DNA of 63,937 bases, filler included, from Candidatus Woesearchaeota archaeon (GTDB taxonomy: Archaea > Nanobdellota > Nanobdellia > Woesearchaeales > J072): assembly GCA_003695265.1 (NCBI GenBank). It is 8 parts of 8 records of this genome, joined end to end, with 100 filler letters (N's around TTAATTAATTAA, not from the genome) between each part and the next. Parts side by side here need not be neighbours in the genome. Positions count along the whole stretch, not along the records: positions 15,336 to 24,145 come from RFII01000001.1; 7 more parts are not named here. One strand, 5' to 3'. Shown here in pieces: positions 1 to 63,937 of this stretch. Both the position numbers and the translations under genes were made by a program. The stretch's first letter is position 1. Each line of letters opens with the position of its first letter. The notes under the pieces are model-generated. The model saw only the letters and a program-made list of their open reading frames with translations, was not told the origin of the DNA and did not search any database.

Positions 1-1
1 T

Positions 2-556
2 CCCTATGGTTTCTCTAACACAGTAATATATGACTATTCTCAAATGGTTTTACTGCAATACAGGGTTCCAGAAAATGATTATCCAATAACTTACCCTTAC
101 CATTACAGCACGTGGGGCGGGAAATGGCAAGGCAACAATCCTTTGGAAGAGGCAGAAAGGGAGCTCAGCGAAGAGCTTCTACCAAGCTTGGTTAAGGCTG
201 TTGTTGGAAAACTTGAGCAGCAGGGAATTTATTTAATGCCTTTACCAACATCAATGGCAGAGGCTGAAAAAGCAGGAGTTTCAAATCTTGTTAATGAAGG
301 CTTCACCCATTGGCTTAACTGGATGTTCTCAGCCCGCATTGCTTCTCTGAATGAGTTCTTTAGGAATTGCATGCAAGGAGGACTAGGTTATAAGGTCCCG
401 GAAGGCTTCGCGCAAATTCATAGCATTAACACTCTTCCTCCAGAGAAGGACTTCATGTCTGATTATAAAAAAGTTGTCAGGCACATCGTATTGGGTGAAG
501 AGCAGAAAATAATTTTTGGCAAAAGCGTGGCTGATTTAGAAGTCAAGATTGTTTAA
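2..556 (+). CDS. Nudix-like hydrolase, 5' truncated by window edge
   Basis: Frame is open from position 2. VLLQYR...STWGGK...PLEEAERELSEEL resembles a degenerate Nudix box (REUXEE). Confidence 0.45.
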   Translation, partial: PYGFSNTVIYDYSQMVLLQYRVPENDYPITYPYHYSTWGGKWQGNNPLEEAERELSEELLPSLVKAVVGKLEQQGIYLMPLPTSMAEAEKAGVSNLVNEGFTHWLNWMFSARIASLNEFFRNCMQGGLGYKVPEGFAQIHSINTLPPEKDFMSDYKKVVRHIVLGEEQKIIFGKSVADLEVKIV

Positions 557-594
557 CAACAACCTTTTTATATGACATTCGCTTCAATGATTGT

Positions 595-1341
595 ATGCAC
601 GCGACATCTTACACGATCCTAAGCGTAGTAATCGTTTCTTTGCTGTCTCTGGTTGGTGTTGTTTTTGTTTCTCTGAAAAAAGGCACTTTAAACAAGTTGA
701 TACTGTTCTTAGTAAGCCTCTCGGCAGGCTCATTGTTTGGCGGAGTTTTCATTCACATAATACCAGAGGTTGTTGAGAAAAACGGCTTTAGCCTTTCTGT
801 TTCTTTGTCAATCCTTGGCGGCATTGTCCTGTTCTTTGTAATTGAGAAAATAATACACTGGCGGCACTGCCACATCCCAACAACAAAGGATCATCCCCAC
901 CACTTGGCTCCTATGAACCTTATCGGAGACGGCGTCCATAACTTTATAGACGGATTGATTATTGCTGCAAGCTATCTGGCAAGCGTTCAGCTTGGCATAG
1001 CAACAACATTAGCAGTTATACTTCATGAAATACCACAGGAAATAGGAGACTTCGGCGTTTTGCTTCATGCAGGCCTGAAGAAAACAAAAGCACTATTTTT
1101 TAATTTCATTTCTGCCCTGACAGCTTTGCTTGGCGCTGTTATTGGCTTGATAATTGGCTCTGGCTCCCGAAATTTTGCCATGCTAATGCTTCCCTTCGCA
1201 GCAGGAGGGTTTTTGTACATTGCAGGCTCTGACCTCATCCCAGAGTTGCACAAGCACTGCGACGCAAAAGACGCCTTATCCCATTTCTCAGCCTTAATTT
1301 TGGGCATTGCGTTAATGCTTGTACTGCTTTTTGTTAGGTAA
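595..1341 (+). CDS. ZIP-family divalent metal (Zn) transporter
   Basis: Multiple TM helices, His-rich loop (HWRHCH...HPHH), DGVHNFIDG and HEIPQEIGDFG motifs. Confidence 0.92.
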   Translation: MHATSYTILSVVIVSLLSLVGVVFVSLKKGTLNKLILFLVSLSAGSLFGGVFIHIIPEVVEKNGFSLSVSLSILGGIVLFFVIEKIIHWRHCHIPTTKDHPHHLAPMNLIGDGVHNFIDGLIIAASYLASVQLGIATTLAVILHEIPQEIGDFGVLLHAGLKKTKALFFNFISALTALLGAVIGLIIGSGSRNFAMLMLPFAAGGFLYIAGSDLIPELHKHCDAKDALSHFSALILGIALMLVLLFVR

Positions 1342-1348
1342 ACTTAAT

Positions 1349-4300
1349 TCATGAAAAAATATTTATAACATTCCCATTACTGTTTTTTTGCCCATGCTTA
1401 ACCTCGAACACATCCCTTTTTCTTTGGTATGTTAAGCACCCTGAGTTAGCAACTGCTTTCCTAACATCATCATCAGGAACATCATCATTAACAATAAAGA
1501 AAACCCTGTCTCCTTTCTGCGCTATGATCCTTGCGCCCATTTCCATGTTAATCCTCTCAAAAAACGATCTTACTCTTTCATACCCTTTTATCATAAGCTT
1601 TTTTGGTTCGTCTGTCCTCTCAACATGATATGTCTCGCAGAACCTCTGGCTTTTTCTTGAAAGTTCTTCCCTCTGCACGTGTAAGTACATAAAATCCTCA
1701 GGCTTTATTCCCATCTCGCTTATTCTTTGCCACGCGTAAGGGCATTCTTTTTCCAGATCACAACAAGCCTCCTTGTATTTCCTTATCCTGTGCATTAACG
1801 CATTATAAATCGTTCGTGTTTCCTCACCAATCATTCTATCCCTCATCGCAGTAACTGCTCTTATCTCTGGATGCATTCTCTCTAATAAAATGCTCTCATC
1901 AAAAAGGCTTCTCTCATTGCCACTGCTGTTATTTCTTATATGTCTTGAGTATTCTCCTGCCACTTCTTTGCTCTCATTTTCTTTTACAGCGATGCTTAAA
2001 TCAGAGCAGAGTCTTTCAATAGAATTCACCAGTGATTTCACGCTTCTCTGATATTTTGAGCTTATCCTTTTGAAGCCGTGTCTTCTTGACCTTGCTGCTG
2101 TGTGAAGTTCTCGCGCGTCTTCCCTGCTCCAGTTGATAAGCCTGTATGCGAATTCATACCTATCATTGAGCCTTTGGAGTTCTAAAGAATCATAAAAAAG
2201 CGGCTCTATCAAAGCCCTCATATATCTTGCGTAAACTGTCTGGATTTCCTGCTCTGATTGCGTTTCCCCATTCAGGGTGAAATGCTCCTCTAAAAACTCT
2301 TTCGCTTCGGGAAACACTCTTAATATTATTTCTCTTAAAAAATAAGCCCTTGGGATATGGGCAACATGGACGTTTCTGTATTCGCGCTCACTTAAATTAG
2401 GATCCCAAAGCCTCGTTTCAGAATCCAATGAATACAAACGCTTTATTATGTCTCTAAACTTTTTTCTTAATTCAACCTGCTTTTGCGCCTCGCCAGGCTG
2501 CCTTCTCAAAATTCCTTGTGTTTGCCTGAACTTTCTGTCCCAGAGGGTCTGCATTCTGTCCCGCTCAGCAAGAAGGTCTTCTATGCAGACGTCAAACGCC
2601 TGCGCGACTTTGGTGAGCGCATAAAGCTGCGGTGCGAACCTCTCAACTAATTCTTCAAGCACTACCAAGTCTGTTCTGTGGTACTCAGCCATCTCTTTAC
2701 ACGTCTCTGCATCACCCTCAAGCATAAGCCTGTTTGCAGGGTTTATGTTCCCGGATTCCATTGATTTTTTTAGCGGAATGCCAAAATAGTCGCAGATCGC
2801 TTCCAAATTTCTTCTCTCGCAGTCAGGAAGGCAGTGCTTCGCCAGTATCATTGTGTCAATGTACAAATGCCCTGGAATCCTTACGTGGCTTCTTGCAGGA
2901 TCCTTCTGCATCGGATGGCCTATTCCTGTTACTTTTGGAAGGTACCTGCTCACGTCAATCCCAAAAGACTTTGCAGCGGCCAGTATTGTGTGGGTTTTCT
3001 TCATGTGCTGAATGTCAAACGGCCCGTTCTGAAACACAACTCTGAATGGGTCGTGATCAAAGAATTCTCTTACTGCAGCGAGCTGCATAGACAGCTGGCT
3101 TAGCATGCACCTTATGTCCAGCTCGTAATGCTTTCTTTCCTTTTTATCATTGAGCTCAATGCCGAACCTTTCCATAACTTTTGCTGCAATTCTTTCTTTC
3201 TCGTCTTCTGCTGCTGTTCTCCACCTGCTTAAATAATTTTTTTCGAGGCCTTCATAAAATCTTTGTACGTCCTCATCAGAAGCTCTGAAGGAAGGTGCAG
3301 CAACAGGGTAAATTTTTCCTCTTAGAGGGACTAACTCGGCGTTTTCAGATGATCCTTGTTCATAAATAGTTCCTTGCCATAATATTTTGCCGTTTTCAGA
3401 GCTGAACAGGAACCCAATATGGGTTATTGTTTCTCTTAGCAGGCTCATATATTCTTTTGTTTCTGCAAGTATCCTTGCCCTTTCTTCTTTACCAATATCA
3501 TTAACACTAAACTCATTCCTTCCTTGCAAGTATCTTGGTATGAAAACTTCATCAACCCATTCATCTGTTGGCTTTTTCCTTGTGCTGAATCCGCAAGTTT
3601 CAATGTCGCCATAACATGCAGACCAAGAAAAAATGGCAGGATTAAATCCAACAACCTTTATAAGCGGTCTTCCATCATATTCTAAAAACTCAATTCTGTT
3701 ATTCTGCCTTTTTAGTATGTTGCTGACAACAAGCAACGCATGCCATTCCTGATTATTGTATTCAAAAACTTGCGCAGCCGGATCAATTCTATTCATTAAT
3801 TCTTTTGTTTTTTCCTGATGCGCAAGAAAACCTCTTCGCAGCTCAATCAGCCTTGCTTCGAGCTCTGGGCTTAAATTCTTATCCAAGAAAGACCTGCCTT
3901 TTTCTGGCACCTCATCATCAATGATTGCTTCTAATGTTTTTCTTACACAGTTCCTCATCCTGTTTTCCGGAAACGTTCTTTCTAAAAGCCCATAATACTC
4001 GTTTAACGCCAGCTCTGCTTTTTTCTGCTCCTCAAACACAGCCAGCAGCTCTGGATGTACATCAACCTCCTTGAAAAGACTTCTAATATCATCTCTTATC
4101 TCTGCAGAAACAGAATGCGCAAAAAAAGGGTATTGCCATTGGCCTCTTGTCGGGTTTTGGGAAATCATTTTTAGAAATTTCTGCAATTCAGACCTCTTGG
4201 ACAAAGGAGTCATTACGCGCAATACCTGCGCATCATAATCAGGCCTTGGCAAGTCAATAACATCTACTGATTCTGCATGCACAAAATCCTCTAACAAGCT

Positions 4301-4504
4301 AGTATAATAATACTCTAGCCTTCTATTCATCATGTCTCCAAAAGGCTTTACTTGTGGGTAAGTGTAAGCTGCAATAATAACATCACTTGCAATATGGCCT
4401 AATCCCCCTTTCTCATCTCTAAAGGACAGAAACACAAGCCTTTTCTTTTTAGCCCGCTTCGTGGGCGGAAGAAGTATTGTTTCTACAGCGTCATTTATTA
4501 TCAT
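1349..4504 (-). CDS. Family-B DNA polymerase derivative: DEDDy 3'-5' exonuclease plus degenerate polymerase domain
   Basis: ExoI YGDIETCG, ExoII FQNGPFD and ExoIII EYHRTD. Degenerate polymerase motifs A (NVHVAHIPRAYF), B (QRSVKSLVNS) and C (ARIIAQKGDRVFF). Confidence 0.65.
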   Translation of the reverse strand: MIINDAVETILLPPTKRAKKKRLVFLSFRDEKGGLGHIASDVIIAAYTYPQVKPFGDMMNRRLEYYYTSLLEDFVHAESVDVIDLPRPDYDAQVLRVMTPLSKRSELQKFLKMISQNPTRGQWQYPFFAHSVSAEIRDDIRSLFKEVDVHPELLAVFEEQKKAELALNEYYGLLERTFPENRMRNCVRKTLEAIIDDEVPEKGRSFLDKNLSPELEARLIELRRGFLAHQEKTKELMNRIDPAAQVFEYNNQEWHALLVVSNILKRQNNRIEFLEYDGRPLIKVVGFNPAIFSWSACYGDIETCGFSTRKKPTDEWVDEVFIPRYLQGRNEFSVNDIGKEERARILAETKEYMSLLRETITHIGFLFSSENGKILWQGTIYEQGSSENAELVPLRGKIYPVAAPSFRASDEDVQRFYEGLEKNYLSRWRTAAEDEKERIAAKVMERFGIELNDKKERKHYELDIRCMLSQLSMQLAAVREFFDHDPFRVVFQNGPFDIQHMKKTHTILAAAKSFGIDVSRYLPKVTGIGHPMQKDPARSHVRIPGHLYIDTMILAKHCLPDCERRNLEAICDYFGIPLKKSMESGNINPANRLMLEGDAETCKEMAEYHRTDLVVLEELVERFAPQLYALTKVAQAFDVCIEDLLAERDRMQTLWDRKFRQTQGILRRQPGEAQKQVELRKKFRDIIKRLYSLDSETRLWDPNLSEREYRNVHVAHIPRAYFLREIILRVFPEAKEFLEEHFTLNGETQSEQEIQTVYARYMRALIEPLFYDSLELQRLNDRYEFAYRLINWSREDARELHTAARSRRHGFKRISSKYQRSVKSLVNSIERLCSDLSIAVKENESKEVAGEYSRHIRNNSSGNERSLFDESILLERMHPEIRAVTAMRDRMIGEETRTIYNALMHRIRKYKEACCDLEKECPYAWQRISEMGIKPEDFMYLHVQREELSRKSQRFCETYHVERTDEPKKLMIKGYERVRSFFERINMEMGARIIAQKGDRVFFIVNDDVPDDDVRKAVANSGCLTYQRKRDVFEVKHGQKNSNGNVINIFS

Positions 4505-4554
4505 GCAGCATCAAGAGGAGAAATTAACCTTTATTTAAAAAGATTTGGCATTAA

Positions 4555-5730
4555 TTATAATATTTTTACAACTCTGTTCCACGGCAATTCTGCGTTGTGG
4601 AAATAATCAGAACCCAGAGCTATTTTTTTGTACAGTGAAGGGTCTTTCAAGCCAAACATCTTAATACCATCTTTTATTCTTAGCGGAATGCTCTCTCTTA
4701 TCAGGCTTTCAAGGTCTTCTTGGCGTATCCTGGCAGTGCCGTTTGTGAATATGTTTAATCCAACCTCCTCTCTTCCAATAGTGTAAGACAGCGCTACTCT
4801 TGCAAAATCAGCAAGCCCATTACCTACGATTTGCACTGCTACGTACCTTGCGAGGAATGTTCCTGTGCCTGACGGCTTTGACGGGTCTTCTCCGCTGAAT
4901 GAATCCTCTTGCACGCCGTAAGATGCGAAGCCGTCCCTGTAAGGCTTTGCTTCTCTGCTTCCCTCATCAACAGCCCAGCCGCCTGAATGCCAAGGACCGA
5001 CGCCATTAATACTAATTTCATAAACGCCAAATGGTTGCTTATACTCGCTTTCAAGCTCTTTAACAATAGCCGAGATTATCATTCCTAATTTAAGCCTTAA
5101 CTCCTTTAATGGCAGGCTTGGCTCGTGCTCAACAGCAATAGTTATTCCCTTTAGCCCTACTAGAGCGCTTCCCTTATACAACGCATCAACGCTTATTTTT
5201 CCATCAGCTCTTAATCCTTCTAATTTACTAACACCTGAGATTCTGGCGATGCGCTCTGGAATAACACCCTTGTTTTGGTATATTGCGTCAAGAATATCCC
5301 TTATCTCAACTGCTAAGTATCTTTCCCACGGCAGATGATTTGGTGTGTTTCTGTATGCGACTGCAATCGGGTTGCCTGAATCTCCCGCGTTCCCATTTGA
5401 TGCCAAACTAGCAGCTTGCGGCTTTAAAACAAACTCTGTTACAATCTCTTCTGGCTTTAACTCTGTCATGTGAACTGAATTGTACCTTTCCAACACGATT
5501 TTTGATAGGCTGTCCTTAAGACCATCATTCAGCAAATGCTCAGATAATTCGCCGGAAACACGTACTGTTGGTCTTTCATTATTTGTGGTTCCCGTAACCC
5601 TTAAGTCAAAGCGCGCATTTGGATCCAGCTCAAGCAGATGTGCGCCAAGGAGGTTTGCAATGCTTGATTCCAGCTCATCAGGCTTCCCGCGCCTTCCAGC
5701 CTCAAACGTGTGAAGTATTCTTTCCTGCAT
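4555..5730 (-). CDS. Divergent bacterial/eukaryotic-type S-adenosylmethionine synthetase (MetK) homologue
   Basis: GKPD, AGDSG, LRADGK and FSGEDPSK...FLARYVAVQIVGNGLA...LSYTIG follow MetK motif order; 391 aa is MetK-sized. Confidence 0.75.
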   Translation of the reverse strand: MQERILHTFEAGRRGKPDELESSIANLLGAHLLELDPNARFDLRVTGTTNNERPTVRVSGELSEHLLNDGLKDSLSKIVLERYNSVHMTELKPEEIVTEFVLKPQAASLASNGNAGDSGNPIAVAYRNTPNHLPWERYLAVEIRDILDAIYQNKGVIPERIARISGVSKLEGLRADGKISVDALYKGSALVGLKGITIAVEHEPSLPLKELRLKLGMIISAIVKELESEYKQPFGVYEISINGVGPWHSGGWAVDEGSREAKPYRDGFASYGVQEDSFSGEDPSKPSGTGTFLARYVAVQIVGNGLADFARVALSYTIGREEVGLNIFTNGTARIRQEDLESLIRESIPLRIKDGIKMFGLKDPSLYKKIALGSDYFHNAELPWNRVVKIL

Positions 5731-5809
5731 TTTATAGGCTTGGTTTATTCTTCTTTTAATATTTAACTGGTTAAATTATTCCTATAAGAATATTGACTGA
5801 TTAAAATAA

Positions 5810-6931
5810 TTAATCTATTAAGTGACTTTCCTTAACTCTTGATATAAAAGAAAAAATAATTGCTATTGCTCCTAATATTATAAGAGTGTAGTTCAATGAC
5901 CAATCAACCATAAAACCGATAATAGGATTTAATATAATAGACACAAATCTCCTAGCCATAGACACAGATGAAAGAACAGTTGCTCTTTTTGATGAAGGAA
6001 TATACTTGTTCATGTAGCTGACAAACAAAGGCCTTCTTGCCATTCCAAAACCGCCACCAACAATTATAACCCATAAAACAGCAGGAACCCACGTTGTTAA
6101 ACCACCCACAACAAACATTATTCCTGTAATAAGAGCACTTAGAAAAACCATTCTTTTCTTCGAGCCGAATAATTTTTCCAGTCTTCTGTAATTATTCATA
6201 ATTAATATCTGACTTAATACAAAAAATGCGTGTACTATACCAAAATATTTCAAGCCGACCCCTGCCTGCTTTAGCATCGGCTGGTACAACCAAATCATAA
6301 AATAGGCTATTGCATTAATCACAACGAAGTCTGTAGTTAATATCTTCAGGACTTTGTTCTTATAAAAAAACTTGAACCCTTCTTTTAAAATACTAATGTA
6401 ACGCTTTGACTCTGTCTTTTGTTTTGTTTTCGGTTCTTTTAATGTTAAGGAGATCAAGAAAGCTATTCCTAAGGGAATCACAAACAAGAGCATAGGGGCT
6501 CTTAACCCAAAGTGTGTTGCTATCACACTGCCGATAGGAGCTCCAAACATTATACCTGCTAGTCTAAAGCTCTCGAGCTTTCCAAAAATCTTTTTTGACT
6601 GCTTTGTTTCATCAATCTTTTTTAATGTGTCATAAACAAAAGCTTCATCTGCTCCTGACATTAAGGCAGCAGACATCGCCCAAAGAAATTCACCAAGCAA
6701 AAATATGTAAAAATTCGGCATGCTTGCATAAACTAAGACCGCAATTATGTTTACAAAAACAGACAGAATAATTGACTGCTTTCTTCCTAAATAATCTGCA
6801 ATTGTTCCTGTAGGAACCTCCAGAATGAATGTCCATAGCATGAACCAGGATTGCAGAATCATTAATTGAGTAAAGCTTATCTTTCCCCATTCTAAAAAGA
6901 AAGGGACAAGTACTCCACCGATAAAATGAAA
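5810..6931 (-). CDS. MFS transporter, 5' end cut by contig break
   Basis: EVPTGTIADYLGRK (MFS motif A), many TM helices, IPSSKRATVLS. Confidence 0.88.
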   Translation of the reverse strand, partial: FHFIGGVLVPFFLEWGKISFTQLMILQSWFMLWTFILEVPTGTIADYLGRKQSIILSVFVNIIAVLVYASMPNFYIFLLGEFLWAMSAALMSGADEAFVYDTLKKIDETKQSKKIFGKLESFRLAGIMFGAPIGSVIATHFGLRAPMLLFVIPLGIAFLISLTLKEPKTKQKTESKRYISILKEGFKFFYKNKVLKILTTDFVVINAIAYFMIWLYQPMLKQAGVGLKYFGIVHAFFVLSQILIMNNYRRLEKLFGSKKRMVFLSALITGIMFVVGGLTTWVPAVLWVIIVGGGFGMARRPLFVSYMNKYIPSSKRATVLSSVSMARRFVSIILNPIIGFMVDWSLNYTLIILGAIAIIFSFISRVKESHLID

Positions 6932-7031
6932 NNNNNNNNNNNNNNNNNNNNNNNNNNNNNNNNNNNNNNNNNNNNTTAATTAATTAANNNNNNNNNNNNN
7001 NNNNNNNNNNNNNNNNNNNNNNNNNNNNNNN
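6932..7031. other. Artificial contig spacer
   Basis: N-run with central TTAATTAATTAA (stops in all six frames). Confidence 0.98.
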
Positions 7032-7154
7032 CCTTCTTGACTGGTAATTCACTGTTAGCGTGCTTGGTCCTTCTGGTGTCGTGGTTGCGATTACTATTCC
7101 GCTGCTCATTACTAATAATGTTATTATTAGTGCCAATAATTCTCTTTTAGTCAT
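7032..7154 (-). CDS. N-terminus of a secreted protein, truncated by contig end
   Basis: Read manually: MTKRELLALIITLLVMSSGIVIATTTPEGPSTLTVNYQSRR. GAGGTG SD upstream and a signal-peptide pattern. Confidence 0.6.
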
Positions 7155-7246
7155 GAGAAAACACCTCTTTTTATGATTAAAGGATCTTTAATTTTTTTAA
7201 GAATTCTTTGCGTGTTCATAGCTTTCACCTCTTTCGTTTACGTTTT

Positions 7247-7474
7247 TCATTTTCGCTTCACCCTCGACATTTTCTCTACATTTTTTGTATTAATAATAAT
7301 TGTGCCTAATTCGCCGACAACTTTGATGAATCCTTCACCGACTTGCTCGAGCCTTCCTCTTGCTACTTTGTATTGGTCGCCGTCACGGTAAGGGGCCTTT
7401 ATTTCTTGGCCTAAGAATTCTGCAAAGGGGTTGTCTTTCCCTAAACTTTTTGTCATTTTCTCATCAGCCCTCAC
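7247..7474 (-). CDS. Small hypothetical protein, possible Sm/LSm-like fold
   Basis: Short helix (FAEFLGQEI) followed by a beta-strand pattern (ARGRLEQVGEGFIKV...TIIINTKNV). Confidence 0.45.
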   Translation of the reverse strand: MRADEKMTKSLGKDNPFAEFLGQEIKAPYRDGDQYKVARGRLEQVGEGFIKVVGELGTIIINTKNVEKMSRVKRK

Positions 7475-7659
7475 TTATATTATCTTAATTGTCATTTTAC
7501 TATTGTTTTTGCCACTTTATGCTTTTAGGCTATTATAATATAAACTAATATCACATTTGTGTATACTCATATATAAATATTACGAAAAAAATAGTTATTA
7601 AAAGAGAAAAATAATGCTAAATAGTGTTATATAATCATAAGAATCGTCGTAAAAGTTTC

Positions 7660-8382
7660 TTATTTGACTATTTCTTTCAGCCTGTCCCTCTCTGCGAACA
7701 TCTGCTTTAATTCTTCTGTTCCCTGCTTTAATGCTTTCTCTTTTTCCTCAAGCTGCCTCTGCTTTTCCTCTATTTCTGTTTTTAACTGGCGCCACTCCTC
7801 TTCCAATTTTTTCATAGGCTCAATCTTCTTTGCTATTTGCTCCTCAAAAGAAAGTAGCTTTGACTCATTTTTTTTGTTCTCCCAATAATCATGAAGCCTG
7901 TTTAGTATTTCTCCTCCTGCAATGTCCTGTTCTACTTGGTCTCTTGTGTCTTTGTTTTGGTATTTTGCAATAAGTTCTTCAAAAAAGAGTTTCTGGTCAG
8001 GCACCTTTGGCTCAGTCTTCTCTGGCGGCACACTAGGTTGAGCTGGCTCCTTACTTTCTTGATCCACAGGAGGCAACTCGTCAGGAGCTAGCTCTTCTTT
8101 TTTCTCCTCATCAGGGGCTGGAGGAGGAGCAGGCTGTGGTTCCTCTTGTTTCTCTGTTGGAACAGCTTCTTCTTGCTTTTTGCTTTCTGAATCTTGCGCT
8201 TCTTGCTCTGGAGCCTTTTCTTCATCTTTCTTATCAGAAGAGGCAGGCTGCTCTGCAGGCGCTTCTTGTTTCTGGCCTGCTTTTTCTTCTTTGTTTATCT
8301 CAGGAAGAGAAGGAAGTTCATTAGGAGGTTCTGCTTTTTGTTCTTCTTTCTTGTCTTTCTTTAGGTTTAGCAGAGCCAACAT
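7660..8382 (-). CDS. Hypothetical protein with E/P/K-rich disordered N-half and coiled-coil C-terminus
   Basis: Low-complexity composition; repeated PNELPSL/PDELPPV motif; heptad-like C-terminus; GGGTGA SD. Confidence 0.7.
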   Translation of the reverse strand: MLALLNLKKDKKEEQKAEPPNELPSLPEINKEEKAGQKQEAPAEQPASSDKKDEEKAPEQEAQDSESKKQEEAVPTEKQEEPQPAPPPAPDEEKKEELAPDELPPVDQESKEPAQPSVPPEKTEPKVPDQKLFFEELIAKYQNKDTRDQVEQDIAGGEILNRLHDYWENKKNESKLLSFEEQIAKKIEPMKKLEEEWRQLKTEIEEKQRQLEEKEKALKQGTEELKQMFAERDRLKEIVK

Positions 8383-8455
8383 CTCACCCCTTTTTCATGC
8401 ATTTCTCAAATATTAACCCTTTATATAAATAGTGATAAATGGTGTTAATCCGGAA

Positions 8456-10084
8456 TCATTTTATCTCTGCGTAAAAGCTAACGCTTGAAGTATCAGTGAG
8501 GTGCTGCCTTCTTAAGTTTGCAGGAACCCTTATCTCATAGTCATAAGTGCCATATTTGCCCGGAATAAGGTAATTTGCTTGCGTGACAAACAGCACGTCC
8601 TCTGAGTCAGTCTGGTCAAATTCGCCATCACCATTGTCATCACTGTAATCCCATAGTATTCCTGTCTTGAAGTTCGTGCTGTTCGTGCTGTTAACCCAAG
8701 GTATGTTTGTTATGTTGACTCCAAAAATTATTATGCTCATATTGTTTTTTGGAGCTCCTCCTGATGTGTAAGTTGAATTTATTGAGTCTGGATAATTCGT
8801 TGTGTTGAGCACTACGTCTAATTCCTCAAAGTCATTTGACCTGTAATTGCCGCTTATGTTCATGCCTAACGCCAGCAGGCTAGTAAAATCAATTGAGGAG
8901 TCATAATCAGCTACGAAAACATTACTTCCTGAAGTGTTTGAGACAGACCACGCGAGCAGAGAATAATTATTTGCATCCATGAGGCTGAGGTTTCCTGTGA
9001 TGTTGCCATAAAAGATGTGCCACGATGAGACATTAATGCTGTTATTGGCAACGTTGTTGCTCTCATTAGTTTCATTTATTGATCCGTTGAGGCTTATGTT
9101 TGGGTCAATAACAACAAAGAAATTGTGGGTTCCCATCTGCACAGTCCAGTTAACTCCTGTTGTTGTGTTGCTGTTTCCGCTGACGTTTATTGTCACATTA
9201 TCTCCTATCTGGTTCCCAAGAGTGTAATTGTTCTCAAAGAACTGCACAATAACATCTGTTGCATTTGAGTCGCCAAAATTGAAGACAGTTGCGTTTATTG
9301 ATATCTGGGTTGACTCTGCAGGGGTGCTGTTGCTGAACGTTATGTTGCCTGAATTAATAAATAGGTCAATGTAAATTATTGTGAAATTCACTGATGAAAC
9401 GTTCTCCTTGCCTTTTGTGTTGTTTGCCTTTACATACAAGACATATGTCCCGTCACCAAACACTGTTGTGTCAAGGGTGTCATTATAATAAGTGGCGCTA
9501 CTATTATATATAGGGCTCCAGCCAGGGTTTCCATCTTTTGTAAGGTTGTGTGTCCCATTGTTTATAGCGTAGCTCACGTTTGCTGTCTGGAATGAAGTGT
9601 TTATAACACTAACATTAATCATAATAGTTCCATACTGCGTGGAAGCATTAGGTGGGAAAATTATTGTTATGTTTGGAGGAGTGTCATGGATTAGCTGAAG
9701 GTTGTCCATTTCCATAAAGCCGTTGCTCCAGTCAGTTGAGCTTATTGTCTTGTTTGTGGTTTCGCTTGTGTAATTAGAAGCGTTTTCTATTACCTCAACA
9801 AAAATGTTGTCTCCTTGAGTGCAGGGGCTGCTGAGCAGGTCGCAGTCTATCATGTAGCAGTTGTCAGCCCCGCAGCCGCCAGTTGGCCCGATAACATCTG
9901 TGAGGTTGTCGCTTCTGCCGCTGTCCTCTGCCCAGAGAACAACGCTGTAGCCATTGGCGCTTTCCCCGTCGCTCGCGTTTGTAACGTTTCCAGTAACCCA
10001 AAACTGCGCGTTTGAAATGTTACTAACCAAAACAAGCTCAATACTAAAAATTAAAATAACAAAAAACAACAATTTTATGTTCAA
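8456..10084 (-). CDS. Secreted surface glycoprotein with Ig-like and CARDB-like domains
   Basis: Signal peptide, dense NxS/T sequons, CARDB-like segment (DLFI...INATVFNFG...VVIDP...ETNESNN). Confidence 0.8.
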   Translation of the reverse strand: MNIKLLFFVILIFSIELVLVSNISNAQFWVTGNVTNASDGESANGYSVVLWAEDSGRSDNLTDVIGPTGGCGADNCYMIDCDLLSSPCTQGDNIFVEVIENASNYTSETTNKTISSTDWSNGFMEMDNLQLIHDTPPNITIIFPPNASTQYGTIMINVSVINTSFQTANVSYAINNGTHNLTKDGNPGWSPIYNSSATYYNDTLDTTVFGDGTYVLYVKANNTKGKENVSSVNFTIIYIDLFINSGNITFSNSTPAESTQISINATVFNFGDSNATDVIVQFFENNYTLGNQIGDNVTINVSGNSNTTTGVNWTVQMGTHNFFVVIDPNISLNGSINETNESNNVANNSINVSSWHIFYGNITGNLSLMDANNYSLLAWSVSNTSGSNVFVADYDSSIDFTSLLALGMNISGNYRSNDFEELDVVLNTTNYPDSINSTYTSGGAPKNNMSIIIFGVNITNIPWVNSTNSTNFKTGILWDYSDDNGDGEFDQTDSEDVLFVTQANYLIPGKYGTYDYEIRVPANLRRQHLTDTSSVSFYAEIK

Positions 10085-10116
10085 TGTTCACCCCCCTTAA
10101 TACCCTGTTTAATAAT

Positions 10117-10488
10117 CTATTTTAAGGCTAACGTAATGTTTGTGCTGTTTTTGACGCTTATCATATACTCTGTGTCTGGCTTTAAGACAAAATTCCTTCC
10201 TCTTCCGCCGTGAATGTTGATATATCCAATGTGCCTTTTCAGTTCTGGGTTGTAATAATTGACGACAAGTATTTTGGGATTTGCTTCTGCGAGCTGCTTT
10301 ACAGTTTTTACCTGCGTGTTGTTCGGAAAATAAACTGTGTTGTACCTTGCCCCTTTCAGGTTTCTTTTCAGCTCAAGCGTTAGCTGGCCTGAAGGGCTTT
10401 CCTGCGCAATAGCTGCAGCGAATAAAAATATGGCTATGCACAGCATTACTGCTAATCCTCTTTGCAGCCATCTGTTCGTTGTCATCAT
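10117..10488 (-). CDS. Small secreted protein; single copy of the domain repeated at the C-terminus of 12840-14168
   Basis: Signal peptide; L.R....N...P.N...GRNF.L....Y.I.VK pattern shared with that protein. Confidence 0.7.
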   Translation of the reverse strand: MMTTNRWLQRGLAVMLCIAIFLFAAAIAQESPSGQLTLELKRNLKGARYNTVYFPNNTQVKTVKQLAEANPKILVVNYYNPELKRHIGYINIHGGRGRNFVLKPDTEYMISVKNSTNITLALK

Positions 10489-10512
10489 GGTTTCTTATGT
10501 TCAACCTTTTAT

Positions 10513-12855
10513 TTATATTTTGCCCTGGTTTTCATCCTCAATTTCCTTGAAGATTCTATACTTCTGGTCTCTCTCGTAAGCTTCGGGCTTCTCTCTGGTT
10601 TTTATGGGCTTGGCTTCTTTCTCAGACTGCGGCGCTTCTTTCACAGCCATTCTCTGTTTCTTCTTTGCTTTTCTTATGATTAATAATAACAGCAGGATAA
10701 TAATGGTTGTTGTTATGACCATTGAAATGTTTTCCGGGCTGGTGGCTTTCTGCATTACTGCCTTGGCCTTTTCTTCTCTGCTCTCTTTTTCCTCTGTTTT
10801 TCTTGTCACTTCTTCTCTTGGTGGCTCCTCAATGACTATTGTGTATAATCCAAGCATCGTGGGCTGGATTTCAACATAATAATAATCTTCATCCTCATCT
10901 AAACTCGTGATTTTTGCTTCTCGCCATTTCCCGACGTGCTCGTACACCTTAATCCATTCTTTCTCAGCCCTCTTCTTTCTCAGCCATTCTTTCTCAATCC
11001 TGAATGATATTCTTATTTTTTCAATGTCTTCTGCTTTGAGATTAGTCACGCCTGCTTTTATGTACTGGTAAGCCTTCTTTTTTAAGGCAAGCTCTTCTGG
11101 TATATCATCAATTCTCTCAGCGCTTATCTTTACGTTTGAAGCAGCCTTTTTCGGCCATATCACGATTTCCTTTATTGCTATTGAATCATTGCCGTTCCTT
11201 AAGAATATCGGAAGGGCTTTTTCCACTTCCTCATATTTTATAGAGGTTAAACCAACCCCTCCTCCAATCCTTTCTGCAGCGCATTGCCCGCAGTCAGCTC
11301 TGCAAGTTTCACAATTCTCATCAGCTTCGCAAATACTATCGCCGCAGTAAGCAGAATCCAAAACATTTATTTGCCAGGTATGCGTGTCATTCAGCAGGCC
11401 GTCGCTTAAAACAACTTGCAAAGTGTGGCTTCCATTTTCAAAGTAGCCTGGCGCATAATCATAATCATAATCAGTCTCATCAGGAATCAGCTCATTGTCC
11501 AAATACCATAAGGCAAAGGGTATTGTGCCATCCGGATCAGAACCATTAATACTGAAATGCTGCGAGCTTCCCTCAACAACCTCAACGCTAATTTCCTCAG
11601 GGTAAAATTCTGAAATAATTGGTGCTTGATTTGTTGTTGTGATTGTGAATGATACGCTGATGTTTGCGCTGTTGTTGAATGTATCAGTTGCGATTATCAT
11701 TACGTTGAACGTGCCTTCTTCTGTTGGTGTGAAATTAATCAGCCCTGATTCGCTAATGTCAAAGAGTGTTGTGTTGTCGCTGAAGACAAAGCTGTCACCA
11801 TCAATGTCAGTTGCATTTATTTGAAGAGTGAGCAATTCGTTTGTGTGAGCAGTTACTGCGCCAACTGGTTCAATTATTGGGGGCTGGTTAATATCATTAA
11901 CATTAACTTTCCATGTTAATGATTCATAGTACTCGCCGTCAGAAATAACAACTTTTATTTCGTAAATGCCTGCTGAGTTTTCTCCAACATAACCTGTTTC
12001 AAACAGGAAATTGCTTGTTTCAGAAGCAAGCGATTCATTGTTCTTGTACCATTCAATTGTTATTACATCATTATCATTTGGGTCAGAAGCATTTACTGAA
12101 AAATTTATGTGAGTGCCCTCATCAATGCTCAGATTAAGGTTTGAGGGGTTGTAACTGGCAAAATACGGCGGATCATTAACAGCATCTATTCTAAAAGCAA
12201 TGCTTCTGTTCCTTACTGCTCCTTGACGAGAAGTAGCAAATATTGTAAGCTCATAGTCATTGTCCTCCAAATACTCAAATGTCAGGTTCGTTTCGTTGCA
12301 TGAATTGCACAATGTTGTTGGGCTGCCGTTATTAAGACTATAAGATATGCTTTCAGTGTAAGGCTCTAATGTTGAGACGCGCAGCTCAGTTGTGTTCGCA
12401 TAGTAAGTTGTTGCTTCAGGAGAATATATCATTATGGCAGCGTACATTTGTAAAGTGGGCATTTTGTCAAAGCCTTCTCCAGTAGTTGTAACATTTGCTT
12501 CATCTGTATAAAACCCGTTACCAATGTCGGGCATTCTGCCAAATATCACATCACCCTTTTTCCAGCTATGTCCAGGGATTTCATCTGCGTCGCAGCAATA
12601 GCCGTTGTTCTCAGGGCTTATCTCGCAAGAAGCATTATTTCCATCATCATTCTCGTAATAAATTATGAATGTTCGCCACGCAGCTGATGTTCCATCACTA
12701 GCGTCATTCACGAAGCCGCAAATAGCGTGCGCTCCTAAAACTGTTTTCTGCATTGCAAAAAATAGAATCAAGGCTGCTAAGACTATTAAACCTCTTTTAA
12801 CCCCCATGCTTTCTGGGCTTTCTTCAAGGTATTTAAAACTTATGTTTGTTCCCAT
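10513..12855 (-). CDS. Membrane-anchored surface protein: tandem Ig/cadherin-like repeats, Cys-rich linker, PGF-pre-PGF-like domain, C-terminal TM
   Basis: VNDPP/INQPP/TNQAP repeat starts, ATDIDGD, CGDSICEADENCETCRADC, YQYI...ISFRIEKEWL, terminal hydrophobic helix. Confidence 0.82.
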   Translation of the reverse strand: MGTNISFKYLEESPESMGVKRGLIVLAALILFFAMQKTVLGAHAICGFVNDASDGTSAAWRTFIIYYENDDGNNASCEISPENNGYCCDADEIPGHSWKKGDVIFGRMPDIGNGFYTDEANVTTTGEGFDKMPTLQMYAAIMIYSPEATTYYANTTELRVSTLEPYTESISYSLNNGSPTTLCNSCNETNLTFEYLEDNDYELTIFATSRQGAVRNRSIAFRIDAVNDPPYFASYNPSNLNLSIDEGTHINFSVNASDPNDNDVITIEWYKNNESLASETSNFLFETGYVGENSAGIYEIKVVISDGEYYESLTWKVNVNDINQPPIIEPVGAVTAHTNELLTLQINATDIDGDSFVFSDNTTLFDISESGLINFTPTEEGTFNVMIIATDTFNNSANISVSFTITTTNQAPIISEFYPEEISVEVVEGSSQHFSINGSDPDGTIPFALWYLDNELIPDETDYDYDYAPGYFENGSHTLQVVLSDGLLNDTHTWQINVLDSAYCGDSICEADENCETCRADCGQCAAERIGGGVGLTSIKYEEVEKALPIFLRNGNDSIAIKEIVIWPKKAASNVKISAERIDDIPEELALKKKAYQYIKAGVTNLKAEDIEKIRISFRIEKEWLRKKRAEKEWIKVYEHVGKWREAKITSLDEDEDYYYVEIQPTMLGLYTIVIEEPPREEVTRKTEEKESREEKAKAVMQKATSPENISMVITTTIIILLLLLIIRKAKKKQRMAVKEAPQSEKEAKPIKTREKPEAYERDQKYRIFKEIEDENQGKI

Positions 12856-14168
12856 GTTGAGTTTGACTTGACATTAACCACATAACCCTCAAACGCGTCT
12901 ATCTGGAAGTTCCTTCCAATATATCTATGTCCTATTTTTATGCGGCCTTCTGTTCTTTGCAATGAGTTGTTCCATCTGCTCAGCGTTGTGGCGTTTGTTA
13001 TGTTTGTGATGAGGCTTTGGGCGTTTGTTAATGTGGTGTTTGGCGCTACTGCTATCCAGTTAAGGCCTCGGCCACCTTCAACTTTGCTTAATGGTATGCT
13101 TACACTATCAATAACTGTTCCTGTTAATGTCCAATTAATCAATAAGGGTCCTGAGCCATTGATATTCACCTGGTACATGTGTCCTGGCTCTAGCTTGAAG
13201 TCGCAATTAGTCTGTGTGCAGCCTGTTGCGGGGCAGAACTCTGTGTTGCAGAAAACAGATGTCTGGCTTGTCCTGTTCCTCATGGTGATGCTTGTCGCGT
13301 TTGGTATTGCTGCTAGCAAATTGCTGGCATTCTCAATTGTTGAATCATTTAATGGTATTGCTATCCAGTTCCTTGTGTAGCTTCCATCAACCCTTCTTAG
13401 TTCATATGAGTTCTTTCCTCCTATTATATCACTCATGTTTGTGCTAAAGAAGTTTCCTGCCTCTATCTTGTAGAATTCCCTGTTTCTTGGCGTTGTATCA
13501 GTATAATTCAAGTCTGTGACATTTGCAATCATTTCATAAGTTCCGTCAGGCTTTTGATCAACTGACCTGTAAACATGGTACCACGTTGCGTCTGGAGCGC
13601 TGTTCCAGACTAGTTTCACAGAGCTTCCTTCCATGCTTACATTAAGGCTTGTTATCTGGCTTACTGGGTCAAGCAATGTGAGATTCCATGGGCTTGTTGT
13701 TCCTGTCTTGCTGAAGCTTGTGTTGTCCCATAACGGGTTTCGGTACTCCGTGCAGTTAACATACCATGAGTAATTTCCTTTAGTCATGCCCGTGACTGTG
13801 AAGTTCTGTGTTATATCTGGCAATAGCGTGTAATTGTCGTAGCTGTAATTTATGTTGTTAATCGTTTGGTTGATTACACCATTTAGTATTAGCGAACAGT
13901 TTGTAATGTTGGACCATTGCCTATCAGTTACATTGTAATAGAAAGTTACTGTTCCTGCAGCTGCGTAGCTGTTGTTCGCTGGACTAATGAGGGTGACGTT
14001 TGGCGTTGTTGTTTCCTCAACAACTGTGAAGACCTGCGCTGTTTCATTAGCGTATCCTGTTTCGTACTGTGTGGCGTTCGCACTTATCCAGAGCATTACG
14101 GATAGGAGCGTGAGCATTACTGCAAGTATCAAAATCCTGCTCTGTCCGTTCTTATCTGCCTTATTCAT
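12840..14168 (-). CDS. Secreted protein with Ig-like and FN3-like domains and two C-terminal repeats
   Basis: Signal peptide; PNVTLISPAN; VKLVWNSAPDATWYHVYRS; two NWIA-containing repeats. Confidence 0.8.
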   Translation of the reverse strand: MNKADKNGQSRILILAVMLTLLSVMLWISANATQYETGYANETAQVFTVVEETTTPNVTLISPANNSYAAAGTVTFYYNVTDRQWSNITNCSLILNGVINQTINNINYSYDNYTLLPDITQNFTVTGMTKGNYSWYVNCTEYRNPLWDNTSFSKTGTTSPWNLTLLDPVSQITSLNVSMEGSSVKLVWNSAPDATWYHVYRSVDQKPDGTYEMIANVTDLNYTDTTPRNREFYKIEAGNFFSTNMSDIIGGKNSYELRRVDGSYTRNWIAIPLNDSTIENASNLLAAIPNATSITMRNRTSQTSVFCNTEFCPATGCTQTNCDFKLEPGHMYQVNINGSGPLLINWTLTGTVIDSVSIPLSKVEGGRGLNWIAVAPNTTLTNAQSLITNITNATTLSRWNNSLQRTEGRIKIGHRYIGRNFQIDAFEGYVVNVKSNSTWEQT

Positions 14169-15171
14169 TTTTCAGTTTCCTGTCTGCTCTTGAGTAAACT
14201 GTCCACACAGTGCGCTGGTCAAGCTTCAGCAGAATCGCGATCTCACAGTAGCGCAGCTTGAGCTGCTCCTTCAGCCACAAAACAAGGTTTTCTAGAACAC
14301 TCATCCTCCTGTTGGTAAGGATTGAGACGGGAATCAGGATGTCCCTGCCTTTTCCTAATCTGCGCGGCAACTTTTGCCTTGCGTTCTTATACGTTACCCA
14401 AACAGTTCTTTGGTCGCGGTTTAGAGCTGTAGCTGCCTCGCTTAGCCTTAAGGACTTGTTCTCCACCAAATACTTGACGAGCGCTTCTAACGGGCTGAGC
14501 TTTGTCCTGAAGATGCTTAATGGCGCTAAGAGAATCTCAGAAGTATCCAGAGCTAAAACATCCTCAGGACTCAGCCCTAATTTTTCTAAACGCTGAACAT
14601 CTTCCTTTAATTCAGAAATTTGCTGGAATACCTTATTGAAATAATAATCATCAATTCTTGGCTGTTTTTTCTTTATCCTGCTCTGCACCGCCCAGATTGT
14701 GCTTGGATCTTTTTTCAAAAGCTTTGCAATGTTTTTTGCATTGTTTTTTGCGAGGAAATTAACAACATGCTCTAATATGCTCAGGTTTCTGTTCTTGAAA
14801 AGTGATAATGGGATAAAATAAGAATCATTAATTTGTATGGGTCCTTTCTTTTTTCCTTTCCTGTAGCTGTGCCACACATTTCTCTCATTTCTGCCAAGAA
14901 ATTCGCCTATTTCATGATATGTAAGTTTTTTTTTGTCTTTCAAGTAAACGACTAGTGCTTCTAGAGGGCTTTGTTTTGATGAGAAAATGGAGACAGGAAT
15001 CAGTGTTTCTTTCAGCGCCCGCAGAACAGTTTTTTCATCATATTTCTCAGCTTTTTTTTTGATTTTAATTATCGTGGCTCTTTCTCTATTCAGCAAGTGA
15101 AGAGTTTTCTGAATAGGAGAATTAAGGATAGCGTTCACTCTTTCGCTTACGTTTCTTCTCTTAGCGCGCAT
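14161..15171 (-). CDS. DNA-binding protein with four tandem HTH (sigma region-4-like) repeats
   Basis: Four copies of IP.SIF...LS.LE.LV.YL......EIA..L.RD.RTVW..Y. Confidence 0.75.
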   Translation of the reverse strand: MRAKRRNVSERVNAILNSPIQKTLHLLNRERATIIKIKKKAEKYDEKTVLRALKETLIPVSIFSSKQSPLEALVVYLKDKKKLTYHEIGEFLGRNERNVWHSYRKGKKKGPIQINDSYFIPLSLFKNRNLSILEHVVNFLAKNNAKNIAKLLKKDPSTIWAVQSRIKKKQPRIDDYYFNKVFQQISELKEDVQRLEKLGLSPEDVLALDTSEILLAPLSIFRTKLSPLEALVKYLVENKSLRLSEAATALNRDQRTVWVTYKNARQKLPRRLGKGRDILIPVSILTNRRMSVLENLVLWLKEQLKLRYCEIAILLKLDQRTVWTVYSRADRKLKNE

Positions 15172-15235
15172 TTATCAAATTTATACTAATACGTTTTATG
15201 TAGGATGTTATATATAAATATTGCTAATAATATAC

Positions 15236-15335
15236 NNNNNNNNNNNNNNNNNNNNNNNNNNNNNNNNNNNNNNNNNNNNTTAATTAATTAANNNNNNNNN
15301 NNNNNNNNNNNNNNNNNNNNNNNNNNNNNNNNNNN
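15236..15335. other. Artificial contig spacer
   Basis: N-run with TTAATTAATTAA. Confidence 0.98.
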
Positions 15336-15337
15336 TA

Positions 15338-15724
15338 CCAAGAATAATATATGAAGACTTAGAAACAGGAGAAATAATAACTCCTGAAAAACTGTTAGGA
15401 GAAGAAGAAAAAACTACAAAAGAAGAACGAGTAATAGGCAATAAAACACAAGAGAGCGCAGGAGAAACAGTTTCTTTTAATATTGAAGCAGAAAAATACT
15501 TGTTCAGTCCAAGAACAATCACAGTAAAGGAGGGTGATAGGGTAAAGCTTCACCTAAAGAGCAAGGATATAGAGCACACATTTGAATTGGAAGAGTATAA
15601 CATCAGTGAAATAATTCCCGCTGACGATGAAATAACTGTTGATTTCGTGGCAGATAAAAAGGGAGAGTTTGTTTTCAGATCAAAAACGCATAAGGCAATG
15701 AAGGGAAAGCTTATAGTTGAATAA
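15338..15724 (+). CDS. Cupredoxin-fold protein, 5' truncated
   Basis: Frame open from the contig start. FSPRTITVKEGDRV...DIEHTF...FVADKKGEFVFRSKTHKAMKGKLIVE. Confidence 0.75.
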   Translation, partial: PRIIYEDLETGEIITPEKLLGEEEKTTKEERVIGNKTQESAGETVSFNIEAEKYLFSPRTITVKEGDRVKLHLKSKDIEHTFELEEYNISEIIPADDEITVDFVADKKGEFVFRSKTHKAMKGKLIVE

Positions 15725-15779
15725 AACTCAAACTTTAAATAGCATTTGTTGTTTCTTAATAATTCTGGAGGTGTTTGGT

Positions 15780-16037
15780 ATGGCAGACGAGCCAAAAAAA
15801 GTAAAGGTTTACTCAACTCCGACGTGCCCTTACTGCATACAGCTCAAGGAGTTCTTGAAAGAGAACAACATTGAGTTTGAGGACATTAACGTTGCAGAAG
15901 ACCAGGAAGCAGCTAAGGAGATGATTGAGAAGAGCGGCCAGATGGGAGTTCCGGTAGCAGACATAAACGGAACAATCATTGTCGGCTTTGACAGGGCTAA
16001 AGTAAAAGAGGCTCTTGGCTTAAATGAGGATAACTAA
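15780..16037 (+). CDS. Glutaredoxin-like (NrdH/YruB-type) redoxin
   Basis: YSTPTCPYC and SGQMGVPV motifs; GAGGTG SD before ATG 15780. Confidence 0.92.
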   Translation: MADEPKKVKVYSTPTCPYCIQLKEFLKENNIEFEDINVAEDQEAAKEMIEKSGQMGVPVADINGTIIVGFDRAKVKEALGLNEDN

Positions 16038-16695
16038 GTATGCCCAGTCTTGTTTTCTTCTGGAAACAGACAAGTTAAGGATGCTTATTGACCCTGGAAA
16101 CCTTTGTTATAGCGAGAGCTTCAGCCCAGAAGACTTTGGGAAAATTGATGTTCTGCTTTTGACGCACACTCATGATGATCACTGCTTTCCTAAGGCTGTT
16201 AAGGAGATAAATGAAAACAATCCTGAAATGCGGATTCTGTGCAATGACGAAGTAGCTGCAAAGCTGAAAGAGGAGGCATCAATAAAAAATGCAACAATAC
16301 TTAAAGCTGGCGACAAGAAAGAGTTTGGAAGGATCAGCATTGAAGCTGTAAAGTCAGAACATGGCAAGCACCCGACAGCAGATAAAGTGCCCAAAGTCCT
16401 CGGATTTCTTATCAATGATGGTAGTAACATAATTTACCATCCCGGAGACACGCGCTACTTTGAGGGAATGCCGAAAGCAGACATTGCTTTGCTGCCAATA
16501 TGCGGAGACTTTGTGGTGATGAATCCAGAGGATGTTTATAAGTACTGGCTTGAGGCAAAGCCAAAGCTGATTATCCCAATGCATTATGATTCTCAAATTC
16601 ACCCAACTGGCACAAAAGCGTTTGAAATAGTCATGTCCCGGCTAACAGGAATAAAGTACAAAATCCTGAAAAACGGTGAGTCTGTTGAAGTATAA
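16024..16695 (+). CDS. Metallo-beta-lactamase-fold hydrolase (UPF0173-like)
   Basis: THTHDDH, YHPGDT and IPMHY motifs. Confidence 0.88.
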   Translation: MRITKYAQSCFLLETDKLRMLIDPGNLCYSESFSPEDFGKIDVLLLTHTHDDHCFPKAVKEINENNPEMRILCNDEVAAKLKEEASIKNATILKAGDKKEFGRISIEAVKSEHGKHPTADKVPKVLGFLINDGSNIIYHPGDTRYFEGMPKADIALLPICGDFVVMNPEDVYKYWLEAKPKLIIPMHYDSQIHPTGTKAFEIVMSRLTGIKYKILKNGESVEV

Positions 16696-17293
16696 AGCAG
16701 TAATTTTTGACTGCGGCGGCGTTTTGGTTCCTAACATAGATGACAACATGCACCACCTTAACAAATTGTTTGACTGCACGCAAAAAGAGGTTATCAGGAC
16801 TTATTTCAAGCACTTGCATGCTTTTGAAAAAGGCAGGATAAGCAAAAAAGAGTTCTGGGAATTCTTTAATAAGAGGTTTGACAAGAGAGTTCCTGTTGAG
16901 AAGATTGAGAAAAGGCTTTTTAAAGGGATAAAAATGTATCCGATTATGAGAAGGCTGCTGAAAGCATTAAAAAAAGATTATATTATTGCATTACTAACAA
17001 ATAACACGCAGTGGCTTTACGACCTTGACAAGAGGGAGGATTTTCTTAAATATTTCAGCAAGAAACATGTTGTGTCTTCGCACGAAGTTGGAATGAGAAA
17101 GCCTGAATTGAGGATATACAGGCTAATGCTGAAAAGGCTTGGCCTGAAGCCAGCTGAAGCAGTATTCATAGATGACCTTTACGTAAATGTCAAGGCAGCA
17201 AAAAAGGTTGGGATAGAAGCGATAAGGTGCAAAAGCCCCGAGCAAGTTGTTCGCGACCTAAAAAAAATAGGTGTTCTTAAGAAAAATGTTTAA
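16676..17293 (+). CDS. HAD-superfamily phosphatase
   Basis: FDCGGVL, LLTNN, KP and FIDD motifs. Confidence 0.88.
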   Translation: MSLLKYKAVIFDCGGVLVPNIDDNMHHLNKLFDCTQKEVIRTYFKHLHAFEKGRISKKEFWEFFNKRFDKRVPVEKIEKRLFKGIKMYPIMRRLLKALKKDYIIALLTNNTQWLYDLDKREDFLKYFSKKHVVSSHEVGMRKPELRIYRLMLKRLGLKPAEAVFIDDLYVNVKAAKKVGIEAIRCKSPEQVVRDLKKIGVLKKNV

Positions 17294-18071
17294 CCACAAC
17301 ATTGACCCTGTGCTTTTCCATTTAGGCCCTTTAGAGATAAGGTATTATGGGATAATCTACGCTCTCGGCTTTATAATAGCATATTTCTTCCTTAAAAGAA
17401 TGGTCGCTGAGCAAAAGATAAACCTGACTAAAGATGACGTGGGAGACTTAATATTCTGGATTGCTGTCGGCGTCGTTATCGGCGCTAGGTTTTTCCATGT
17501 TTTTGTTTACAACGCCGGCTATTATTTAAAGAATCCTGCAGAAATAATCATGGTGTGGCATGGCGGCTTGTCATTTCACGGCGGCCTTGTAGGGGCAATA
17601 ATTGCTGCGTGGGTTTTCTGCAGGAAAAAGAAAGTTTCACTTCTTGAGATAGCTGACATAATTGTAATTCCAGCAGCCTTGGCGCTCAGCCTTGGCAGAA
17701 TAGCTAATTTCATAAACGCGGAAATTGTTGGAAAAGTAACTGACTTGCCTTGGTGCGTTAATTTTCCAGGCTATGAGGGCTGTAGGCATCCGTCCCAGAT
17801 TTATGAGGCTTTCAAGAACTTCTTTATATTCCTTGTTCTTTGGAGCATAAGAAACTTGAAGCTTGCAAAAGGAAGCGTGTTCTCAATCTTCTTAATATTG
17901 TACGGCCTTTTAAGAACTCTTGCTGAATTCGTGAAAGACCAGCCCATAATCTTCGCAAAGCTTACTATGGGCCAATTGCTTAGCATTCCAATGTTCTTTT
18001 TAGGCCTGTTTTTGTTACTGCACTTTAATAAAATTGAGCTCAAAATTGGCAGGGTAAAAATAAAATTTTAA
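17286..18071 (+). CDS. lgt: Prolipoprotein diacylglyceryl transferase
   Basis: IRYYG, GARFFHV, WHGGLSFHGG, GRIANFINAE, RHPSQIYE, YGLLR...EF, TMGQLLS. Confidence 0.93.
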   Translation: MFNHNIDPVLFHLGPLEIRYYGIIYALGFIIAYFFLKRMVAEQKINLTKDDVGDLIFWIAVGVVIGARFFHVFVYNAGYYLKNPAEIIMVWHGGLSFHGGLVGAIIAAWVFCRKKKVSLLEIADIIVIPAALALSLGRIANFINAEIVGKVTDLPWCVNFPGYEGCRHPSQIYEAFKNFFIFLVLWSIRNLKLAKGSVFSIFLILYGLLRTLAEFVKDQPIIFAKLTMGQLLSIPMFFLGLFLLLHFNKIELKIGRVKIKF

Positions 18072-18073
18072 AT

Positions 18074-19006
18074 ATGATTAATGTAAAAAAGCTCCTAATA
18101 ATAATTGAGGTGGTTAAAATCAAAAAAATAATTTTGATAGGCTCTTTGTTTGTTTTAATACTATTAATAATAAGCTGTGGAAACAATGACGAAAATTCTG
18201 GCATGGAGGATGTGACAGCACAAGCAGTTAAAACAGTTGATAATCAAGAGCTTCAGTGCCCTGAATGCGAGCCATGCCAAGAATGCGAGGTTTGCGAGCC
18301 TCAAAAAGAATGCCCTGAATGCGAGCCATGCCCTAACTTCAGTGAGAATCCTATTGATATAAAATTGACAAAAGTAAGTCTTGTCAAGCCTGCTGAGAGC
18401 TCAAACTCAAAAAAAACAGTCTACAAGCTCACGCAAGATGAGTACAACGCCTTGGAAGCGGCAACGTTTTACTTTGAGCCAAGGTGCGATGAGACAGACA
18501 ATAAACTGATCATTGAGTTTGACAACAAAGAAGTTTACAATGATGTTCCTGAATGCAGCAAAATTAATGAGGTAAATGTAGATACAGACTTATTGTATTA
18601 TGGCACAAACATCATCAAGTTCAAGACAGCGCCCTCAGAAGATTATAGGATAACTAACATGGAGCTTAAATCAGAGTTTAATGACGGCACTTCAGACACG
18701 CAAAAAATTTATGATGTAAGATTTGAGAGGTCTGGAGAGGGAAATGAGGAAGAAGTTGAGTCAATAAGTGATGTAGAGATAAGAAATTATAAGGAATATG
18801 AGATTGATCTAAGCAGCAAGGACGTTGAGGACGGCTTAGTATTACAGTTCACAGGAGCAGAGAGGGACGGCAATATTATTGTTTACGCAAACGACGAATT
18901 AGTTTATGAAGGAAAAATAAGCAGAAGAACAAATAAGATATATGTTCCAAAAGAATATTTGGAAGAAGGAACAAATTATTTCACGTTTGTTGGTGTTGGG
19001 AAGTAA
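18074..19006 (+). CDS. Putative lipoprotein with a CxxC-repeat stalk and two related beta domains
   Basis: KK + hydrophobic stretch + IISC-G lipobox-like site; CPECEPC repeats; two ...LxxGTN.. domains. Confidence 0.7.
   Translation: MINVKKLLIIIEVVKIKKIILIGSLFVLILLIISCGNNDENSGMEDVTAQAVKTVDNQELQCPECEPCQECEVCEPQKECPECEPCPNFSENPIDIKLTKVSLVKPAESSNSKKTVYKLTQDEYNALEAATFYFEPRCDETDNKLIIEFDNKEVYNDVPECSKINEVNVDTDLLYYGTNIIKFKTAPSEDYRITNMELKSEFNDGTSDTQKIYDVRFERSGEGNEEEVESISDVEIRNYKEYEIDLSSKDVEDGLVLQFTGAERDGNIIVYANDELVYEGKISRRTNKIYVPKEYLEEGTNYFTFVGVGK
18257..18332 (+). repeat. Exact 22-nt direct repeat encoding CPECEPC
   Basis: TGCCCTGAATGCGAGCCATGCC at 18257-18278 and 18311-18332. Confidence 0.9.
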
Positions 19007-19047
19007 GCACTTTTTCTTTTTTTGTATTCTTCATATTTTTATCTTTT

Positions 19048-20169
19048 TTATGCGCTTTTGAAAGAAAGAGTTTCATCCAAAGCCATTAGCGCTGGCAACG
19101 GGTCTTTTGGGTCAAAAAAAACTAGGACATCAACATCACCCATATCTTCAGGCGAACAATCACCGTTTGCCAAGCATTTGAGCCAACGATTCTCCATTAA
19201 CCACCTAGCACCTATTTTATGTTTTTTCCCAGCCAAAGATGATATGTCATTTCCGGTTAAGTCATAATATATGATTGCCGGCAGGTTAAGCCCTGCAACA
19301 GTGTCAAGCATGTTGTTGGCGCTTGTCCTAAAATTAACCTCTAAGAAATAATATTTTCCTGTTTCTGCGTGCTGTTTCAAGTTTATGTCCAAAGCGCCTT
19401 TAAACCCGAGCATTTCAGTAATTCTCAAGGAAGGCACTAAAAGCTCGTCTTCCCATATTGTTTCGACTAAAGCTCCCAAAGAGCCTGGAACTGAGTTTTT
19501 TACTGCGTAAAGCTTTCTTAACATTCCTGCTATTAATGGGCCTTGTGTTGATAAGTAAGTGTGAACCTCAACATTAGACCTGACTCCTCCTGGAATGTAC
19601 TGCTGGAGAACCATCTCGCCATACTTTTCTAAGAGTTGCTGTCTTATCCGCTCGAATTCTTCTGCGCTCTGAAAAACGTAGAAGTCGCTTTTGCTTGTGC
19701 CGAGACTGTTAACAGGCTTGGCCAAGACTGGAAAATCAATTCTTCTTTCTTCGCTTAAATATTGTGATTGTGGAACAAGAAATCCGGCTTTTCTGCCTAA
19801 GTTTATTAGATTCTGTTTTTTTATCAGGTCGCATAATCTTTCTCTTGCCAAAGGAACATGATAATAAGGCTCCAATTCCTCTGCATGATGCTGGCAAAAC
19901 ACTACGTAATTGTCTCCAGTGGCAAACAAAACGCCTTTTTCATCCTGAGTTTTTCCGAATTCGACCAGCTTTTCCAATAAGCCTTCTTCACTCTCAGCAA
20001 AATGCGCTTCTTCCAAGTATTTTGAGTAAGCAGCATGGGGAAACCTGCCTTGCTGGTGAAACCCTACAACAGGAATCCCTTCATAACCAAGGCTTCTTAC
20101 TACGCCGAGCGCGTTTGCGCCGTACAGCCCTAAAACAACTGCTTTTGATTTCATTTTATAATGTCGCAT
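19048..20169 (-). CDS. ATP-grasp carboxylate-amine ligase (D-aspartate-ligase-like family)
   Basis: NALGVVRSLG, FPVLAKP, VLQQYIPG and YYFLEVNFR motifs. Confidence 0.85.
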   Translation of the reverse strand: MRHYKMKSKAVVLGLYGANALGVVRSLGYEGIPVVGFHQQGRFPHAAYSKYLEEAHFAESEEGLLEKLVEFGKTQDEKGVLFATGDNYVVFCQHHAEELEPYYHVPLARERLCDLIKKQNLINLGRKAGFLVPQSQYLSEERRIDFPVLAKPVNSLGTSKSDFYVFQSAEEFERIRQQLLEKYGEMVLQQYIPGGVRSNVEVHTYLSTQGPLIAGMLRKLYAVKNSVPGSLGALVETIWEDELLVPSLRITEMLGFKGALDINLKQHAETGKYYFLEVNFRTSANNMLDTVAGLNLPAIIYYDLTGNDISSLAGKKHKIGARWLMENRWLKCLANGDCSPEDMGDVDVLVFFDPKDPLPALMALDETLSFKSA

Positions 20170-20810
20170 GCTTTGTTACAGCCACAGAAGTGAGGGTAAA
20201 AGTTTCCCTTGATTGTTTGTGTGTGCAGCTTGTACGCTTCCCCATACTTTGCTCCTATCATTGAGCCTCTCAGCCTTCCCTTGTGCTCTATGTAATCAAA
20301 ATAGTAATTTCCAAAGCTTTTTCCTTCTACTTGGGTTTTGTGCGCTTCTAAAGCCCTGAATTTTATGCTGTGCTCCTCTGTAACGTCAAGGATTATGTCA
20401 GGGTAAGTTATCATCGCAGACGTTTCAAGCTCTAAAATTTTCTTTGTCAGCCAGCCGTTTTTTCCGTGGCTAGCGAATTCCAAGGCATTTAAGGATATTT
20501 GAAAAACAGCCTTGTGATCAGGATGGTAATCATTCGCCTGGAGTACTGCAATGTCTGGCTTGAAGTCCCTTATTGTCTCAATAAGGTTTTTGTGAAGCTT
20601 CTGCGCTTGCTTAATCTCAAACTCTGGAATTCCTAAAACAACGCCTCTCGCGCCTATTATGTCGCAACTTTTCTTAAACTCCGCTGCCCTTTTCTTGTTT
20701 CCTGTAAAGCATATAACAAAATTTCTGCCGCCTTCTAAGAAGTTCTTGTGCAGTAGGCCTGCGCAATTAACCTCATCATCAGGATGAGCAACAAAAGCTA
20801 TTATGTTCAT
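20151..20810 (-). CDS. PIG-L family N-deacetylase (BshB1/MshB-like)
   Basis: AHPDDE and DYHPDH metal motifs; K.RALEAHKTQ; YGEAY. Confidence 0.88.
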   Translation of the reverse strand: MNIIAFVAHPDDEVNCAGLLHKNFLEGGRNFVICFTGNKKRAAEFKKSCDIIGARGVVLGIPEFEIKQAQKLHKNLIETIRDFKPDIAVLQANDYHPDHKAVFQISLNALEFASHGKNGWLTKKILELETSAMITYPDIILDVTEEHSIKFRALEAHKTQVEGKSFGNYYFDYIEHKGRLRGSMIGAKYGEAYKLHTQTIKGNFYPHFCGCNKACDIIK

Positions 20811-20811
20811 T

Positions 20812-22032
20812 TTATTCTGCCCTATTTTGTTTTTTTAAGAGAGAGTAATACAAGTCTTCATACATTGAGCAAACTTTTGCCCTGTCAAACCTTTGCCTGG
20901 CAATTCTTTTGCCTTCTTCTCCCATTTCGCGCATTTTCTCTGGATTCTGCGCTAGGACAAGCATATAATGAGCAAATGCTGCTATATCTTTGGGGTCAGC
21001 AAGGTATCCTGAAACGCCGCTTTCCACAACCTCAGGAATTCCGCCCCTGTTTGATGCTATCACAGCATTTCCCAAATGCATTGCTTCCAGGCTTACCAAT
21101 CCGAAAGACTCCTTAAGAGAGGGAAGCACAAGAACATTGCCGACCTGGTGATAATCAGCAACTCTCTCATGAGGGACCATTCCTGTAAAAATGACTTGTT
21201 CTTTTAGCCCGTACTTTTTTGCTTTTGTCTCAGCTACATGCTTTTCAGGCCCATCTCCCACAAAAAGCAGCCTTGTTCCTTTCATGCCGCGCTCAACCGC
21301 ATTATTGTACGCGTCAACAATCGTTCCAACGTTCTTGACAGGCCTGAAATTTGATACATGGTAGAATACAAGTTCATCCAACCCTATTCCAAGCCTTTCA
21401 CGCAATTCCTTGTTGATATGGTCATCTTCAGGCCTTTGAAAGTTTTCTTCATTAATGAAATTTGGTATCACAACGCCGTAATCATCAAGGTCGAACACAG
21501 CTCTTGCCTCATCCTGAAGGCTCTTTGAAACAAAGGTTATGCCGTCAGCCTGAGATAGCCTCAGCTCAAGACCTGGAACCATGACAGGCCTGTAGCCGTT
21601 CACGCTCACGTCTGTGCCTACGTTTGAGATAATAGCGACAGGGTTTCTTTTCTGTCCTGTAAGTTTTCCGCGCTTCATATCCCTGCGGAGAATGTCTCGT
21701 GCGTCAATAACAGCTTCGCCGTGAGTAACGCCGTAATGCGCATGAAGGACGTCAATGCTTAAGTCGTTAGCAAGCATTCTTATAGTTCCTGGAAATGTTA
21801 GGGCTGTCGGCGGTGTTTTAAAAGATCCGTAGGTTATGTCTGGTATTGGATGTATTTTGAGGAGTTTTTCTTCCTCTTTAGAAAGGTATGTTCCTGGATA
21901 GCTTACTATATGGACGTCATGACCCCTTCTAGCAAGCTCTAAAGCTAATTCAGTGCCCATAATTCCGCTTCCTCCAATGTGCGGCCTTGCGTACAGCACT
22001 TTTACTATTGTTAATGGCTCGTTTTTTTCCAT
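20812..22032 (-). CDS. GT4 glycosyltransferase, BshA (GlcNAc-malate synthase)-like
   Basis: GGSGIMGTELA, FKTPP, HAHY, GTDV, PNFI, HVSNFRPVKN and LPSLKESFGLVSLEAM match BshA-specific motifs. Confidence 0.85.
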   Translation of the reverse strand: MEKNEPLTIVKVLYARPHIGGSGIMGTELALELARRGHDVHIVSYPGTYLSKEEEKLLKIHPIPDITYGSFKTPPTALTFPGTIRMLANDLSIDVLHAHYGVTHGEAVIDARDILRRDMKRGKLTGQKRNPVAIISNVGTDVSVNGYRPVMVPGLELRLSQADGITFVSKSLQDEARAVFDLDDYGVVIPNFINEENFQRPEDDHINKELRERLGIGLDELVFYHVSNFRPVKNVGTIVDAYNNAVERGMKGTRLLFVGDGPEKHVAETKAKKYGLKEQVIFTGMVPHERVADYHQVGNVLVLPSLKESFGLVSLEAMHLGNAVIASNRGGIPEVVESGVSGYLADPKDIAAFAHYMLVLAQNPEKMREMGEEGKRIARQRFDRAKVCSMYEDLYYSLLKKQNRAE

Positions 22033-22075
22033 AAAAAAACACCAAAGATATAAGCAACCATAAGGTAATCAAAGG

Positions 22076-22124
22076 AAATATTTAAATATTTTAAAGAATA
22101 TTTTTTTTAAAAAAGTACTTTTTT
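22076..22124. promoter_or_regulatory. Divergent promoter region with two perfect 16-bp palindromes
   Basis: AAATATTTAAATATTT (22076-22091, contains a TATA-like box) and AAAAAAGTACTTTTTT (22109-22124), between the bshA-like gene and the Lrp-like gene. Confidence 0.45.
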
Positions 22125-22151
22125 GTCTAATTATTACTTTTATACAAAAAA

Positions 22152-23102
22152 ATGAAAAGAAAAATTAGAAAATTATTATTTGAGCTATCCAATAATTGCA
22201 GGATTTCGACAAAACAGCTTGGCAAAAAGATAAATTCCAGCCAGCAATCAGCATCTTACCTTGTCAGGCAGTTGGAAAAAAAGAGAAAAATAAAGTATTA
22301 TACTTTAGTGGATCCTGTGAAATTAGGTTATGTAAATATAATTGTTGGGTTTGATTATCTGAATTTTGAAAGAGAGGCTAAAAAACAAGTAATAGATAAA
22401 CTGTTGGCAACTGAGCAGGTGATAAGGGTTGAGGAGGCAACACAAGGAGTCGACCTTGTCGTCGAGTACTGCGCAAGCAATTTGTCATCATTCAATAAGA
22501 CGCACTCAGACATAATTTACAAATTCAGGAAGATCCTGCAAACAAAATTCATTCTCACAGTCATTGTAAAACATATTTACGCAAAAAATTATTTGGTGAA
22601 CGGAAGGAATGACACCGACCTTATAATATGCGGGGACAGGGAAACTAGAAAGCTGTCAGAGAACGATATGAAAGTATTAAGGGAATTAATAGCAAACCCT
22701 GTCGAGACTTTCAGCTCAATGTCCAAAAATACAAAGGTTTCTGTGAAGTCAATAATCAAATCAAAAAAGCGCCTTGAAAAATTTTCTGTTATAAGGGGCT
22801 ACAGCTGCTTCATTGACGAACCCAAGTTTGGGATACGTCGCTACTTCATATTCTTAAACCTTGCAGGCTACGGTGTTGAGGAGATTCGAAAGCTGCAGGA
22901 ATTTGCCTTGACTAATAAGAACATTGTTGAAATGGTAAAGACAATAGGCAATTATCAAATAATGCTTATAGTGGAAGAATTAAATAAAACAGAGTTGATA
23001 AAAGAGTTGAGATCGCAGTTCCCTGTAGAAAAATACTTTGTGGTTGAGGTTGACAAGATTCACCTTTTAAGGTATTTCCCATTAGAAGCAATTAATATAT
23101 AG
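22152..23102 (+). CDS. Lrp/AsnC-family regulator with duplicated HTH+RAM architecture
   Basis: Two Lrp-like halves (ELSNNCRIS...DPVKLGY; DMKVLREL...KRLEK...IGNYQIML). Confidence 0.8.
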   Translation: MKRKIRKLLFELSNNCRISTKQLGKKINSSQQSASYLVRQLEKKRKIKYYTLVDPVKLGYVNIIVGFDYLNFEREAKKQVIDKLLATEQVIRVEEATQGVDLVVEYCASNLSSFNKTHSDIIYKFRKILQTKFILTVIVKHIYAKNYLVNGRNDTDLIICGDRETRKLSENDMKVLRELIANPVETFSSMSKNTKVSVKSIIKSKKRLEKFSVIRGYSCFIDEPKFGIRRYFIFLNLAGYGVEEIRKLQEFALTNKNIVEMVKTIGNYQIMLIVEELNKTELIKELRSQFPVEKYFVVEVDKIHLLRYFPLEAINI

Positions 23103-23174
23103 CTCGAATAATATATTAAGAAACCTAAAAATTCTTATAAATGATTTAATCCTAAAAAGTTTTTAAAAGTTGGG

Positions 23175-23597
23175 GTGGTTCACATGAAAAAAGACTTAGC
23201 GCCGTTCTTCCTGCGCATTGGCCTTGGCATTTGGCTTGTTGTCCTTAGCTTAAAGTTTCTTTTCAAGGCAAAGGTGATTGCCCTTGCAGCAAACATTGTT
23301 GCAGAAATGGGCGTTCCTTTAGGAGTGTCAAGAATATTGATGATAATAGCGTCATGGGTTGGTGTCGTTCTGGGAATAATGTTTTTGCTAGGCTTCTTGA
23401 CAAGGATTGCGGCCGTGCTTCTGGGCTTGGCAATGCTTTTCAGCATATTCGTTCTGAACTGGTTTCTGCCAGCAGCGCTTATGGGGCCGTGGGGCGGCTT
23501 TGTCCTGAAAGACATTGTCATCCTTGGTGCGAGCCTGAGCATGCTTTTCACAGGAGCTGGCTGGCTGAGCCTTGACGAGCTGCTGAAAAGCGTTTAA
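23175..23597 (+). CDS. DoxX-family membrane protein
   Basis: FLRIGLG, LGFLTRIAA, LKDIVILG and GAGWLSLD motifs. Confidence 0.85.
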   Translation: MVHMKKDLAPFFLRIGLGIWLVVLSLKFLFKAKVIALAANIVAEMGVPLGVSRILMIIASWVGVVLGIMFLLGFLTRIAAVLLGLAMLFSIFVLNWFLPAALMGPWGGFVLKDIVILGASLSMLFTGAGWLSLDELLKSV

Positions 23598-23651
23598 GAC
23601 GAAAAAAACAGTAATCTTTATATATTAGTTATTATTAAAAAGTAACAACAT

Positions 23652-24145
23652 ATGGCTCTCTCAAATAAACTTTCAAGTAAACTCAGGCTGTTTTTTGCGT
23701 TTGTTCTAGTGTTGGGATTATTCACTGTTATTGCGCCGAAAGCAGAATCATTAGGCAGAAGCGAGTACACGCCTTGCTGGGAGGGCAGGACAAGGCTGAG
23801 CATGCCTTATGAGCATACTCCTTTTTGGAGCGGCCGAGTCAGGGTTTTAATGCCTCCAGAGTATTATCCAAGAACAGACCCTGTTTTTCTTCTGCCGAGA
23901 GGGCCAGAATATATTCCACAGGTTGACCCAAAATTCACTTTAGAGGACATTCAAAGAAGAAGGGGAGCTGTAAAGTGCTATGAATGCGGCTATGAAGACG
24001 AATATTACAGGAAAGGATATTTTTATGATGACGTTTATCCGCATAGGTTTTACATTGTCAACACGAAAAACGACAGCAGGGTCGGCCACGGCTATTTTGT
24101 GAGCCCATCCAGAGTTCTGAACAACAGGAACCTTATCCACAGCTA
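23652..24145 (+). CDS. Secreted hypothetical protein with four 16-aa repeats, 3' truncated
   Basis: Signal peptide; EYTPCWEGRTRLSMPY / EHTPFWSGRVRVLMPP / EYYPRTDPVFLLPRGP / EYIPQVDPKFTLEDIQ. Confidence 0.6.
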
Positions 24146-24245
24146 NNNNNNNNNNNNNNNNNNNNNNNNNNNNNNNNNNNNNNNNNNNNTTAATTAATTA
24201 ANNNNNNNNNNNNNNNNNNNNNNNNNNNNNNNNNNNNNNNNNNNN
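24146..24245. other. Artificial contig spacer
   Basis: N-run with TTAATTAATTAA. Confidence 0.98.
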
Positions 24246-24288
24246 ATCAATAATAATACAAACAAAATACAATAATTTGTGTTACAGA

Positions 24289-24435
24289 ATGGCAGAAAAG
24301 ATTCACATCTTAAACGTCCGGTTGCCGCAGGAGATTATTGACTGGATAGACTCACTTCTTGAAAAAGGATTTTACAACAGCAGGTCAGAGCTAATCAGAG
24401 ATGTGATTAGAGATTACCTAAAAGAAAGAAAATGA
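24289..24435 (+). CDS. Ribbon-helix-helix DNA-binding protein (48 aa, missing from the ORF track)
   Basis: MAEKIHILNVRLPQEIIDWIDSLLEKGFYNSRSELIRDVIRDYLKERK; its TGA overlaps the next ATG (ATGA). Confidence 0.85.
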   Translation: MAEKIHILNVRLPQEIIDWIDSLLEKGFYNSRSELIRDVIRDYLKERK

Positions 24436-24701
24436 GCAATTCATTAGTGTCTATAAGGATTCCGTACTCACTTTTTCAGGAGTTGAAAGAAGCTGCGAAA
24501 AAAGACCATTTCTTAGATGTCAGCGAAGCTGTAAGAAGTATTGTCCGCAAAAAATGGCTTGAGGAAAAGGATCCTCAACTGTTTGAATTGAGAAAACTTA
24601 GAAAAGAAATATCCTCAAAGCTCAAAGAAAAAAGCCATGATCAGCTAGTGGAAGAGCTGCGCCGCATAAGAGACAGCATAATAAAAGATGAAACTGAATA
24701 G
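24432..24701 (+). CDS. Ribbon-helix-helix protein with helical C-terminal extension
   Basis: LVSIRIP...ELK...DVSEAVRSIVR. Confidence 0.78.
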   Translation: MSNSLVSIRIPYSLFQELKEAAKKDHFLDVSEAVRSIVRKKWLEEKDPQLFELRKLRKEISSKLKEKSHDQLVEELRRIRDSIIKDETE

Positions 24702-27700
24702 AACAATCCAGAGAATAGCAGTCTTGGTTTTGCTAGCTGCAATGCTATCGGCACTAGTGTATGGATTGGAAGACAGGAAAATAAGCATAAAACTGAACTA
24801 CAAGTCAGGCTCAGAGTGGGATCCTGATGATAATGGTGTTGAAACATTAAGGGGCGCTGTTGACCTTGACATTTCAAAAACAGAATTTAATTGGAATGCT
24901 GACATGGATAAAGTCTGCACGTGGTGGGTTATCAGCACAAAAACGCAGGAAACTAGTTTTTGCAACGGAGCTGAGAAATGCTGCGCATTATTAGACCTAA
25001 AACCGATGTACCCAAACTGGGACAAGACAGTTTATGTGGCCTATGGCAAGAGAGGAGCATCTTACAATAACACTGTTTTTGCACAGGTAATATACCTCGA
25101 TGAAAATCTGGAGCAGGGAAACACTTATTTTGACAGCGTAGCTTCTGAATGGGATTCTATTAAAGTAAATTTCAAGCAGGAAAATGGGGAAAAAAGAGGC
25201 TCACCTGAGAATCTTGGCTATTTTGAGCAGGTTAGTGGAGAAATTGGAAAGCCTGTAAAATGGAAAAGGTTAGTAAGCGTTGATAAACCAACAGAAATAG
25301 GAATGATGCTCAAAGCCAAGAACATCCAGGTGAAGAAGATTGAAAACAATAAGGAGCTGCATGTCCAACCAGACATAAATATAGGCAATGAGGGAGCTAA
25401 GCTTGTTTTAGAAAAAGGCATGTACGAGATTGAGTTTGAGACAGACGCCCCAAAAAAAGAGGAAGTTGTTTTGAAAAACAACAAGAAGGAATGGAAGAAG
25501 AAAGTCACAATATTTAGTGACAGCGCCTTTGAGGGTGAATTCGAGTACAAGAACATTTACAGCTATGCTGATATCAAGGAAAGCAAAAAAGACAATATAA
25601 GGCTTATATGGAAAAAGAATGGGATTAGGTATGATGTAACTCATGATCCTGAGCTAAATGTTAAGTATTATGACACGAACAACAACGGCCTGATTGACAG
25701 GATAAGCTGGATAACTCCGCACCTGTCAACACAAGAATTTGAAATCATAATAAACATTGATGGCAACGGAAACAATGACCATATTGAGGTATCATTGTCA
25801 AGCCCAACGGGTCAGGAATTAATAATTGGTGATATAATAGAGTTCGACTTCAGCGTTTTGTACAACAGCAGCTTAGGAGCATTATGCAACGTGACAGTGG
25901 ATGATTCAATAATAGCACCTTACATAAATGTAAGTCTAGGAGACCAGACAAACATTAACAACACTTTTGATTCTGGCTTGCATCACTGGCATGTCACCTG
26001 CTTTGACAACATAAGTGATATTGCAAGCAGCGCAACAGAATATTTTATTACAGACTCTGATGAGCCTGTTGTTGAGTTGAACACAGAAAATGGCATAGTT
26101 AGTTCTGGATCATTGTACCTTAACTTCACAGCGCGTGATAATTATGACCTTATAATGAAATGCAACCTAAGCATTAATGGGGAAGTCCACACAAGCAACA
26201 TTAATGCTATAAATGATACTATGTTTTCGCTCCCCGTTAATGGTTTGGAAGATGGAATGTATGAGTGGCAAGTTGGCTGCAGCGATGATTCAGGAAATAT
26301 TGGAACTAGCGAAACAAGAAGATTTGAGATAAGAAGGGAAGAGGAGAACTTCAGCGTTGACCTTCTAAGAGACAAGTATAACTTAGGAGAGGAAAGCTTT
26401 TTCATAATCTACGCGCCGGACAACGCAAACCTCACAATATTTATTGAAACTCCGGAAGAGTTGATAATAAGGGATTATGAGAACAGGAATTATCCGAGCG
26501 AAGAGCTTATTGACTTCATCCAGAAGCCGGGCGTGTACAATATTGACTTAGTCCTTTTTTATGATAATTACACGAGGCGCATCAACAAGAGCTTTACAGT
26601 GGAAAACACCTTGTTTGCGGAGATTGAGGCTAATGAAACAACAGTAAAAAAAGGAAAACCAGTGTACCTGAGCTCAAAAGCCGGCGGCGGGATTGGAAGC
26701 CTGACAAGCACGTGGGACTTTGGAGACGGAAAAACAGCAAAAGGGTGGTCTGTGGCGCATGAATACAAAAACTTAGGGACTTATCTGGTTAAGCTTACAG
26801 TAAACGACTCCTACAACAACCAAGCAACTGATACTATGATTGTCCATGTTAGGGAAGAAAGAAAACTCACGGTCACTGTTAAGGACAATAAGACAGACAA
26901 ACCTATAAGTGGGGCAGAGGTTTTCCTCGACTCAGACAGAGAAATAACAAATGAGTCAGGAAAGGTTGTTTTCCATAAGTGGAAAGATGAGTACACTCTC
27001 AAAGTGCAGGCAAACGATTACATAGGGTATATAGACAAGTATGATTTAAGCAACGACGCTTCTATTTTTATAAGACTAGATAAGATAGATAGTGATCCAC
27101 CCTCCATAAGCTTAATAAGCCCAAAACAAGGGGAAAGCGTAAACAGCAAAGAAGCCGAGTTCAGGTTCAAAATTAAAGATGATTCATCTACGAGCTGCAG
27201 CGTTTACGTAAGAAAAGAAAATGATAAGTGGAAGTATATAGGATCTAAATCAGACATAAGAGGTGATGAAGAGCAAACAATTCAATCTTCAGAGCTGGAA
27301 GAAGGCAAATATGAGTGGAATCTGAGCTGCACTGATTCAAGGCACAACACAGCATCCCTTATTGAGACATTTGTTGCAAGAAACAATGTAATTAGTGGAG
27401 AGGAAGGCAGTTACTCAAATGCAGAATATTTAGAAAACTCAATGTATGATGAAGGGAAATACAAAGAGGTTGTTGACAAGATTGATGAATATCTTGAGAG
27501 TGTGAGAGAATACAACAGCAATGAGAAAGATGTCGGAGAGGTTTTGGGGATTGAGGAAAATATGAGAAAGACAAGAAGAGTTCTTCAGCAAGTAATAAGA
27601 GACCTTGCAAACCTAAAAATCAATAAAAGGAATTTAAGCAAGGATGAGATGGATGAGTTGGCTGCTAATTACACAAAAAGAGCTGAGAATGCCATTAACA

Positions 27701-28761
27701 GCACAGTTGTAAAGATGAGCGTTTTAGGAAGTGATAACTTCATCAAGTATACAAAAAATTCAGACGTTGAGAAGATAATTATGATTATTTTAAGATCGCA
27801 GAATGTTTCTCTTGATAAGAAGCAGAGAGACAGGTATGTTTCAGATATAAAGAGCATTCAGGAGAATACTACAGTCACTGTGAAAGTTGATTTCGTGGAG
27901 ATTGAATACCTTGACGGAAGAAAAGAGTACAGAACACTGATAAGAAATACTGTGACAAGCTCAGACATAAAAAACAAGAAATTTGTTGAAAACATTCCAA
28001 AAGACATTATTGAGAACGCTGACGAGATAATTTTCATGACTCCCGCAACAGTCATAAAGAAAGATCCTATAATAAGCTTCAGCCTTGATGAGTCTGGAGA
28101 AATAGCGTATTATGTCAAGAAGAAAATAAACCCAGAAGAGGCAAAGAAAATAGAATCAGTACTGGTTTCTGAGAAAGGGTTTCCAAAAGAAAGTATGAAG
28201 CACGTAACAGGATTCTTTATTTTTGACATGCTATCTGATATTGATAACCCTGGGCTGGTGATCCAGATAGCAGTGATAGTATTCCTGATTATCATTTTTA
28301 TATTGTACCAGTTTGAGGTTTTTGATAAGGTTATGAGCATAAAGGTGTTCAGAAAGCTTATCAAAAAAATAAGTTCTGTTCTGCCTTTCAAAAACAAGAA
28401 GCTTAGCGAGATTGAGGAGATGATAAAAGGAAGCTACGCATCTTTAGACATAGGGCAGATAGAAGAGGCAGAAGAGACATATCCCAAAATAATGGAGCTG
28501 TTCAACAGCCTTGATAAAAATGAGCAGAGTAAGATTTACGATGAGACTGTTCTTCTTTATAATGAGATCATTCATGACAAGATTTTCAAGCTTATCAGGG
28601 ATATTGATCATTCGCTTGATGTTGATGACAAGGAGAAAGCAGCAGAGCTGTACAAGGAATTGGAGAAATTCTACAAAGAGTTAAAGCCGGATTACAAGCA
28701 GAAAGTCGCAGAAGAGTGTCATAATATATTTATGAAAGTAAAGCAGGCTTTAACATTATAA
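24688..28761 (+). CDS. Large membrane-anchored surface protein (Ig-like repeats, PKD, carboxypeptidase-regulatory-like domain, TM, cytoplasmic helical repeats)
   Basis: Signal peptide; WDFGDG (PKD); Y.W.V.C.D Ig repeats; TGFFI followed by a TM helix; C-terminal AEETY/AAELY repeats. Confidence 0.82.
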   Translation: MKLNRTIQRIAVLVLLAAMLSALVYGLEDRKISIKLNYKSGSEWDPDDNGVETLRGAVDLDISKTEFNWNADMDKVCTWWVISTKTQETSFCNGAEKCCALLDLKPMYPNWDKTVYVAYGKRGASYNNTVFAQVIYLDENLEQGNTYFDSVASEWDSIKVNFKQENGEKRGSPENLGYFEQVSGEIGKPVKWKRLVSVDKPTEIGMMLKAKNIQVKKIENNKELHVQPDINIGNEGAKLVLEKGMYEIEFETDAPKKEEVVLKNNKKEWKKKVTIFSDSAFEGEFEYKNIYSYADIKESKKDNIRLIWKKNGIRYDVTHDPELNVKYYDTNNNGLIDRISWITPHLSTQEFEIIINIDGNGNNDHIEVSLSSPTGQELIIGDIIEFDFSVLYNSSLGALCNVTVDDSIIAPYINVSLGDQTNINNTFDSGLHHWHVTCFDNISDIASSATEYFITDSDEPVVELNTENGIVSSGSLYLNFTARDNYDLIMKCNLSINGEVHTSNINAINDTMFSLPVNGLEDGMYEWQVGCSDDSGNIGTSETRRFEIRREEENFSVDLLRDKYNLGEESFFIIYAPDNANLTIFIETPEELIIRDYENRNYPSEELIDFIQKPGVYNIDLVLFYDNYTRRINKSFTVENTLFAEIEANETTVKKGKPVYLSSKAGGGIGSLTSTWDFGDGKTAKGWSVAHEYKNLGTYLVKLTVNDSYNNQATDTMIVHVREERKLTVTVKDNKTDKPISGAEVFLDSDREITNESGKVVFHKWKDEYTLKVQANDYIGYIDKYDLSNDASIFIRLDKIDSDPPSISLISPKQGESVNSKEAEFRFKIKDDSSTSCSVYVRKENDKWKYIGSKSDIRGDEEQTIQSSELEEGKYEWNLSCTDSRHNTASLIETFVARNNVISGEEGSYSNAEYLENSMYDEGKYKEVVDKIDEYLESVREYNSNEKDVGEVLGIEENMRKTRRVLQQVIRDLANLKINKRNLSKDEMDELAANYTKRAENAINSTVVKMSVLGSDNFIKYTKNSDVEKIIMIILRSQNVSLDKKQRDRYVSDIKSIQENTTVTVKVDFVEIEYLDGRKEYRTLIRNTVTSSDIKNKKFVENIPKDIIENADEIIFMTPATVIKKDPIISFSLDESGEIAYYVKKKINPEEAKKIESVLVSEKGFPKESMKHVTGFFIFDMLSDIDNPGLVIQIAVIVFLIIIFILYQFEVFDKVMSIKVFRKLIKKISSVLPFKNKKLSEIEEMIKGSYASLDIGQIEEAEETYPKIMELFNSLDKNEQSKIYDETVLLYNEIIHDKIFKLIRDIDHSLDVDDKEKAAELYKELEKFYKELKPDYKQKVAEECHNIFMKVKQALTL

Positions 28762-28796
28762 TAATTTACATAATAAGTAATAATTTTACATAATAG

Positions 28797-28896
28797 NNNN
28801 NNNNNNNNNNNNNNNNNNNNNNNNNNNNNNNNNNNNNNNNTTAATTAATTAANNNNNNNNNNNNNNNNNNNNNNNNNNNNNNNNNNNNNNNNNNNN
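28797..28896. other. Artificial contig spacer
   Basis: N-run with TTAATTAATTAA. Confidence 0.98.
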
Positions 28897-29595
28897 GGTT
28901 ACATAAACTTATCCGCAGCGCCAACATCATGGGACCTTATCTTTGAAGAAGAGGATAAGAGTGAGAATGTTGGTGGGGGGGATACATTTAATGTAACTCT
29001 TGGACTTAACAGCCACACACCAAATAAGGAGCCTACAGTTTCTGATGTTAATGGCGAAGAAGAGACATTTAGAGAGATGGGTGATACAGACAAGTATAGG
29101 AGCTTTATGAGATCTGCTCTTGCAACAGAGCTTATCTGGGATAAGAGCTCCTCTGACCAGTACACCTTTAAGGCAATCTACCATGGAAGCGAGGTTGGTG
29201 CCGGCGTATATATTGCCGCTCCAAGTCTTGGTCTTTCCAGCGGAGAAGAAACTGGAATTATCTCCGTAAAAGACACAGAGAGCGACAAATATGCAGGCAA
29301 AAACCTTGTTGTAATCGGTGGTTCTGCTATCAATAGTGTTGCTGCCGACTTGCTTGGTGGAAATTATCACGGCAAGGAGTTTGAGGCTAAAACAGGTGTT
29401 GGCCCTGGAAAGTTCCTTATCGCTTCATATGATAAAGGCGGTAAGAGAGCGCTTCTTGTAGCCGGTTACACCGGTGATGATACAACAAAGGCTGTCAAAT
29501 ACCTTGTAAACAACCAAGACAAGGTAGATACTTCTGTTGGAAAGAAGTATATTGGCGAAAGCGCAACAGAGGCCAAACTTGTGACTTCCGAATAA
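28897..29595 (+). CDS. S-layer protein C-terminal region, 5' truncated
   Basis: Frame open from the contig start. NLVVIGGSAINSVAA...ALLVAGYTGDDT resembles the archaeal S-layer C-terminal domain. Confidence 0.75.
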   Translation, partial: GYINLSAAPTSWDLIFEEEDKSENVGGGDTFNVTLGLNSHTPNKEPTVSDVNGEEETFREMGDTDKYRSFMRSALATELIWDKSSSDQYTFKAIYHGSEVGAGVYIAAPSLGLSSGEETGIISVKDTESDKYAGKNLVVIGGSAINSVAADLLGGNYHGKEFEAKTGVGPGKFLIASYDKGGKRALLVAGYTGDDTTKAVKYLVNNQDKVDTSVGKKYIGESATEAKLVTSE

Positions 29596-29671
29596 GCCTA
29601 AAACAAAATTTTTTATTTTTTTGTTTTAATTTTTAAGAAATTTTTTTAAATAGGTTTTTCTTTGGCACTTT

Positions 29672-30250
29672 ATGATTCGCAAGATTCAGACACAAAAGGA
29701 AATTGAGAGAGCAAAAAGAAAAAAACAAGTAATTATTGGTGGTATTTTAATTCTGATTATGGTTGTTTCAACTGCAGGCTATGCAATAATAAGCTCAATA
29801 GATGGGCAAAAAAGCAAGGTAGAATTCAATGGGGTTGAATTTGAAAGAAGCAACGGCCTCTGGAAGTTTGAAATAGGGGGGCAAGAATTTTATGTCCAAA
29901 ACCTGCCACAATCTCTTAAAAATGTTTCGGTTAATGGAAGTTTTTCCGTTGCTGATTATATAAACAAGCCACTTTATATCGTCGGCGGGTCTTCTTCTGA
30001 AGTTTCAGAGCTTATCAATTTTTTAGGTAGGTATGTTCTAAGATACCAGGAAGCCTGCCTTTTAGAAGAAAACTGTTCAAAAGATGTTCCTGTTAAAGAC
30101 TGCACGAACAACATTGTAGCTTTTGTCCAATCTAACGTAACAAAGGTTTACAAAAACGAATCTTGTGTTTTCATAGAGGGAGATTTTTTAAAGGGTGTTG
30201 ATGCTTTTATTTATAGAATGCTTGGAGTAGGAGATGGTTCGAAAAAGTAA
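29672..30250 (+). CDS. Membrane-anchored hypothetical protein
   Basis: Basic N-terminus, one TM (IMVVSTAGYA), Cys-containing outer domain. Confidence 0.7.
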   Translation: MIRKIQTQKEIERAKRKKQVIIGGILILIMVVSTAGYAIISSIDGQKSKVEFNGVEFERSNGLWKFEIGGQEFYVQNLPQSLKNVSVNGSFSVADYINKPLYIVGGSSSEVSELINFLGRYVLRYQEACLLEENCSKDVPVKDCTNNIVAFVQSNVTKVYKNESCVFIEGDFLKGVDAFIYRMLGVGDGSKK

Positions 30251-30893
30251 AGGCAGAAAAAGCAAAAGAGAAAGCGAGGACAGAAGGGTTATTATTTTTT
30301 TTGTTGTGGTTCTCATAGTTTTCGCTGCATTTCTCATACCTTACTTTTATCTTGAAGGATTAAAAAGGTTTGATTTTGGTGGAATAAAATGGAAGATTGA
30401 AAAGTATAAGAGTGGAGACATATATCACGGAAGATTTGTTTCCTTAAACCCTCACTTCAACAACACGCATAATCTTTATTTGAGGGTAGACCCACGAAAG
30501 AACAATGTTAAAGTTGAGGGAAATCTTTCAAACTTTCGTTATGGCTCTGCTGTTTCTTTTGACAGAAGGGTTAGCGAATGCAAGGGAGACATTCCTGTAA
30601 CAGTTATTACGCTTGGACAATTTTTGATGTACGGCATTGGAACACTTAAACTTGAAGTTGGATATTTTGACAAAAATTATTCCGTTGAAAAGAATGAAAG
30701 TTTTATTGATTGCAATTATAAAAACAAAAAAAGAACAATCGTTATATTGAAGATGGGAAATGAAAGCAAGGTTTCTGTTTCCCCTGAAAATCCTTCCTGT
30801 TACATAATAGAGGTTAGGGACTGCAAGGATATTGCCCCCATAGAAAAGTTTATGGTTCAGTCAGTCATAGACTTTAAGAGGGAAAACAAATGA
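30234..30893 (+). CDS. Membrane-anchored hypothetical protein, distant paralogue of the upstream gene
   Basis: Same layout; F.G..F/W, DC...I and C..I motifs shared. Confidence 0.68.
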   Translation: MVRKSKGRKSKRESEDRRVIIFFVVVLIVFAAFLIPYFYLEGLKRFDFGGIKWKIEKYKSGDIYHGRFVSLNPHFNNTHNLYLRVDPRKNNVKVEGNLSNFRYGSAVSFDRRVSECKGDIPVTVITLGQFLMYGIGTLKLEVGYFDKNYSVEKNESFIDCNYKNKKRTIVILKMGNESKVSVSPENPSCYIIEVRDCKDIAPIEKFMVQSVIDFKRENK

Positions 30894-31354
30894 ACCTTCT
30901 TCTAATTGGCTTGGTGCTTTCTGCATTGCCTGTTTTTGAGATACGGGGAGGTTTGCCGCTTATTATGGAGTATGCAAAAAGCACAGGCGAGCCTCTTATG
31001 CCCTATTTTCTTCTCGCTGTTTTAATAAATATCTTTGCAATTTTTATTGTCTTCTTCTTCCTTGACAGGCTAAACGAAATATTCATGAAAGTTCCGTGGT
31101 ATCGGCGGATTTTCGGAGTCTTTCTTAAACGCGCGAATAAAAAGGCAAGAAAGCTTGAGAAAAAGATGGGAACTCTTGGTTATCTTGCATTAGCTCTTTT
31201 TGTTTCTGTTCCTCTTCCTGGAACTGGAGCGTGGAGTGGCACCTTTGTTTCGTGGATTCTTAACCTTGACAGAAGAAAAAGCATATTTTTTATTGCTCTT
31301 GGAGTTATTCTTGCTTCCTTTTTTGTTCTTGCGGGAGTAAGCATTATTATTTAG
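30890..31354 (+). CDS. Small multi-drug export family membrane protein (COG2426)
   Basis: LPVFEIRGGLP and LFVSVPLPGTGAWSG motifs. Confidence 0.88.
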   Translation: MNLLLIGLVLSALPVFEIRGGLPLIMEYAKSTGEPLMPYFLLAVLINIFAIFIVFFFLDRLNEIFMKVPWYRRIFGVFLKRANKKARKLEKKMGTLGYLALALFVSVPLPGTGAWSGTFVSWILNLDRRKSIFFIALGVILASFFVLAGVSIII

Positions 31355-31432
31355 ATTTTTTAGGTTAAGAAAGTCTGAATACACTGGAAAGCTTTTTATT
31401 TGGAATATTTTGTAAGACGCAATGTATAAAGC

Positions 31433-31445
31433 CTGTCTCTTATAC
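31433..31445 (+). other. Tn5 mosaic-end / Nextera adapter remnant at contig end (artefact)
   Basis: CTGTCTCTTATAC is the first 13 nt of CTGTCTCTTATACACATCT and abuts the gap. Confidence 0.8.
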
Positions 31446-31545
31446 NNNNNNNNNNNNNNNNNNNNNNNNNNNNNNNNNNNNNNNNNNNNTTAATTAATTA
31501 ANNNNNNNNNNNNNNNNNNNNNNNNNNNNNNNNNNNNNNNNNNNN
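31446..31545. other. Artificial contig spacer
   Basis: N-run with TTAATTAATTAA. Confidence 0.98.
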
Positions 31546-31554
31546 GTGTTTACC

Positions 31555-31571
31555 GTTGACTTAAGGTCAAC
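31555..31571 (+). promoter_or_regulatory. Inverted repeat just upstream of the groES SD
   Basis: GTTGAC-TTAAG-GTCAAC, then AAGAAGGAGG. Confidence 0.4.
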
Positions 31572-31589
31572 AAGAAGGAGGGGATAATA

Positions 31590-31862
31590 ATGAGCATAAA
31601 GCCAATCGGAGAAAGAGTGTTGATAAAACCTTTCAAGCAGGAGGAGAAAACAAAAGGAGGAATTTATATACCTGACTCTGCAAAAGAGGAAAAGAAAGAA
31701 GCGGAAGTCATAGCTGTAGGCTCGTTCAAAGATGGAAAAGAGTTGCCGTTAAAAAAAGGTGATAAAATAATTTATGGAGGCTACAGCTCAGACGAGATTA
31801 CGATTAATGATGAAAAGCACTTAATAATAGATTTTAAGGATGTGCTTGCAAAAATTGAGTGA
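31590..31862 (+). CDS. groES: Co-chaperonin GroES
   Basis: IKPIGERVLIK, EEKTKGGIYIPDSAKE. Confidence 0.96.
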   Translation: MSIKPIGERVLIKPFKQEEKTKGGIYIPDSAKEEKKEAEVIAVGSFKDGKELPLKKGDKIIYGGYSSDEITINDEKHLIIDFKDVLAKIE

Positions 31863-31870
31863 GGTGTTGA

Positions 31871-33487
<1,617 letters not shown>

Positions 33488-33519
33488 GCATTTGTTATAC
33501 ACATTAAAAAAATAAGGAG

Positions 33520-34017
33520 GTGATGAGCATGAGAAGGGTTCGGAGCTTATGGGATGAGATGAGAAGGATTCACGAGCAGATGGATTACTTGTTCAACAAT
33601 TTTTTCAGTGTCGAGCCATTTGTGAGGAATAATTTATTGCTTGATAACATGTCTGAAAACAAGGGCTTAGTAACTAGCAATTACAAGACTCCAGCATCAG
33701 ACATTTATGAGACAGACAAAGAAATAATAGCAGAAATAGACATGCCTGGCGTTGAGAAAAAAGATATTGAGGTTAATGTGAGTGAAGACGGAATTGAGGT
33801 AAAGGCAGAGAAAAAGCACGAAGCTAGTATAGAGGACAAGAAAAAGGGCATGTTCAGGTTTGAAAGGAATTACAGTGGTTTTTATAGGTGTTTCAGCCTC
33901 CCCTCAAATGCTGATCCTAACAAAGCAACTGCAGAATTTAAGAATGGTGTGCTGAAAATAAAGGTTCCTAAGCTTAAAATTGCGCAAAAGAAAAAGAAGC
34001 TGCTCGAGATTAAATAA
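33520..34017 (+). CDS. Small heat-shock protein (Hsp20)
   Basis: Alpha-crystallin domain: DMPGVEKKDI, ERNYSGFYR, AEFKNGVLKIKVPK. Confidence 0.93.
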   Translation: MMSMRRVRSLWDEMRRIHEQMDYLFNNFFSVEPFVRNNLLLDNMSENKGLVTSNYKTPASDIYETDKEIIAEIDMPGVEKKDIEVNVSEDGIEVKAEKKHEASIEDKKKGMFRFERNYSGFYRCFSLPSNADPNKATAEFKNGVLKIKVPKLKIAQKKKKLLEIK

Positions 34018-34051
34018 CTTTAATATTAAAATGTGATCTGAGGTGATACAA

Positions 34052-34159
34052 ATGGAATACAAGCAAGGATACAACCGCAAGCTTGTTGGAAATTTGTATG
34101 ACTTCAGAACAGAAGAGTTCTTTGAAAAAAAGAATGAAGAGGCTGAGATTGAAAACTAG
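34052..34159 (+). CDS. Small acidic protein (35 aa)
   Basis: GAGGTGA SD; MEYKQGYNRKLVGNLYDFRTEEFFEKKNEEAEIEN. Confidence 0.5.
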   Translation: MEYKQGYNRKLVGNLYDFRTEEFFEKKNEEAEIEN

Positions 34160-34177
34160 ATGTAGGAGGTGATGCCC

Positions 34178-34300
34178 ATGCTGTATGAAGACAAGGATGG
34201 GAACCTCATGCATCCAGAAGAAGTTGAGGCCTTATCCCCTTGTGAGATAGAGGAGAGAGGTTTCCATGTCTATGATGAAGATTTGGGAATCTGTTCTTAA
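34178..34300 (+). CDS. Small acidic protein (40 aa)
   Basis: GGAGGTGA SD; MLYEDKDGNLMHPEEVEALSPCEIEERGFHVYDEDLGICS. Confidence 0.6.
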   Translation: MLYEDKDGNLMHPEEVEALSPCEIEERGFHVYDEDLGICS

Positions 34301-34407
34301 TTTGATTGTTTCATTTATTATTTTTTTATAAATTTTGTGAGAAAAAACATATTTTTTAACGTTTTCTCTCCAAAAACTTTATAAAGTACTTGAAATTTCT
34401 TTTTGTC

Positions 34408-34695
34408 ATGAAAAGGATAGGAAGAACAAGAAGGAAGTCAAGGCATAAGCTGAGTAAGAGCGTTCGCGAGCGAGGAAAAATCAGCGTTAATAGGATGATG
34501 CAAAGTTTTGAGGCAGGAAGCAAGGTAAGAGTAAAACTTAATGGATCTTACCAGAAGACTTCCGTGCACGCCAGGTTTCATGGAAAGATTGGCATTGTCA
34601 AAGCAAAAAAAGGAAAGGTTTATGAGGTCAGCATAAAAGATGGTGGGAAAGAAAAAACTTTGTTGTTGCATCCTATTCATCTGATTAAGGGGTAA
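34408..34695 (+). CDS. rpl21e: 50S ribosomal protein L21e
   Basis: RRKSRHKLSK, RFHGKIG, DGGKEKTLLLHPIHL; conserved rpl21e-rpoF-DUF655 order. Confidence 0.94.
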   Translation: MKRIGRTRRKSRHKLSKSVRERGKISVNRMMQSFEAGSKVRVKLNGSYQKTSVHARFHGKIGIVKAKKGKVYEVSIKDGGKEKTLLLHPIHLIKG

Positions 34696-34697
34696 AA

Positions 34698-35042
34698 ATG
34701 CATCCGGAAATAATTGAGATGAAGCCGATAAACATGGTGCAGGTGAAAAGCCATTTAAAGTCCATAAAAAAGCGAGACAAAGAGCTGGATTTCAGAGGGA
34801 ACAAATTAGAAGAGTACGTGAATAAATTTGTGAAGCTAAGCGATAAGGAAGCTGCTGAGCTGTATGAAAAAATCTCAAAGCTTAACATTTCAAGGCTTAA
34901 AGATGAGCATATTCATAAAATAATTGATATTCTGCCAGAAACAGTAGATGATTTAAAAGTCGTGCTTCAAGGATACACGATAACTCTAAAGAAGGATGAC
35001 ATGACATCTATTGTCAATGCTGTTAAAGAGTTCGCAAAATAA
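34698..35042 (+). CDS. rpoF: RNA polymerase subunit F (Rpo4)
   Basis: KIIDILPETVDDLK motif; position between rpl21e and DUF655. Confidence 0.85.
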   Translation: MHPEIIEMKPINMVQVKSHLKSIKKRDKELDFRGNKLEEYVNKFVKLSDKEAAELYEKISKLNISRLKDEHIHKIIDILPETVDDLKVVLQGYTITLKKDDMTSIVNAVKEFAK

Positions 35043-35130
35043 AGTTCTTATTCTCTCTTTAAAAGCATGTTTCGACAGATTTATATAGGAGTATATAGTC
35101 TATTATTAATGTAAATGGGGGTATGAATAA

Positions 35131-35700
35131 ATGGAAGGGATAAGACCTAGAAGTAAAGAGGAATATGTTATCGTGCTAGATTACCTTCCGAATGGGTACC
35201 CTTTTGAGAACAAGCCGGGGCATAGAAAAACGCCTATCGTACAGGCTATTGGAAAGGATTATTTTAGCCTATTAGAACTGGTGCCAAAAAAAGACGTGTT
35301 CTTGCAGCCGTTAGACGAGCTTTACATTGGTGAAGGCAAAAGGGACAAAATTCACCATATAATTGGAAGACTCGACCTTAATAAGCTCACTGGCACTGCA
35401 AAGAATGAGCTTCAATTCGTTATTCAGAACCTTGTTGAAAAGAATGAAAAAAAATTCGTTGATTTTTTTAACAATGCACAGCCTCTCACAACGAGAATGC
35501 ATCAGTTAGAGCTCCTTCCTGGGCTTGGGAAAAGACATATGTGGGAGATAATTGAGGAGCGAAATAAAGAGCCTTTTAAGAGCTTTGATGATTTAAAGAA
35601 AAGGGTAAAGCTACTGCCTGACCCAAAGAAAGCAATAATCAAGCGCATACTCTCAGAAATAAATGGTCTTGAGAAACACAGATTGTTTGTTGACGTTTAA
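35131..35700 (+). CDS. DUF655 family RNA-binding protein
   Basis: VLDYLPNG, FSLLEL, RMHQLELLPGLGK, FKSFDDL. Confidence 0.92.
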   Translation: MEGIRPRSKEEYVIVLDYLPNGYPFENKPGHRKTPIVQAIGKDYFSLLELVPKKDVFLQPLDELYIGEGKRDKIHHIIGRLDLNKLTGTAKNELQFVIQNLVEKNEKKFVDFFNNAQPLTTRMHQLELLPGLGKRHMWEIIEERNKEPFKSFDDLKKRVKLLPDPKKAIIKRILSEINGLEKHRLFVDV

Positions 35701-35710
35701 ATAGGGGGTG

Positions 35711-35860
35711 ATGTTTTTGTTGCAGAAGATAAGGTTTTACAGAGATGATAAACCAAATATTGTGTGGTTTAGGCGCGTGAGGCGTTTCAATGACAAGAGA
35801 GGGAGCATAAGGTTTATATCAGAGAAGAATCTGCGTGACCAGACCGAATTGTATAATTGA
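35711..35860 (+). CDS. Possible small basic protein (49 aa)
   Basis: GGGGTG SD; MFLLQKIRFYRDDKPNIVWFRRVRRF...; no recognisable motif. Confidence 0.3.
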   Translation: MFLLQKIRFYRDDKPNIVWFRRVRRFNDKRGSIRFISEKNLRDQTELYN

Positions 35861-35899
35861 GATCAGGATTAGAGCATAAAAAATAGGAGATTAGAATTA

Positions 35900-36727
35900 T
35901 TAATTTGTTATTGACTTTTTTCTCTCTTCAAGAGTCTGCATTGAATCCCATGTGTTGTCAAACATTATTTGAAGAGCGTTTGCAAAGAAGGGGGTGTTCG
36001 CCCATATCCCTCCATCAGCAGATGATTCTGCTTTTTTATCGTCAGAAAGCATGAAAGCAAGCTCAGTGCCATCAATTATAACAAACCTTGCATTAATTTG
36101 CTCTGTGTGTCTTATCTCTGCATCATCAGCGATTTTTGATATTAATGAGAGGTTTTCTTTTGTGATGGTTGTTGCTATTCTTACCTGGATTCCTCTCTTG
36201 CACAGTTTCTTTATGTTTTTATGCAAGTAATTGATTTTTCTTACAATGCCTTCTGCTGTGGTCATTATTATAACTGACTTCTTCGCGTTGTTCAGCATTA
36301 AGCCAAGCTGGTTGTACATGCTTCTCCTGCTGTTAAAGCTTGCTGCCAGGTCGCTGCTCTCAACCTTGTTGATTCCCTGCTGGTACAGCATGTTTAATTC
36401 TTCCAAAATCTCGCTGCTTCTTATTTCCTCAATAATCTTTGTTTTTATTTCTGCTTCTTTTTGCACTCTTTTCTTTACGCGCTCAATAACCTCTTGAGGA
36501 GGCACAGCAATGTACTTTATTGGCTTGCCTATCTTCATTATGATAAAGCCCTTTTTCTCAAGGCTTTCAAGAACATCATAGCTTCTTGACCTAGGAACAT
36601 TGCTTATGTCAGAAAGCTCTCCTGCGCTGGAAATTCCTTTTGAGAGCAACGCAGTCCATATCTTTGCTTCGTAGCTGTTAAGTCCGAAATCTCTAAGCTT
36701 ATTTATGAATGTTGTGTCGACTATCAT
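35900..36727 (-). CDS. TrmB-family transcriptional regulator
   Basis: FGLNSYEAKIW, VPRSRSYDVLESLEKKGF; PLD-like effector domain. Confidence 0.92.
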   Translation of the reverse strand: MIVDTTFINKLRDFGLNSYEAKIWTALLSKGISSAGELSDISNVPRSRSYDVLESLEKKGFIIMKIGKPIKYIAVPPQEVIERVKKRVQKEAEIKTKIIEEIRSSEILEELNMLYQQGINKVESSDLAASFNSRRSMYNQLGLMLNNAKKSVIIMTTAEGIVRKINYLHKNIKKLCKRGIQVRIATTITKENLSLISKIADDAEIRHTEQINARFVIIDGTELAFMLSDDKKAESSADGGIWANTPFFANALQIMFDNTWDSMQTLEERKKSITN

Positions 36728-36804
36728 TTTATCTCATGAAAAGAAGAACTTATATTTAAAACTTTCCATATATTAACTACTCCAGAGTGAAAATAAAAAA
36801 GGGT

Positions 36805-37377
36805 TTAGTTGGCTTTTCTGCCTTTTGCCCTGTGGCTGGGCCTCATCTTTTCTGCGCCAAGCCCTTTATTATGAAGGCCTCTTGATTTTCTTCCTGCAGA
36901 AGTGAGCCCGCGGAAAGCCCTGCCTTTCTTGTTAGTAATCCATGACAAGTTCTTGTCTGCTTTTATTGCTGGGTGAGTCCTGTCCACGAGAATTACTTCG
37001 TACCATATGTATTTGCCGTCTTTTGCAACAAAGTAGCTGTTAAGAACTTCACAATTCTTGTACTTTCGGCAAGCTCTTTCCTCGCAGATTTGCCTGTAAT
37101 TCTTGGCTATCACCTGTTTTCGGCGCATGTGCTTGCTTCTTCTGCCAGACTTGAACTGTGGTCTCTGCCTTCCTCCGCGAACAACGCGCTGCCTCACAAC
37201 AAAAATGCCCTGTTTTGCCTTATAGCCAAGGGCCCTTGCCCTGTCAATCCTCGTTGGCCTTGAGAGCCTTACTGTAGCAGGCTGCTTCCTCCACTCAATT
37301 AGTCTTTCCCTCCAAACAGAACCAAGGTTTTGTTTTGGTTTCTTCCAAATATCTCCCACATATTTGTACATTCCCAT
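36805..37377 (-). CDS. rpl15e: 50S ribosomal protein L15e
   Basis: RPTRIDRARALGYKAKQG, EVLNSY, RAFRGLTSAGRKSRGL. Confidence 0.97.
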   Translation of the reverse strand: MGMYKYVGDIWKKPKQNLGSVWRERLIEWRKQPATVRLSRPTRIDRARALGYKAKQGIFVVRQRVVRGGRQRPQFKSGRRSKHMRRKQVIAKNYRQICEERACRKYKNCEVLNSYFVAKDGKYIWYEVILVDRTHPAIKADKNLSWITNKKGRAFRGLTSAGRKSRGLHNKGLGAEKMRPSHRAKGRKAN

Positions 37378-37474
37378 TTTCTCACATCCATAAGATTCAG
37401 GCAAAAGCCCACATGTCTTATATCAGCTTGGATTTAGTGAGAGTATTTAAATGTTACTCTTTAAATGTGCTGTT

Positions 37475-37560
37475 AGCTTAATTGTGATAATTCTTGATGT
37501 TGAATGGGTGGTGCGGGTGGGACTAAAAAAATTTATAATTTTTATAATCTCCCAACTCAA
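37475..37560. repeat. Dispersed intergenic element, copy 1
   Basis: 49/56 identical to 39802-39857 over the first block, plus a second block at 19/21 after a variable AT spacer. Confidence 0.85.
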
Positions 37561-37767
37561 CCGAATTTACTTAACCCTTTTGATATGTCTTATCAAGTAA
37601 AGTAAAATGAGCTTTAATCATTAAGGTAATGTGGGCGGAGCAAAGCATTGTAAGCCTTTTTAATTCAACAAAACAAAAATAAACCTCTTGCCAACATGCT
37701 GGATAAATTATTTTTTCGACAAGTTTAAATACTAAAAAAACCAGATTGTGCTTAAAGGGGTGAGTTT

Positions 37768-38073
37768 ATGATAGAGTTGGGCGGAAATATAGAATTGGTC
37801 GGGTTTTCAGAGATTGACGGCGGAAGCATGATAGTTCTTAAGAAGATTGTGGGCAATTACGTGAAAAAGCTGAGCAGCATAGCAGATAACTTCGAAAAAT
37901 TAACATTAACTCTAAAGAAAGTTCATGAGCGTGAAAAGTCAGAGAAGTATGAAATTCACGGCAAATTAATGGATGGTGGAAAAGCGTACACTTCAGAAGT
38001 CACAGACAGAAACCTTTTCTTTGGTGTGAACAAGGCTTTGGAGAAAATAGAGAGCGCTCTGAGCAAAGAATAA
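37768..38073 (+). CDS. Conserved hypothetical protein, possible HPF/RaiA-like fold
   Basis: beta-alpha-beta-beta-beta-alpha pattern ending in NLFFGVNKALEKIE; GGGGTGA SD. Confidence 0.55.
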   Translation: MIELGGNIELVGFSEIDGGSMIVLKKIVGNYVKKLSSIADNFEKLTLTLKKVHEREKSEKYEIHGKLMDGGKAYTSEVTDRNLFFGVNKALEKIESALSKE

Positions 38074-38640
38074 TTATTGAGATTTGGATTCGGGCTTTGA
38101 TTCTTTTTCTGGCTTAGGATTAGCCGCGTTTTTTGCAGGCTCTTTTGTTCCTGAAGCTTTTACTTTATTTTTTTTGATCTCAGTTTTCTGCTCAGAACTG
38201 TTTTGTGCCGGCTTTTCTTCTTTCTCGGAATGGAGCGCTTTTTCCGGCTTGGCTTCCTTCCCAGATTCTTCTTTTTTCTCTGGTGTTTTTTCAGCTGGTT
38301 TCTCCGGCTCTTTTACTGCACCTTCTAATCCTGATTCTTTTTTCTTTTCCTTCTTCTTTTTGTCCTCTTCTTTTTTCTCCTCTATGGGAAAGCCGACCAG
38401 CTCAACCTTGACAACGTTGTCTTCTGTCTTAAGAGCATTAACCTTGACGTGATGAGGTGGGTTCTTAATGCCATGTTTCCAAAGCGCCTCATTAAGGTGT
38501 GGGCCTATTTTTATGTTCTCGGATTTCATATGCCTTCTTAGGAACATTCTGACAGCTGAAACAGCTTTTTTTGCCCTTTTGTACTTAGGGGATTTCTGGA
38601 ATTCTTTTCTGAGTGGTATGTTAAACGTTTTCTCTGCCAT
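38074..38640 (-). CDS. rpl31e: 50S ribosomal protein L31e with long K/E-rich C-terminal tail
   Basis: FNIPLR, RAKKAV, LNEALWKHGIKNPP. Confidence 0.94.
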   Translation of the reverse strand: MAEKTFNIPLRKEFQKSPKYKRAKKAVSAVRMFLRRHMKSENIKIGPHLNEALWKHGIKNPPHHVKVNALKTEDNVVKVELVGFPIEEKKEEDKKKKEKKKESGLEGAVKEPEKPAEKTPEKKEESGKEAKPEKALHSEKEEKPAQNSSEQKTEIKKNKVKASGTKEPAKNAANPKPEKESKPESKSQ

Positions 38641-38642
38641 TT

Positions 38643-38816
38643 TCACGCCTTTGTCTTTGTGCGCTTCCAGCTTCTTTTCACAGCCGTGTGCCTGCCCGGA
38701 TGAACCCTTCTGCCCTGGCCGTTTATTTTTGGCACTATCCAAAACGGAGCCCATCTCGTTTGAGAGTTCTTCTTAGCAAGCCTCTGCTTCTTTGACGGGT
38801 GTTTGTTCCTTGCCAT
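38643..38816 (-). CDS. rpl39e: 50S ribosomal protein L39e (missing from the ORF track)
   Basis: MARNKHPSKKQRLAKKNSQTRWAPFWIVPK...KRSWKRTKTKA; canonical position before rpl31e. Confidence 0.9.
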   Translation of the reverse strand: MARNKHPSKKQRLAKKNSQTRWAPFWIVPKINGQGRRVHPGRHTAVKRSWKRTKTKA

Positions 38817-38820
38817 TTTT

Positions 38821-39147
38821 TTATTTGCGTTTTATTTTGAAGTCGTGCTTTTCCGCGCTCATCTCGCGCAATAGTTCCTTGAATTGCGCGTCATCAATCC
38901 TCGTAATCTTTTTTTGCTCAATCAATTGGCCTAACACGGCCAGTATCAATACTGCTCGCTGAGGGTCAACAGCTTTTATGTTGCTGTACCTCTCAACAGC
39001 CTCTTTTGTTAGTACGCGCTTAACAATCATTTCCAAGGCTCGGATCTGCTGCTCCAGCCTTGCCTGCTCCTCTGCTGCTTCTGATTGCTGCTTTTGCAGC
39101 GCTTCCAACAACCTCTTTTTCTTAAGCTCTTCTAACTCATCACTCAT
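38821..39147 (-). CDS. PDCD5-like DNA-binding protein
   Basis: ELEELKKKRL, LTKEAVERYSNIK, IDDAQFKELL; follows rps19e. Confidence 0.9.
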   Translation of the reverse strand: MSDELEELKKKRLLEALQKQQSEAAEEQARLEQQIRALEMIVKRVLTKEAVERYSNIKAVDPQRAVLILAVLGQLIEQKKITRIDDAQFKELLREMSAEKHDFKIKRK

Positions 39148-39704
39148 TTTTTGGCATTTTCAGCTTTTTTCTCAGCAGGGGAATCTTCTTTTTTGGTTTT
39201 AGCATCTTCTTTTGCCTGCAGCTCTTTCTCAGCAAGTTTTTCCGATGCTTTGAGTTTTGAAGCATTCTTTTTAGGAACTCCGCCTAGCATTTTGCTAGCG
39301 GTTTTCTCAAGCAGTGAAACGCCTTTTGGTGTTATGACTCGGCCTTTATGAACGCCTTTTTCATGCTGCTTTACGAGACCGGCAGCTTCCAACTGCTGAA
39401 GCGCTTTTCTCGCAATGCTTCCTGATCCAGGGTAAGAGTGTTCTGGCTTATGCCCCCTATTTTTCTTACCGCCGTATTTTCTCCTTAGCTTTGAAACACC
39501 TATAGGACCTAGCTTATAAACAGACCTTAGAACAGCAGCACACCTCACGTGCCACCAGTCTTCCCTCGCAGGAGGCCTTTCTTTATGGCGGCCTGTCTTG
39601 ACAAAAATAGACCAGTCAGGAGCTTTTATCTGCTCTAATTTTTTTAGCTCTTCCGCAAGCCTTTCAATAAAATCATTAACTGGAACTTCGTATATGTTTA
39701 CCAT
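39144..39704 (-). CDS. rps19e: 30S ribosomal protein S19e
   Basis: FVKTGRHKERPP, DWWHVRCAAVLR, GSGSIARKALQQLE. Confidence 0.96.
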   Translation of the reverse strand: MVNIYEVPVNDFIERLAEELKKLEQIKAPDWSIFVKTGRHKERPPAREDWWHVRCAAVLRSVYKLGPIGVSKLRRKYGGKKNRGHKPEHSYPGSGSIARKALQQLEAAGLVKQHEKGVHKGRVITPKGVSLLEKTASKMLGGVPKKNASKLKASEKLAEKELQAKEDAKTKKEDSPAEKKAENAKK

Positions 39705-39801
39705 AAGCTTTCCTCTTTGTGGAGAAGCATACTTAGAACCTCTAAACCGAAAGCAAGGAATAACGTCTTATTTAAAAAGTTTTCGAAAAAAAGGCACAGC
39801 C

Positions 39802-39898
39802 AGCTTAATCGTGATAGTTCTTGATGGTAAAGGGGCGGTGCGGGCGGGACTAAAAAATTTACATATTGCATAAAAACTTTTACAATCTCCCAACACAA
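39802..39898. repeat. Dispersed intergenic element, copy 2
   Basis: Same-orientation copy of 37475-37560. Confidence 0.85.
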
Positions 39899-40008
39899 AA
39901 AAATTGGCCTAAACCCGAAAAAACAATTGTTAATGATAAATTCTAAGCAGGCTAGGAGTATTCACAACATTCTGAAAGTATTTAAATCATAACATATTCC
40001 CAAACAAA

Positions 40009-42615
40009 ATGATGGAAGTAAAGAAAAAGCCCAACACAAAACAAGAAATCATGAATATTCTGCATCCTTACGTGAAAGAATGGTTCTTTAATGAGTTTGA
40101 AGAATTCTCCTTGCCACAGCTGTTTGGAGTTATGGAGATTCATTCAAGAAACAATGTTCTGATAAGTGCTCCGACCGGCGCTACAAAGACTCTGACTGCG
40201 TTCCTCTCAATCCTGAACGAGCTGATTGACAATGCTGAGAAAGGAATTTTAGAGGACAGGGTTTACGCTGTTTACGTTTCTCCTTTGAAAGCTTTGAATT
40301 ATGATATTGAGGTCAACCTTGTTGAGCCGCTTAAGAAGATTGAGAAGATTGCCGGCAAAGAGCTCGGAATTAGGGTTGCTGTCAGGACTGGAGACACGTC
40401 ACCTTCAGAAAGGGCTAAAATGCTTCGTAAGCCGCCGCACATCCTGATAACAACTCCTGAATCATTAGCGATTCTCTTAACAACGATAAAGTTTAAGGAA
40501 TTGCTAAGAAATGTGGAGTGGCTGGTTGTTGACGAGATTCACGCCATGGCTGAGAACAAGCGTGGCGTGCATCTCTCGCTCTCCATGGAGCGACTGCAGA
40601 GGCTTGCAGAGCACGTCACAAGAGTTGGTCTCTCAGCGACTATCAGCCCTTTGGAAGATGTTGCTAGGTTTCTAGTGGGTTATGAGAATGGAAGAGAGAG
40701 GGATTGCAAGATTGTGGATGTGCAGTTCATAAAAGAGCTTGACCTAAAGGTTTTGAGCCCCGTGCCTGACTTGATAAACACAACTCATGAAGAGATGCAT
40801 GAGAAGATGTACGAGCTCATAAACAGGCTGATTCAGGACCATAAAACAACCCTTATTTTTACAAACACCAGATCAGCCACTGAGAGAGTTGTTGATTATT
40901 TAAAGGATAAGTTCCCTAAGAATTATGGTGTTGACGAGGACGGCTCGTTGAGGATTGGCGCGCACCATAGCTCTTTGTCAAAAAGGCTTAGGAGAAAGGT
41001 TGAGGAGGAGCTGCGCGAAGGAAAATTAAAAGTTGTTGTGAGCAGCACTTCATTAGAATTAGGAATTGACATTGGCTACATAGACCTCGTGATACTACTT
41101 GGAAGCCCGAAATCTGTTGCCAGGGCACTTCAGAGGTGCGGCAGGTCAGGGCATAAGCTGCACGAAAAGGCTAAAGGCAGGATTATTGTTCTTGACAGGG
41201 ACGACCTCGTTGAGTGCGCCGTCCTGCTCAAGTCAGCCGTTGAGAAAAAAATAGACAGGATTCACATTCCGAGGAATTGCCTTGACGTGCTGGCTCAGCA
41301 GGTTTATGGCATTGCAATATCTGAGAGGATTCATGTTGACGAGCTTTTTGAGCTTGTTAAGAGAAGTTATTGTTATCATGACTTGGAACGGCTTGATTTT
41401 ATGGAAGTTATTGACTACCTTTCAGGCAAGTTTGCCTCTCTGGAGGACAGGCATGTTTACGCGAAAATATGGTTTGACCCTGAGACAGGAATGATTGGCC
41501 GTAAAGGCAAGATGAGCAGGGTTATTTACATGACTAATATTGGCACAATACCTGACGAGAGCTTTATTAACGTGAAGTTAGGCAACCAGACCATAGGCAA
41601 GATTGATGAGGCGTTCCTTGAACGCCTCAAAAGAGGTGATGTTTTCGTGCTCGGAGGCGAGAAGTATGAGTTCTTGTACGCTCGTGGGATGAACGCTTAC
41701 GTGAGTTCTTCTGTTTACAGGCCTCCCACAATACCCAACTGGTTTTCTGAAATGCTTCCCTTAAGCTTTGACTTAGCCAATGAGATAGGAAAGTTCAGGA
41801 AGCTTATTGATGAAAAGTTCAGGCATAAAAAGCCAAAACAGGAAATTATTGAGTTTATTAATAATTACTTGTACGTTGACAAGAACGGCGCCGAGGCAAT
41901 ATATAATTACTGCAAGGAGCAGTTTGACTATGCTGTTATTCCGACTGACAAGAGAATCCTAATAGAGTTTTATGATGATGAGAAGCAAAAGTACATTGTG
42001 TTTCATTCGCTTTTTGGCAGGCGCGTGAATGACTGCTTGAGCAGGGCTGTTGGTTACGTTGTTTCAAGGCTTCAGCACAGTGACGTTGAAATAGGCATAA
42101 CTGACAACGGGTTTTACATTGGCGTTAAGAGATTCCTAAGCATGGAAAACGTGTTTAAAGTCTTGAAGTCAAGCAAGCTAGAAGTGCTGATGAAACTTGC
42201 AATCGAAAACACAGAAGTATTGAAGAGGCGTTTTAGGCATTGTGCTGTCCGCTCCTTAATGATTTTGAGGAATTACCGCGGTCGGGAAAAAAGGGTTGGC
42301 AGGCAGCAGGTGAGTTCAATGATATTGATTAATGCGTTGAAGAGGATAAGCGATGACTTCTCAATACTAAAGGAGGCCCGCCGCGAGGTTTTGGAGGATG
42401 TGATGGACATAAAGAACACGGAAAGCGTTCTTAAAAAAGTGGAGAATGGCTCGATAAAGTTAGAGACAATAACAACAAGCATTCCAAGCCCCTTTGCTTT
42501 CAACATTGTTTTGCAGGGCTACACTGACATGTTCAGGATTGAGGACAGGATAGAATTCCTTAGGAGAATGCATCAAAACGTTCTGGCAAAGATATCTTTA
42601 AAGAAGAAATCATAA
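40009..42615 (+). CDS. lhr: Lhr-family SF2 helicase (Lhr-core)
   Basis: APTGATKT, SPLKAL, DEIH, SAT, SLELGIDIG, QRCGRSGH, IGTIPD. Confidence 0.93.
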   Translation: MMEVKKKPNTKQEIMNILHPYVKEWFFNEFEEFSLPQLFGVMEIHSRNNVLISAPTGATKTLTAFLSILNELIDNAEKGILEDRVYAVYVSPLKALNYDIEVNLVEPLKKIEKIAGKELGIRVAVRTGDTSPSERAKMLRKPPHILITTPESLAILLTTIKFKELLRNVEWLVVDEIHAMAENKRGVHLSLSMERLQRLAEHVTRVGLSATISPLEDVARFLVGYENGRERDCKIVDVQFIKELDLKVLSPVPDLINTTHEEMHEKMYELINRLIQDHKTTLIFTNTRSATERVVDYLKDKFPKNYGVDEDGSLRIGAHHSSLSKRLRRKVEEELREGKLKVVVSSTSLELGIDIGYIDLVILLGSPKSVARALQRCGRSGHKLHEKAKGRIIVLDRDDLVECAVLLKSAVEKKIDRIHIPRNCLDVLAQQVYGIAISERIHVDELFELVKRSYCYHDLERLDFMEVIDYLSGKFASLEDRHVYAKIWFDPETGMIGRKGKMSRVIYMTNIGTIPDESFINVKLGNQTIGKIDEAFLERLKRGDVFVLGGEKYEFLYARGMNAYVSSSVYRPPTIPNWFSEMLPLSFDLANEIGKFRKLIDEKFRHKKPKQEIIEFINNYLYVDKNGAEAIYNYCKEQFDYAVIPTDKRILIEFYDDEKQKYIVFHSLFGRRVNDCLSRAVGYVVSRLQHSDVEIGITDNGFYIGVKRFLSMENVFKVLKSSKLEVLMKLAIENTEVLKRRFRHCAVRSLMILRNYRGREKRVGRQQVSSMILINALKRISDDFSILKEARREVLEDVMDIKNTESVLKKVENGSIKLETITTSIPSPFAFNIVLQGYTDMFRIEDRIEFLRRMHQNVLAKISLKKKS

Positions 42616-43242
42616 TGCTTTAATCTCTTCCCGTAGCTGAGATATTTCTGTTAAGAGTTGTGCTATCAAATGGTCTGATTCAAGCTTTTTTGTTTCTAAC
42701 ATTGATGTTATTTTAGCTCTGGTTGTTTCTGCTTCGGCAAGCAGCCTTCCATACTTCACAGGGTCTGCTGACTTATAATACCTCATTGACACTTGCGCGG
42801 GATTATATTTTTTGATTATTTTATTTATTCTCCTGTAAGCATTTGCCTCTGCTCTTTCTTTTTTCGCAATTCTCTTCTTTAGATCAGAAACAGCATTTTT
42901 TATTAGGTTGTATGCTTCCACATAGTTTCCTTGCCTTATTGTATAAACGATTTTCTTGTGTTTCTCAAAAATAGAATTCCATTCGCTGCCTTCTTTCCTG
43001 TAGCCAAGAATGCTTATTATGAAATCCCTGTCTTTGTAATCAAAAGTCCTTGACCTTGATGACGGCATCATCACGTCAATAAATGGTGTTAACTGCCTTA
43101 GAATTTCTTGGCTTAAAATAAAGTGCTTTGATTCAAGCTCGTCAAACGATTTTTTTTCTATGTCCTGCAGCTTTTCCTCAATCTCAACTATTTTATCCTT
43201 TGCAGATTGGTCGAAAACCCTCTTTTTTCTGAAAATAAGCAT
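42610..43242 (-). CDS. Hypothetical helical protein
   Basis: 210-aa ORF fills the intergenic space; TATA-like box upstream. Confidence 0.6.
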   Translation of the reverse strand: MLIFRKKRVFDQSAKDKIVEIEEKLQDIEKKSFDELESKHFILSQEILRQLTPFIDVMMPSSRSRTFDYKDRDFIISILGYRKEGSEWNSIFEKHKKIVYTIRQGNYVEAYNLIKNAVSDLKKRIAKKERAEANAYRRINKIIKKYNPAQVSMRYYKSADPVKYGRLLAEAETTRAKITSMLETKKLESDHLIAQLLTEISQLREEIKAL

Positions 43243-43338
43243 ACAAACTTTTTTTATTAAAATCGTGATATAAATATTTTTTTGTAATTGGCAAGTTTTT
43301 TATACTAAAAACTCATTTTATGCAGCAGAGGGGTTTTT

Positions 43339-44607
43339 ATGAGAATAATTGCTGATTTGCATCTTCACGGGAAGTATTCCAGGGCTACGAGCTCCGCACT
43401 TGACATACCAAATCTTGAGAAATGGGCTCGTGTTAAGGGTGTTGATCTTCTTGGAACAGGAGATTTCCAGCACCCGTTGTGGTATAAGCACTTAAAGCAA
43501 AGCCTGAGAATTGACGAGTACGGTGTTTTGAGGACTAAAACAAATTTTCCTTTTTTGTTCTCAACAGAGATAAGCCTTATTTACACTCAAGGTGGTAAAG
43601 GAAGGAAAATCCATAATATTGTTCTAGCGCCAAGCTTTGAGGTTGTAGATCAGGTGATTGATGAGCTTGGCAGGAAAGGAAGGCTTGATTATGACGGAAG
43701 ACCTATTTTTGGAATGAGCTGCGTTGAATTTGTTGAGATGATGAAAGAAATAAGTGATGATATAGAGATTATTCCTGCGCACGTTTGGACTCCGTGGTTT
43801 AGTCTTTTCGGCTCTAATTCCGGCTTTGACTCAATAAGGGAGTGCTTCGCTGACCAGACAAAGCACATTCACGCCATTGAGACAGGGTTGAGCAGCGATC
43901 CTGCCATGAATTGGCGCCTCAGCCAATTGGACGGCTTAAGCATTGTCAGCTTTTCTGACTCGCACAGTTTTTGGCCTTGGCGCCTAGGCAGGGAGGCAAC
44001 GGTTTTTGACACGAGGCTTGAGTATGATGAGATTATCAAAGCTATTAGGACAGGGAAAGGCCTTTCAGGAACAATAGAAGTTGATCCGAGTTATGGGAAG
44101 TACCATTTTGACGGGCACCGCGCTTGCAATGTTGTGCTCGAGCCAAAAGAATCCATCAAGCTAGGCAATGTTTGCCCGCGCTGCAAGAGAAAGCTTACAA
44201 TAGGAGTCGCTAACAGGGTTGAAGAGCTGGCAGACAGGGAGGAAGGTTATAAGCCTGAAGGAGCAAAGCCGTTTAAGACTTTAATACCCTTATCTGAGCT
44301 CATAAGCGCAGTGCTTGGAGTGAAGCAGTTATACTCAAAAAAAGTGTGGGAAATTCATAACTTGTTGTTAAAGCGTTTCGGCTCCGAATTTAATGTTTTG
44401 TTGAACGCTGATTTTAATGAGCTAAAAAATATTGTTGGGGAAAAGCTCGCTGATGTGATTATCAAGAACAGGAGAGGAGAAATAAAAGTTAGGCCTGGCT
44501 ATGACGGCGTTTACGGCACCCCCCTAATTGGGAAAAGCCCGGAGCAAAAAAGAGAGGTTGGTTTGGAAGAAAAGGAGAGACAGGTGGGCTTGAGAAAATA
44601 CTTTTAG
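43339..44607 (+). CDS. Endonuclease Q family (PHP domain plus Zn ribbon)
   Basis: DLHLHGKYSRATS, GTGDF, PAHVWTPW, ETGLSSD, SDSHS, GKYHFDGHRAC, CPRC. Confidence 0.92.
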   Translation: MRIIADLHLHGKYSRATSSALDIPNLEKWARVKGVDLLGTGDFQHPLWYKHLKQSLRIDEYGVLRTKTNFPFLFSTEISLIYTQGGKGRKIHNIVLAPSFEVVDQVIDELGRKGRLDYDGRPIFGMSCVEFVEMMKEISDDIEIIPAHVWTPWFSLFGSNSGFDSIRECFADQTKHIHAIETGLSSDPAMNWRLSQLDGLSIVSFSDSHSFWPWRLGREATVFDTRLEYDEIIKAIRTGKGLSGTIEVDPSYGKYHFDGHRACNVVLEPKESIKLGNVCPRCKRKLTIGVANRVEELADREEGYKPEGAKPFKTLIPLSELISAVLGVKQLYSKKVWEIHNLLLKRFGSEFNVLLNADFNELKNIVGEKLADVIIKNRRGEIKVRPGYDGVYGTPLIGKSPEQKREVGLEEKERQVGLRKYF

Positions 44608-44649
44608 AGCATAACAACATTTAAAAATAATTGCTTTTTTCTTTTTGCC

Positions 44650-45906
44650 ATGTTGAATCGTGTTGTTATTACAGGGATGGGTGTTGTGAGCCCAATAGGA
44701 ATTGGGTTAAACGCTTATGAAGAAGCTTTAAAGGCAGGCAAGTCAGGGGTTGGGCCTCTTACAAAAGCAGAGGACAACGAGGGTTTGAGTGTGACCATAG
44801 CAGCTGAAGTGAAAGATTTCTCTCCAGAGGATTACCTTGACAAGAAGACTGTTCAGCGCACTGACCTTTTCACGCAGTACGCTCTTGTTGCGGCGCAGCA
44901 AGCGTTGAGTGACGCAGGACTTTTGAATAATGGGAAAATAAGTATGAACCCAGACAAAGTCATAGCTGTAATTGGTACTGGAGTTGGGGGTTTTGGGACA
45001 ATTCAGGAGCAAACAAAGGTTATGTATGAGAAAGGCCCAAAAAGAGTTCATCCTCTTACTGTTCCTAAACTAATGCCTAATGCTGCTGCTGGAATGAGCT
45101 CGTTAGAGTATCACATTCTCGGAAACACGAAAACAGTGAACAGCGCTTGCAGCTCAGCAAACGATGCTATTATTGACGCTTATGACAAGCTTCGGCTTGG
45201 CAGGGCGCAAGTAGCAGTAAGTGGGGGTGTTGAAGCTGCGATTACAAAAATTACTGTTGCCGCATTCGCTAATATGGGCGCTTTGACAAAAGAGTTTAAT
45301 GATGATCCTGAGCACGCTTCAAGGCCGTTTGACAAGAACAGGAGCGGCTTTGTGATTGGTGAAGGAGCAGGAATACTTGTTATGGAAACATTATACCATG
45401 CTCGAAAGAGGGGAGCAGAGATTTACGCGGAAATTCTCGGTTATGGGGCGAGCAGCGACTCATTCCATATCACTGCTCCTGCAGAGGATGGTTCTGGAGC
45501 TGTCAGAGCATTGGAAGGCGCTTTAGCAATGTCCGGAGTTTCTGCAAGCGAGGTTGATTACATTAATGCTCACGGCACTTCTACTAAGCTGAATGACCGC
45601 ATGGAAACAGCTGCTATAAGGGCAGTCTTCGGAGATCATGCTGACAGGCTTCTTGTGAGCTCTACAAAATCAATGCTGGGCCATTTGCTCGGCGGCGCCG
45701 GCGGAGTTGAGCTAATCGCAACCATTCTCGGAATGAAGCACGGCTTTGTGCCTCCAACAATTAATTATGAGACTCCAGACCCTGAATGCGACCTTAATTA
45801 CGTGCCTAACCATGCTGGTGACGAAAAAATATCTGTTGCAATATCTAACTCTTTTGGTTTTGGCGGGCATAACGTCAGCATTCTGGTTAGGGACTGGAAG
45901 GATTAA
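44650..45906 (+). CDS. fabF: Beta-ketoacyl-ACP synthase II
   Basis: RVVITGMG, catalytic SACSS, NAHGTST and GHLLG, SNSFGFGGHN. Confidence 0.94.
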   Translation: MLNRVVITGMGVVSPIGIGLNAYEEALKAGKSGVGPLTKAEDNEGLSVTIAAEVKDFSPEDYLDKKTVQRTDLFTQYALVAAQQALSDAGLLNNGKISMNPDKVIAVIGTGVGGFGTIQEQTKVMYEKGPKRVHPLTVPKLMPNAAAGMSSLEYHILGNTKTVNSACSSANDAIIDAYDKLRLGRAQVAVSGGVEAAITKITVAAFANMGALTKEFNDDPEHASRPFDKNRSGFVIGEGAGILVMETLYHARKRGAEIYAEILGYGASSDSFHITAPAEDGSGAVRALEGALAMSGVSASEVDYINAHGTSTKLNDRMETAAIRAVFGDHADRLLVSSTKSMLGHLLGGAGGVELIATILGMKHGFVPPTINYETPDPECDLNYVPNHAGDEKISVAISNSFGFGGHNVSILVRDWKD

Positions 45907-45927
45907 TTAAAAAACAGAAAAGAATGT

Positions 45928-47248
45928 TTAAACGCCTGTCACGCAACCCTGTTCTACTTGGCCTAAGAATAAATCATCATATCTTCCGCCTAAATCATTA
46001 GGTATAAAACTGCTTAGTGGATGCCCATAATAATAAGCTGTTTCTAATTCGTACCTTAAATTGCAGTCATACCAGCAGCCCACATCATAAGGAATGGCGC
46101 TTTGGTTGTACCAGCAACGAGCACTGTACCAATTACAATCCAAATGCTCATAACAACAGTTAATGTCTTCACAACATCCCGGCGGGCCAGAGTAACAATC
46201 ACACATGTAACCTCCGCAGTGCGCTGGAACCCATTCGCAATACTGATGAGAAGCACATTCTGATTCTGTATCATACATGCATAAGTCTGGTGGCACTTCG
46301 CAAGCCTCATAATAATTTCCCACATCCGTGTCTGTGTCAAAGCTTAAGGATTGGTCATTAACATAGGATGTGGCGCATACGCATGTTTCAGGATCAACCC
46401 TTGTGTCCATGTCGCATGCCTGGCATGGTCCTAAGTCATACTGTGTGAAGTGGCCTATTGAAAGGCCGTTTATGAGTTCATAAGATGTTAGGTTAATGTC
46501 GCATTGCTCGTTCCCTTCTATTATTCCATTGCCGCAAACTGGCTGCGCAGAGCCGCAGTCTGGCTCGCAAAAACAGGGCAGCACGCTTATAGCATTAGTA
46601 ACATTCCAATCAGATATGTTCCAACAAGGCTGCCTGGAAGGATCCCTTGTCTCAGTATTTCCAAAAGATGCGTTATCACAAAAGAAGAAAAAAAAAAAAG
46701 TGCAGCACGTATCCATATCACCAGTAGGCTTCATTACAAAAGGACTGCCACTGCCGCCGCCTCCGCCACCTCCGCAGAGCAAAGCAGCCTGGCCAAGACC
46801 ACCTAGACCAACCTTAAACTGACACATCACAGCGTTACCAGTAGCGCTAACACCAGAACCCTGCTGAGCAGCACCACCTCCCTTAAACCAAGCAACATGC
46901 CAAGCCTTACTAGCATTATTAACCCAGTTAGAAGTCCAACCAGCACCGGGATTCATATTCCTAAAATCCTGAATTCCAGTAGAAACAGCCAGACAAGGAT
47001 CCATTTCACTATCAACCAAACACCCCTCAGAAGGCTCCAAATGTTGATCGCCCGGAGGATAATTAAGAGCATTACAAAAAGAACCCGGATCAAGCTGACA
47101 AGAAGGACAATCCAAGGCACAAAAATTATCATACCCTTCCTCGCCAGCGTCACAAACACCATCACCACAAGTGCCAGTCAAAGCAGAACCAACGCCAGTA
47201 GCGCTTTCAGAAGCAACACTAACACCACTCCTCAAATTACGCTCAACA
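45928..47248 (-). CDS. Cysteine-rich extracellular-type protein, 5' truncated
   Basis: CGDGVCDAGE and CGNGIIEGNEQCD motifs, poly-Gly linker; frame runs to the contig end. Confidence 0.65.
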
Positions 47249-47348
47249 NNNNNNNNNNNNNNNNNNNNNNNNNNNNNNNNNNNNNNNNNNNNTTAATTAA
47301 TTAANNNNNNNNNNNNNNNNNNNNNNNNNNNNNNNNNNNNNNNNNNNN
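47249..47348. other. Artificial contig spacer
   Basis: N-run with TTAATTAATTAA. Confidence 0.98.
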
Positions 47349-47349
47349 A

Positions 47350-47505
47350 GGTGCTCAGAAATTGTATATTTCTGGCACCCCAGAAATGTGCGAAGCACAT
47401 TTCTCGTGGTTTGAGCAAATCCTGTCATGCGGGATGTTCAGAGTCGAGCCTAAAATCCCATAAGCAATGGAAGAGTTTGGCGAAAGTCCCCGCAGGTCCG
47501 CTTTT
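47350..47505 (+). ncRNA. Structured RNA-like segment ending in a tRNA-like 3' end (possibly an intron-containing tRNA with its 5' part lost in the gap)
   Basis: Four consecutive hairpins, including perfect AGAAATGTGC-GAA-GCACATTTCT; ends AAGT-CCCCG-CAGGTCC-G followed by a T-tract. Confidence 0.35.
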
Positions 47506-47508
47506 AAA

Positions 47509-48480
47509 ATGAAAAGATCAACACAGCTGGCGTTAGCATTCCTTATTGGTTTTGTCCTGATAATAATTGTTTACAGAAACATAGGCTTATTGAACCTTGT
47601 AAAAACACTCGCAGCAACATCACTGAGGCTTTTCCTTCTTTACGTTCTTATAATCATCACCCTGCTTAACCTTCTAAACTTCAGGTGGTGGCTCATACTT
47701 CGCTCGCAAGGTCACACAATACCATTCTTTAAAATGCTCAGCTACCGCATGGCAGGCTACGCCGTAAGCTACGTCACGCCAAGCGCACACATCGGCGGAG
47801 AGCCTGTAAGGGCATACTTGCTGAAAAGAGAAAAAATACCCTTTTCAACAGCTTTCTCATCAGTGTTGATTGACAGGTCTGTTGATTTGACTACTAACGC
47901 GTTTTTCTCAGTTCTGGGGTGCGTTATTGTCATCATAAATTTTGTACTTACCCCCAACACAATCCTGCTGGCAATAACCCTGACAGCAATATTTGTTCTT
48001 TTTATATTCCTGTTTTATTATAATGTTCTCAGAGGGAAAGGGTTCTTTATACCCTTATTTAGGTTTTTAAAATTGAACAAGTTATTCGGCAGGAACGAGA
48101 AAAAATTAGAGCAGATTGAGTCAAACCTAATCAAATTTTTCAGGCACAAAAAGAAAGAATTCCTCACTACTTTCCTGCTTTCTCTAATAATATGGGCTGT
48201 GATGTTTCTCGAGTACAAGTTCGCGCTTTTAATGCTTGGCTTTAATGTTTCCTGGCTTCAGGTGTTTTTAATAATTGCAGGAGTGGGCATAGCTTATATA
48301 ATTCCAATTCCCGCTGCTCTCGGAATACTTGAGGCAGCCCAGGTCTCCCTTTTCACAATACTAAATCTGGGAGGTGCAATCGGCCTTGCATTAAGCCTTA
48401 TAGTCAGGCTAAAAGACACAATCTTCACAATCATAGGGTTTGCAATCCTTTTCTTTTTCGGAGTAAGGAGATACCCTTAA
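47509..48480 (+). CDS. Lysylphosphatidylglycerol-synthase TM-domain / flippase-like membrane protein (UPF0104)
   Basis: RWWLIL, VTPSAHIGGEPVRAY, IDR, IPIPAALGILE. Confidence 0.88.
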   Translation: MKRSTQLALAFLIGFVLIIIVYRNIGLLNLVKTLAATSLRLFLLYVLIIITLLNLLNFRWWLILRSQGHTIPFFKMLSYRMAGYAVSYVTPSAHIGGEPVRAYLLKREKIPFSTAFSSVLIDRSVDLTTNAFFSVLGCVIVIINFVLTPNTILLAITLTAIFVLFIFLFYYNVLRGKGFFIPLFRFLKLNKLFGRNEKKLEQIESNLIKFFRHKKKEFLTTFLLSLIIWAVMFLEYKFALLMLGFNVSWLQVFLIIAGVGIAYIIPIPAALGILEAAQVSLFTILNLGGAIGLALSLIVRLKDTIFTIIGFAILFFFGVRRYP

Positions 48481-48481
48481 A

Positions 48482-49303
48482 ATGAACCTTGAATCATTCA
48501 AGACAAATGAAGGGATAAAGCTTAATTACCAATTAATAACCCAAAAAGGCAGCAAGGCAAACCTCGTTCTTGTTCACGGCTACTCGGGCAACCACACAGT
48601 CTGGCTTAATGTCATAAAGAATTTAAAGCAAAAATACAACATTCTGCTTTTTGACTTGAGAGGCCACGGGCTTTCGGACAAGCCAAAGAAAAAATCCCTT
48701 TACACAATACCCAACTTTGTTTCTGACCTTGAAGCCCTCATAAACCACACAAAGCTGAAAAACGTTTACCTTGTCGGGTACTCTTCAGGCGGCCTCTTTA
48801 GCATGTATTACTCCTTAAAGCATAAAAAAAACGTTAAGGGAATCATCCTGATAAGCACGAACCACACTAACTTTTTGAAATTCAGGCTCCCTTTTCTTGA
48901 CTCGCTGACCTTTCTTGTTAAAGGAATCTTCAATACATGTGCTTTTTTATTCAGGAACTTTAATAAGAAAAAATATAATTTTTTGGATTACACTAAGCTC
49001 AAGAGTAAAAGCCCTGTTTTTAAAGAGCTCTCATTAGTGCCGTTAGACATTTATTTCTGGTGCATAAACACACTTCTGGATAAAAACATGGAAGGAAAAA
49101 TTAATGAAATAGATGTTCCTGTCCTGATTGTGAGGGGATCAAAAGACTTATTAACAACAAGACGCGAATGCTCTTATCTTGCAAAAAAAATAAGGAGCTC
49201 AGAGTTCAAAACAATTCTCAACATTGACCACCACATTGTCTTAAACAAGCCTAAAAAAGTCGCAAGCCTGATTGACAGCTTCATAGCAAAGCAAAACAAC
49301 TGA
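48482..49303 (+). CDS. Alpha/beta hydrolase
   Basis: VHGYSG, DLRGHGLS, GYSSGG nucleophile elbow, GSKD, DHH. Confidence 0.9.
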   Translation: MNLESFKTNEGIKLNYQLITQKGSKANLVLVHGYSGNHTVWLNVIKNLKQKYNILLFDLRGHGLSDKPKKKSLYTIPNFVSDLEALINHTKLKNVYLVGYSSGGLFSMYYSLKHKKNVKGIILISTNHTNFLKFRLPFLDSLTFLVKGIFNTCAFLFRNFNKKKYNFLDYTKLKSKSPVFKELSLVPLDIYFWCINTLLDKNMEGKINEIDVPVLIVRGSKDLLTTRRECSYLAKKIRSSEFKTILNIDHHIVLNKPKKVASLIDSFIAKQNN

Positions 49304-49354
49304 TTTACAACAACTAAATTTAAATATGCTTCTTTTCAACATAATCATTACAAT

Positions 49355-50407
49355 ATGGCGAAAATACTTTACAGTTTAAACGGTGAGGGAATGGGCCATG
49401 CCATTAGAAGCCAGGCCATTATAGAAAAGTTGTTAAGGCACCGCCACAACATAATAATTACTGCAGGCGGAAAAGCGTACAAATACTTGCACGGGCGTTT
49501 CAATGACGTTTTTGAAATAGAGCCATTCCACATTTCATACAAAGACAATACTGTGAATCGCTTAGGCACTTTTTTTGAGTTTTTCAGGCATTTCAGAAAA
49601 AAAGTAAGATCAGCAAGGAGGATAATAAGAATAATAAAAAGGTTCAGGCCGGACGTGATAATATCTGATTTTGACATTTACTCTGTCTTTCTTAAACCAG
49701 TCTGCAGAGTTCCAATAATTTCTATTGACAACCAGAGCATAATAACCAATGCAAAAATAAGTTTTCCGCGAAAGCACTGGCTTGATTATATTATTTCGTG
49801 GCTGCTGGTAAAAAGCGCTACAAGCGCTGCTGATTACCATTTAATCACCAGTTTTTTCCAGGCAGAAATAAAGAAAAAGAACACTTACTTGTTCCCTCCT
49901 GTAATCAGGAAGAAAATACTTGATGCGAAGCCAACGAGCAGAGGTCATGTCTTGGTTTACCAGACTTCTTGGACTGATAAAAAATTGTTTGAAGTGCTGA
50001 AAAAAGTTCCTGAAAATTTTGTTGTTTATGGCTATAAAAAAACGGGAAAAGATAATAACCTTACTTTCAGAAATTTTGATGAAAGGAATTTTGTGAAAGA
50101 CCTTGCTTCATGCAAGGCAGTGATTACAAACGGAGGATTCACCCTTATAACAGAAGCGCTGTATTTGAGAAAACCTGTCCTGTCAGTCCCTGTAAAAAAG
50201 CAGTTTGAGCAGATACTGAACGCGCATTACTTGGACAAAACAGGAATAGGAAAGTTCTGCGAGGAGATAAGCGTTAGCGCAGTAAAGAGTTTTTTGAAGA
50301 GCCTGCGAAAATACAAAAAAAAGCTAGAGCAAAGGCACAGCTGGGACAATCACAAGATAATTGCCAGGATAAACCTCATAATAAAAAAACATGAGAAACA
50401 GGCTTAA
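49355..50407 (+). CDS. GT-B glycosyltransferase (MJ1255-like)
   Basis: GEGMGHAIRS, ISDFD, ISIDNQ, NGGFTLITEA, QFEQILNA. Confidence 0.9.
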   Translation: MAKILYSLNGEGMGHAIRSQAIIEKLLRHRHNIIITAGGKAYKYLHGRFNDVFEIEPFHISYKDNTVNRLGTFFEFFRHFRKKVRSARRIIRIIKRFRPDVIISDFDIYSVFLKPVCRVPIISIDNQSIITNAKISFPRKHWLDYIISWLLVKSATSAADYHLITSFFQAEIKKKNTYLFPPVIRKKILDAKPTSRGHVLVYQTSWTDKKLFEVLKKVPENFVVYGYKKTGKDNNLTFRNFDERNFVKDLASCKAVITNGGFTLITEALYLRKPVLSVPVKKQFEQILNAHYLDKTGIGKFCEEISVSAVKSFLKSLRKYKKKLEQRHSWDNHKIIARINLIIKKHEKQA

Positions 50408-51825
50408 ACGTTCTTTTTCAGTATTTCCATTACTTTCTTGCCGTCTGCCCTGCCGCGAAATTTCCCCATAAGAATACCCATCAAAGCACCTACACTAGCA
50501 TTTTTGTTCTCGCTCACTACTTTCTTAACCTCTTTTTCTATTTCTTCATCAGAAACAGCTTTTGATTTTTCTATGATTAATTCTTTCCCAGAAGCAACAT
50601 CAACCAGCAATTCCATGACAGAGTCTTTTGTTATTTCTCCTTTGTTCAAAGCTTCAAATATCCTTATAAAATGCTCATCTTTTATTCTGAAAGGGTCTTT
50701 TCCTTTGTAATTCCTCAAGATTTCCGGAGTGTAAGAAACAAGTGTTTCTGCAATGAATGATGGTTTGACGTTCCTGTTTTTTACCAGCTGGTCAAACAAT
50801 TCTTTTTTCTCTGACTTCACCAGCTTGTAGGCAAGGTCTTTGCTCAAGCCAATTTTCTCCAATTCTTTTGCCTCATCACTTATCAGCTTCACAGCACCTA
50901 TGTTTTTTAGGTCAGGCTTTAAAGGAACAACATCTGTCTCGGGGTACATTCTCGCTGCGCCAGGCATGGGCCTTAAGTAAGAAGTGCTGCCGTCAGGCTC
51001 AACCTTCCTTACATGAGCCTCCTCCTTTTTTTTGAGGGAAAGCTGCCTTTTCACTTCTCTTTCAATAACAGCAGGCATTGTCCTTATTTCCTGAAATCCT
51101 TTTATCTCAACCCTGTTCTTCCCTCTTATTGAAACATTAACGTCCTGCCTTATCGTTCCAATTCCCCTCTTCACTTTTTTTGTCGACCTCAGAATCATGC
51201 CTAGCTTCTCAGCAACCTCTTTTGCATGCTCATTGTCCTTTATGTCAGGGCCTGTCGCTATCTCAATAAGAGGAATCCCTAATCTGTCCAGCCTGTACTT
51301 AGTGTAATCCTTTGTTGTTTCAACCTTCTGCGCTGCTTCTTCCTCAACGCAAATTGTGGGTATTCTTACAATCCCCTTTGATGTTTCTAAGCTGCCGTCA
51401 TAAGCAACTAAAGCTGTTCTCTGAAAGCCGGAAACGTTTGAGCCGTCAACAACAGTCTTTCTCATCACTTGTATCTCATCAACAATCTTTGCCTTTAGCA
51501 CAAGCGCGACTTGCAGGCAGACATCAACCGCATCCTTGTTTATTGGGTGCGGCGGTTCCTCGTCCATTTCAACCAAGCAACAGTCTCTTGAATCGGCTTC
51601 ATAAATGTACTTCTTTGCTTTTCTGGTCTCATACTTGGCTGCTTTATCAACATCTCCTGTTTCTCCAGCAACAGCCCTCAGTCTGCGCTCAAAACGAATG
51701 TCAGGCTTTTCTTTAGAATTCAAAGTAGGGCAATTACAGAACAGCTTTTTCCCCTCTATCTGCTGGTGTATTTCCAGCCCGCATTTGAACCCAAGTTTTT
51801 CATAATCCAGTTTGCTATAATCCAT
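50404..51825 (-). CDS. gatE: Glu-tRNA(Gln) amidotransferase subunit E (short form)
   Basis: GLEIHQQ, MRKTVVDGSNVSGFQRT, LDRLGIPLIEIAT, RPMPGAARMYPETD. Confidence 0.95.
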   Translation of the reverse strand: MDYSKLDYEKLGFKCGLEIHQQIEGKKLFCNCPTLNSKEKPDIRFERRLRAVAGETGDVDKAAKYETRKAKKYIYEADSRDCCLVEMDEEPPHPINKDAVDVCLQVALVLKAKIVDEIQVMRKTVVDGSNVSGFQRTALVAYDGSLETSKGIVRIPTICVEEEAAQKVETTKDYTKYRLDRLGIPLIEIATGPDIKDNEHAKEVAEKLGMILRSTKKVKRGIGTIRQDVNVSIRGKNRVEIKGFQEIRTMPAVIEREVKRQLSLKKKEEAHVRKVEPDGSTSYLRPMPGAARMYPETDVVPLKPDLKNIGAVKLISDEAKELEKIGLSKDLAYKLVKSEKKELFDQLVKNRNVKPSFIAETLVSYTPEILRNYKGKDPFRIKDEHFIRIFEALNKGEITKDSVMELLVDVASGKELIIEKSKAVSDEEIEKEVKKVVSENKNASVGALMGILMGKFRGRADGKKVMEILKKNV

Positions 51826-51826
51826 T

Positions 51827-53110
51827 TTAATACAGGTAAGTATCTTCTAAACTCCTATCTATGATTTCTCCTGCAATGTTCTGCAGCATTAGCTCACTCG
51901 CTTTTTCTTTATTATGCCCCAAAGCCCATCCAAGTTTTACATAAGCTGTTTCAGGAAGCATGTCCTCTGCGAAAATGCATCCAAGCTCTATTGAGAGCTT
52001 TCTAAGATTTGTGTAAACCAAGGGATGCACTCTTCCGTACAGTGTTTGCGAGGCAATAACAACCACTACTTTCTTGTCAATCGCTTTTTTTAAATGAGTT
52101 ATTATCTCATTCTTGCATGAAGTTGGAACGTGGCCGAGCGCAGTTGCCGCTATGACGAGTCCCTTATACTCCTTATTAAGGTAAAAATCAATTATTTCAG
52201 CGTCCATACCAGGATAAACCGTGATCAGCGCAACTTTTTCCTCAAACCCTGTTGACAACTCCGTTTTTGAGCTGCTTCTCTTTCTGAAATTATTGTTCAC
52301 AACATCTATTCTTCCATCTTCGTAAACCTTGGCCAAGGGAATGTCATTAACAGGCCTGAAAGCATCTCTTCTCGAGGTGTGCATCTTCCTTACTTTTGTG
52401 CCTCTTATCAAAATGCAGTAATCATCATTCGTTGTTGCGTGCATGCAGGTCATAACTTCTGCACCATCGAACTTAGCAGCTGCTATTACAGAGCAGAGCA
52501 GGTTCATGTACGCATCTGAAGAGCCGCGGTCAATGCTCCTCTGCGCTGCTGTGAAAACAACAGGCTTTGAAAGGCCTTTTAGGAAGAATGACAGAGCAGC
52601 CGTTGTGAAGTGCATCGTGTCAGTTCCCTGAGTCACAACAACGCCGTCAGCGCCTGAATTCAGCTCATCCGCAACCTCTCTTGCTATTAATTGCCAGTCT
52701 TTCGGCGTGAAGTCCTCTGACATTCTCGACATTATCTTCCTGGCCCTTAGGTTCGCAATATTCTTAAGCTCAGGAACCATCCTGACAAAGTCTTCTGCAG
52801 TGTAATTCGCGTGCACGCCGCCAGTCCTGTAGTCAACCCTTGAGGAGATCGTGCCACCTGTTGAGAGTATTGCAACTGTCGGAAGGCCTTTTTTCGGCTT
52901 TAATTTCTCCTTTGATTCCTTTTTTGGCGCGTATGCTTTCTTGACTTCAATTTTCTTTATTTTTTTGTTGTCAATGCCTATGTTGTAGCCGGAGTCGAGC
53001 TTTAAAACAGTTATGTTCTTATCCAATATTTCAGGCCTTTCTAAGAGAACGCCCTCAAACTCCTCATCTTTTGATATGACCTTCACAAGGTCTCCTGGTT
53101 TTGGCTTCAT
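51827..53110 (-). CDS. gatD: Glu-tRNA(Gln) amidotransferase subunit D
   Basis: KLDSGYNIG, TGGTISSRVDYRTG, GTDT, KMHTSRRDAF. Confidence 0.96.
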   Translation of the reverse strand: MKPKPGDLVKVISKDEEFEGVLLERPEILDKNITVLKLDSGYNIGIDNKKIKKIEVKKAYAPKKESKEKLKPKKGLPTVAILSTGGTISSRVDYRTGGVHANYTAEDFVRMVPELKNIANLRARKIMSRMSEDFTPKDWQLIAREVADELNSGADGVVVTQGTDTMHFTTAALSFFLKGLSKPVVFTAAQRSIDRGSSDAYMNLLCSVIAAAKFDGAEVMTCMHATTNDDYCILIRGTKVRKMHTSRRDAFRPVNDIPLAKVYEDGRIDVVNNNFRKRSSSKTELSTGFEEKVALITVYPGMDAEIIDFYLNKEYKGLVIAATALGHVPTSCKNEIITHLKKAIDKKVVVVIASQTLYGRVHPLVYTNLRKLSIELGCIFAEDMLPETAYVKLGWALGHNKEKASELMLQNIAGEIIDRSLEDTYLY

Positions 53111-53147
53111 AGATTAGAATGCAGTTCATTATTGTTTATATATTTTG

Positions 53148-53898
53148 TTATTGGCTTGGATTATAATCAATAAAAACTGTCTCGACGCTGAATTTCTCTT
53201 TTAGCAAAGGCATCAATGCCTTAACTCCCCATGTTTCTGTTTCGTAATGGCCTGCTGCTACCAAGTTTATTCTTCCGTCTTTTGCCATTTGTATAGAGCT
53301 GTATTTTCTGTCGCCAACCAGAAGCGCGTCTATTTCCTTGTCTATTGCCTCTTGAAGCGATGAATCTCCTCCGCCTGAGACAATGCCGACTTTTCTTATT
53401 TTTTCTTTTCCGAACGCAAGGACTTCTGAGTTTGCTCCTATTTTTTCATTGATGAAAGAAACAAATTCTTCTCTGCTCATCTCTTTCTCAAGCTCTCCGC
53501 TGAAGCCGATGTTAAAGCCGTGGTAATTCCCGAATTCCTTGACGTTTCTCAGGTTGAGCAGCCTTGCTAGTTGAATGTTGTTGCCATATTTTGCATGGCA
53601 GTCGAGCGGCAGATGCGCAGCATACAAGGCAATATTGTTTTTTATAAGAAAACTTATTCTTTTGAAGAGTATTCCCGCTATCATAATCTTTTTGCTGTCC
53701 CATAAAAGGCCGTGGTGGACAATTAGCAAGTCGCAGCCCTGTTTTTTTGCGCTTTCAAAGCTTTCCAGGCATGCGTCCACCGCAAACCCCACTTTTTTTA
53801 TTTCTTCTTTGCCCTCAACTTGGAGGCCGTTGTAAGAGCTGTCATTTATTTCATCAATTTTTAACTCTTTGTTCAAGAACTCAGCTATTTCTTTAAGC

Positions 53899-53906
<8 letters not shown>
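53148..53906 (-). CDS. Nif3-like dinuclear metal centre protein
   Basis: NGLQVEG, VHHGL, AHLPLD.H, AGHYETE. Confidence 0.93.
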
Positions 53907-56229
<2,323 letters not shown>

Positions 56230-56253
56230 CTTCTAGTCCTAAAAAAAGTGAAC

Positions 56254-56682
56254 TTATTTTTTTGCTGGAGGAGCTGTTCGCGCGCCAACCCTAGGCAAAG
56301 GAATTGGTGGAGGCAGGTTAATGTCTTTGCTAAGCACTAGCGCCTGTATGTTGCACCTTGTAAGGATTTGGTTCAGAATTTGCTGCATTACTGCTTGTGG
56401 CACTTTTTTCGCCTTTTTCCACTCTTTCAGAATGTCTGTTACTTCAGTCCCCTTTCCAATGTACATTAATTCTCCTGTAATCTCAATAATGCCAATGTTC
56501 GGAGTGTAATTTGACACGAACTGGAATGTGAATTTCAGGCCCTCCTCCTTACTCTTTCCGAGAGGAAGCTTTGTTTCCTTAACGTCTTTTATGACTATGT
56601 TGTTCTTTATCCCGATTTTTCCTGCTGCCAAATCCTTTCTTTCGCAGACGAACTTTGTAAAACTAAATCCCACAATTGTCAT
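56254..56682 (-). CDS. Conserved hypothetical protein upstream of cdc48
   Basis: MTIVGFSFTK...DINLPPPIPLPRV; GGTGA SD before ATG 56682. Confidence 0.72.
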   Translation of the reverse strand: MTIVGFSFTKFVCERKDLAAGKIGIKNNIVIKDVKETKLPLGKSKEEGLKFTFQFVSNYTPNIGIIEITGELMYIGKGTEVTDILKEWKKAKKVPQAVMQQILNQILTRCNIQALVLSKDINLPPPIPLPRVGARTAPPAKK

Positions 56683-56827
56683 GAGTATCACCAAGCTTCT
56701 GAATTCGTGCTGAATATTTAAAACTTTTGGAAATTTCTCAATTTCCAAAGCCAAAAAATAAAAATTTTCCTTGTTATCTGCATTAATATCACAAACTTTT
56801 TTAAATTATTGACCCATTCATAAATTT

Positions 56828-57973
56828 ATGTTTACAGGCCAGCACCACCACCATCTTGACAAATTATTCCATTTAAAGCATAAAATTGGGTACATATACG
56901 AACATCTTGTTGTACAAGCATTTGCAATATCCCTTGTCTCAATATTTGTCCCTATATATTTACTGACAATAAATTTCAGTTTAACTGAAGTCATGCTTTA
57001 TCTACTTTTCCAATGGGGTGTGTTTGGGTTATTTACCCCATTATATGCTATTATCCTTCATAAACTAGGATTAAAAGAGGTTATTTTTATCAGAACACCA
57101 GTCCTTGCCGTAGGCCTCTTCATGCTGAGTCTTCTAAAAACAAATGCTTTTTTGCAAAAATATTACCTTATAATTTCACTTATTATTGGTTTTTCAGATT
57201 CATTATACTGTTTGTCAATTAGTTCTTTATTTGCAAGCTTAATCGGTGAAAAGAAACAAAGCGAGAAAACAGGTGAATTTCTTGCATTTCCTAAGATATC
57301 TTCTATTCTTGGCCCTGTTTGTGGTGGATTTATAGCATCTTATTTTGGGTTTCCCATATTGTTTCTTATTGTTGTAATACTATTATTCACCTCAATAGTT
57401 CCTCTTTTGTTTATAAAAGAAAATGTGGACCACCCAAAATTTGATTTAGAAGCCTTTAAGCACGTAAAAATCAAGGACTTTCTTATTTTAACCGCTTATG
57501 GTCTTAAAGGATTCTTGTTCTTTATTTTTGTTCCACTAGCGCTTTACTTTCATTCACAAAACCAAGTTACTCTTGGTTTAATTGTTTCTTTCTTGTCACT
57601 CACAGCAGCACTTTTTACTATTTATACTGGTTACTTATCAGAAAAATTCGGACTAAAAAAAATTATCAGGGTTGGGGCTGTATTTCATTCAATATTATTT
57701 TTTGTATTCGCATTCCTCACTGGGAAACCATTATTCTTATACATTAGCTTCTTGTCAGGGTTTGTAAGTGTATTAATTGATGTTCCGTACGAAACATACC
57801 TTTTTGAAACTGCTAAGAAATACAGGTCACCACTAAAATTTTTAGTGTTTAAAGAAGTGTCCTTATTTGTTGGGAGGGCTTTTCTTTTTGGGGCATTAAT
57901 ACTCCTTGGAACTAGCATTAGTTTAGGATTCAATATTGGGGGGTTTTCATCTTTAGTATTTGCTTTCTTCTAA
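56828..57973 (+). CDS. MFS transporter
   Basis: About 12 TM helices; GYLSEKFGLKK motif-A-like sequence; His-rich N-terminus. Confidence 0.82.
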   Translation: MFTGQHHHHLDKLFHLKHKIGYIYEHLVVQAFAISLVSIFVPIYLLTINFSLTEVMLYLLFQWGVFGLFTPLYAIILHKLGLKEVIFIRTPVLAVGLFMLSLLKTNAFLQKYYLIISLIIGFSDSLYCLSISSLFASLIGEKKQSEKTGEFLAFPKISSILGPVCGGFIASYFGFPILFLIVVILLFTSIVPLLFIKENVDHPKFDLEAFKHVKIKDFLILTAYGLKGFLFFIFVPLALYFHSQNQVTLGLIVSFLSLTAALFTIYTGYLSEKFGLKKIIRVGAVFHSILFFVFAFLTGKPLFLYISFLSGFVSVLIDVPYETYLFETAKKYRSPLKFLVFKEVSLFVGRAFLFGALILLGTSISLGFNIGGFSSLVFAFF

Positions 57974-58018
57974 AAAGTTGGAAAGCTTTAAATAAATCCA
58001 CAAACTCACCTGAATATA

Positions 58019-58941
58019 ATGGACATAAGTTATCTTCACGGCATGGGAAGCCATCTCTTGCTGGACTGCTTTGGATGCGAGAATATTGGCAGTGCTGAGG
58101 CCATTAAAAAAGTTTTGGCAGAAATCCCAAGGAATCTTGGAATGCATATTATATCAGAGCCTGTTGTCATAAAGTCAAAGACAGAGAAGAAATCAGAGCA
58201 AGGCCTAACAGGATTTGTTATTCTTGAGGAAAGCCACATATCAATCCACACTTACCCAGCAAAGGATTACTGTGCCATAGATGTTTTTGTGTGCAAGGAA
58301 TTTGACATTGACAAGGCTGTGAAGCTTTTGAAAGACGCTTTCAAGTTCAGAAATGTTACAAAGCAGGTCTTGCACCGAGGAATTTACCGTGAATTAAACG
58401 AGAAAGACTTTGCGAAAATAAAAGGAACATTTCCAAAAGGAAAAGCCTCTTCCATGCTGGAAAGCTACAGGTTCTTAGGATTCCAGGCAACTAATGTTGC
58501 CAGAGCAATGGACGTCATTCGCAAAATGCGAAAGAAAAAGTCGAAAATCTTTCTAAGCTTCACATCGAACATGGTCTCTTCCGGCTTGAGAGAAATCTTT
58601 GCCTTCCTCGTGCAGCACAGATTAGTGGATGCGATAATAACAAGCGTGGGCTCTGTTGAAGAAGACCTTATGAAATGCCGCAAGCCGTTCCTGCTAGGAA
58701 GCTTCAACGTTGATGACAGAGAGCTGCACAGGCTCGGCGTTAACAGGATTGGCAACGTTTTTGTGCCGAACCATCATTACGAAAAGCTCGAAGACACATT
58801 AATACCTTTTTTCAAAAAAATGTATGAGATGCAGAAAAAAACAAAGAAATTGATTTCGCCGTCAAAACTAATATTTGAGCTTGGAAAAATAGTCAATGAC
58901 AAAAATTCAATACTTTACTGGGCTACAAAAAACAAAATACC
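58019..58941 (+). CDS. Fusion of pyruvoyl-dependent SpeD-type decarboxylase and deoxyhypusine synthase-like domain, 3' truncated
   Basis: GSHLLLD...EESHISIHTYP...DVFVC continues in frame into GFQAT...FTSNMVSSGLRE...VEEDLMK...NRIGNVFVPN. Confidence 0.88.
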
Positions 58942-59041
58942 NNNNNNNNNNNNNNNNNNNNNNNNNNNNNNNNNNNNNNNNNNNNTTAATTAATTAANNN
59001 NNNNNNNNNNNNNNNNNNNNNNNNNNNNNNNNNNNNNNNNN
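58942..59041. other. Artificial contig spacer
   Basis: N-run with TTAATTAATTAA. Confidence 0.98.
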
Positions 59042-59061
59042 AGGTTATTCCGTTAGATTAT

Positions 59062-60012
59062 ATGCTGAAGCTTGACAAGCTTGATCGTGCAATACTCTGC
59101 GCACTGGACTGTAACTCAAGGCAGTCTCTCTCATCTATTGGAAAGAATGTGAGGCTGAAAAAAGAGTCTGTGCATTACCGCATCCAAAGGCTCGAAGCCA
59201 GAAAAATAACCAATGGATACCCAACAATCATTAGCCTGGCGAAGATGGGCAAGATTCATGCTGAAATGTTTCTCAGGTTTCATAATGTTACAGTAGGATT
59301 AAAGAATGAGATGATATCTTTTTTCACAAGCCAGAAAGAAATAGTTTACGTTGCCAGCTGCAAGGGAGGATGGGATCTGCTGCTGGGCATCATAGTTAAT
59401 GAGGTGGCAGAGCTGAGCGCAGTAAAAAACAGGATTTGCGACAAGTACTCAATGTACTTTGCGGCTTCCTCAATATCCCTTACTATTGAGACTTACTTTT
59501 TCGGAAGGAAATACCTGATGGGTAAAGACATTCACATAACACAACATATTGACAAGCCCGGCAGCACAAAAACTGACGCAGTTGATAATGTTATACTTTC
59601 ATGCATCTCCAAAAACGCGAGGACAAGCCTGCTTGACATTGCAAAAAAGGCAGGAATCTCTGCAAAATCTGCGGGCTACCGCATCAAGAAGCTCCAGAAA
59701 AGCAGGATAATCCAGAAGTACACTCTTTCCCTAAACATGAACTCATTAGGAATGAGCTCGTACAAAATGCTTATCAGGCTTAAGTCAAGCCAGCACAAAA
59801 AAAGGCTGCTTGAGTATTTTCACCGACAGCCAAACACCACAACAGTAAGGGAAGTCCTTTCAGACTGGAACTTAGAGCCAACGTTTGAAGTAGAGTCGTC
59901 GGAACAGTTTTACAGAATTGTTGAAGAGCTGGAGGACATGTTCGGCGAGTCAATAATGTCTCATAGCTCATTTATGACAGACAATGAGTACAAATCAAAG
60001 TACTATTTATGA
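59062..60012 (+). CDS. Lrp/AsnC-family regulator, duplicated architecture
   Basis: LDKLDRAIL...NSRQS...YRIQRL, and a second HTH (NARTSLLDIAKK...YRIKKL). Confidence 0.85.
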   Translation: MLKLDKLDRAILCALDCNSRQSLSSIGKNVRLKKESVHYRIQRLEARKITNGYPTIISLAKMGKIHAEMFLRFHNVTVGLKNEMISFFTSQKEIVYVASCKGGWDLLLGIIVNEVAELSAVKNRICDKYSMYFAASSISLTIETYFFGRKYLMGKDIHITQHIDKPGSTKTDAVDNVILSCISKNARTSLLDIAKKAGISAKSAGYRIKKLQKSRIIQKYTLSLNMNSLGMSSYKMLIRLKSSQHKKRLLEYFHRQPNTTTVREVLSDWNLEPTFEVESSEQFYRIVEELEDMFGESIMSHSSFMTDNEYKSKYYL

Positions 60013-60040
60013 TATTTATGATTAACCTGTTAATTAATTA

Positions 60041-61786
60041 TCAGATGATTCTTCTTCCTGCAGAAGTGATTTTTATTGACTTGAACCTTCCTTTCTGCTC
60101 AACATCCAACAGCTGAAGCCTTTGGAGCTTTCTTATCTTGGACCTTGTCGTGGGCTTTGTAATGCCAAATTTGCGGGTTATGTCCTTGTATGAGACGAGC
60201 TTGTTTGATGCGTTATTCCCATTCACGTACTTTAAAATGCTGAGTTCCAAATCAGATAATTCCACATTTTTTCTAAAGTGTTTTCCATACAGGTCAACTG
60301 TCTCTGCCTCAATAGCCTTAAGCTGCTTTTCATCAAACAGCTCAGGCTTCACTGAAAGTATTATAATAGTCTCGCATGATAATGACAAATCCTTTAATGC
60401 GTGAATCTTCTTTATAACATTATCAAAAGCGTTCTCTGTAAGTATGTAATCAAGCCTGTCAATAAGAATAACACTTTTTTTGCTTTTCTTGACGAACTCT
60501 GAAACAAGGTTGAATATGTTGTCAATGTTTGTCTCGCATGGGATTTTATCCACTTTGATGTTTGTGAGCCAGATGAAAGATGTTTTCTGTAGGTTGTACT
60601 TCTCCCTTATCTTCCTCGGGTCTTCCCTCACGATGCCAAGCCCTGCATAGCCCTTGTTTAAGGAGCTTATGAACAACTCGTGGGCGTGATTCTCATCATC
60701 CTCTTTGACAAGATAAACTTTCCCTGCGTCTAAGCTCACGTCTGCCCGCGTGAACTTGTCCTTCTCAAACTCTATCTTTATGCCTAACTTCTCAAGAGTC
60801 ACGTTTGCCCTGTCAAGCTTAGTCTGAACCTCCTCCCTTGATTTGTATAATGAAATTAGCAAAAGGAAGCCGGAAAAAACAACAATTATAATAAATGCTA
60901 AGCTGAAAAAATGCCTTTTTTGCACAGCTGATATTTCTGAGCCAATGTTCTTCAAAGGCGTCAAAACAATAAGCCTCCATGTCTCTGAGCCGAGAATAAG
61001 GTCAGAAGAGGTAAGTATTGTATCACCAAAACCGTCAAAGTCAAATATTGTGCTCAAACCATTTTTTGTTTCCGGAATGCTTGATTTTATATCATTGTAA
61101 TCACTAACGCCTTCGCTTTTAAGAAGCGTTTCCCCGGTGTCAGCATTGATAAGAAAAAAGAAGCTCCTGTCCGAGCTCCAGAAAGGATGAAGGTACAGGT
61201 TGTACAAATGGTCTAATTCAATAATGGTCATTAATATGCCGTTAAAATCGCCTATAAAATTAGGGTATGGGGTGTAGCTTGTTGTCTCAAACAGGGGCGT
61301 TGAGATTATTATTTGGTGGCTTGTGCCCTGCCTGACAAGGCCTGCTATGAACGGCTCATTGGTTTCTTTAGGCGTCTTGAAATAATCCTTGTTCTTTATG
61401 TTTAAACCCAGAAAGTTTGAGAACCTTGGTGAGGAGCATTCAACAATGTTGCCGTGCTTGTCAACCCTCAAAAGCGAATCTATTTTGCTTTCGATGTTCT
61501 CATGTATAATTCTCATATCTCCAGTGCAGTTGTTTAAGTCAAGGCTTTCCATTAATGGAAACTTGCTGAGGGTTACGAGCTCATCTTTCACCTGCTTTAT
61601 GTGGTTTTCTATGCTGTTTGCGGCAAACTCTGTCTCTAGCCGCTGGTTTTCCATCAACTGATTTATTATAACATCTTCTATATTCGCAAATGACAAAATG
61701 TTAATGAAGATTATTATGCCAAGAATGATTAATGAGGCCAGTATTAACACAAGTATTCTGTTGCTTTTCATCATTTTTTCCCACAT
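60041..61786 (-). CDS. Membrane sensor: TM-dCache-TM-DUF835-wHTH
   Basis: Two TMs flank a Cache-like region (KDYFK...EPFI...IIISTPL). DUF835-like region (GLGIVREDP, FIWLT, ILIDRLDYI). C-terminal ITKPTTRSKIRKL...ITSAG wHTH. Confidence 0.72.
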   Translation of the reverse strand: MWEKMMKSNRILVLILASLIILGIIIFINILSFANIEDVIINQLMENQRLETEFAANSIENHIKQVKDELVTLSKFPLMESLDLNNCTGDMRIIHENIESKIDSLLRVDKHGNIVECSSPRFSNFLGLNIKNKDYFKTPKETNEPFIAGLVRQGTSHQIIISTPLFETTSYTPYPNFIGDFNGILMTIIELDHLYNLYLHPFWSSDRSFFFLINADTGETLLKSEGVSDYNDIKSSIPETKNGLSTIFDFDGFGDTILTSSDLILGSETWRLIVLTPLKNIGSEISAVQKRHFFSLAFIIIVVFSGFLLLISLYKSREEVQTKLDRANVTLEKLGIKIEFEKDKFTRADVSLDAGKVYLVKEDDENHAHELFISSLNKGYAGLGIVREDPRKIREKYNLQKTSFIWLTNIKVDKIPCETNIDNIFNLVSEFVKKSKKSVILIDRLDYILTENAFDNVIKKIHALKDLSLSCETIIILSVKPELFDEKQLKAIEAETVDLYGKHFRKNVELSDLELSILKYVNGNNASNKLVSYKDITRKFGITKPTTRSKIRKLQRLQLLDVEQKGRFKSIKITSAGRRII

Positions 61787-61940
61787 AAGCAGAGAGAACC
61801 CTTAAACAATTTATAAATTTTCCCTATTTTTTCACTAATATTTCTTTCTTTTTAAATATAAGGCCTGCTTTTTTCTGCAAGTTCGCATAAGAGCAAAGAA
61901 ACATTAGAATAATGTTTTGAATGGTGAAAATTAGGGGAAA

Positions 61941-62765
61941 ATGGATGATGATTATTACAAATTTGAATTAAAGCACATTTTTTTTGCTGCAGTTGGCGCA
62001 CTAATAATAATAGGGGCCCTTGTTTTCTTCCCTGCGGGAAACAAGGAGGGTATTGGCCTTGCTGGAACAGGTGAAGGCGTAACTGGCAGAGCAGTGTTGA
62101 ATGCTGAAAACCTCAATGATATTACTAAAACAAGAGAGGAGTACTACAGCATGTTCCAGTGCTCCTGCTGCGGCAGACCGATAAGTGCTGAGTGCTGCGG
62201 AATGGCCAAGCAAAGAAAAGAGTACCTTGACAGCCTTTTGTTAAAAGGCACTGGAGAAAAAGATGTTCTGTACGAAATGGTCAAGAAATTTGGCTTTGAC
62301 GTTCTTATGGACCAGTCAAGAGAGCAGGAAGTCAGGGATTATATTAAGAGCAGGTCTCCTGAAAACCCTCCAAGAATTGAGGTTGAGCCTGCAAAGCACG
62401 ACTTCGGAACAATAAGCCAGTCTGAGGGGAACATTTCAACTGATTTCACAATAAAAAATTCTGGGAAGAGTGACCTTGTAATAGAAAACCTAGACACTTC
62501 ATGCATGTGCACTACAGCAAGTCTTATTTATGATGGAAAAGAAAGCCCTGTTTTTGGCATGAGCATGCACGGCAACAACCCAGAGAATTTTGAATTAAGG
62601 ATACCTCCAGGAGAAACAGCTGTCCTGAGAGTGTATTACAATCCAATGGCTCATGGCATACAGAAAAAGCCGGAAGCTAGGATAATAAGGGAAGTCACAA
62701 TAATATCAAACGACCCTGTTGATTTTCAGAAAAAAGTAAGGATTGAGCTCACCCAGACACCCTAA
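61941..62765 (+). CDS. Membrane-anchored protein with Cys-cluster domain and DUF1573 domain
   Basis: CSCCGRPISAECCGMA; HDFGTI...KNSG...DTSCMCT...MSMHG...SNDP. Confidence 0.8.
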   Translation: MDDDYYKFELKHIFFAAVGALIIIGALVFFPAGNKEGIGLAGTGEGVTGRAVLNAENLNDITKTREEYYSMFQCSCCGRPISAECCGMAKQRKEYLDSLLLKGTGEKDVLYEMVKKFGFDVLMDQSREQEVRDYIKSRSPENPPRIEVEPAKHDFGTISQSEGNISTDFTIKNSGKSDLVIENLDTSCMCTTASLIYDGKESPVFGMSMHGNNPENFELRIPPGETAVLRVYYNPMAHGIQKKPEARIIREVTIISNDPVDFQKKVRIELTQTP

Positions 62766-63376
62766 TGATGAATAATGATGTAATGATGGAAGAAAAACAG
62801 CTTACCCTGACAAAAGCACAGAAAAGAAAGCTGAAGAAAGAGATAAAGAGAAAAGAAAAGGAAAGGATAAGGGCTGAAAGGGAAAGGCAGAGAAAAATCA
62901 GGAACCTAAAAAAGTACGGCGCAACAATCATCATTGTTATAATCATTGCTGCTTTCTTTTATTGGAAATCATTGCCGCCTAAAAACGCTTCGATAATAGA
63001 AGTCAGCCCGAAAACATATAATTTTGGAACTGTGAGCCAGGCAAAAGGCGTTGTGAGCGGAATAGTAAAAGTGAAGAATATTGGGAATGAAGACTTAATA
63101 ATCAACAACATGGACACTTCGTGCGGGTGCACCTCAGCTGCCATGATATACAATGGAGTTGAAGGGCCGAGGTTCAGCATGTCAATGCACGGCACAAACC
63201 CGAAAGACTGGAGCTTAGCAATACCCTCTGGAAAAACCGCTGAACTTAAGATTTATTATGACCCAAATGTCCATAAAGACTTGAGAGGGCCTGTAACGAG
63301 GTCTGTGTCCTTATTTTCTAACGATCCTAAGCATAAGAACACAGAAGTAAGGATAAACGTCAACCAGGTTGATTGA
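62765..63376 (+). CDS. Membrane-anchored DUF1573 protein
   Basis: YNFGTV...KNIG...DTSCGCT...MSMHG...SNDP. Confidence 0.85.
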   Translation: MMNNDVMMEEKQLTLTKAQKRKLKKEIKRKEKERIRAERERQRKIRNLKKYGATIIIVIIIAAFFYWKSLPPKNASIIEVSPKTYNFGTVSQAKGVVSGIVKVKNIGNEDLIINNMDTSCGCTSAAMIYNGVEGPRFSMSMHGTNPKDWSLAIPSGKTAELKIYYDPNVHKDLRGPVTRSVSLFSNDPKHKNTEVRINVNQVD

Positions 63377-63388
63377 GGTGAAACAAGC

Positions 63389-63937
63389 ATGAGAAGAGGA
63401 TTAATGACTGCCATGTTTTTCATTCTAGCTGCCGTTGTTGCGGCTTGCTCTAGCAATACTAGCGCTCCCAGAATAGAGTTAAGCGCTGATTCTTTCGACT
63501 TAGGAGATATAAACCCTGATAATGGGATAAGGACAGAAACCTTCTTTGTTAAAAACACAGGAGAAATGCCCCTGAAAATCGAGTCAGTAAGCACTTCGTG
63601 CGGATGCACAGAGGCAGAAGTGGAGTCAGAAGAAATAGCTCCTGGAAGCCAGACAAAGCTAACAGTCAGCTATGATCCTTCAGTACACCCCGGGCTTACA
63701 GGCAGGATTAAGCGGATTGTTTATATCAAAAGCAACGACCCATTAAATGAGGAAGTTGAGCTTGAGCTCACAGGCAACATGCTTCCATCCAGCACAGGTG
63801 AAAATGATTCAGAAGAAAAAGAAGAAGGACCTGAGGATCATGACGAGGAGTATGAAGGCCTGCTGAAAGATTTTGAGATATCGCCGCCAGCATTATATGA
63901 GAAAATCAAAGAAGGAGAAAACTTCAAGCTTTTGGAT
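63389..63937 (+). CDS. DUF1573 putative lipoprotein, probably followed by a rhodanese domain; runs off the window
   Basis: Read manually: MRRGLMTAMFFILAAVVAACSS...STSCGCT...SNDP...EISPPALYEKIKEGENFKLLD; GAGGTGA SD. Confidence 0.78.
   Translation, partial: MRRGLMTAMFFILAAVVAACSSNTSAPRIELSADSFDLGDINPDNGIRTETFFVKNTGEMPLKIESVSTSCGCTEAEVESEEIAPGSQTKLTVSYDPSVHPGLTGRIKRIVYIKSNDPLNEEVELELTGNMLPSSTGENDSEEKEEGPEDHDEEYEGLLKDFEISPPALYEKIKEGENFKLLD

What the first reader, a model, noticed from the sequence alone, without database searches (positions are those of the whole stretch)
19048..22032. Bacillithiol-like operon with an ATP-grasp ligase in place of BshC: candidate new low-molecular-weight thiol or amino-sugar conjugate pathway
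Seen: three tightly coupled genes (1-nt gap, then overlapping or adjacent). They encode a GT4 enzyme with BshA-specific motifs (GGSG..TEL, F..PP, HAHY, GTD, SNFRPVK, ESFGL), a PIG-L deacetylase (AHPDDE, HPDH) and a D-aspartate-ligase-like ATP-grasp enzyme. Known: bacillithiol is made by BshA, BshB and BshC, and mycothiol by MshA, MshB and MshC. In both, the last step ligates cysteine to the freed glucosamine amine, and neither ligase is ATP-grasp. ATP-grasp enzymes make amide bonds via acyl phosphates, which is the chemistry needed here. The BshA TLHGTD motif reads SNVGTD, so the donor or acceptor may differ. Inference: a third route to an acyl-glucosaminyl metabolite (thiol or otherwise) in a reduced-genome archaeon. 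A divergent Lrp-type regulator and a DoxX gene flank it, and a glutaredoxin is on the same contig.
Basis: partly seen in the sequence, partly recalled or inferred. Interest (0 to 1): 0.85.

Follow-up and report, generated by a model that had tools for sequence, protein, structure and literature searches.

The report
Bacillithiol-like archaeal operon with swappable ligase
A tiny archaeon carries a conserved three-gene operon that likely puts an amino sugar onto a small organic acid, likely strips its acetyl group and likely adds an amino acid in its place; this would follow the assembly logic of the bacterial antioxidant bacillithiol, but the last enzyme is unrelated and the product is unknown.

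Summary
Three coupled genes encode a GT4 just over the BshA cut-off, a PIG-L deacetylase with intact zinc ligands and an ATP-grasp ligase. No bshC was found in this 94.6%-complete genome.

The cassette is rare but conserved. The ligase clade occurs in 6 of 401 genomes of the order, each time beside the deacetylase. It often has a divergent Lrp regulator and sits among unrelated housekeeping genes, not in glycan clusters.

Two slots swap. The transferase can be BshA-like, another GT4 or GpgS-like. In one relative, a predicted BshC-like protein replaces the ATP-grasp.

Best reading (0.5): a soluble N-aminoacyl-glucosaminyl glycoside of a small acid.

A thiol product is unproven (about 0.18). No BSH reductase, bacilliredoxin or S-transferase was found, and no route to malate or cysteine. 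DoxX and glutaredoxin are not conserved neighbours. This copy also lacks the BshA catalytic His. Lipid or surface-glycan tailoring stays open (0.25).

It works like the bacillithiol pathway but is not a member. The scan reported the same cassette before on other DNA (e1-1425734).

The parts
20812..22032 (-). BshA-like GT4 retaining glycosyltransferase, 406 aa; keeps the residues matching S. aureus BshA T120, N171, K209, E280, E288 but has Val138 for His118
   Evidence: TIGR03999 291.5 > 273.7; best PDB hits are BshA structures 5d00, 6d9t, 3mbo, E 1e-56 to 1e-51; residue table; residue roles from PMC10361700 passages
20151..20810 (-). PIG-L/LmbE zinc de-N-acetylase (or amidase), 219 aa; H9, D11, D12, R41, E44, H99 invariant in 17 cassette copies, H96 nearly so
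   Evidence: PF02585; below BshB1/BshB2 cut-offs; alignment; match to 2ixd and 6p2t; cassette-specific clade, SH-aLRT 99
19048..20154 (-). ATP-grasp carboxylate-amine ligase, likely 368 aa from Met6; ATGA overlap with the deacetylase stop
   Evidence: 34 close relatives at 38-100% identity, its own record included; K118, K151, E277, N279, R281 invariant in 32 rows (their ATP-grasp roles are recalled); model and fold; own clade, support 99
22152..23102 (+). Divergent tandem Lrp/AsnC-type regulator, 316 aa; likely part of the unit
   Evidence: Pfam and NCBIfam; homologues beside the cassette in L020, L021, L023, L025, L060, L082; these group apart from the genome's two other double-Lrp paralogues
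22033..22151 (.). 119-nt AT-rich divergent intergenic region; presumed promoters
   Evidence: Sequence; no convincing shared operator in 7 aligned regions

Best explanation
The operon likely makes a small soluble sugar conjugate: the GT4 likely transfers N-acetylglucosamine from UDP-GlcNAc onto a small hydroxy acid (malate is the best guess for BshA-like copies), the PIG-L enzyme likely removes the acetyl group, and the ATP-grasp likely activates an amino acid as an acyl phosphate and couples it to the freed amine. Shown: gene identity, coupling, conservation, the folds, intact deacetylase zinc ligands and invariant ATP-grasp residues, and no bshC found. Inferred: donor, acceptor, reaction order, the acyl group and the function (stress protectant, redox buffer or solute). 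The Lrp-type regulator would fit amino-acid sensing (family knowledge, recalled). Second PIG-L copies in some loci could act as recycling amidases, as Mca and Bca do. Cysteine is one candidate acyl group within this model, not the expected one.
For: (1) The core is ligase plus deacetylase. All 6 of 401 order genomes with the ligase clade have the clade deacetylase adjacent, and they come from six different families. (2) 9 of 10 informative loci keep the order GT, deacetylase(s), ligase on one strand. (3) Flanks are unrelated: 0 of 36 flanking ORFs that I picked from 11 loci hit a flippase or glycosyltransferase family. Distant ligases of the same order sit on separate branches, and at least 6 of 13 have glycan-cluster neighbours. 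(4) The closest named families for the alternative transferases act on small acids: BshA-like in 5 of 10 loci, GpgS-like in L020 and L060 (182 and 116 bits, under the 262 cut-off). (5) Slot swap in G669: BshA (288 > 273.7), orphan P0263, then two deacetylases nested in this clade. P0263 matches BshC-family clusters by predicted structure, TM 0.76-0.85. (6) No strongly hydrophobic stretch in the three enzymes. (7) glmS with an adjacent nucleotidyltransferase is in this genome. (8) GAR synthetase, an ATP-grasp that acylates a sugar amine (recalled), is among the fold matches (Z 21.4); a shared fold shows no function.
Against: No malate route was found in G000: no MDH, malic enzyme, class I fumarase or class II fumarase motif, and no 2-hydroxyacid dehydrogenase at E 1e-10. 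Substrates would have to be imported. The BshA score is borderline: the archaeal copies scanned score 260-330, a typical BshA (P0117) 506. His118, reported essential in S. aureus BshA, is Val here. Four of 10 loci use GT4s that are not BshA. BshA-like genes also occur without deacetylase or ligase (G655, G665) and between other glycosyltransferases (G140). The wider ligase family is fused to GT4, NodB deacetylase and GNAT domains, which points to glycans. The BshC-like call for P0263 rests on the Atlas alone; Pfam misses it. The closed genome G470 has no glmS over cut-off.
Confidence: 0.5

Rival explanations
1. Sub-case of the best model: the ligase adds cysteine, so the product is bacillithiol or a close thiol analogue and the ATP-grasp is a non-orthologous BshC.
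For: BshA cut-off met; predicted BshC-like protein in the same slot in G669; paired PIG-L copies in L021, L022, L034, L060, L084 recall BshB1/BshB2 and MshB/Mca (PMC5790435 passages); MsrB (SelR) beside one locus.
Against: No YpdA, Brx or DinB/Bst over cut-off in 0 of 12 genomes each; no glyoxalase in G000; no PALP-family cysteine synthase in G000; DoxX and Grx not conserved. P0263's nearest Atlas clusters are unnamed, divergent BshC-like groups, so cysteine specificity cannot be transferred. Caveat: Brx rang in only 1 of 14 control genomes and YpdA passed cut-off in 3, so their absence is weak evidence.
Confidence: 0.18
2. The same three reactions tailor a membrane lipid head group or a surface glycan: add GlcNAc, deacetylate, aminoacylate.
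For: Family-wide fusions and contexts point to glycans. A separate, widespread PIG-L plus GT4 pair in this order has GlcNAc-phosphatidylglycerol synthase as its best hit, far under cut-off. BshA-like genes occur next to other GTs in G140 and G655. An exchangeable GT is typical of surface variation (inference).
Against: Stand-alone cassette with its own regulator among housekeeping genes; ligase clade separate from the glycan-cluster ligases; the best-named transferase relatives use small acids; no strongly hydrophobic stretch, which is weak because many lipid GT4s are peripheral.
Confidence: 0.25
3. Reverse chemistry: the ligase activates a carboxylate of the aglycone (for example malate C4, the analogue of the aspartate beta-carboxyl) and adds an amine, while deacetylation only sets the charge of a compatible-solute-like glycoside.
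For: D-Asp ligase uses beta-aspartyl phosphate (PMC4155827 passage); an ATP-grasp domain amidates a glycan carboxylate in Cj1438 (PMC11800379 passages); GpgS-like transferases in two loci; BshA-like GT kept alone with the Lrp in G665.
Against: The ligase tracks with the deacetylase (11 of 12 loci), not with a given transferase or acceptor, which points to the freed amine as its substrate; a BshC-like protein in the same slot points the same way.
Confidence: 0.13
4. This copy is decaying or has a changed donor, so no BSH-like product is made here.
For: His118 replaced in the 5-member subclade; two members also lose ESFG; the BshA-like gene is frameshifted in L025/L032; partial cassettes in G655 and G665.
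Against: All three ORFs are intact and coupled here; the other tested BshA residues are kept; the L023 member of the subclade also keeps a full cassette.
Confidence: 0.07

Closest known systems
Bacillithiol biosynthesis (BshA GT4, BshB1/B2 PIG-L deacetylases, BshC)
   Same: BshA-type GT4 over the curated cut-off; PIG-L with the same zinc ligands; sometimes two PIG-L paralogues; a BshC-like protein can hold the third slot (G669).
   Different: Third enzyme is an ATP-grasp; deacetylase is below BshB cut-offs and forms its own clade; His118 is Val; GT is exchangeable; no YpdA, Brx or Bst found; product unknown.
Mycothiol biosynthesis (MshA, MshB/Mca, MshC, MshD)
   Same: Glycosylate, deacetylate, re-acylate logic; PIG-L fold.
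   Different: GT scores 86 against a MshA cut-off of 462; a single full CysRS-family match and no MshC paralogue.
D-aspartate ligase AslA/Aslfm and COG3919-type carboxylate-amine ligases (COG number recalled)
   Same: ATP-grasp fold; automatic names on some homologues; nearest Atlas clusters are 'carboxylate-amine ligase'.
   Different: No aspartate racemase in 5 genomes; three distant rows labelled D-aspartate ligase fall outside the clade; partner genes are sugar enzymes.
Glucosyl-3-phosphoglycerate synthase (GpgS) compatible-solute pathways
   Same: GpgS-like GT-A enzymes fill the transferase slot in L020 and L060.
   Different: Both are under the family cut-off; known pathways need no deacetylase or ligase (recalled).
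Glycan-amidating ATP-grasp enzymes in capsule clusters (e.g. Cj1438 C-terminal domain)
   Same: ATP-grasp acting on a sugar conjugate; distant relatives of this ligase sit in polysaccharide clusters.
   Different: No flippase or extra GTs among the flanks scanned; different ligase branch.

Membership tests
BshA (TIGR03999) | Score over the curated cut-off | tested here: met
   291.5 vs 273.7; borderline, since a typical BshA scores 506
BshA (TIGR03999) | T120, K209, E280, E288 (essential) and N171 | tested here: met
   T140, K233, E308, E316, N191 by alignment to 6d9t (roles)
BshA (TIGR03999) | His118 (essential) | tested here: not met
   Val138; 26 of 31 clade members keep His
BshA (TIGR03999) | Forms GlcNAc-malate | not testable with these tools
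   Needs an assay
PIG-L/LmbE deacetylases | Zinc ligands matching His12, Asp15, His113 | tested here: met
   H9, D12, H99 (ligands)
BshB1 / BshB2 equivalogs | Score over the curated cut-off | tested here: not met
   78 vs 182.5 and 45 vs 195
Bacillithiol pathway | bshC in the genome | tested here: not met
   PF10079 none in G000 or in the closed genome G401/G470; divergent P0263 profile none in G000. G000 is 94.6% complete and PF10079 misses divergent forms
Bacillithiol pathway | BSH-using partners YpdA, Brx, Bst | tested here: inconclusive
   0 of 12 genomes over cut-off for each, but these partners are patchy among BSH makers in the controls
Bacillithiol pathway | Product is Cys-GlcN-malate | not testable with these tools
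   Needs chemistry
Mycothiol pathway | MshA over cut-off and a CysRS paralogue MshC | tested here: not met
ATP-grasp superfamily | Fold and invariant Lys/Lys/Glu-x-Asn residues | tested here: met
D-aspartate ligase (AslA/Aslfm) | Orthology to Aslfm | tested here: inconclusive
   No characterised sequence was at hand; automatic labels fall inside and outside the clade
D-aspartate ligase (AslA/Aslfm) | Aspartate racemase as D-Asp source | tested here: not met
   PF01177 in 0 of 5 cassette genomes
Surface-polysaccharide tailoring clusters | Flippase and several GTs nearby | tested here: not met
   0 of 36 chosen flanking ORFs; unlinked glycan genes could still be the target
BshC fold (for P0263 in G669) | Structural or profile match to BshC | tested here: inconclusive
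   Atlas TM 0.76-0.85 to clusters carrying PF10079; no Pfam or PDB sequence hit; my own model failed

The most novel reading that the evidence does not exclude
Symbiotic-type Woesearchaeales archaea make bacillithiol or a new family of cysteinyl-glucosaminyl thiols with an ATP-grasp cysteine ligase that stands in for BshC, on a modular cassette whose aglycone varies with the transferase.
Probability: 0.18. Interest if true: 0.85.

Novelty: new variant of a known kind. Interest (0 to 1): 0.57.

Why it matters
The cassette gives three small soluble enzymes that can be reconstituted in a tube, for an undescribed amino-sugar conjugate in archaea with very small genomes. Its natural swaps (three kinds of transferase; ATP-grasp versus BshC-like ligase) show which step each slot performs. 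If the acyl group is cysteine, it would be a third enzymatic route to the cysteinyl-glucosamine core. It would also offer a tractable stand-in for BshC, whose reaction had not been reconstituted as of a 2018 review (PMC5790435), and a 2020 review says BSH had not been detected in archaea (PMC7278568). If not cysteine, it still names a substrate class for a large unassigned ligase family.

Tried and rejected
Phmmer of the ligase against PDB sequences: 0 hits; the profile found only weak biotin-carboxylase-type hits. The fold searches rank PurK, 2pn1, PylC, PurT and L-amino acid ligases nearly tied, so they give no substrate.

My AlphaFold model of P0263 from 3 sequences failed (pLDDT 32), so I ran no fold search with it.

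PF10079 was found in 0 of 201 phylum genomes. I do not read this as absence, because the profile misses P0263.

DoxX, glutaredoxin, MBL, HAD, Lgt and the 310-aa ORF were rejected as parts: no tblastn hit in 19 loci.

Operator search: only AT-richness in 7 aligned intergenic regions. The sigma-70 scan does not suit an archaeon.

Expression: no RNA holder listed.

The careful ligase tree did not finish; all trees are quick IQ-TREE runs with SH-aLRT only. I did not run test_one_clade, so no donor or order of events is claimed. The GT tree does not resolve whether the archaeal clade is sister to typical BshA.

Complex prediction was not used; no binding is claimed.

The BshA structure paper PMC5954418 is not held, so the malate-contact residues could not be read from source.
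Full report
OBSERVATION. The window is a string of contigs of one 1.06-Mb genome bin (103 contigs, 94.6% complete). The finding lies on contig C68 (window 15336-24145). On the minus strand run a 406-aa GT4 (20812-22032), a 219-aa PIG-L protein (20151-20810) and an ATP-grasp protein (19048 to 20154, likely 368 aa from Met6). They are joined by a 1-nt gap and an ATGA overlap. A tandem Lrp-type gene diverges 119 nt upstream. Named relatives are Woesearchaeota/Nanoarchaeota records, and the closed genome G470 is of the same order.

THE THREE ENZYMES. The GT4 passes the BshA equivalog cut-off (291.5 vs 273.7; next family 108), and its best solved relatives are BshA structures. The pass is borderline: the archaeal copies scanned score 260-330, while a typical BshA scores 506. 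Of five residues reported essential in S. aureus BshA (H118, T120, K209, E280, E288; passages of PMC10361700), four are kept and His118 is Val138. Among 31 clade GTs the position is His in 26, Arg in 4 and Val in 1; the five non-His rows form one subclade (support 97; I left the typical-BshA rows P0117 and P0118 out of the script's count of 33). The deacetylase keeps the zinc ligands, falls under the BshB1/B2 cut-offs and belongs to a cassette-specific clade (support 99). The ligase has weak profile hits only, but a confident model (pLDDT 92) aligns with PurK, PylC, PurT, L-amino acid ligases and GAR synthetase (Z 21-25). Its 'D-aspartate ligase' label is automatic; no racemase was found in 5 cassette genomes.

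CONSERVATION. Scans with a 32-row ligase alignment gave 16 loci, 12 distinct after I dropped four duplicates (L027, L031, L032, L033). A PIG-L gene is nearby in 11 of 12 and a glycosyltransferase in 10 of 12; the misses are 1.5-1.6-kb contigs. Nine of the 10 keep the order GT, deacetylase(s), ligase on one strand. In 401 genomes drawn from the order, the ligase clade occurs in 6 (E < 1e-140) plus one intermediate (G661), the deacetylase clade in 7 plus G661, and the BshA-like GT in 8. Scores of members used to build the profiles are circular; the adjacency is not. The six ligase genomes belong to six families, so the cassette is patchy. The Lrp recurs beside 4 of the 12 loci and beside L060 and L082, and these group apart from the genome's other double-Lrp proteins. 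DoxX and glutaredoxin recur in 0 of 19 loci. Of 36 flanking ORFs that I chose from 11 loci, none hit a flippase or glycosyltransferase family; one locus has a nucleotidyltransferase and a glucosidase nearby.

TWO SLOTS SWAP. The transferase is BshA-like in 5 of 10 loci (one frameshifted), another GT4 in 4, and a GT-A-fold GpgS-like enzyme in L020, and also in L060. L020's ligase lies in the same branch as this window's (support 98). The ligase slot swaps too. G669 carries BshA (288 bits), a 450-aa orphan (P0263), two deacetylases that nest inside the cassette clade (support 97) and a C39-like peptidase. The ESM Atlas matches P0263 to BshC-family clusters (TM 0.76-0.85). This is one source of predicted models; Pfam and PDB sequence searches miss it and my own model failed. 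It suggests the slot is 'amide ligase for the freed amine'. It does not fix cysteine, because the nearest clusters are unnamed, divergent groups. It also shows that PF10079 negatives are weak, so I searched with the P0263 profile as well: nothing in G000 or 10 other genomes.

RESULTS AGAINST A THIOL OR AGAINST MALATE. No YpdA, bacilliredoxin or DinB/Bst passed cut-off in 12 genomes, though these are patchy even in the controls. G000 has no glyoxalase, PALP cysteine synthase, MDH, malic enzyme, fumarase or 2-hydroxyacid dehydrogenase at the thresholds used. It has a single CysRS and glmS with an adjacent nucleotidyltransferase. BshA-like genes without deacetylase or ligase exist in G655 and G665 (98-99% complete) and between two other GTs in G140. 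The wider ligase family is tied to glycans: fusions to GT4, NodB deacetylase and GNAT domains, and glycan-type neighbours in at least 6 of 13 distant loci. Those ligases lie on other branches.

MECHANISM. Best model (0.5): GlcNAc is transferred to a small hydroxy acid, deacetylated, then N-acylated with an amino acid through an acyl phosphate, giving a soluble conjugate under Lrp control. Genes, folds, catalytic residues and linkage are shown; substrates, order and purpose are inferred. The cysteine sub-case gets 0.18 within that. Rivals: lipid or surface-glycan tailoring 0.25; amidation of the aglycone carboxylate 0.13 (precedents); a decaying copy 0.07.

COMPARISON AND NOVELTY. It works like the bacillithiol and mycothiol routes but fails membership: no bshC or mshC found, BshB cut-offs not met, His118 absent. 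Full-text searches found no paper with ATP-grasp + PIG-L + glycosyltransferase, with a six-term amino-sugar ligase query or with Woesearchaeota + bacillithiol. The six papers with bacillithiol + ATP-grasp were seen as a listing; passages of two do not describe this trio. The library lacks most subscription journals. I recall a 2009 comparative-genomics survey of amidoligases (Iyer and colleagues) that may have predicted sugar-aminoacylating ATP-grasp operons; I did not read it. Papers seen as passages only: PMC7278568, PMC2922099, PMC6282198, PMC5790435, PMC10361700, PMC11800379, PMC4155827. No supplements were read; Data Set S1 of PMC6282198 may bear on bshA/bshB genomes lacking bshC. Earlier AI notes of this scan describe the same cassette in another genome and similar trios elsewhere; these are leads, not support. 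The background tally of 190 of 401 includes eight genomes flagged unpublished (G703, G537, G640, G670, G488, G614, G556, G700); they may also count among the 401. No other claim rests on them.

VERDICT. A real, rare, modular, uncharacterised cassette: a new variant of a known biosynthetic logic, easy to test, with the thiol reading possible but unproven. Interest 0.57.

Noticed in passing
window 17271-19006 (+): A bacterial-type prolipoprotein diacylglyceryl transferase (PF01790, 258 bits) directly followed by a 310-aa orphan with a hydrophobic N-terminus ending in a lipobox-like Cys and Cys-Pro-Glu repeats; unusual for an archaeon (judgement from recall).
   Followed up: no
L117:3447-5221 (G000:C75): A second, ligase-free PIG-L + GT4 pair; best GT hit GlcNAc-phosphatidylglycerol synthase, 129 vs cut-off 480. 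PIG-L matches occur in 190 of 401 order genomes, with a GT4 beside them in 15 of 22 sampled loci: a candidate widespread glucosaminyl-lipid pathway.
   Followed up: partly
L084:2906-7484 (G669:C22): BshA, predicted BshC-like orphan P0263, two PIG-L genes and a C39-like peptidase in one run, next to a trehalose synthase-like gene in two ORFs; a candidate for real bacillithiol synthesis in this order.
   Followed up: partly
P0122, P0125, P0127, P0130, P0133, P0135, P0139: Unnamed 1240-1360-aa proteins with three tandem ATP-grasp matches, among the nearest relatives of the ligase clade; possibly small peptide assembly lines. No context available.
   Followed up: partly
L025:2529-3702 and L032:4158-5331: The BshA-like gene is split into two frames at the same place in two records, with deacetylase, ligase and Lrp intact.
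   Followed up: no
L029:866-1504: A GNAT acetyltransferase directly after the clade ligase, reminiscent of the final MshD step (recalled); contig too short to see more.
   Followed up: no
L020:664-1068: A 134-aa ORF with no Pfam or NCBIfam hit between the GpgS-like transferase and the deacetylase.
   Followed up: partly
L025 and L026 record titles: Titled Methanosarcinales, but the same contigs belong to G561 and G416, placed in the window's own order.
   Followed up: no
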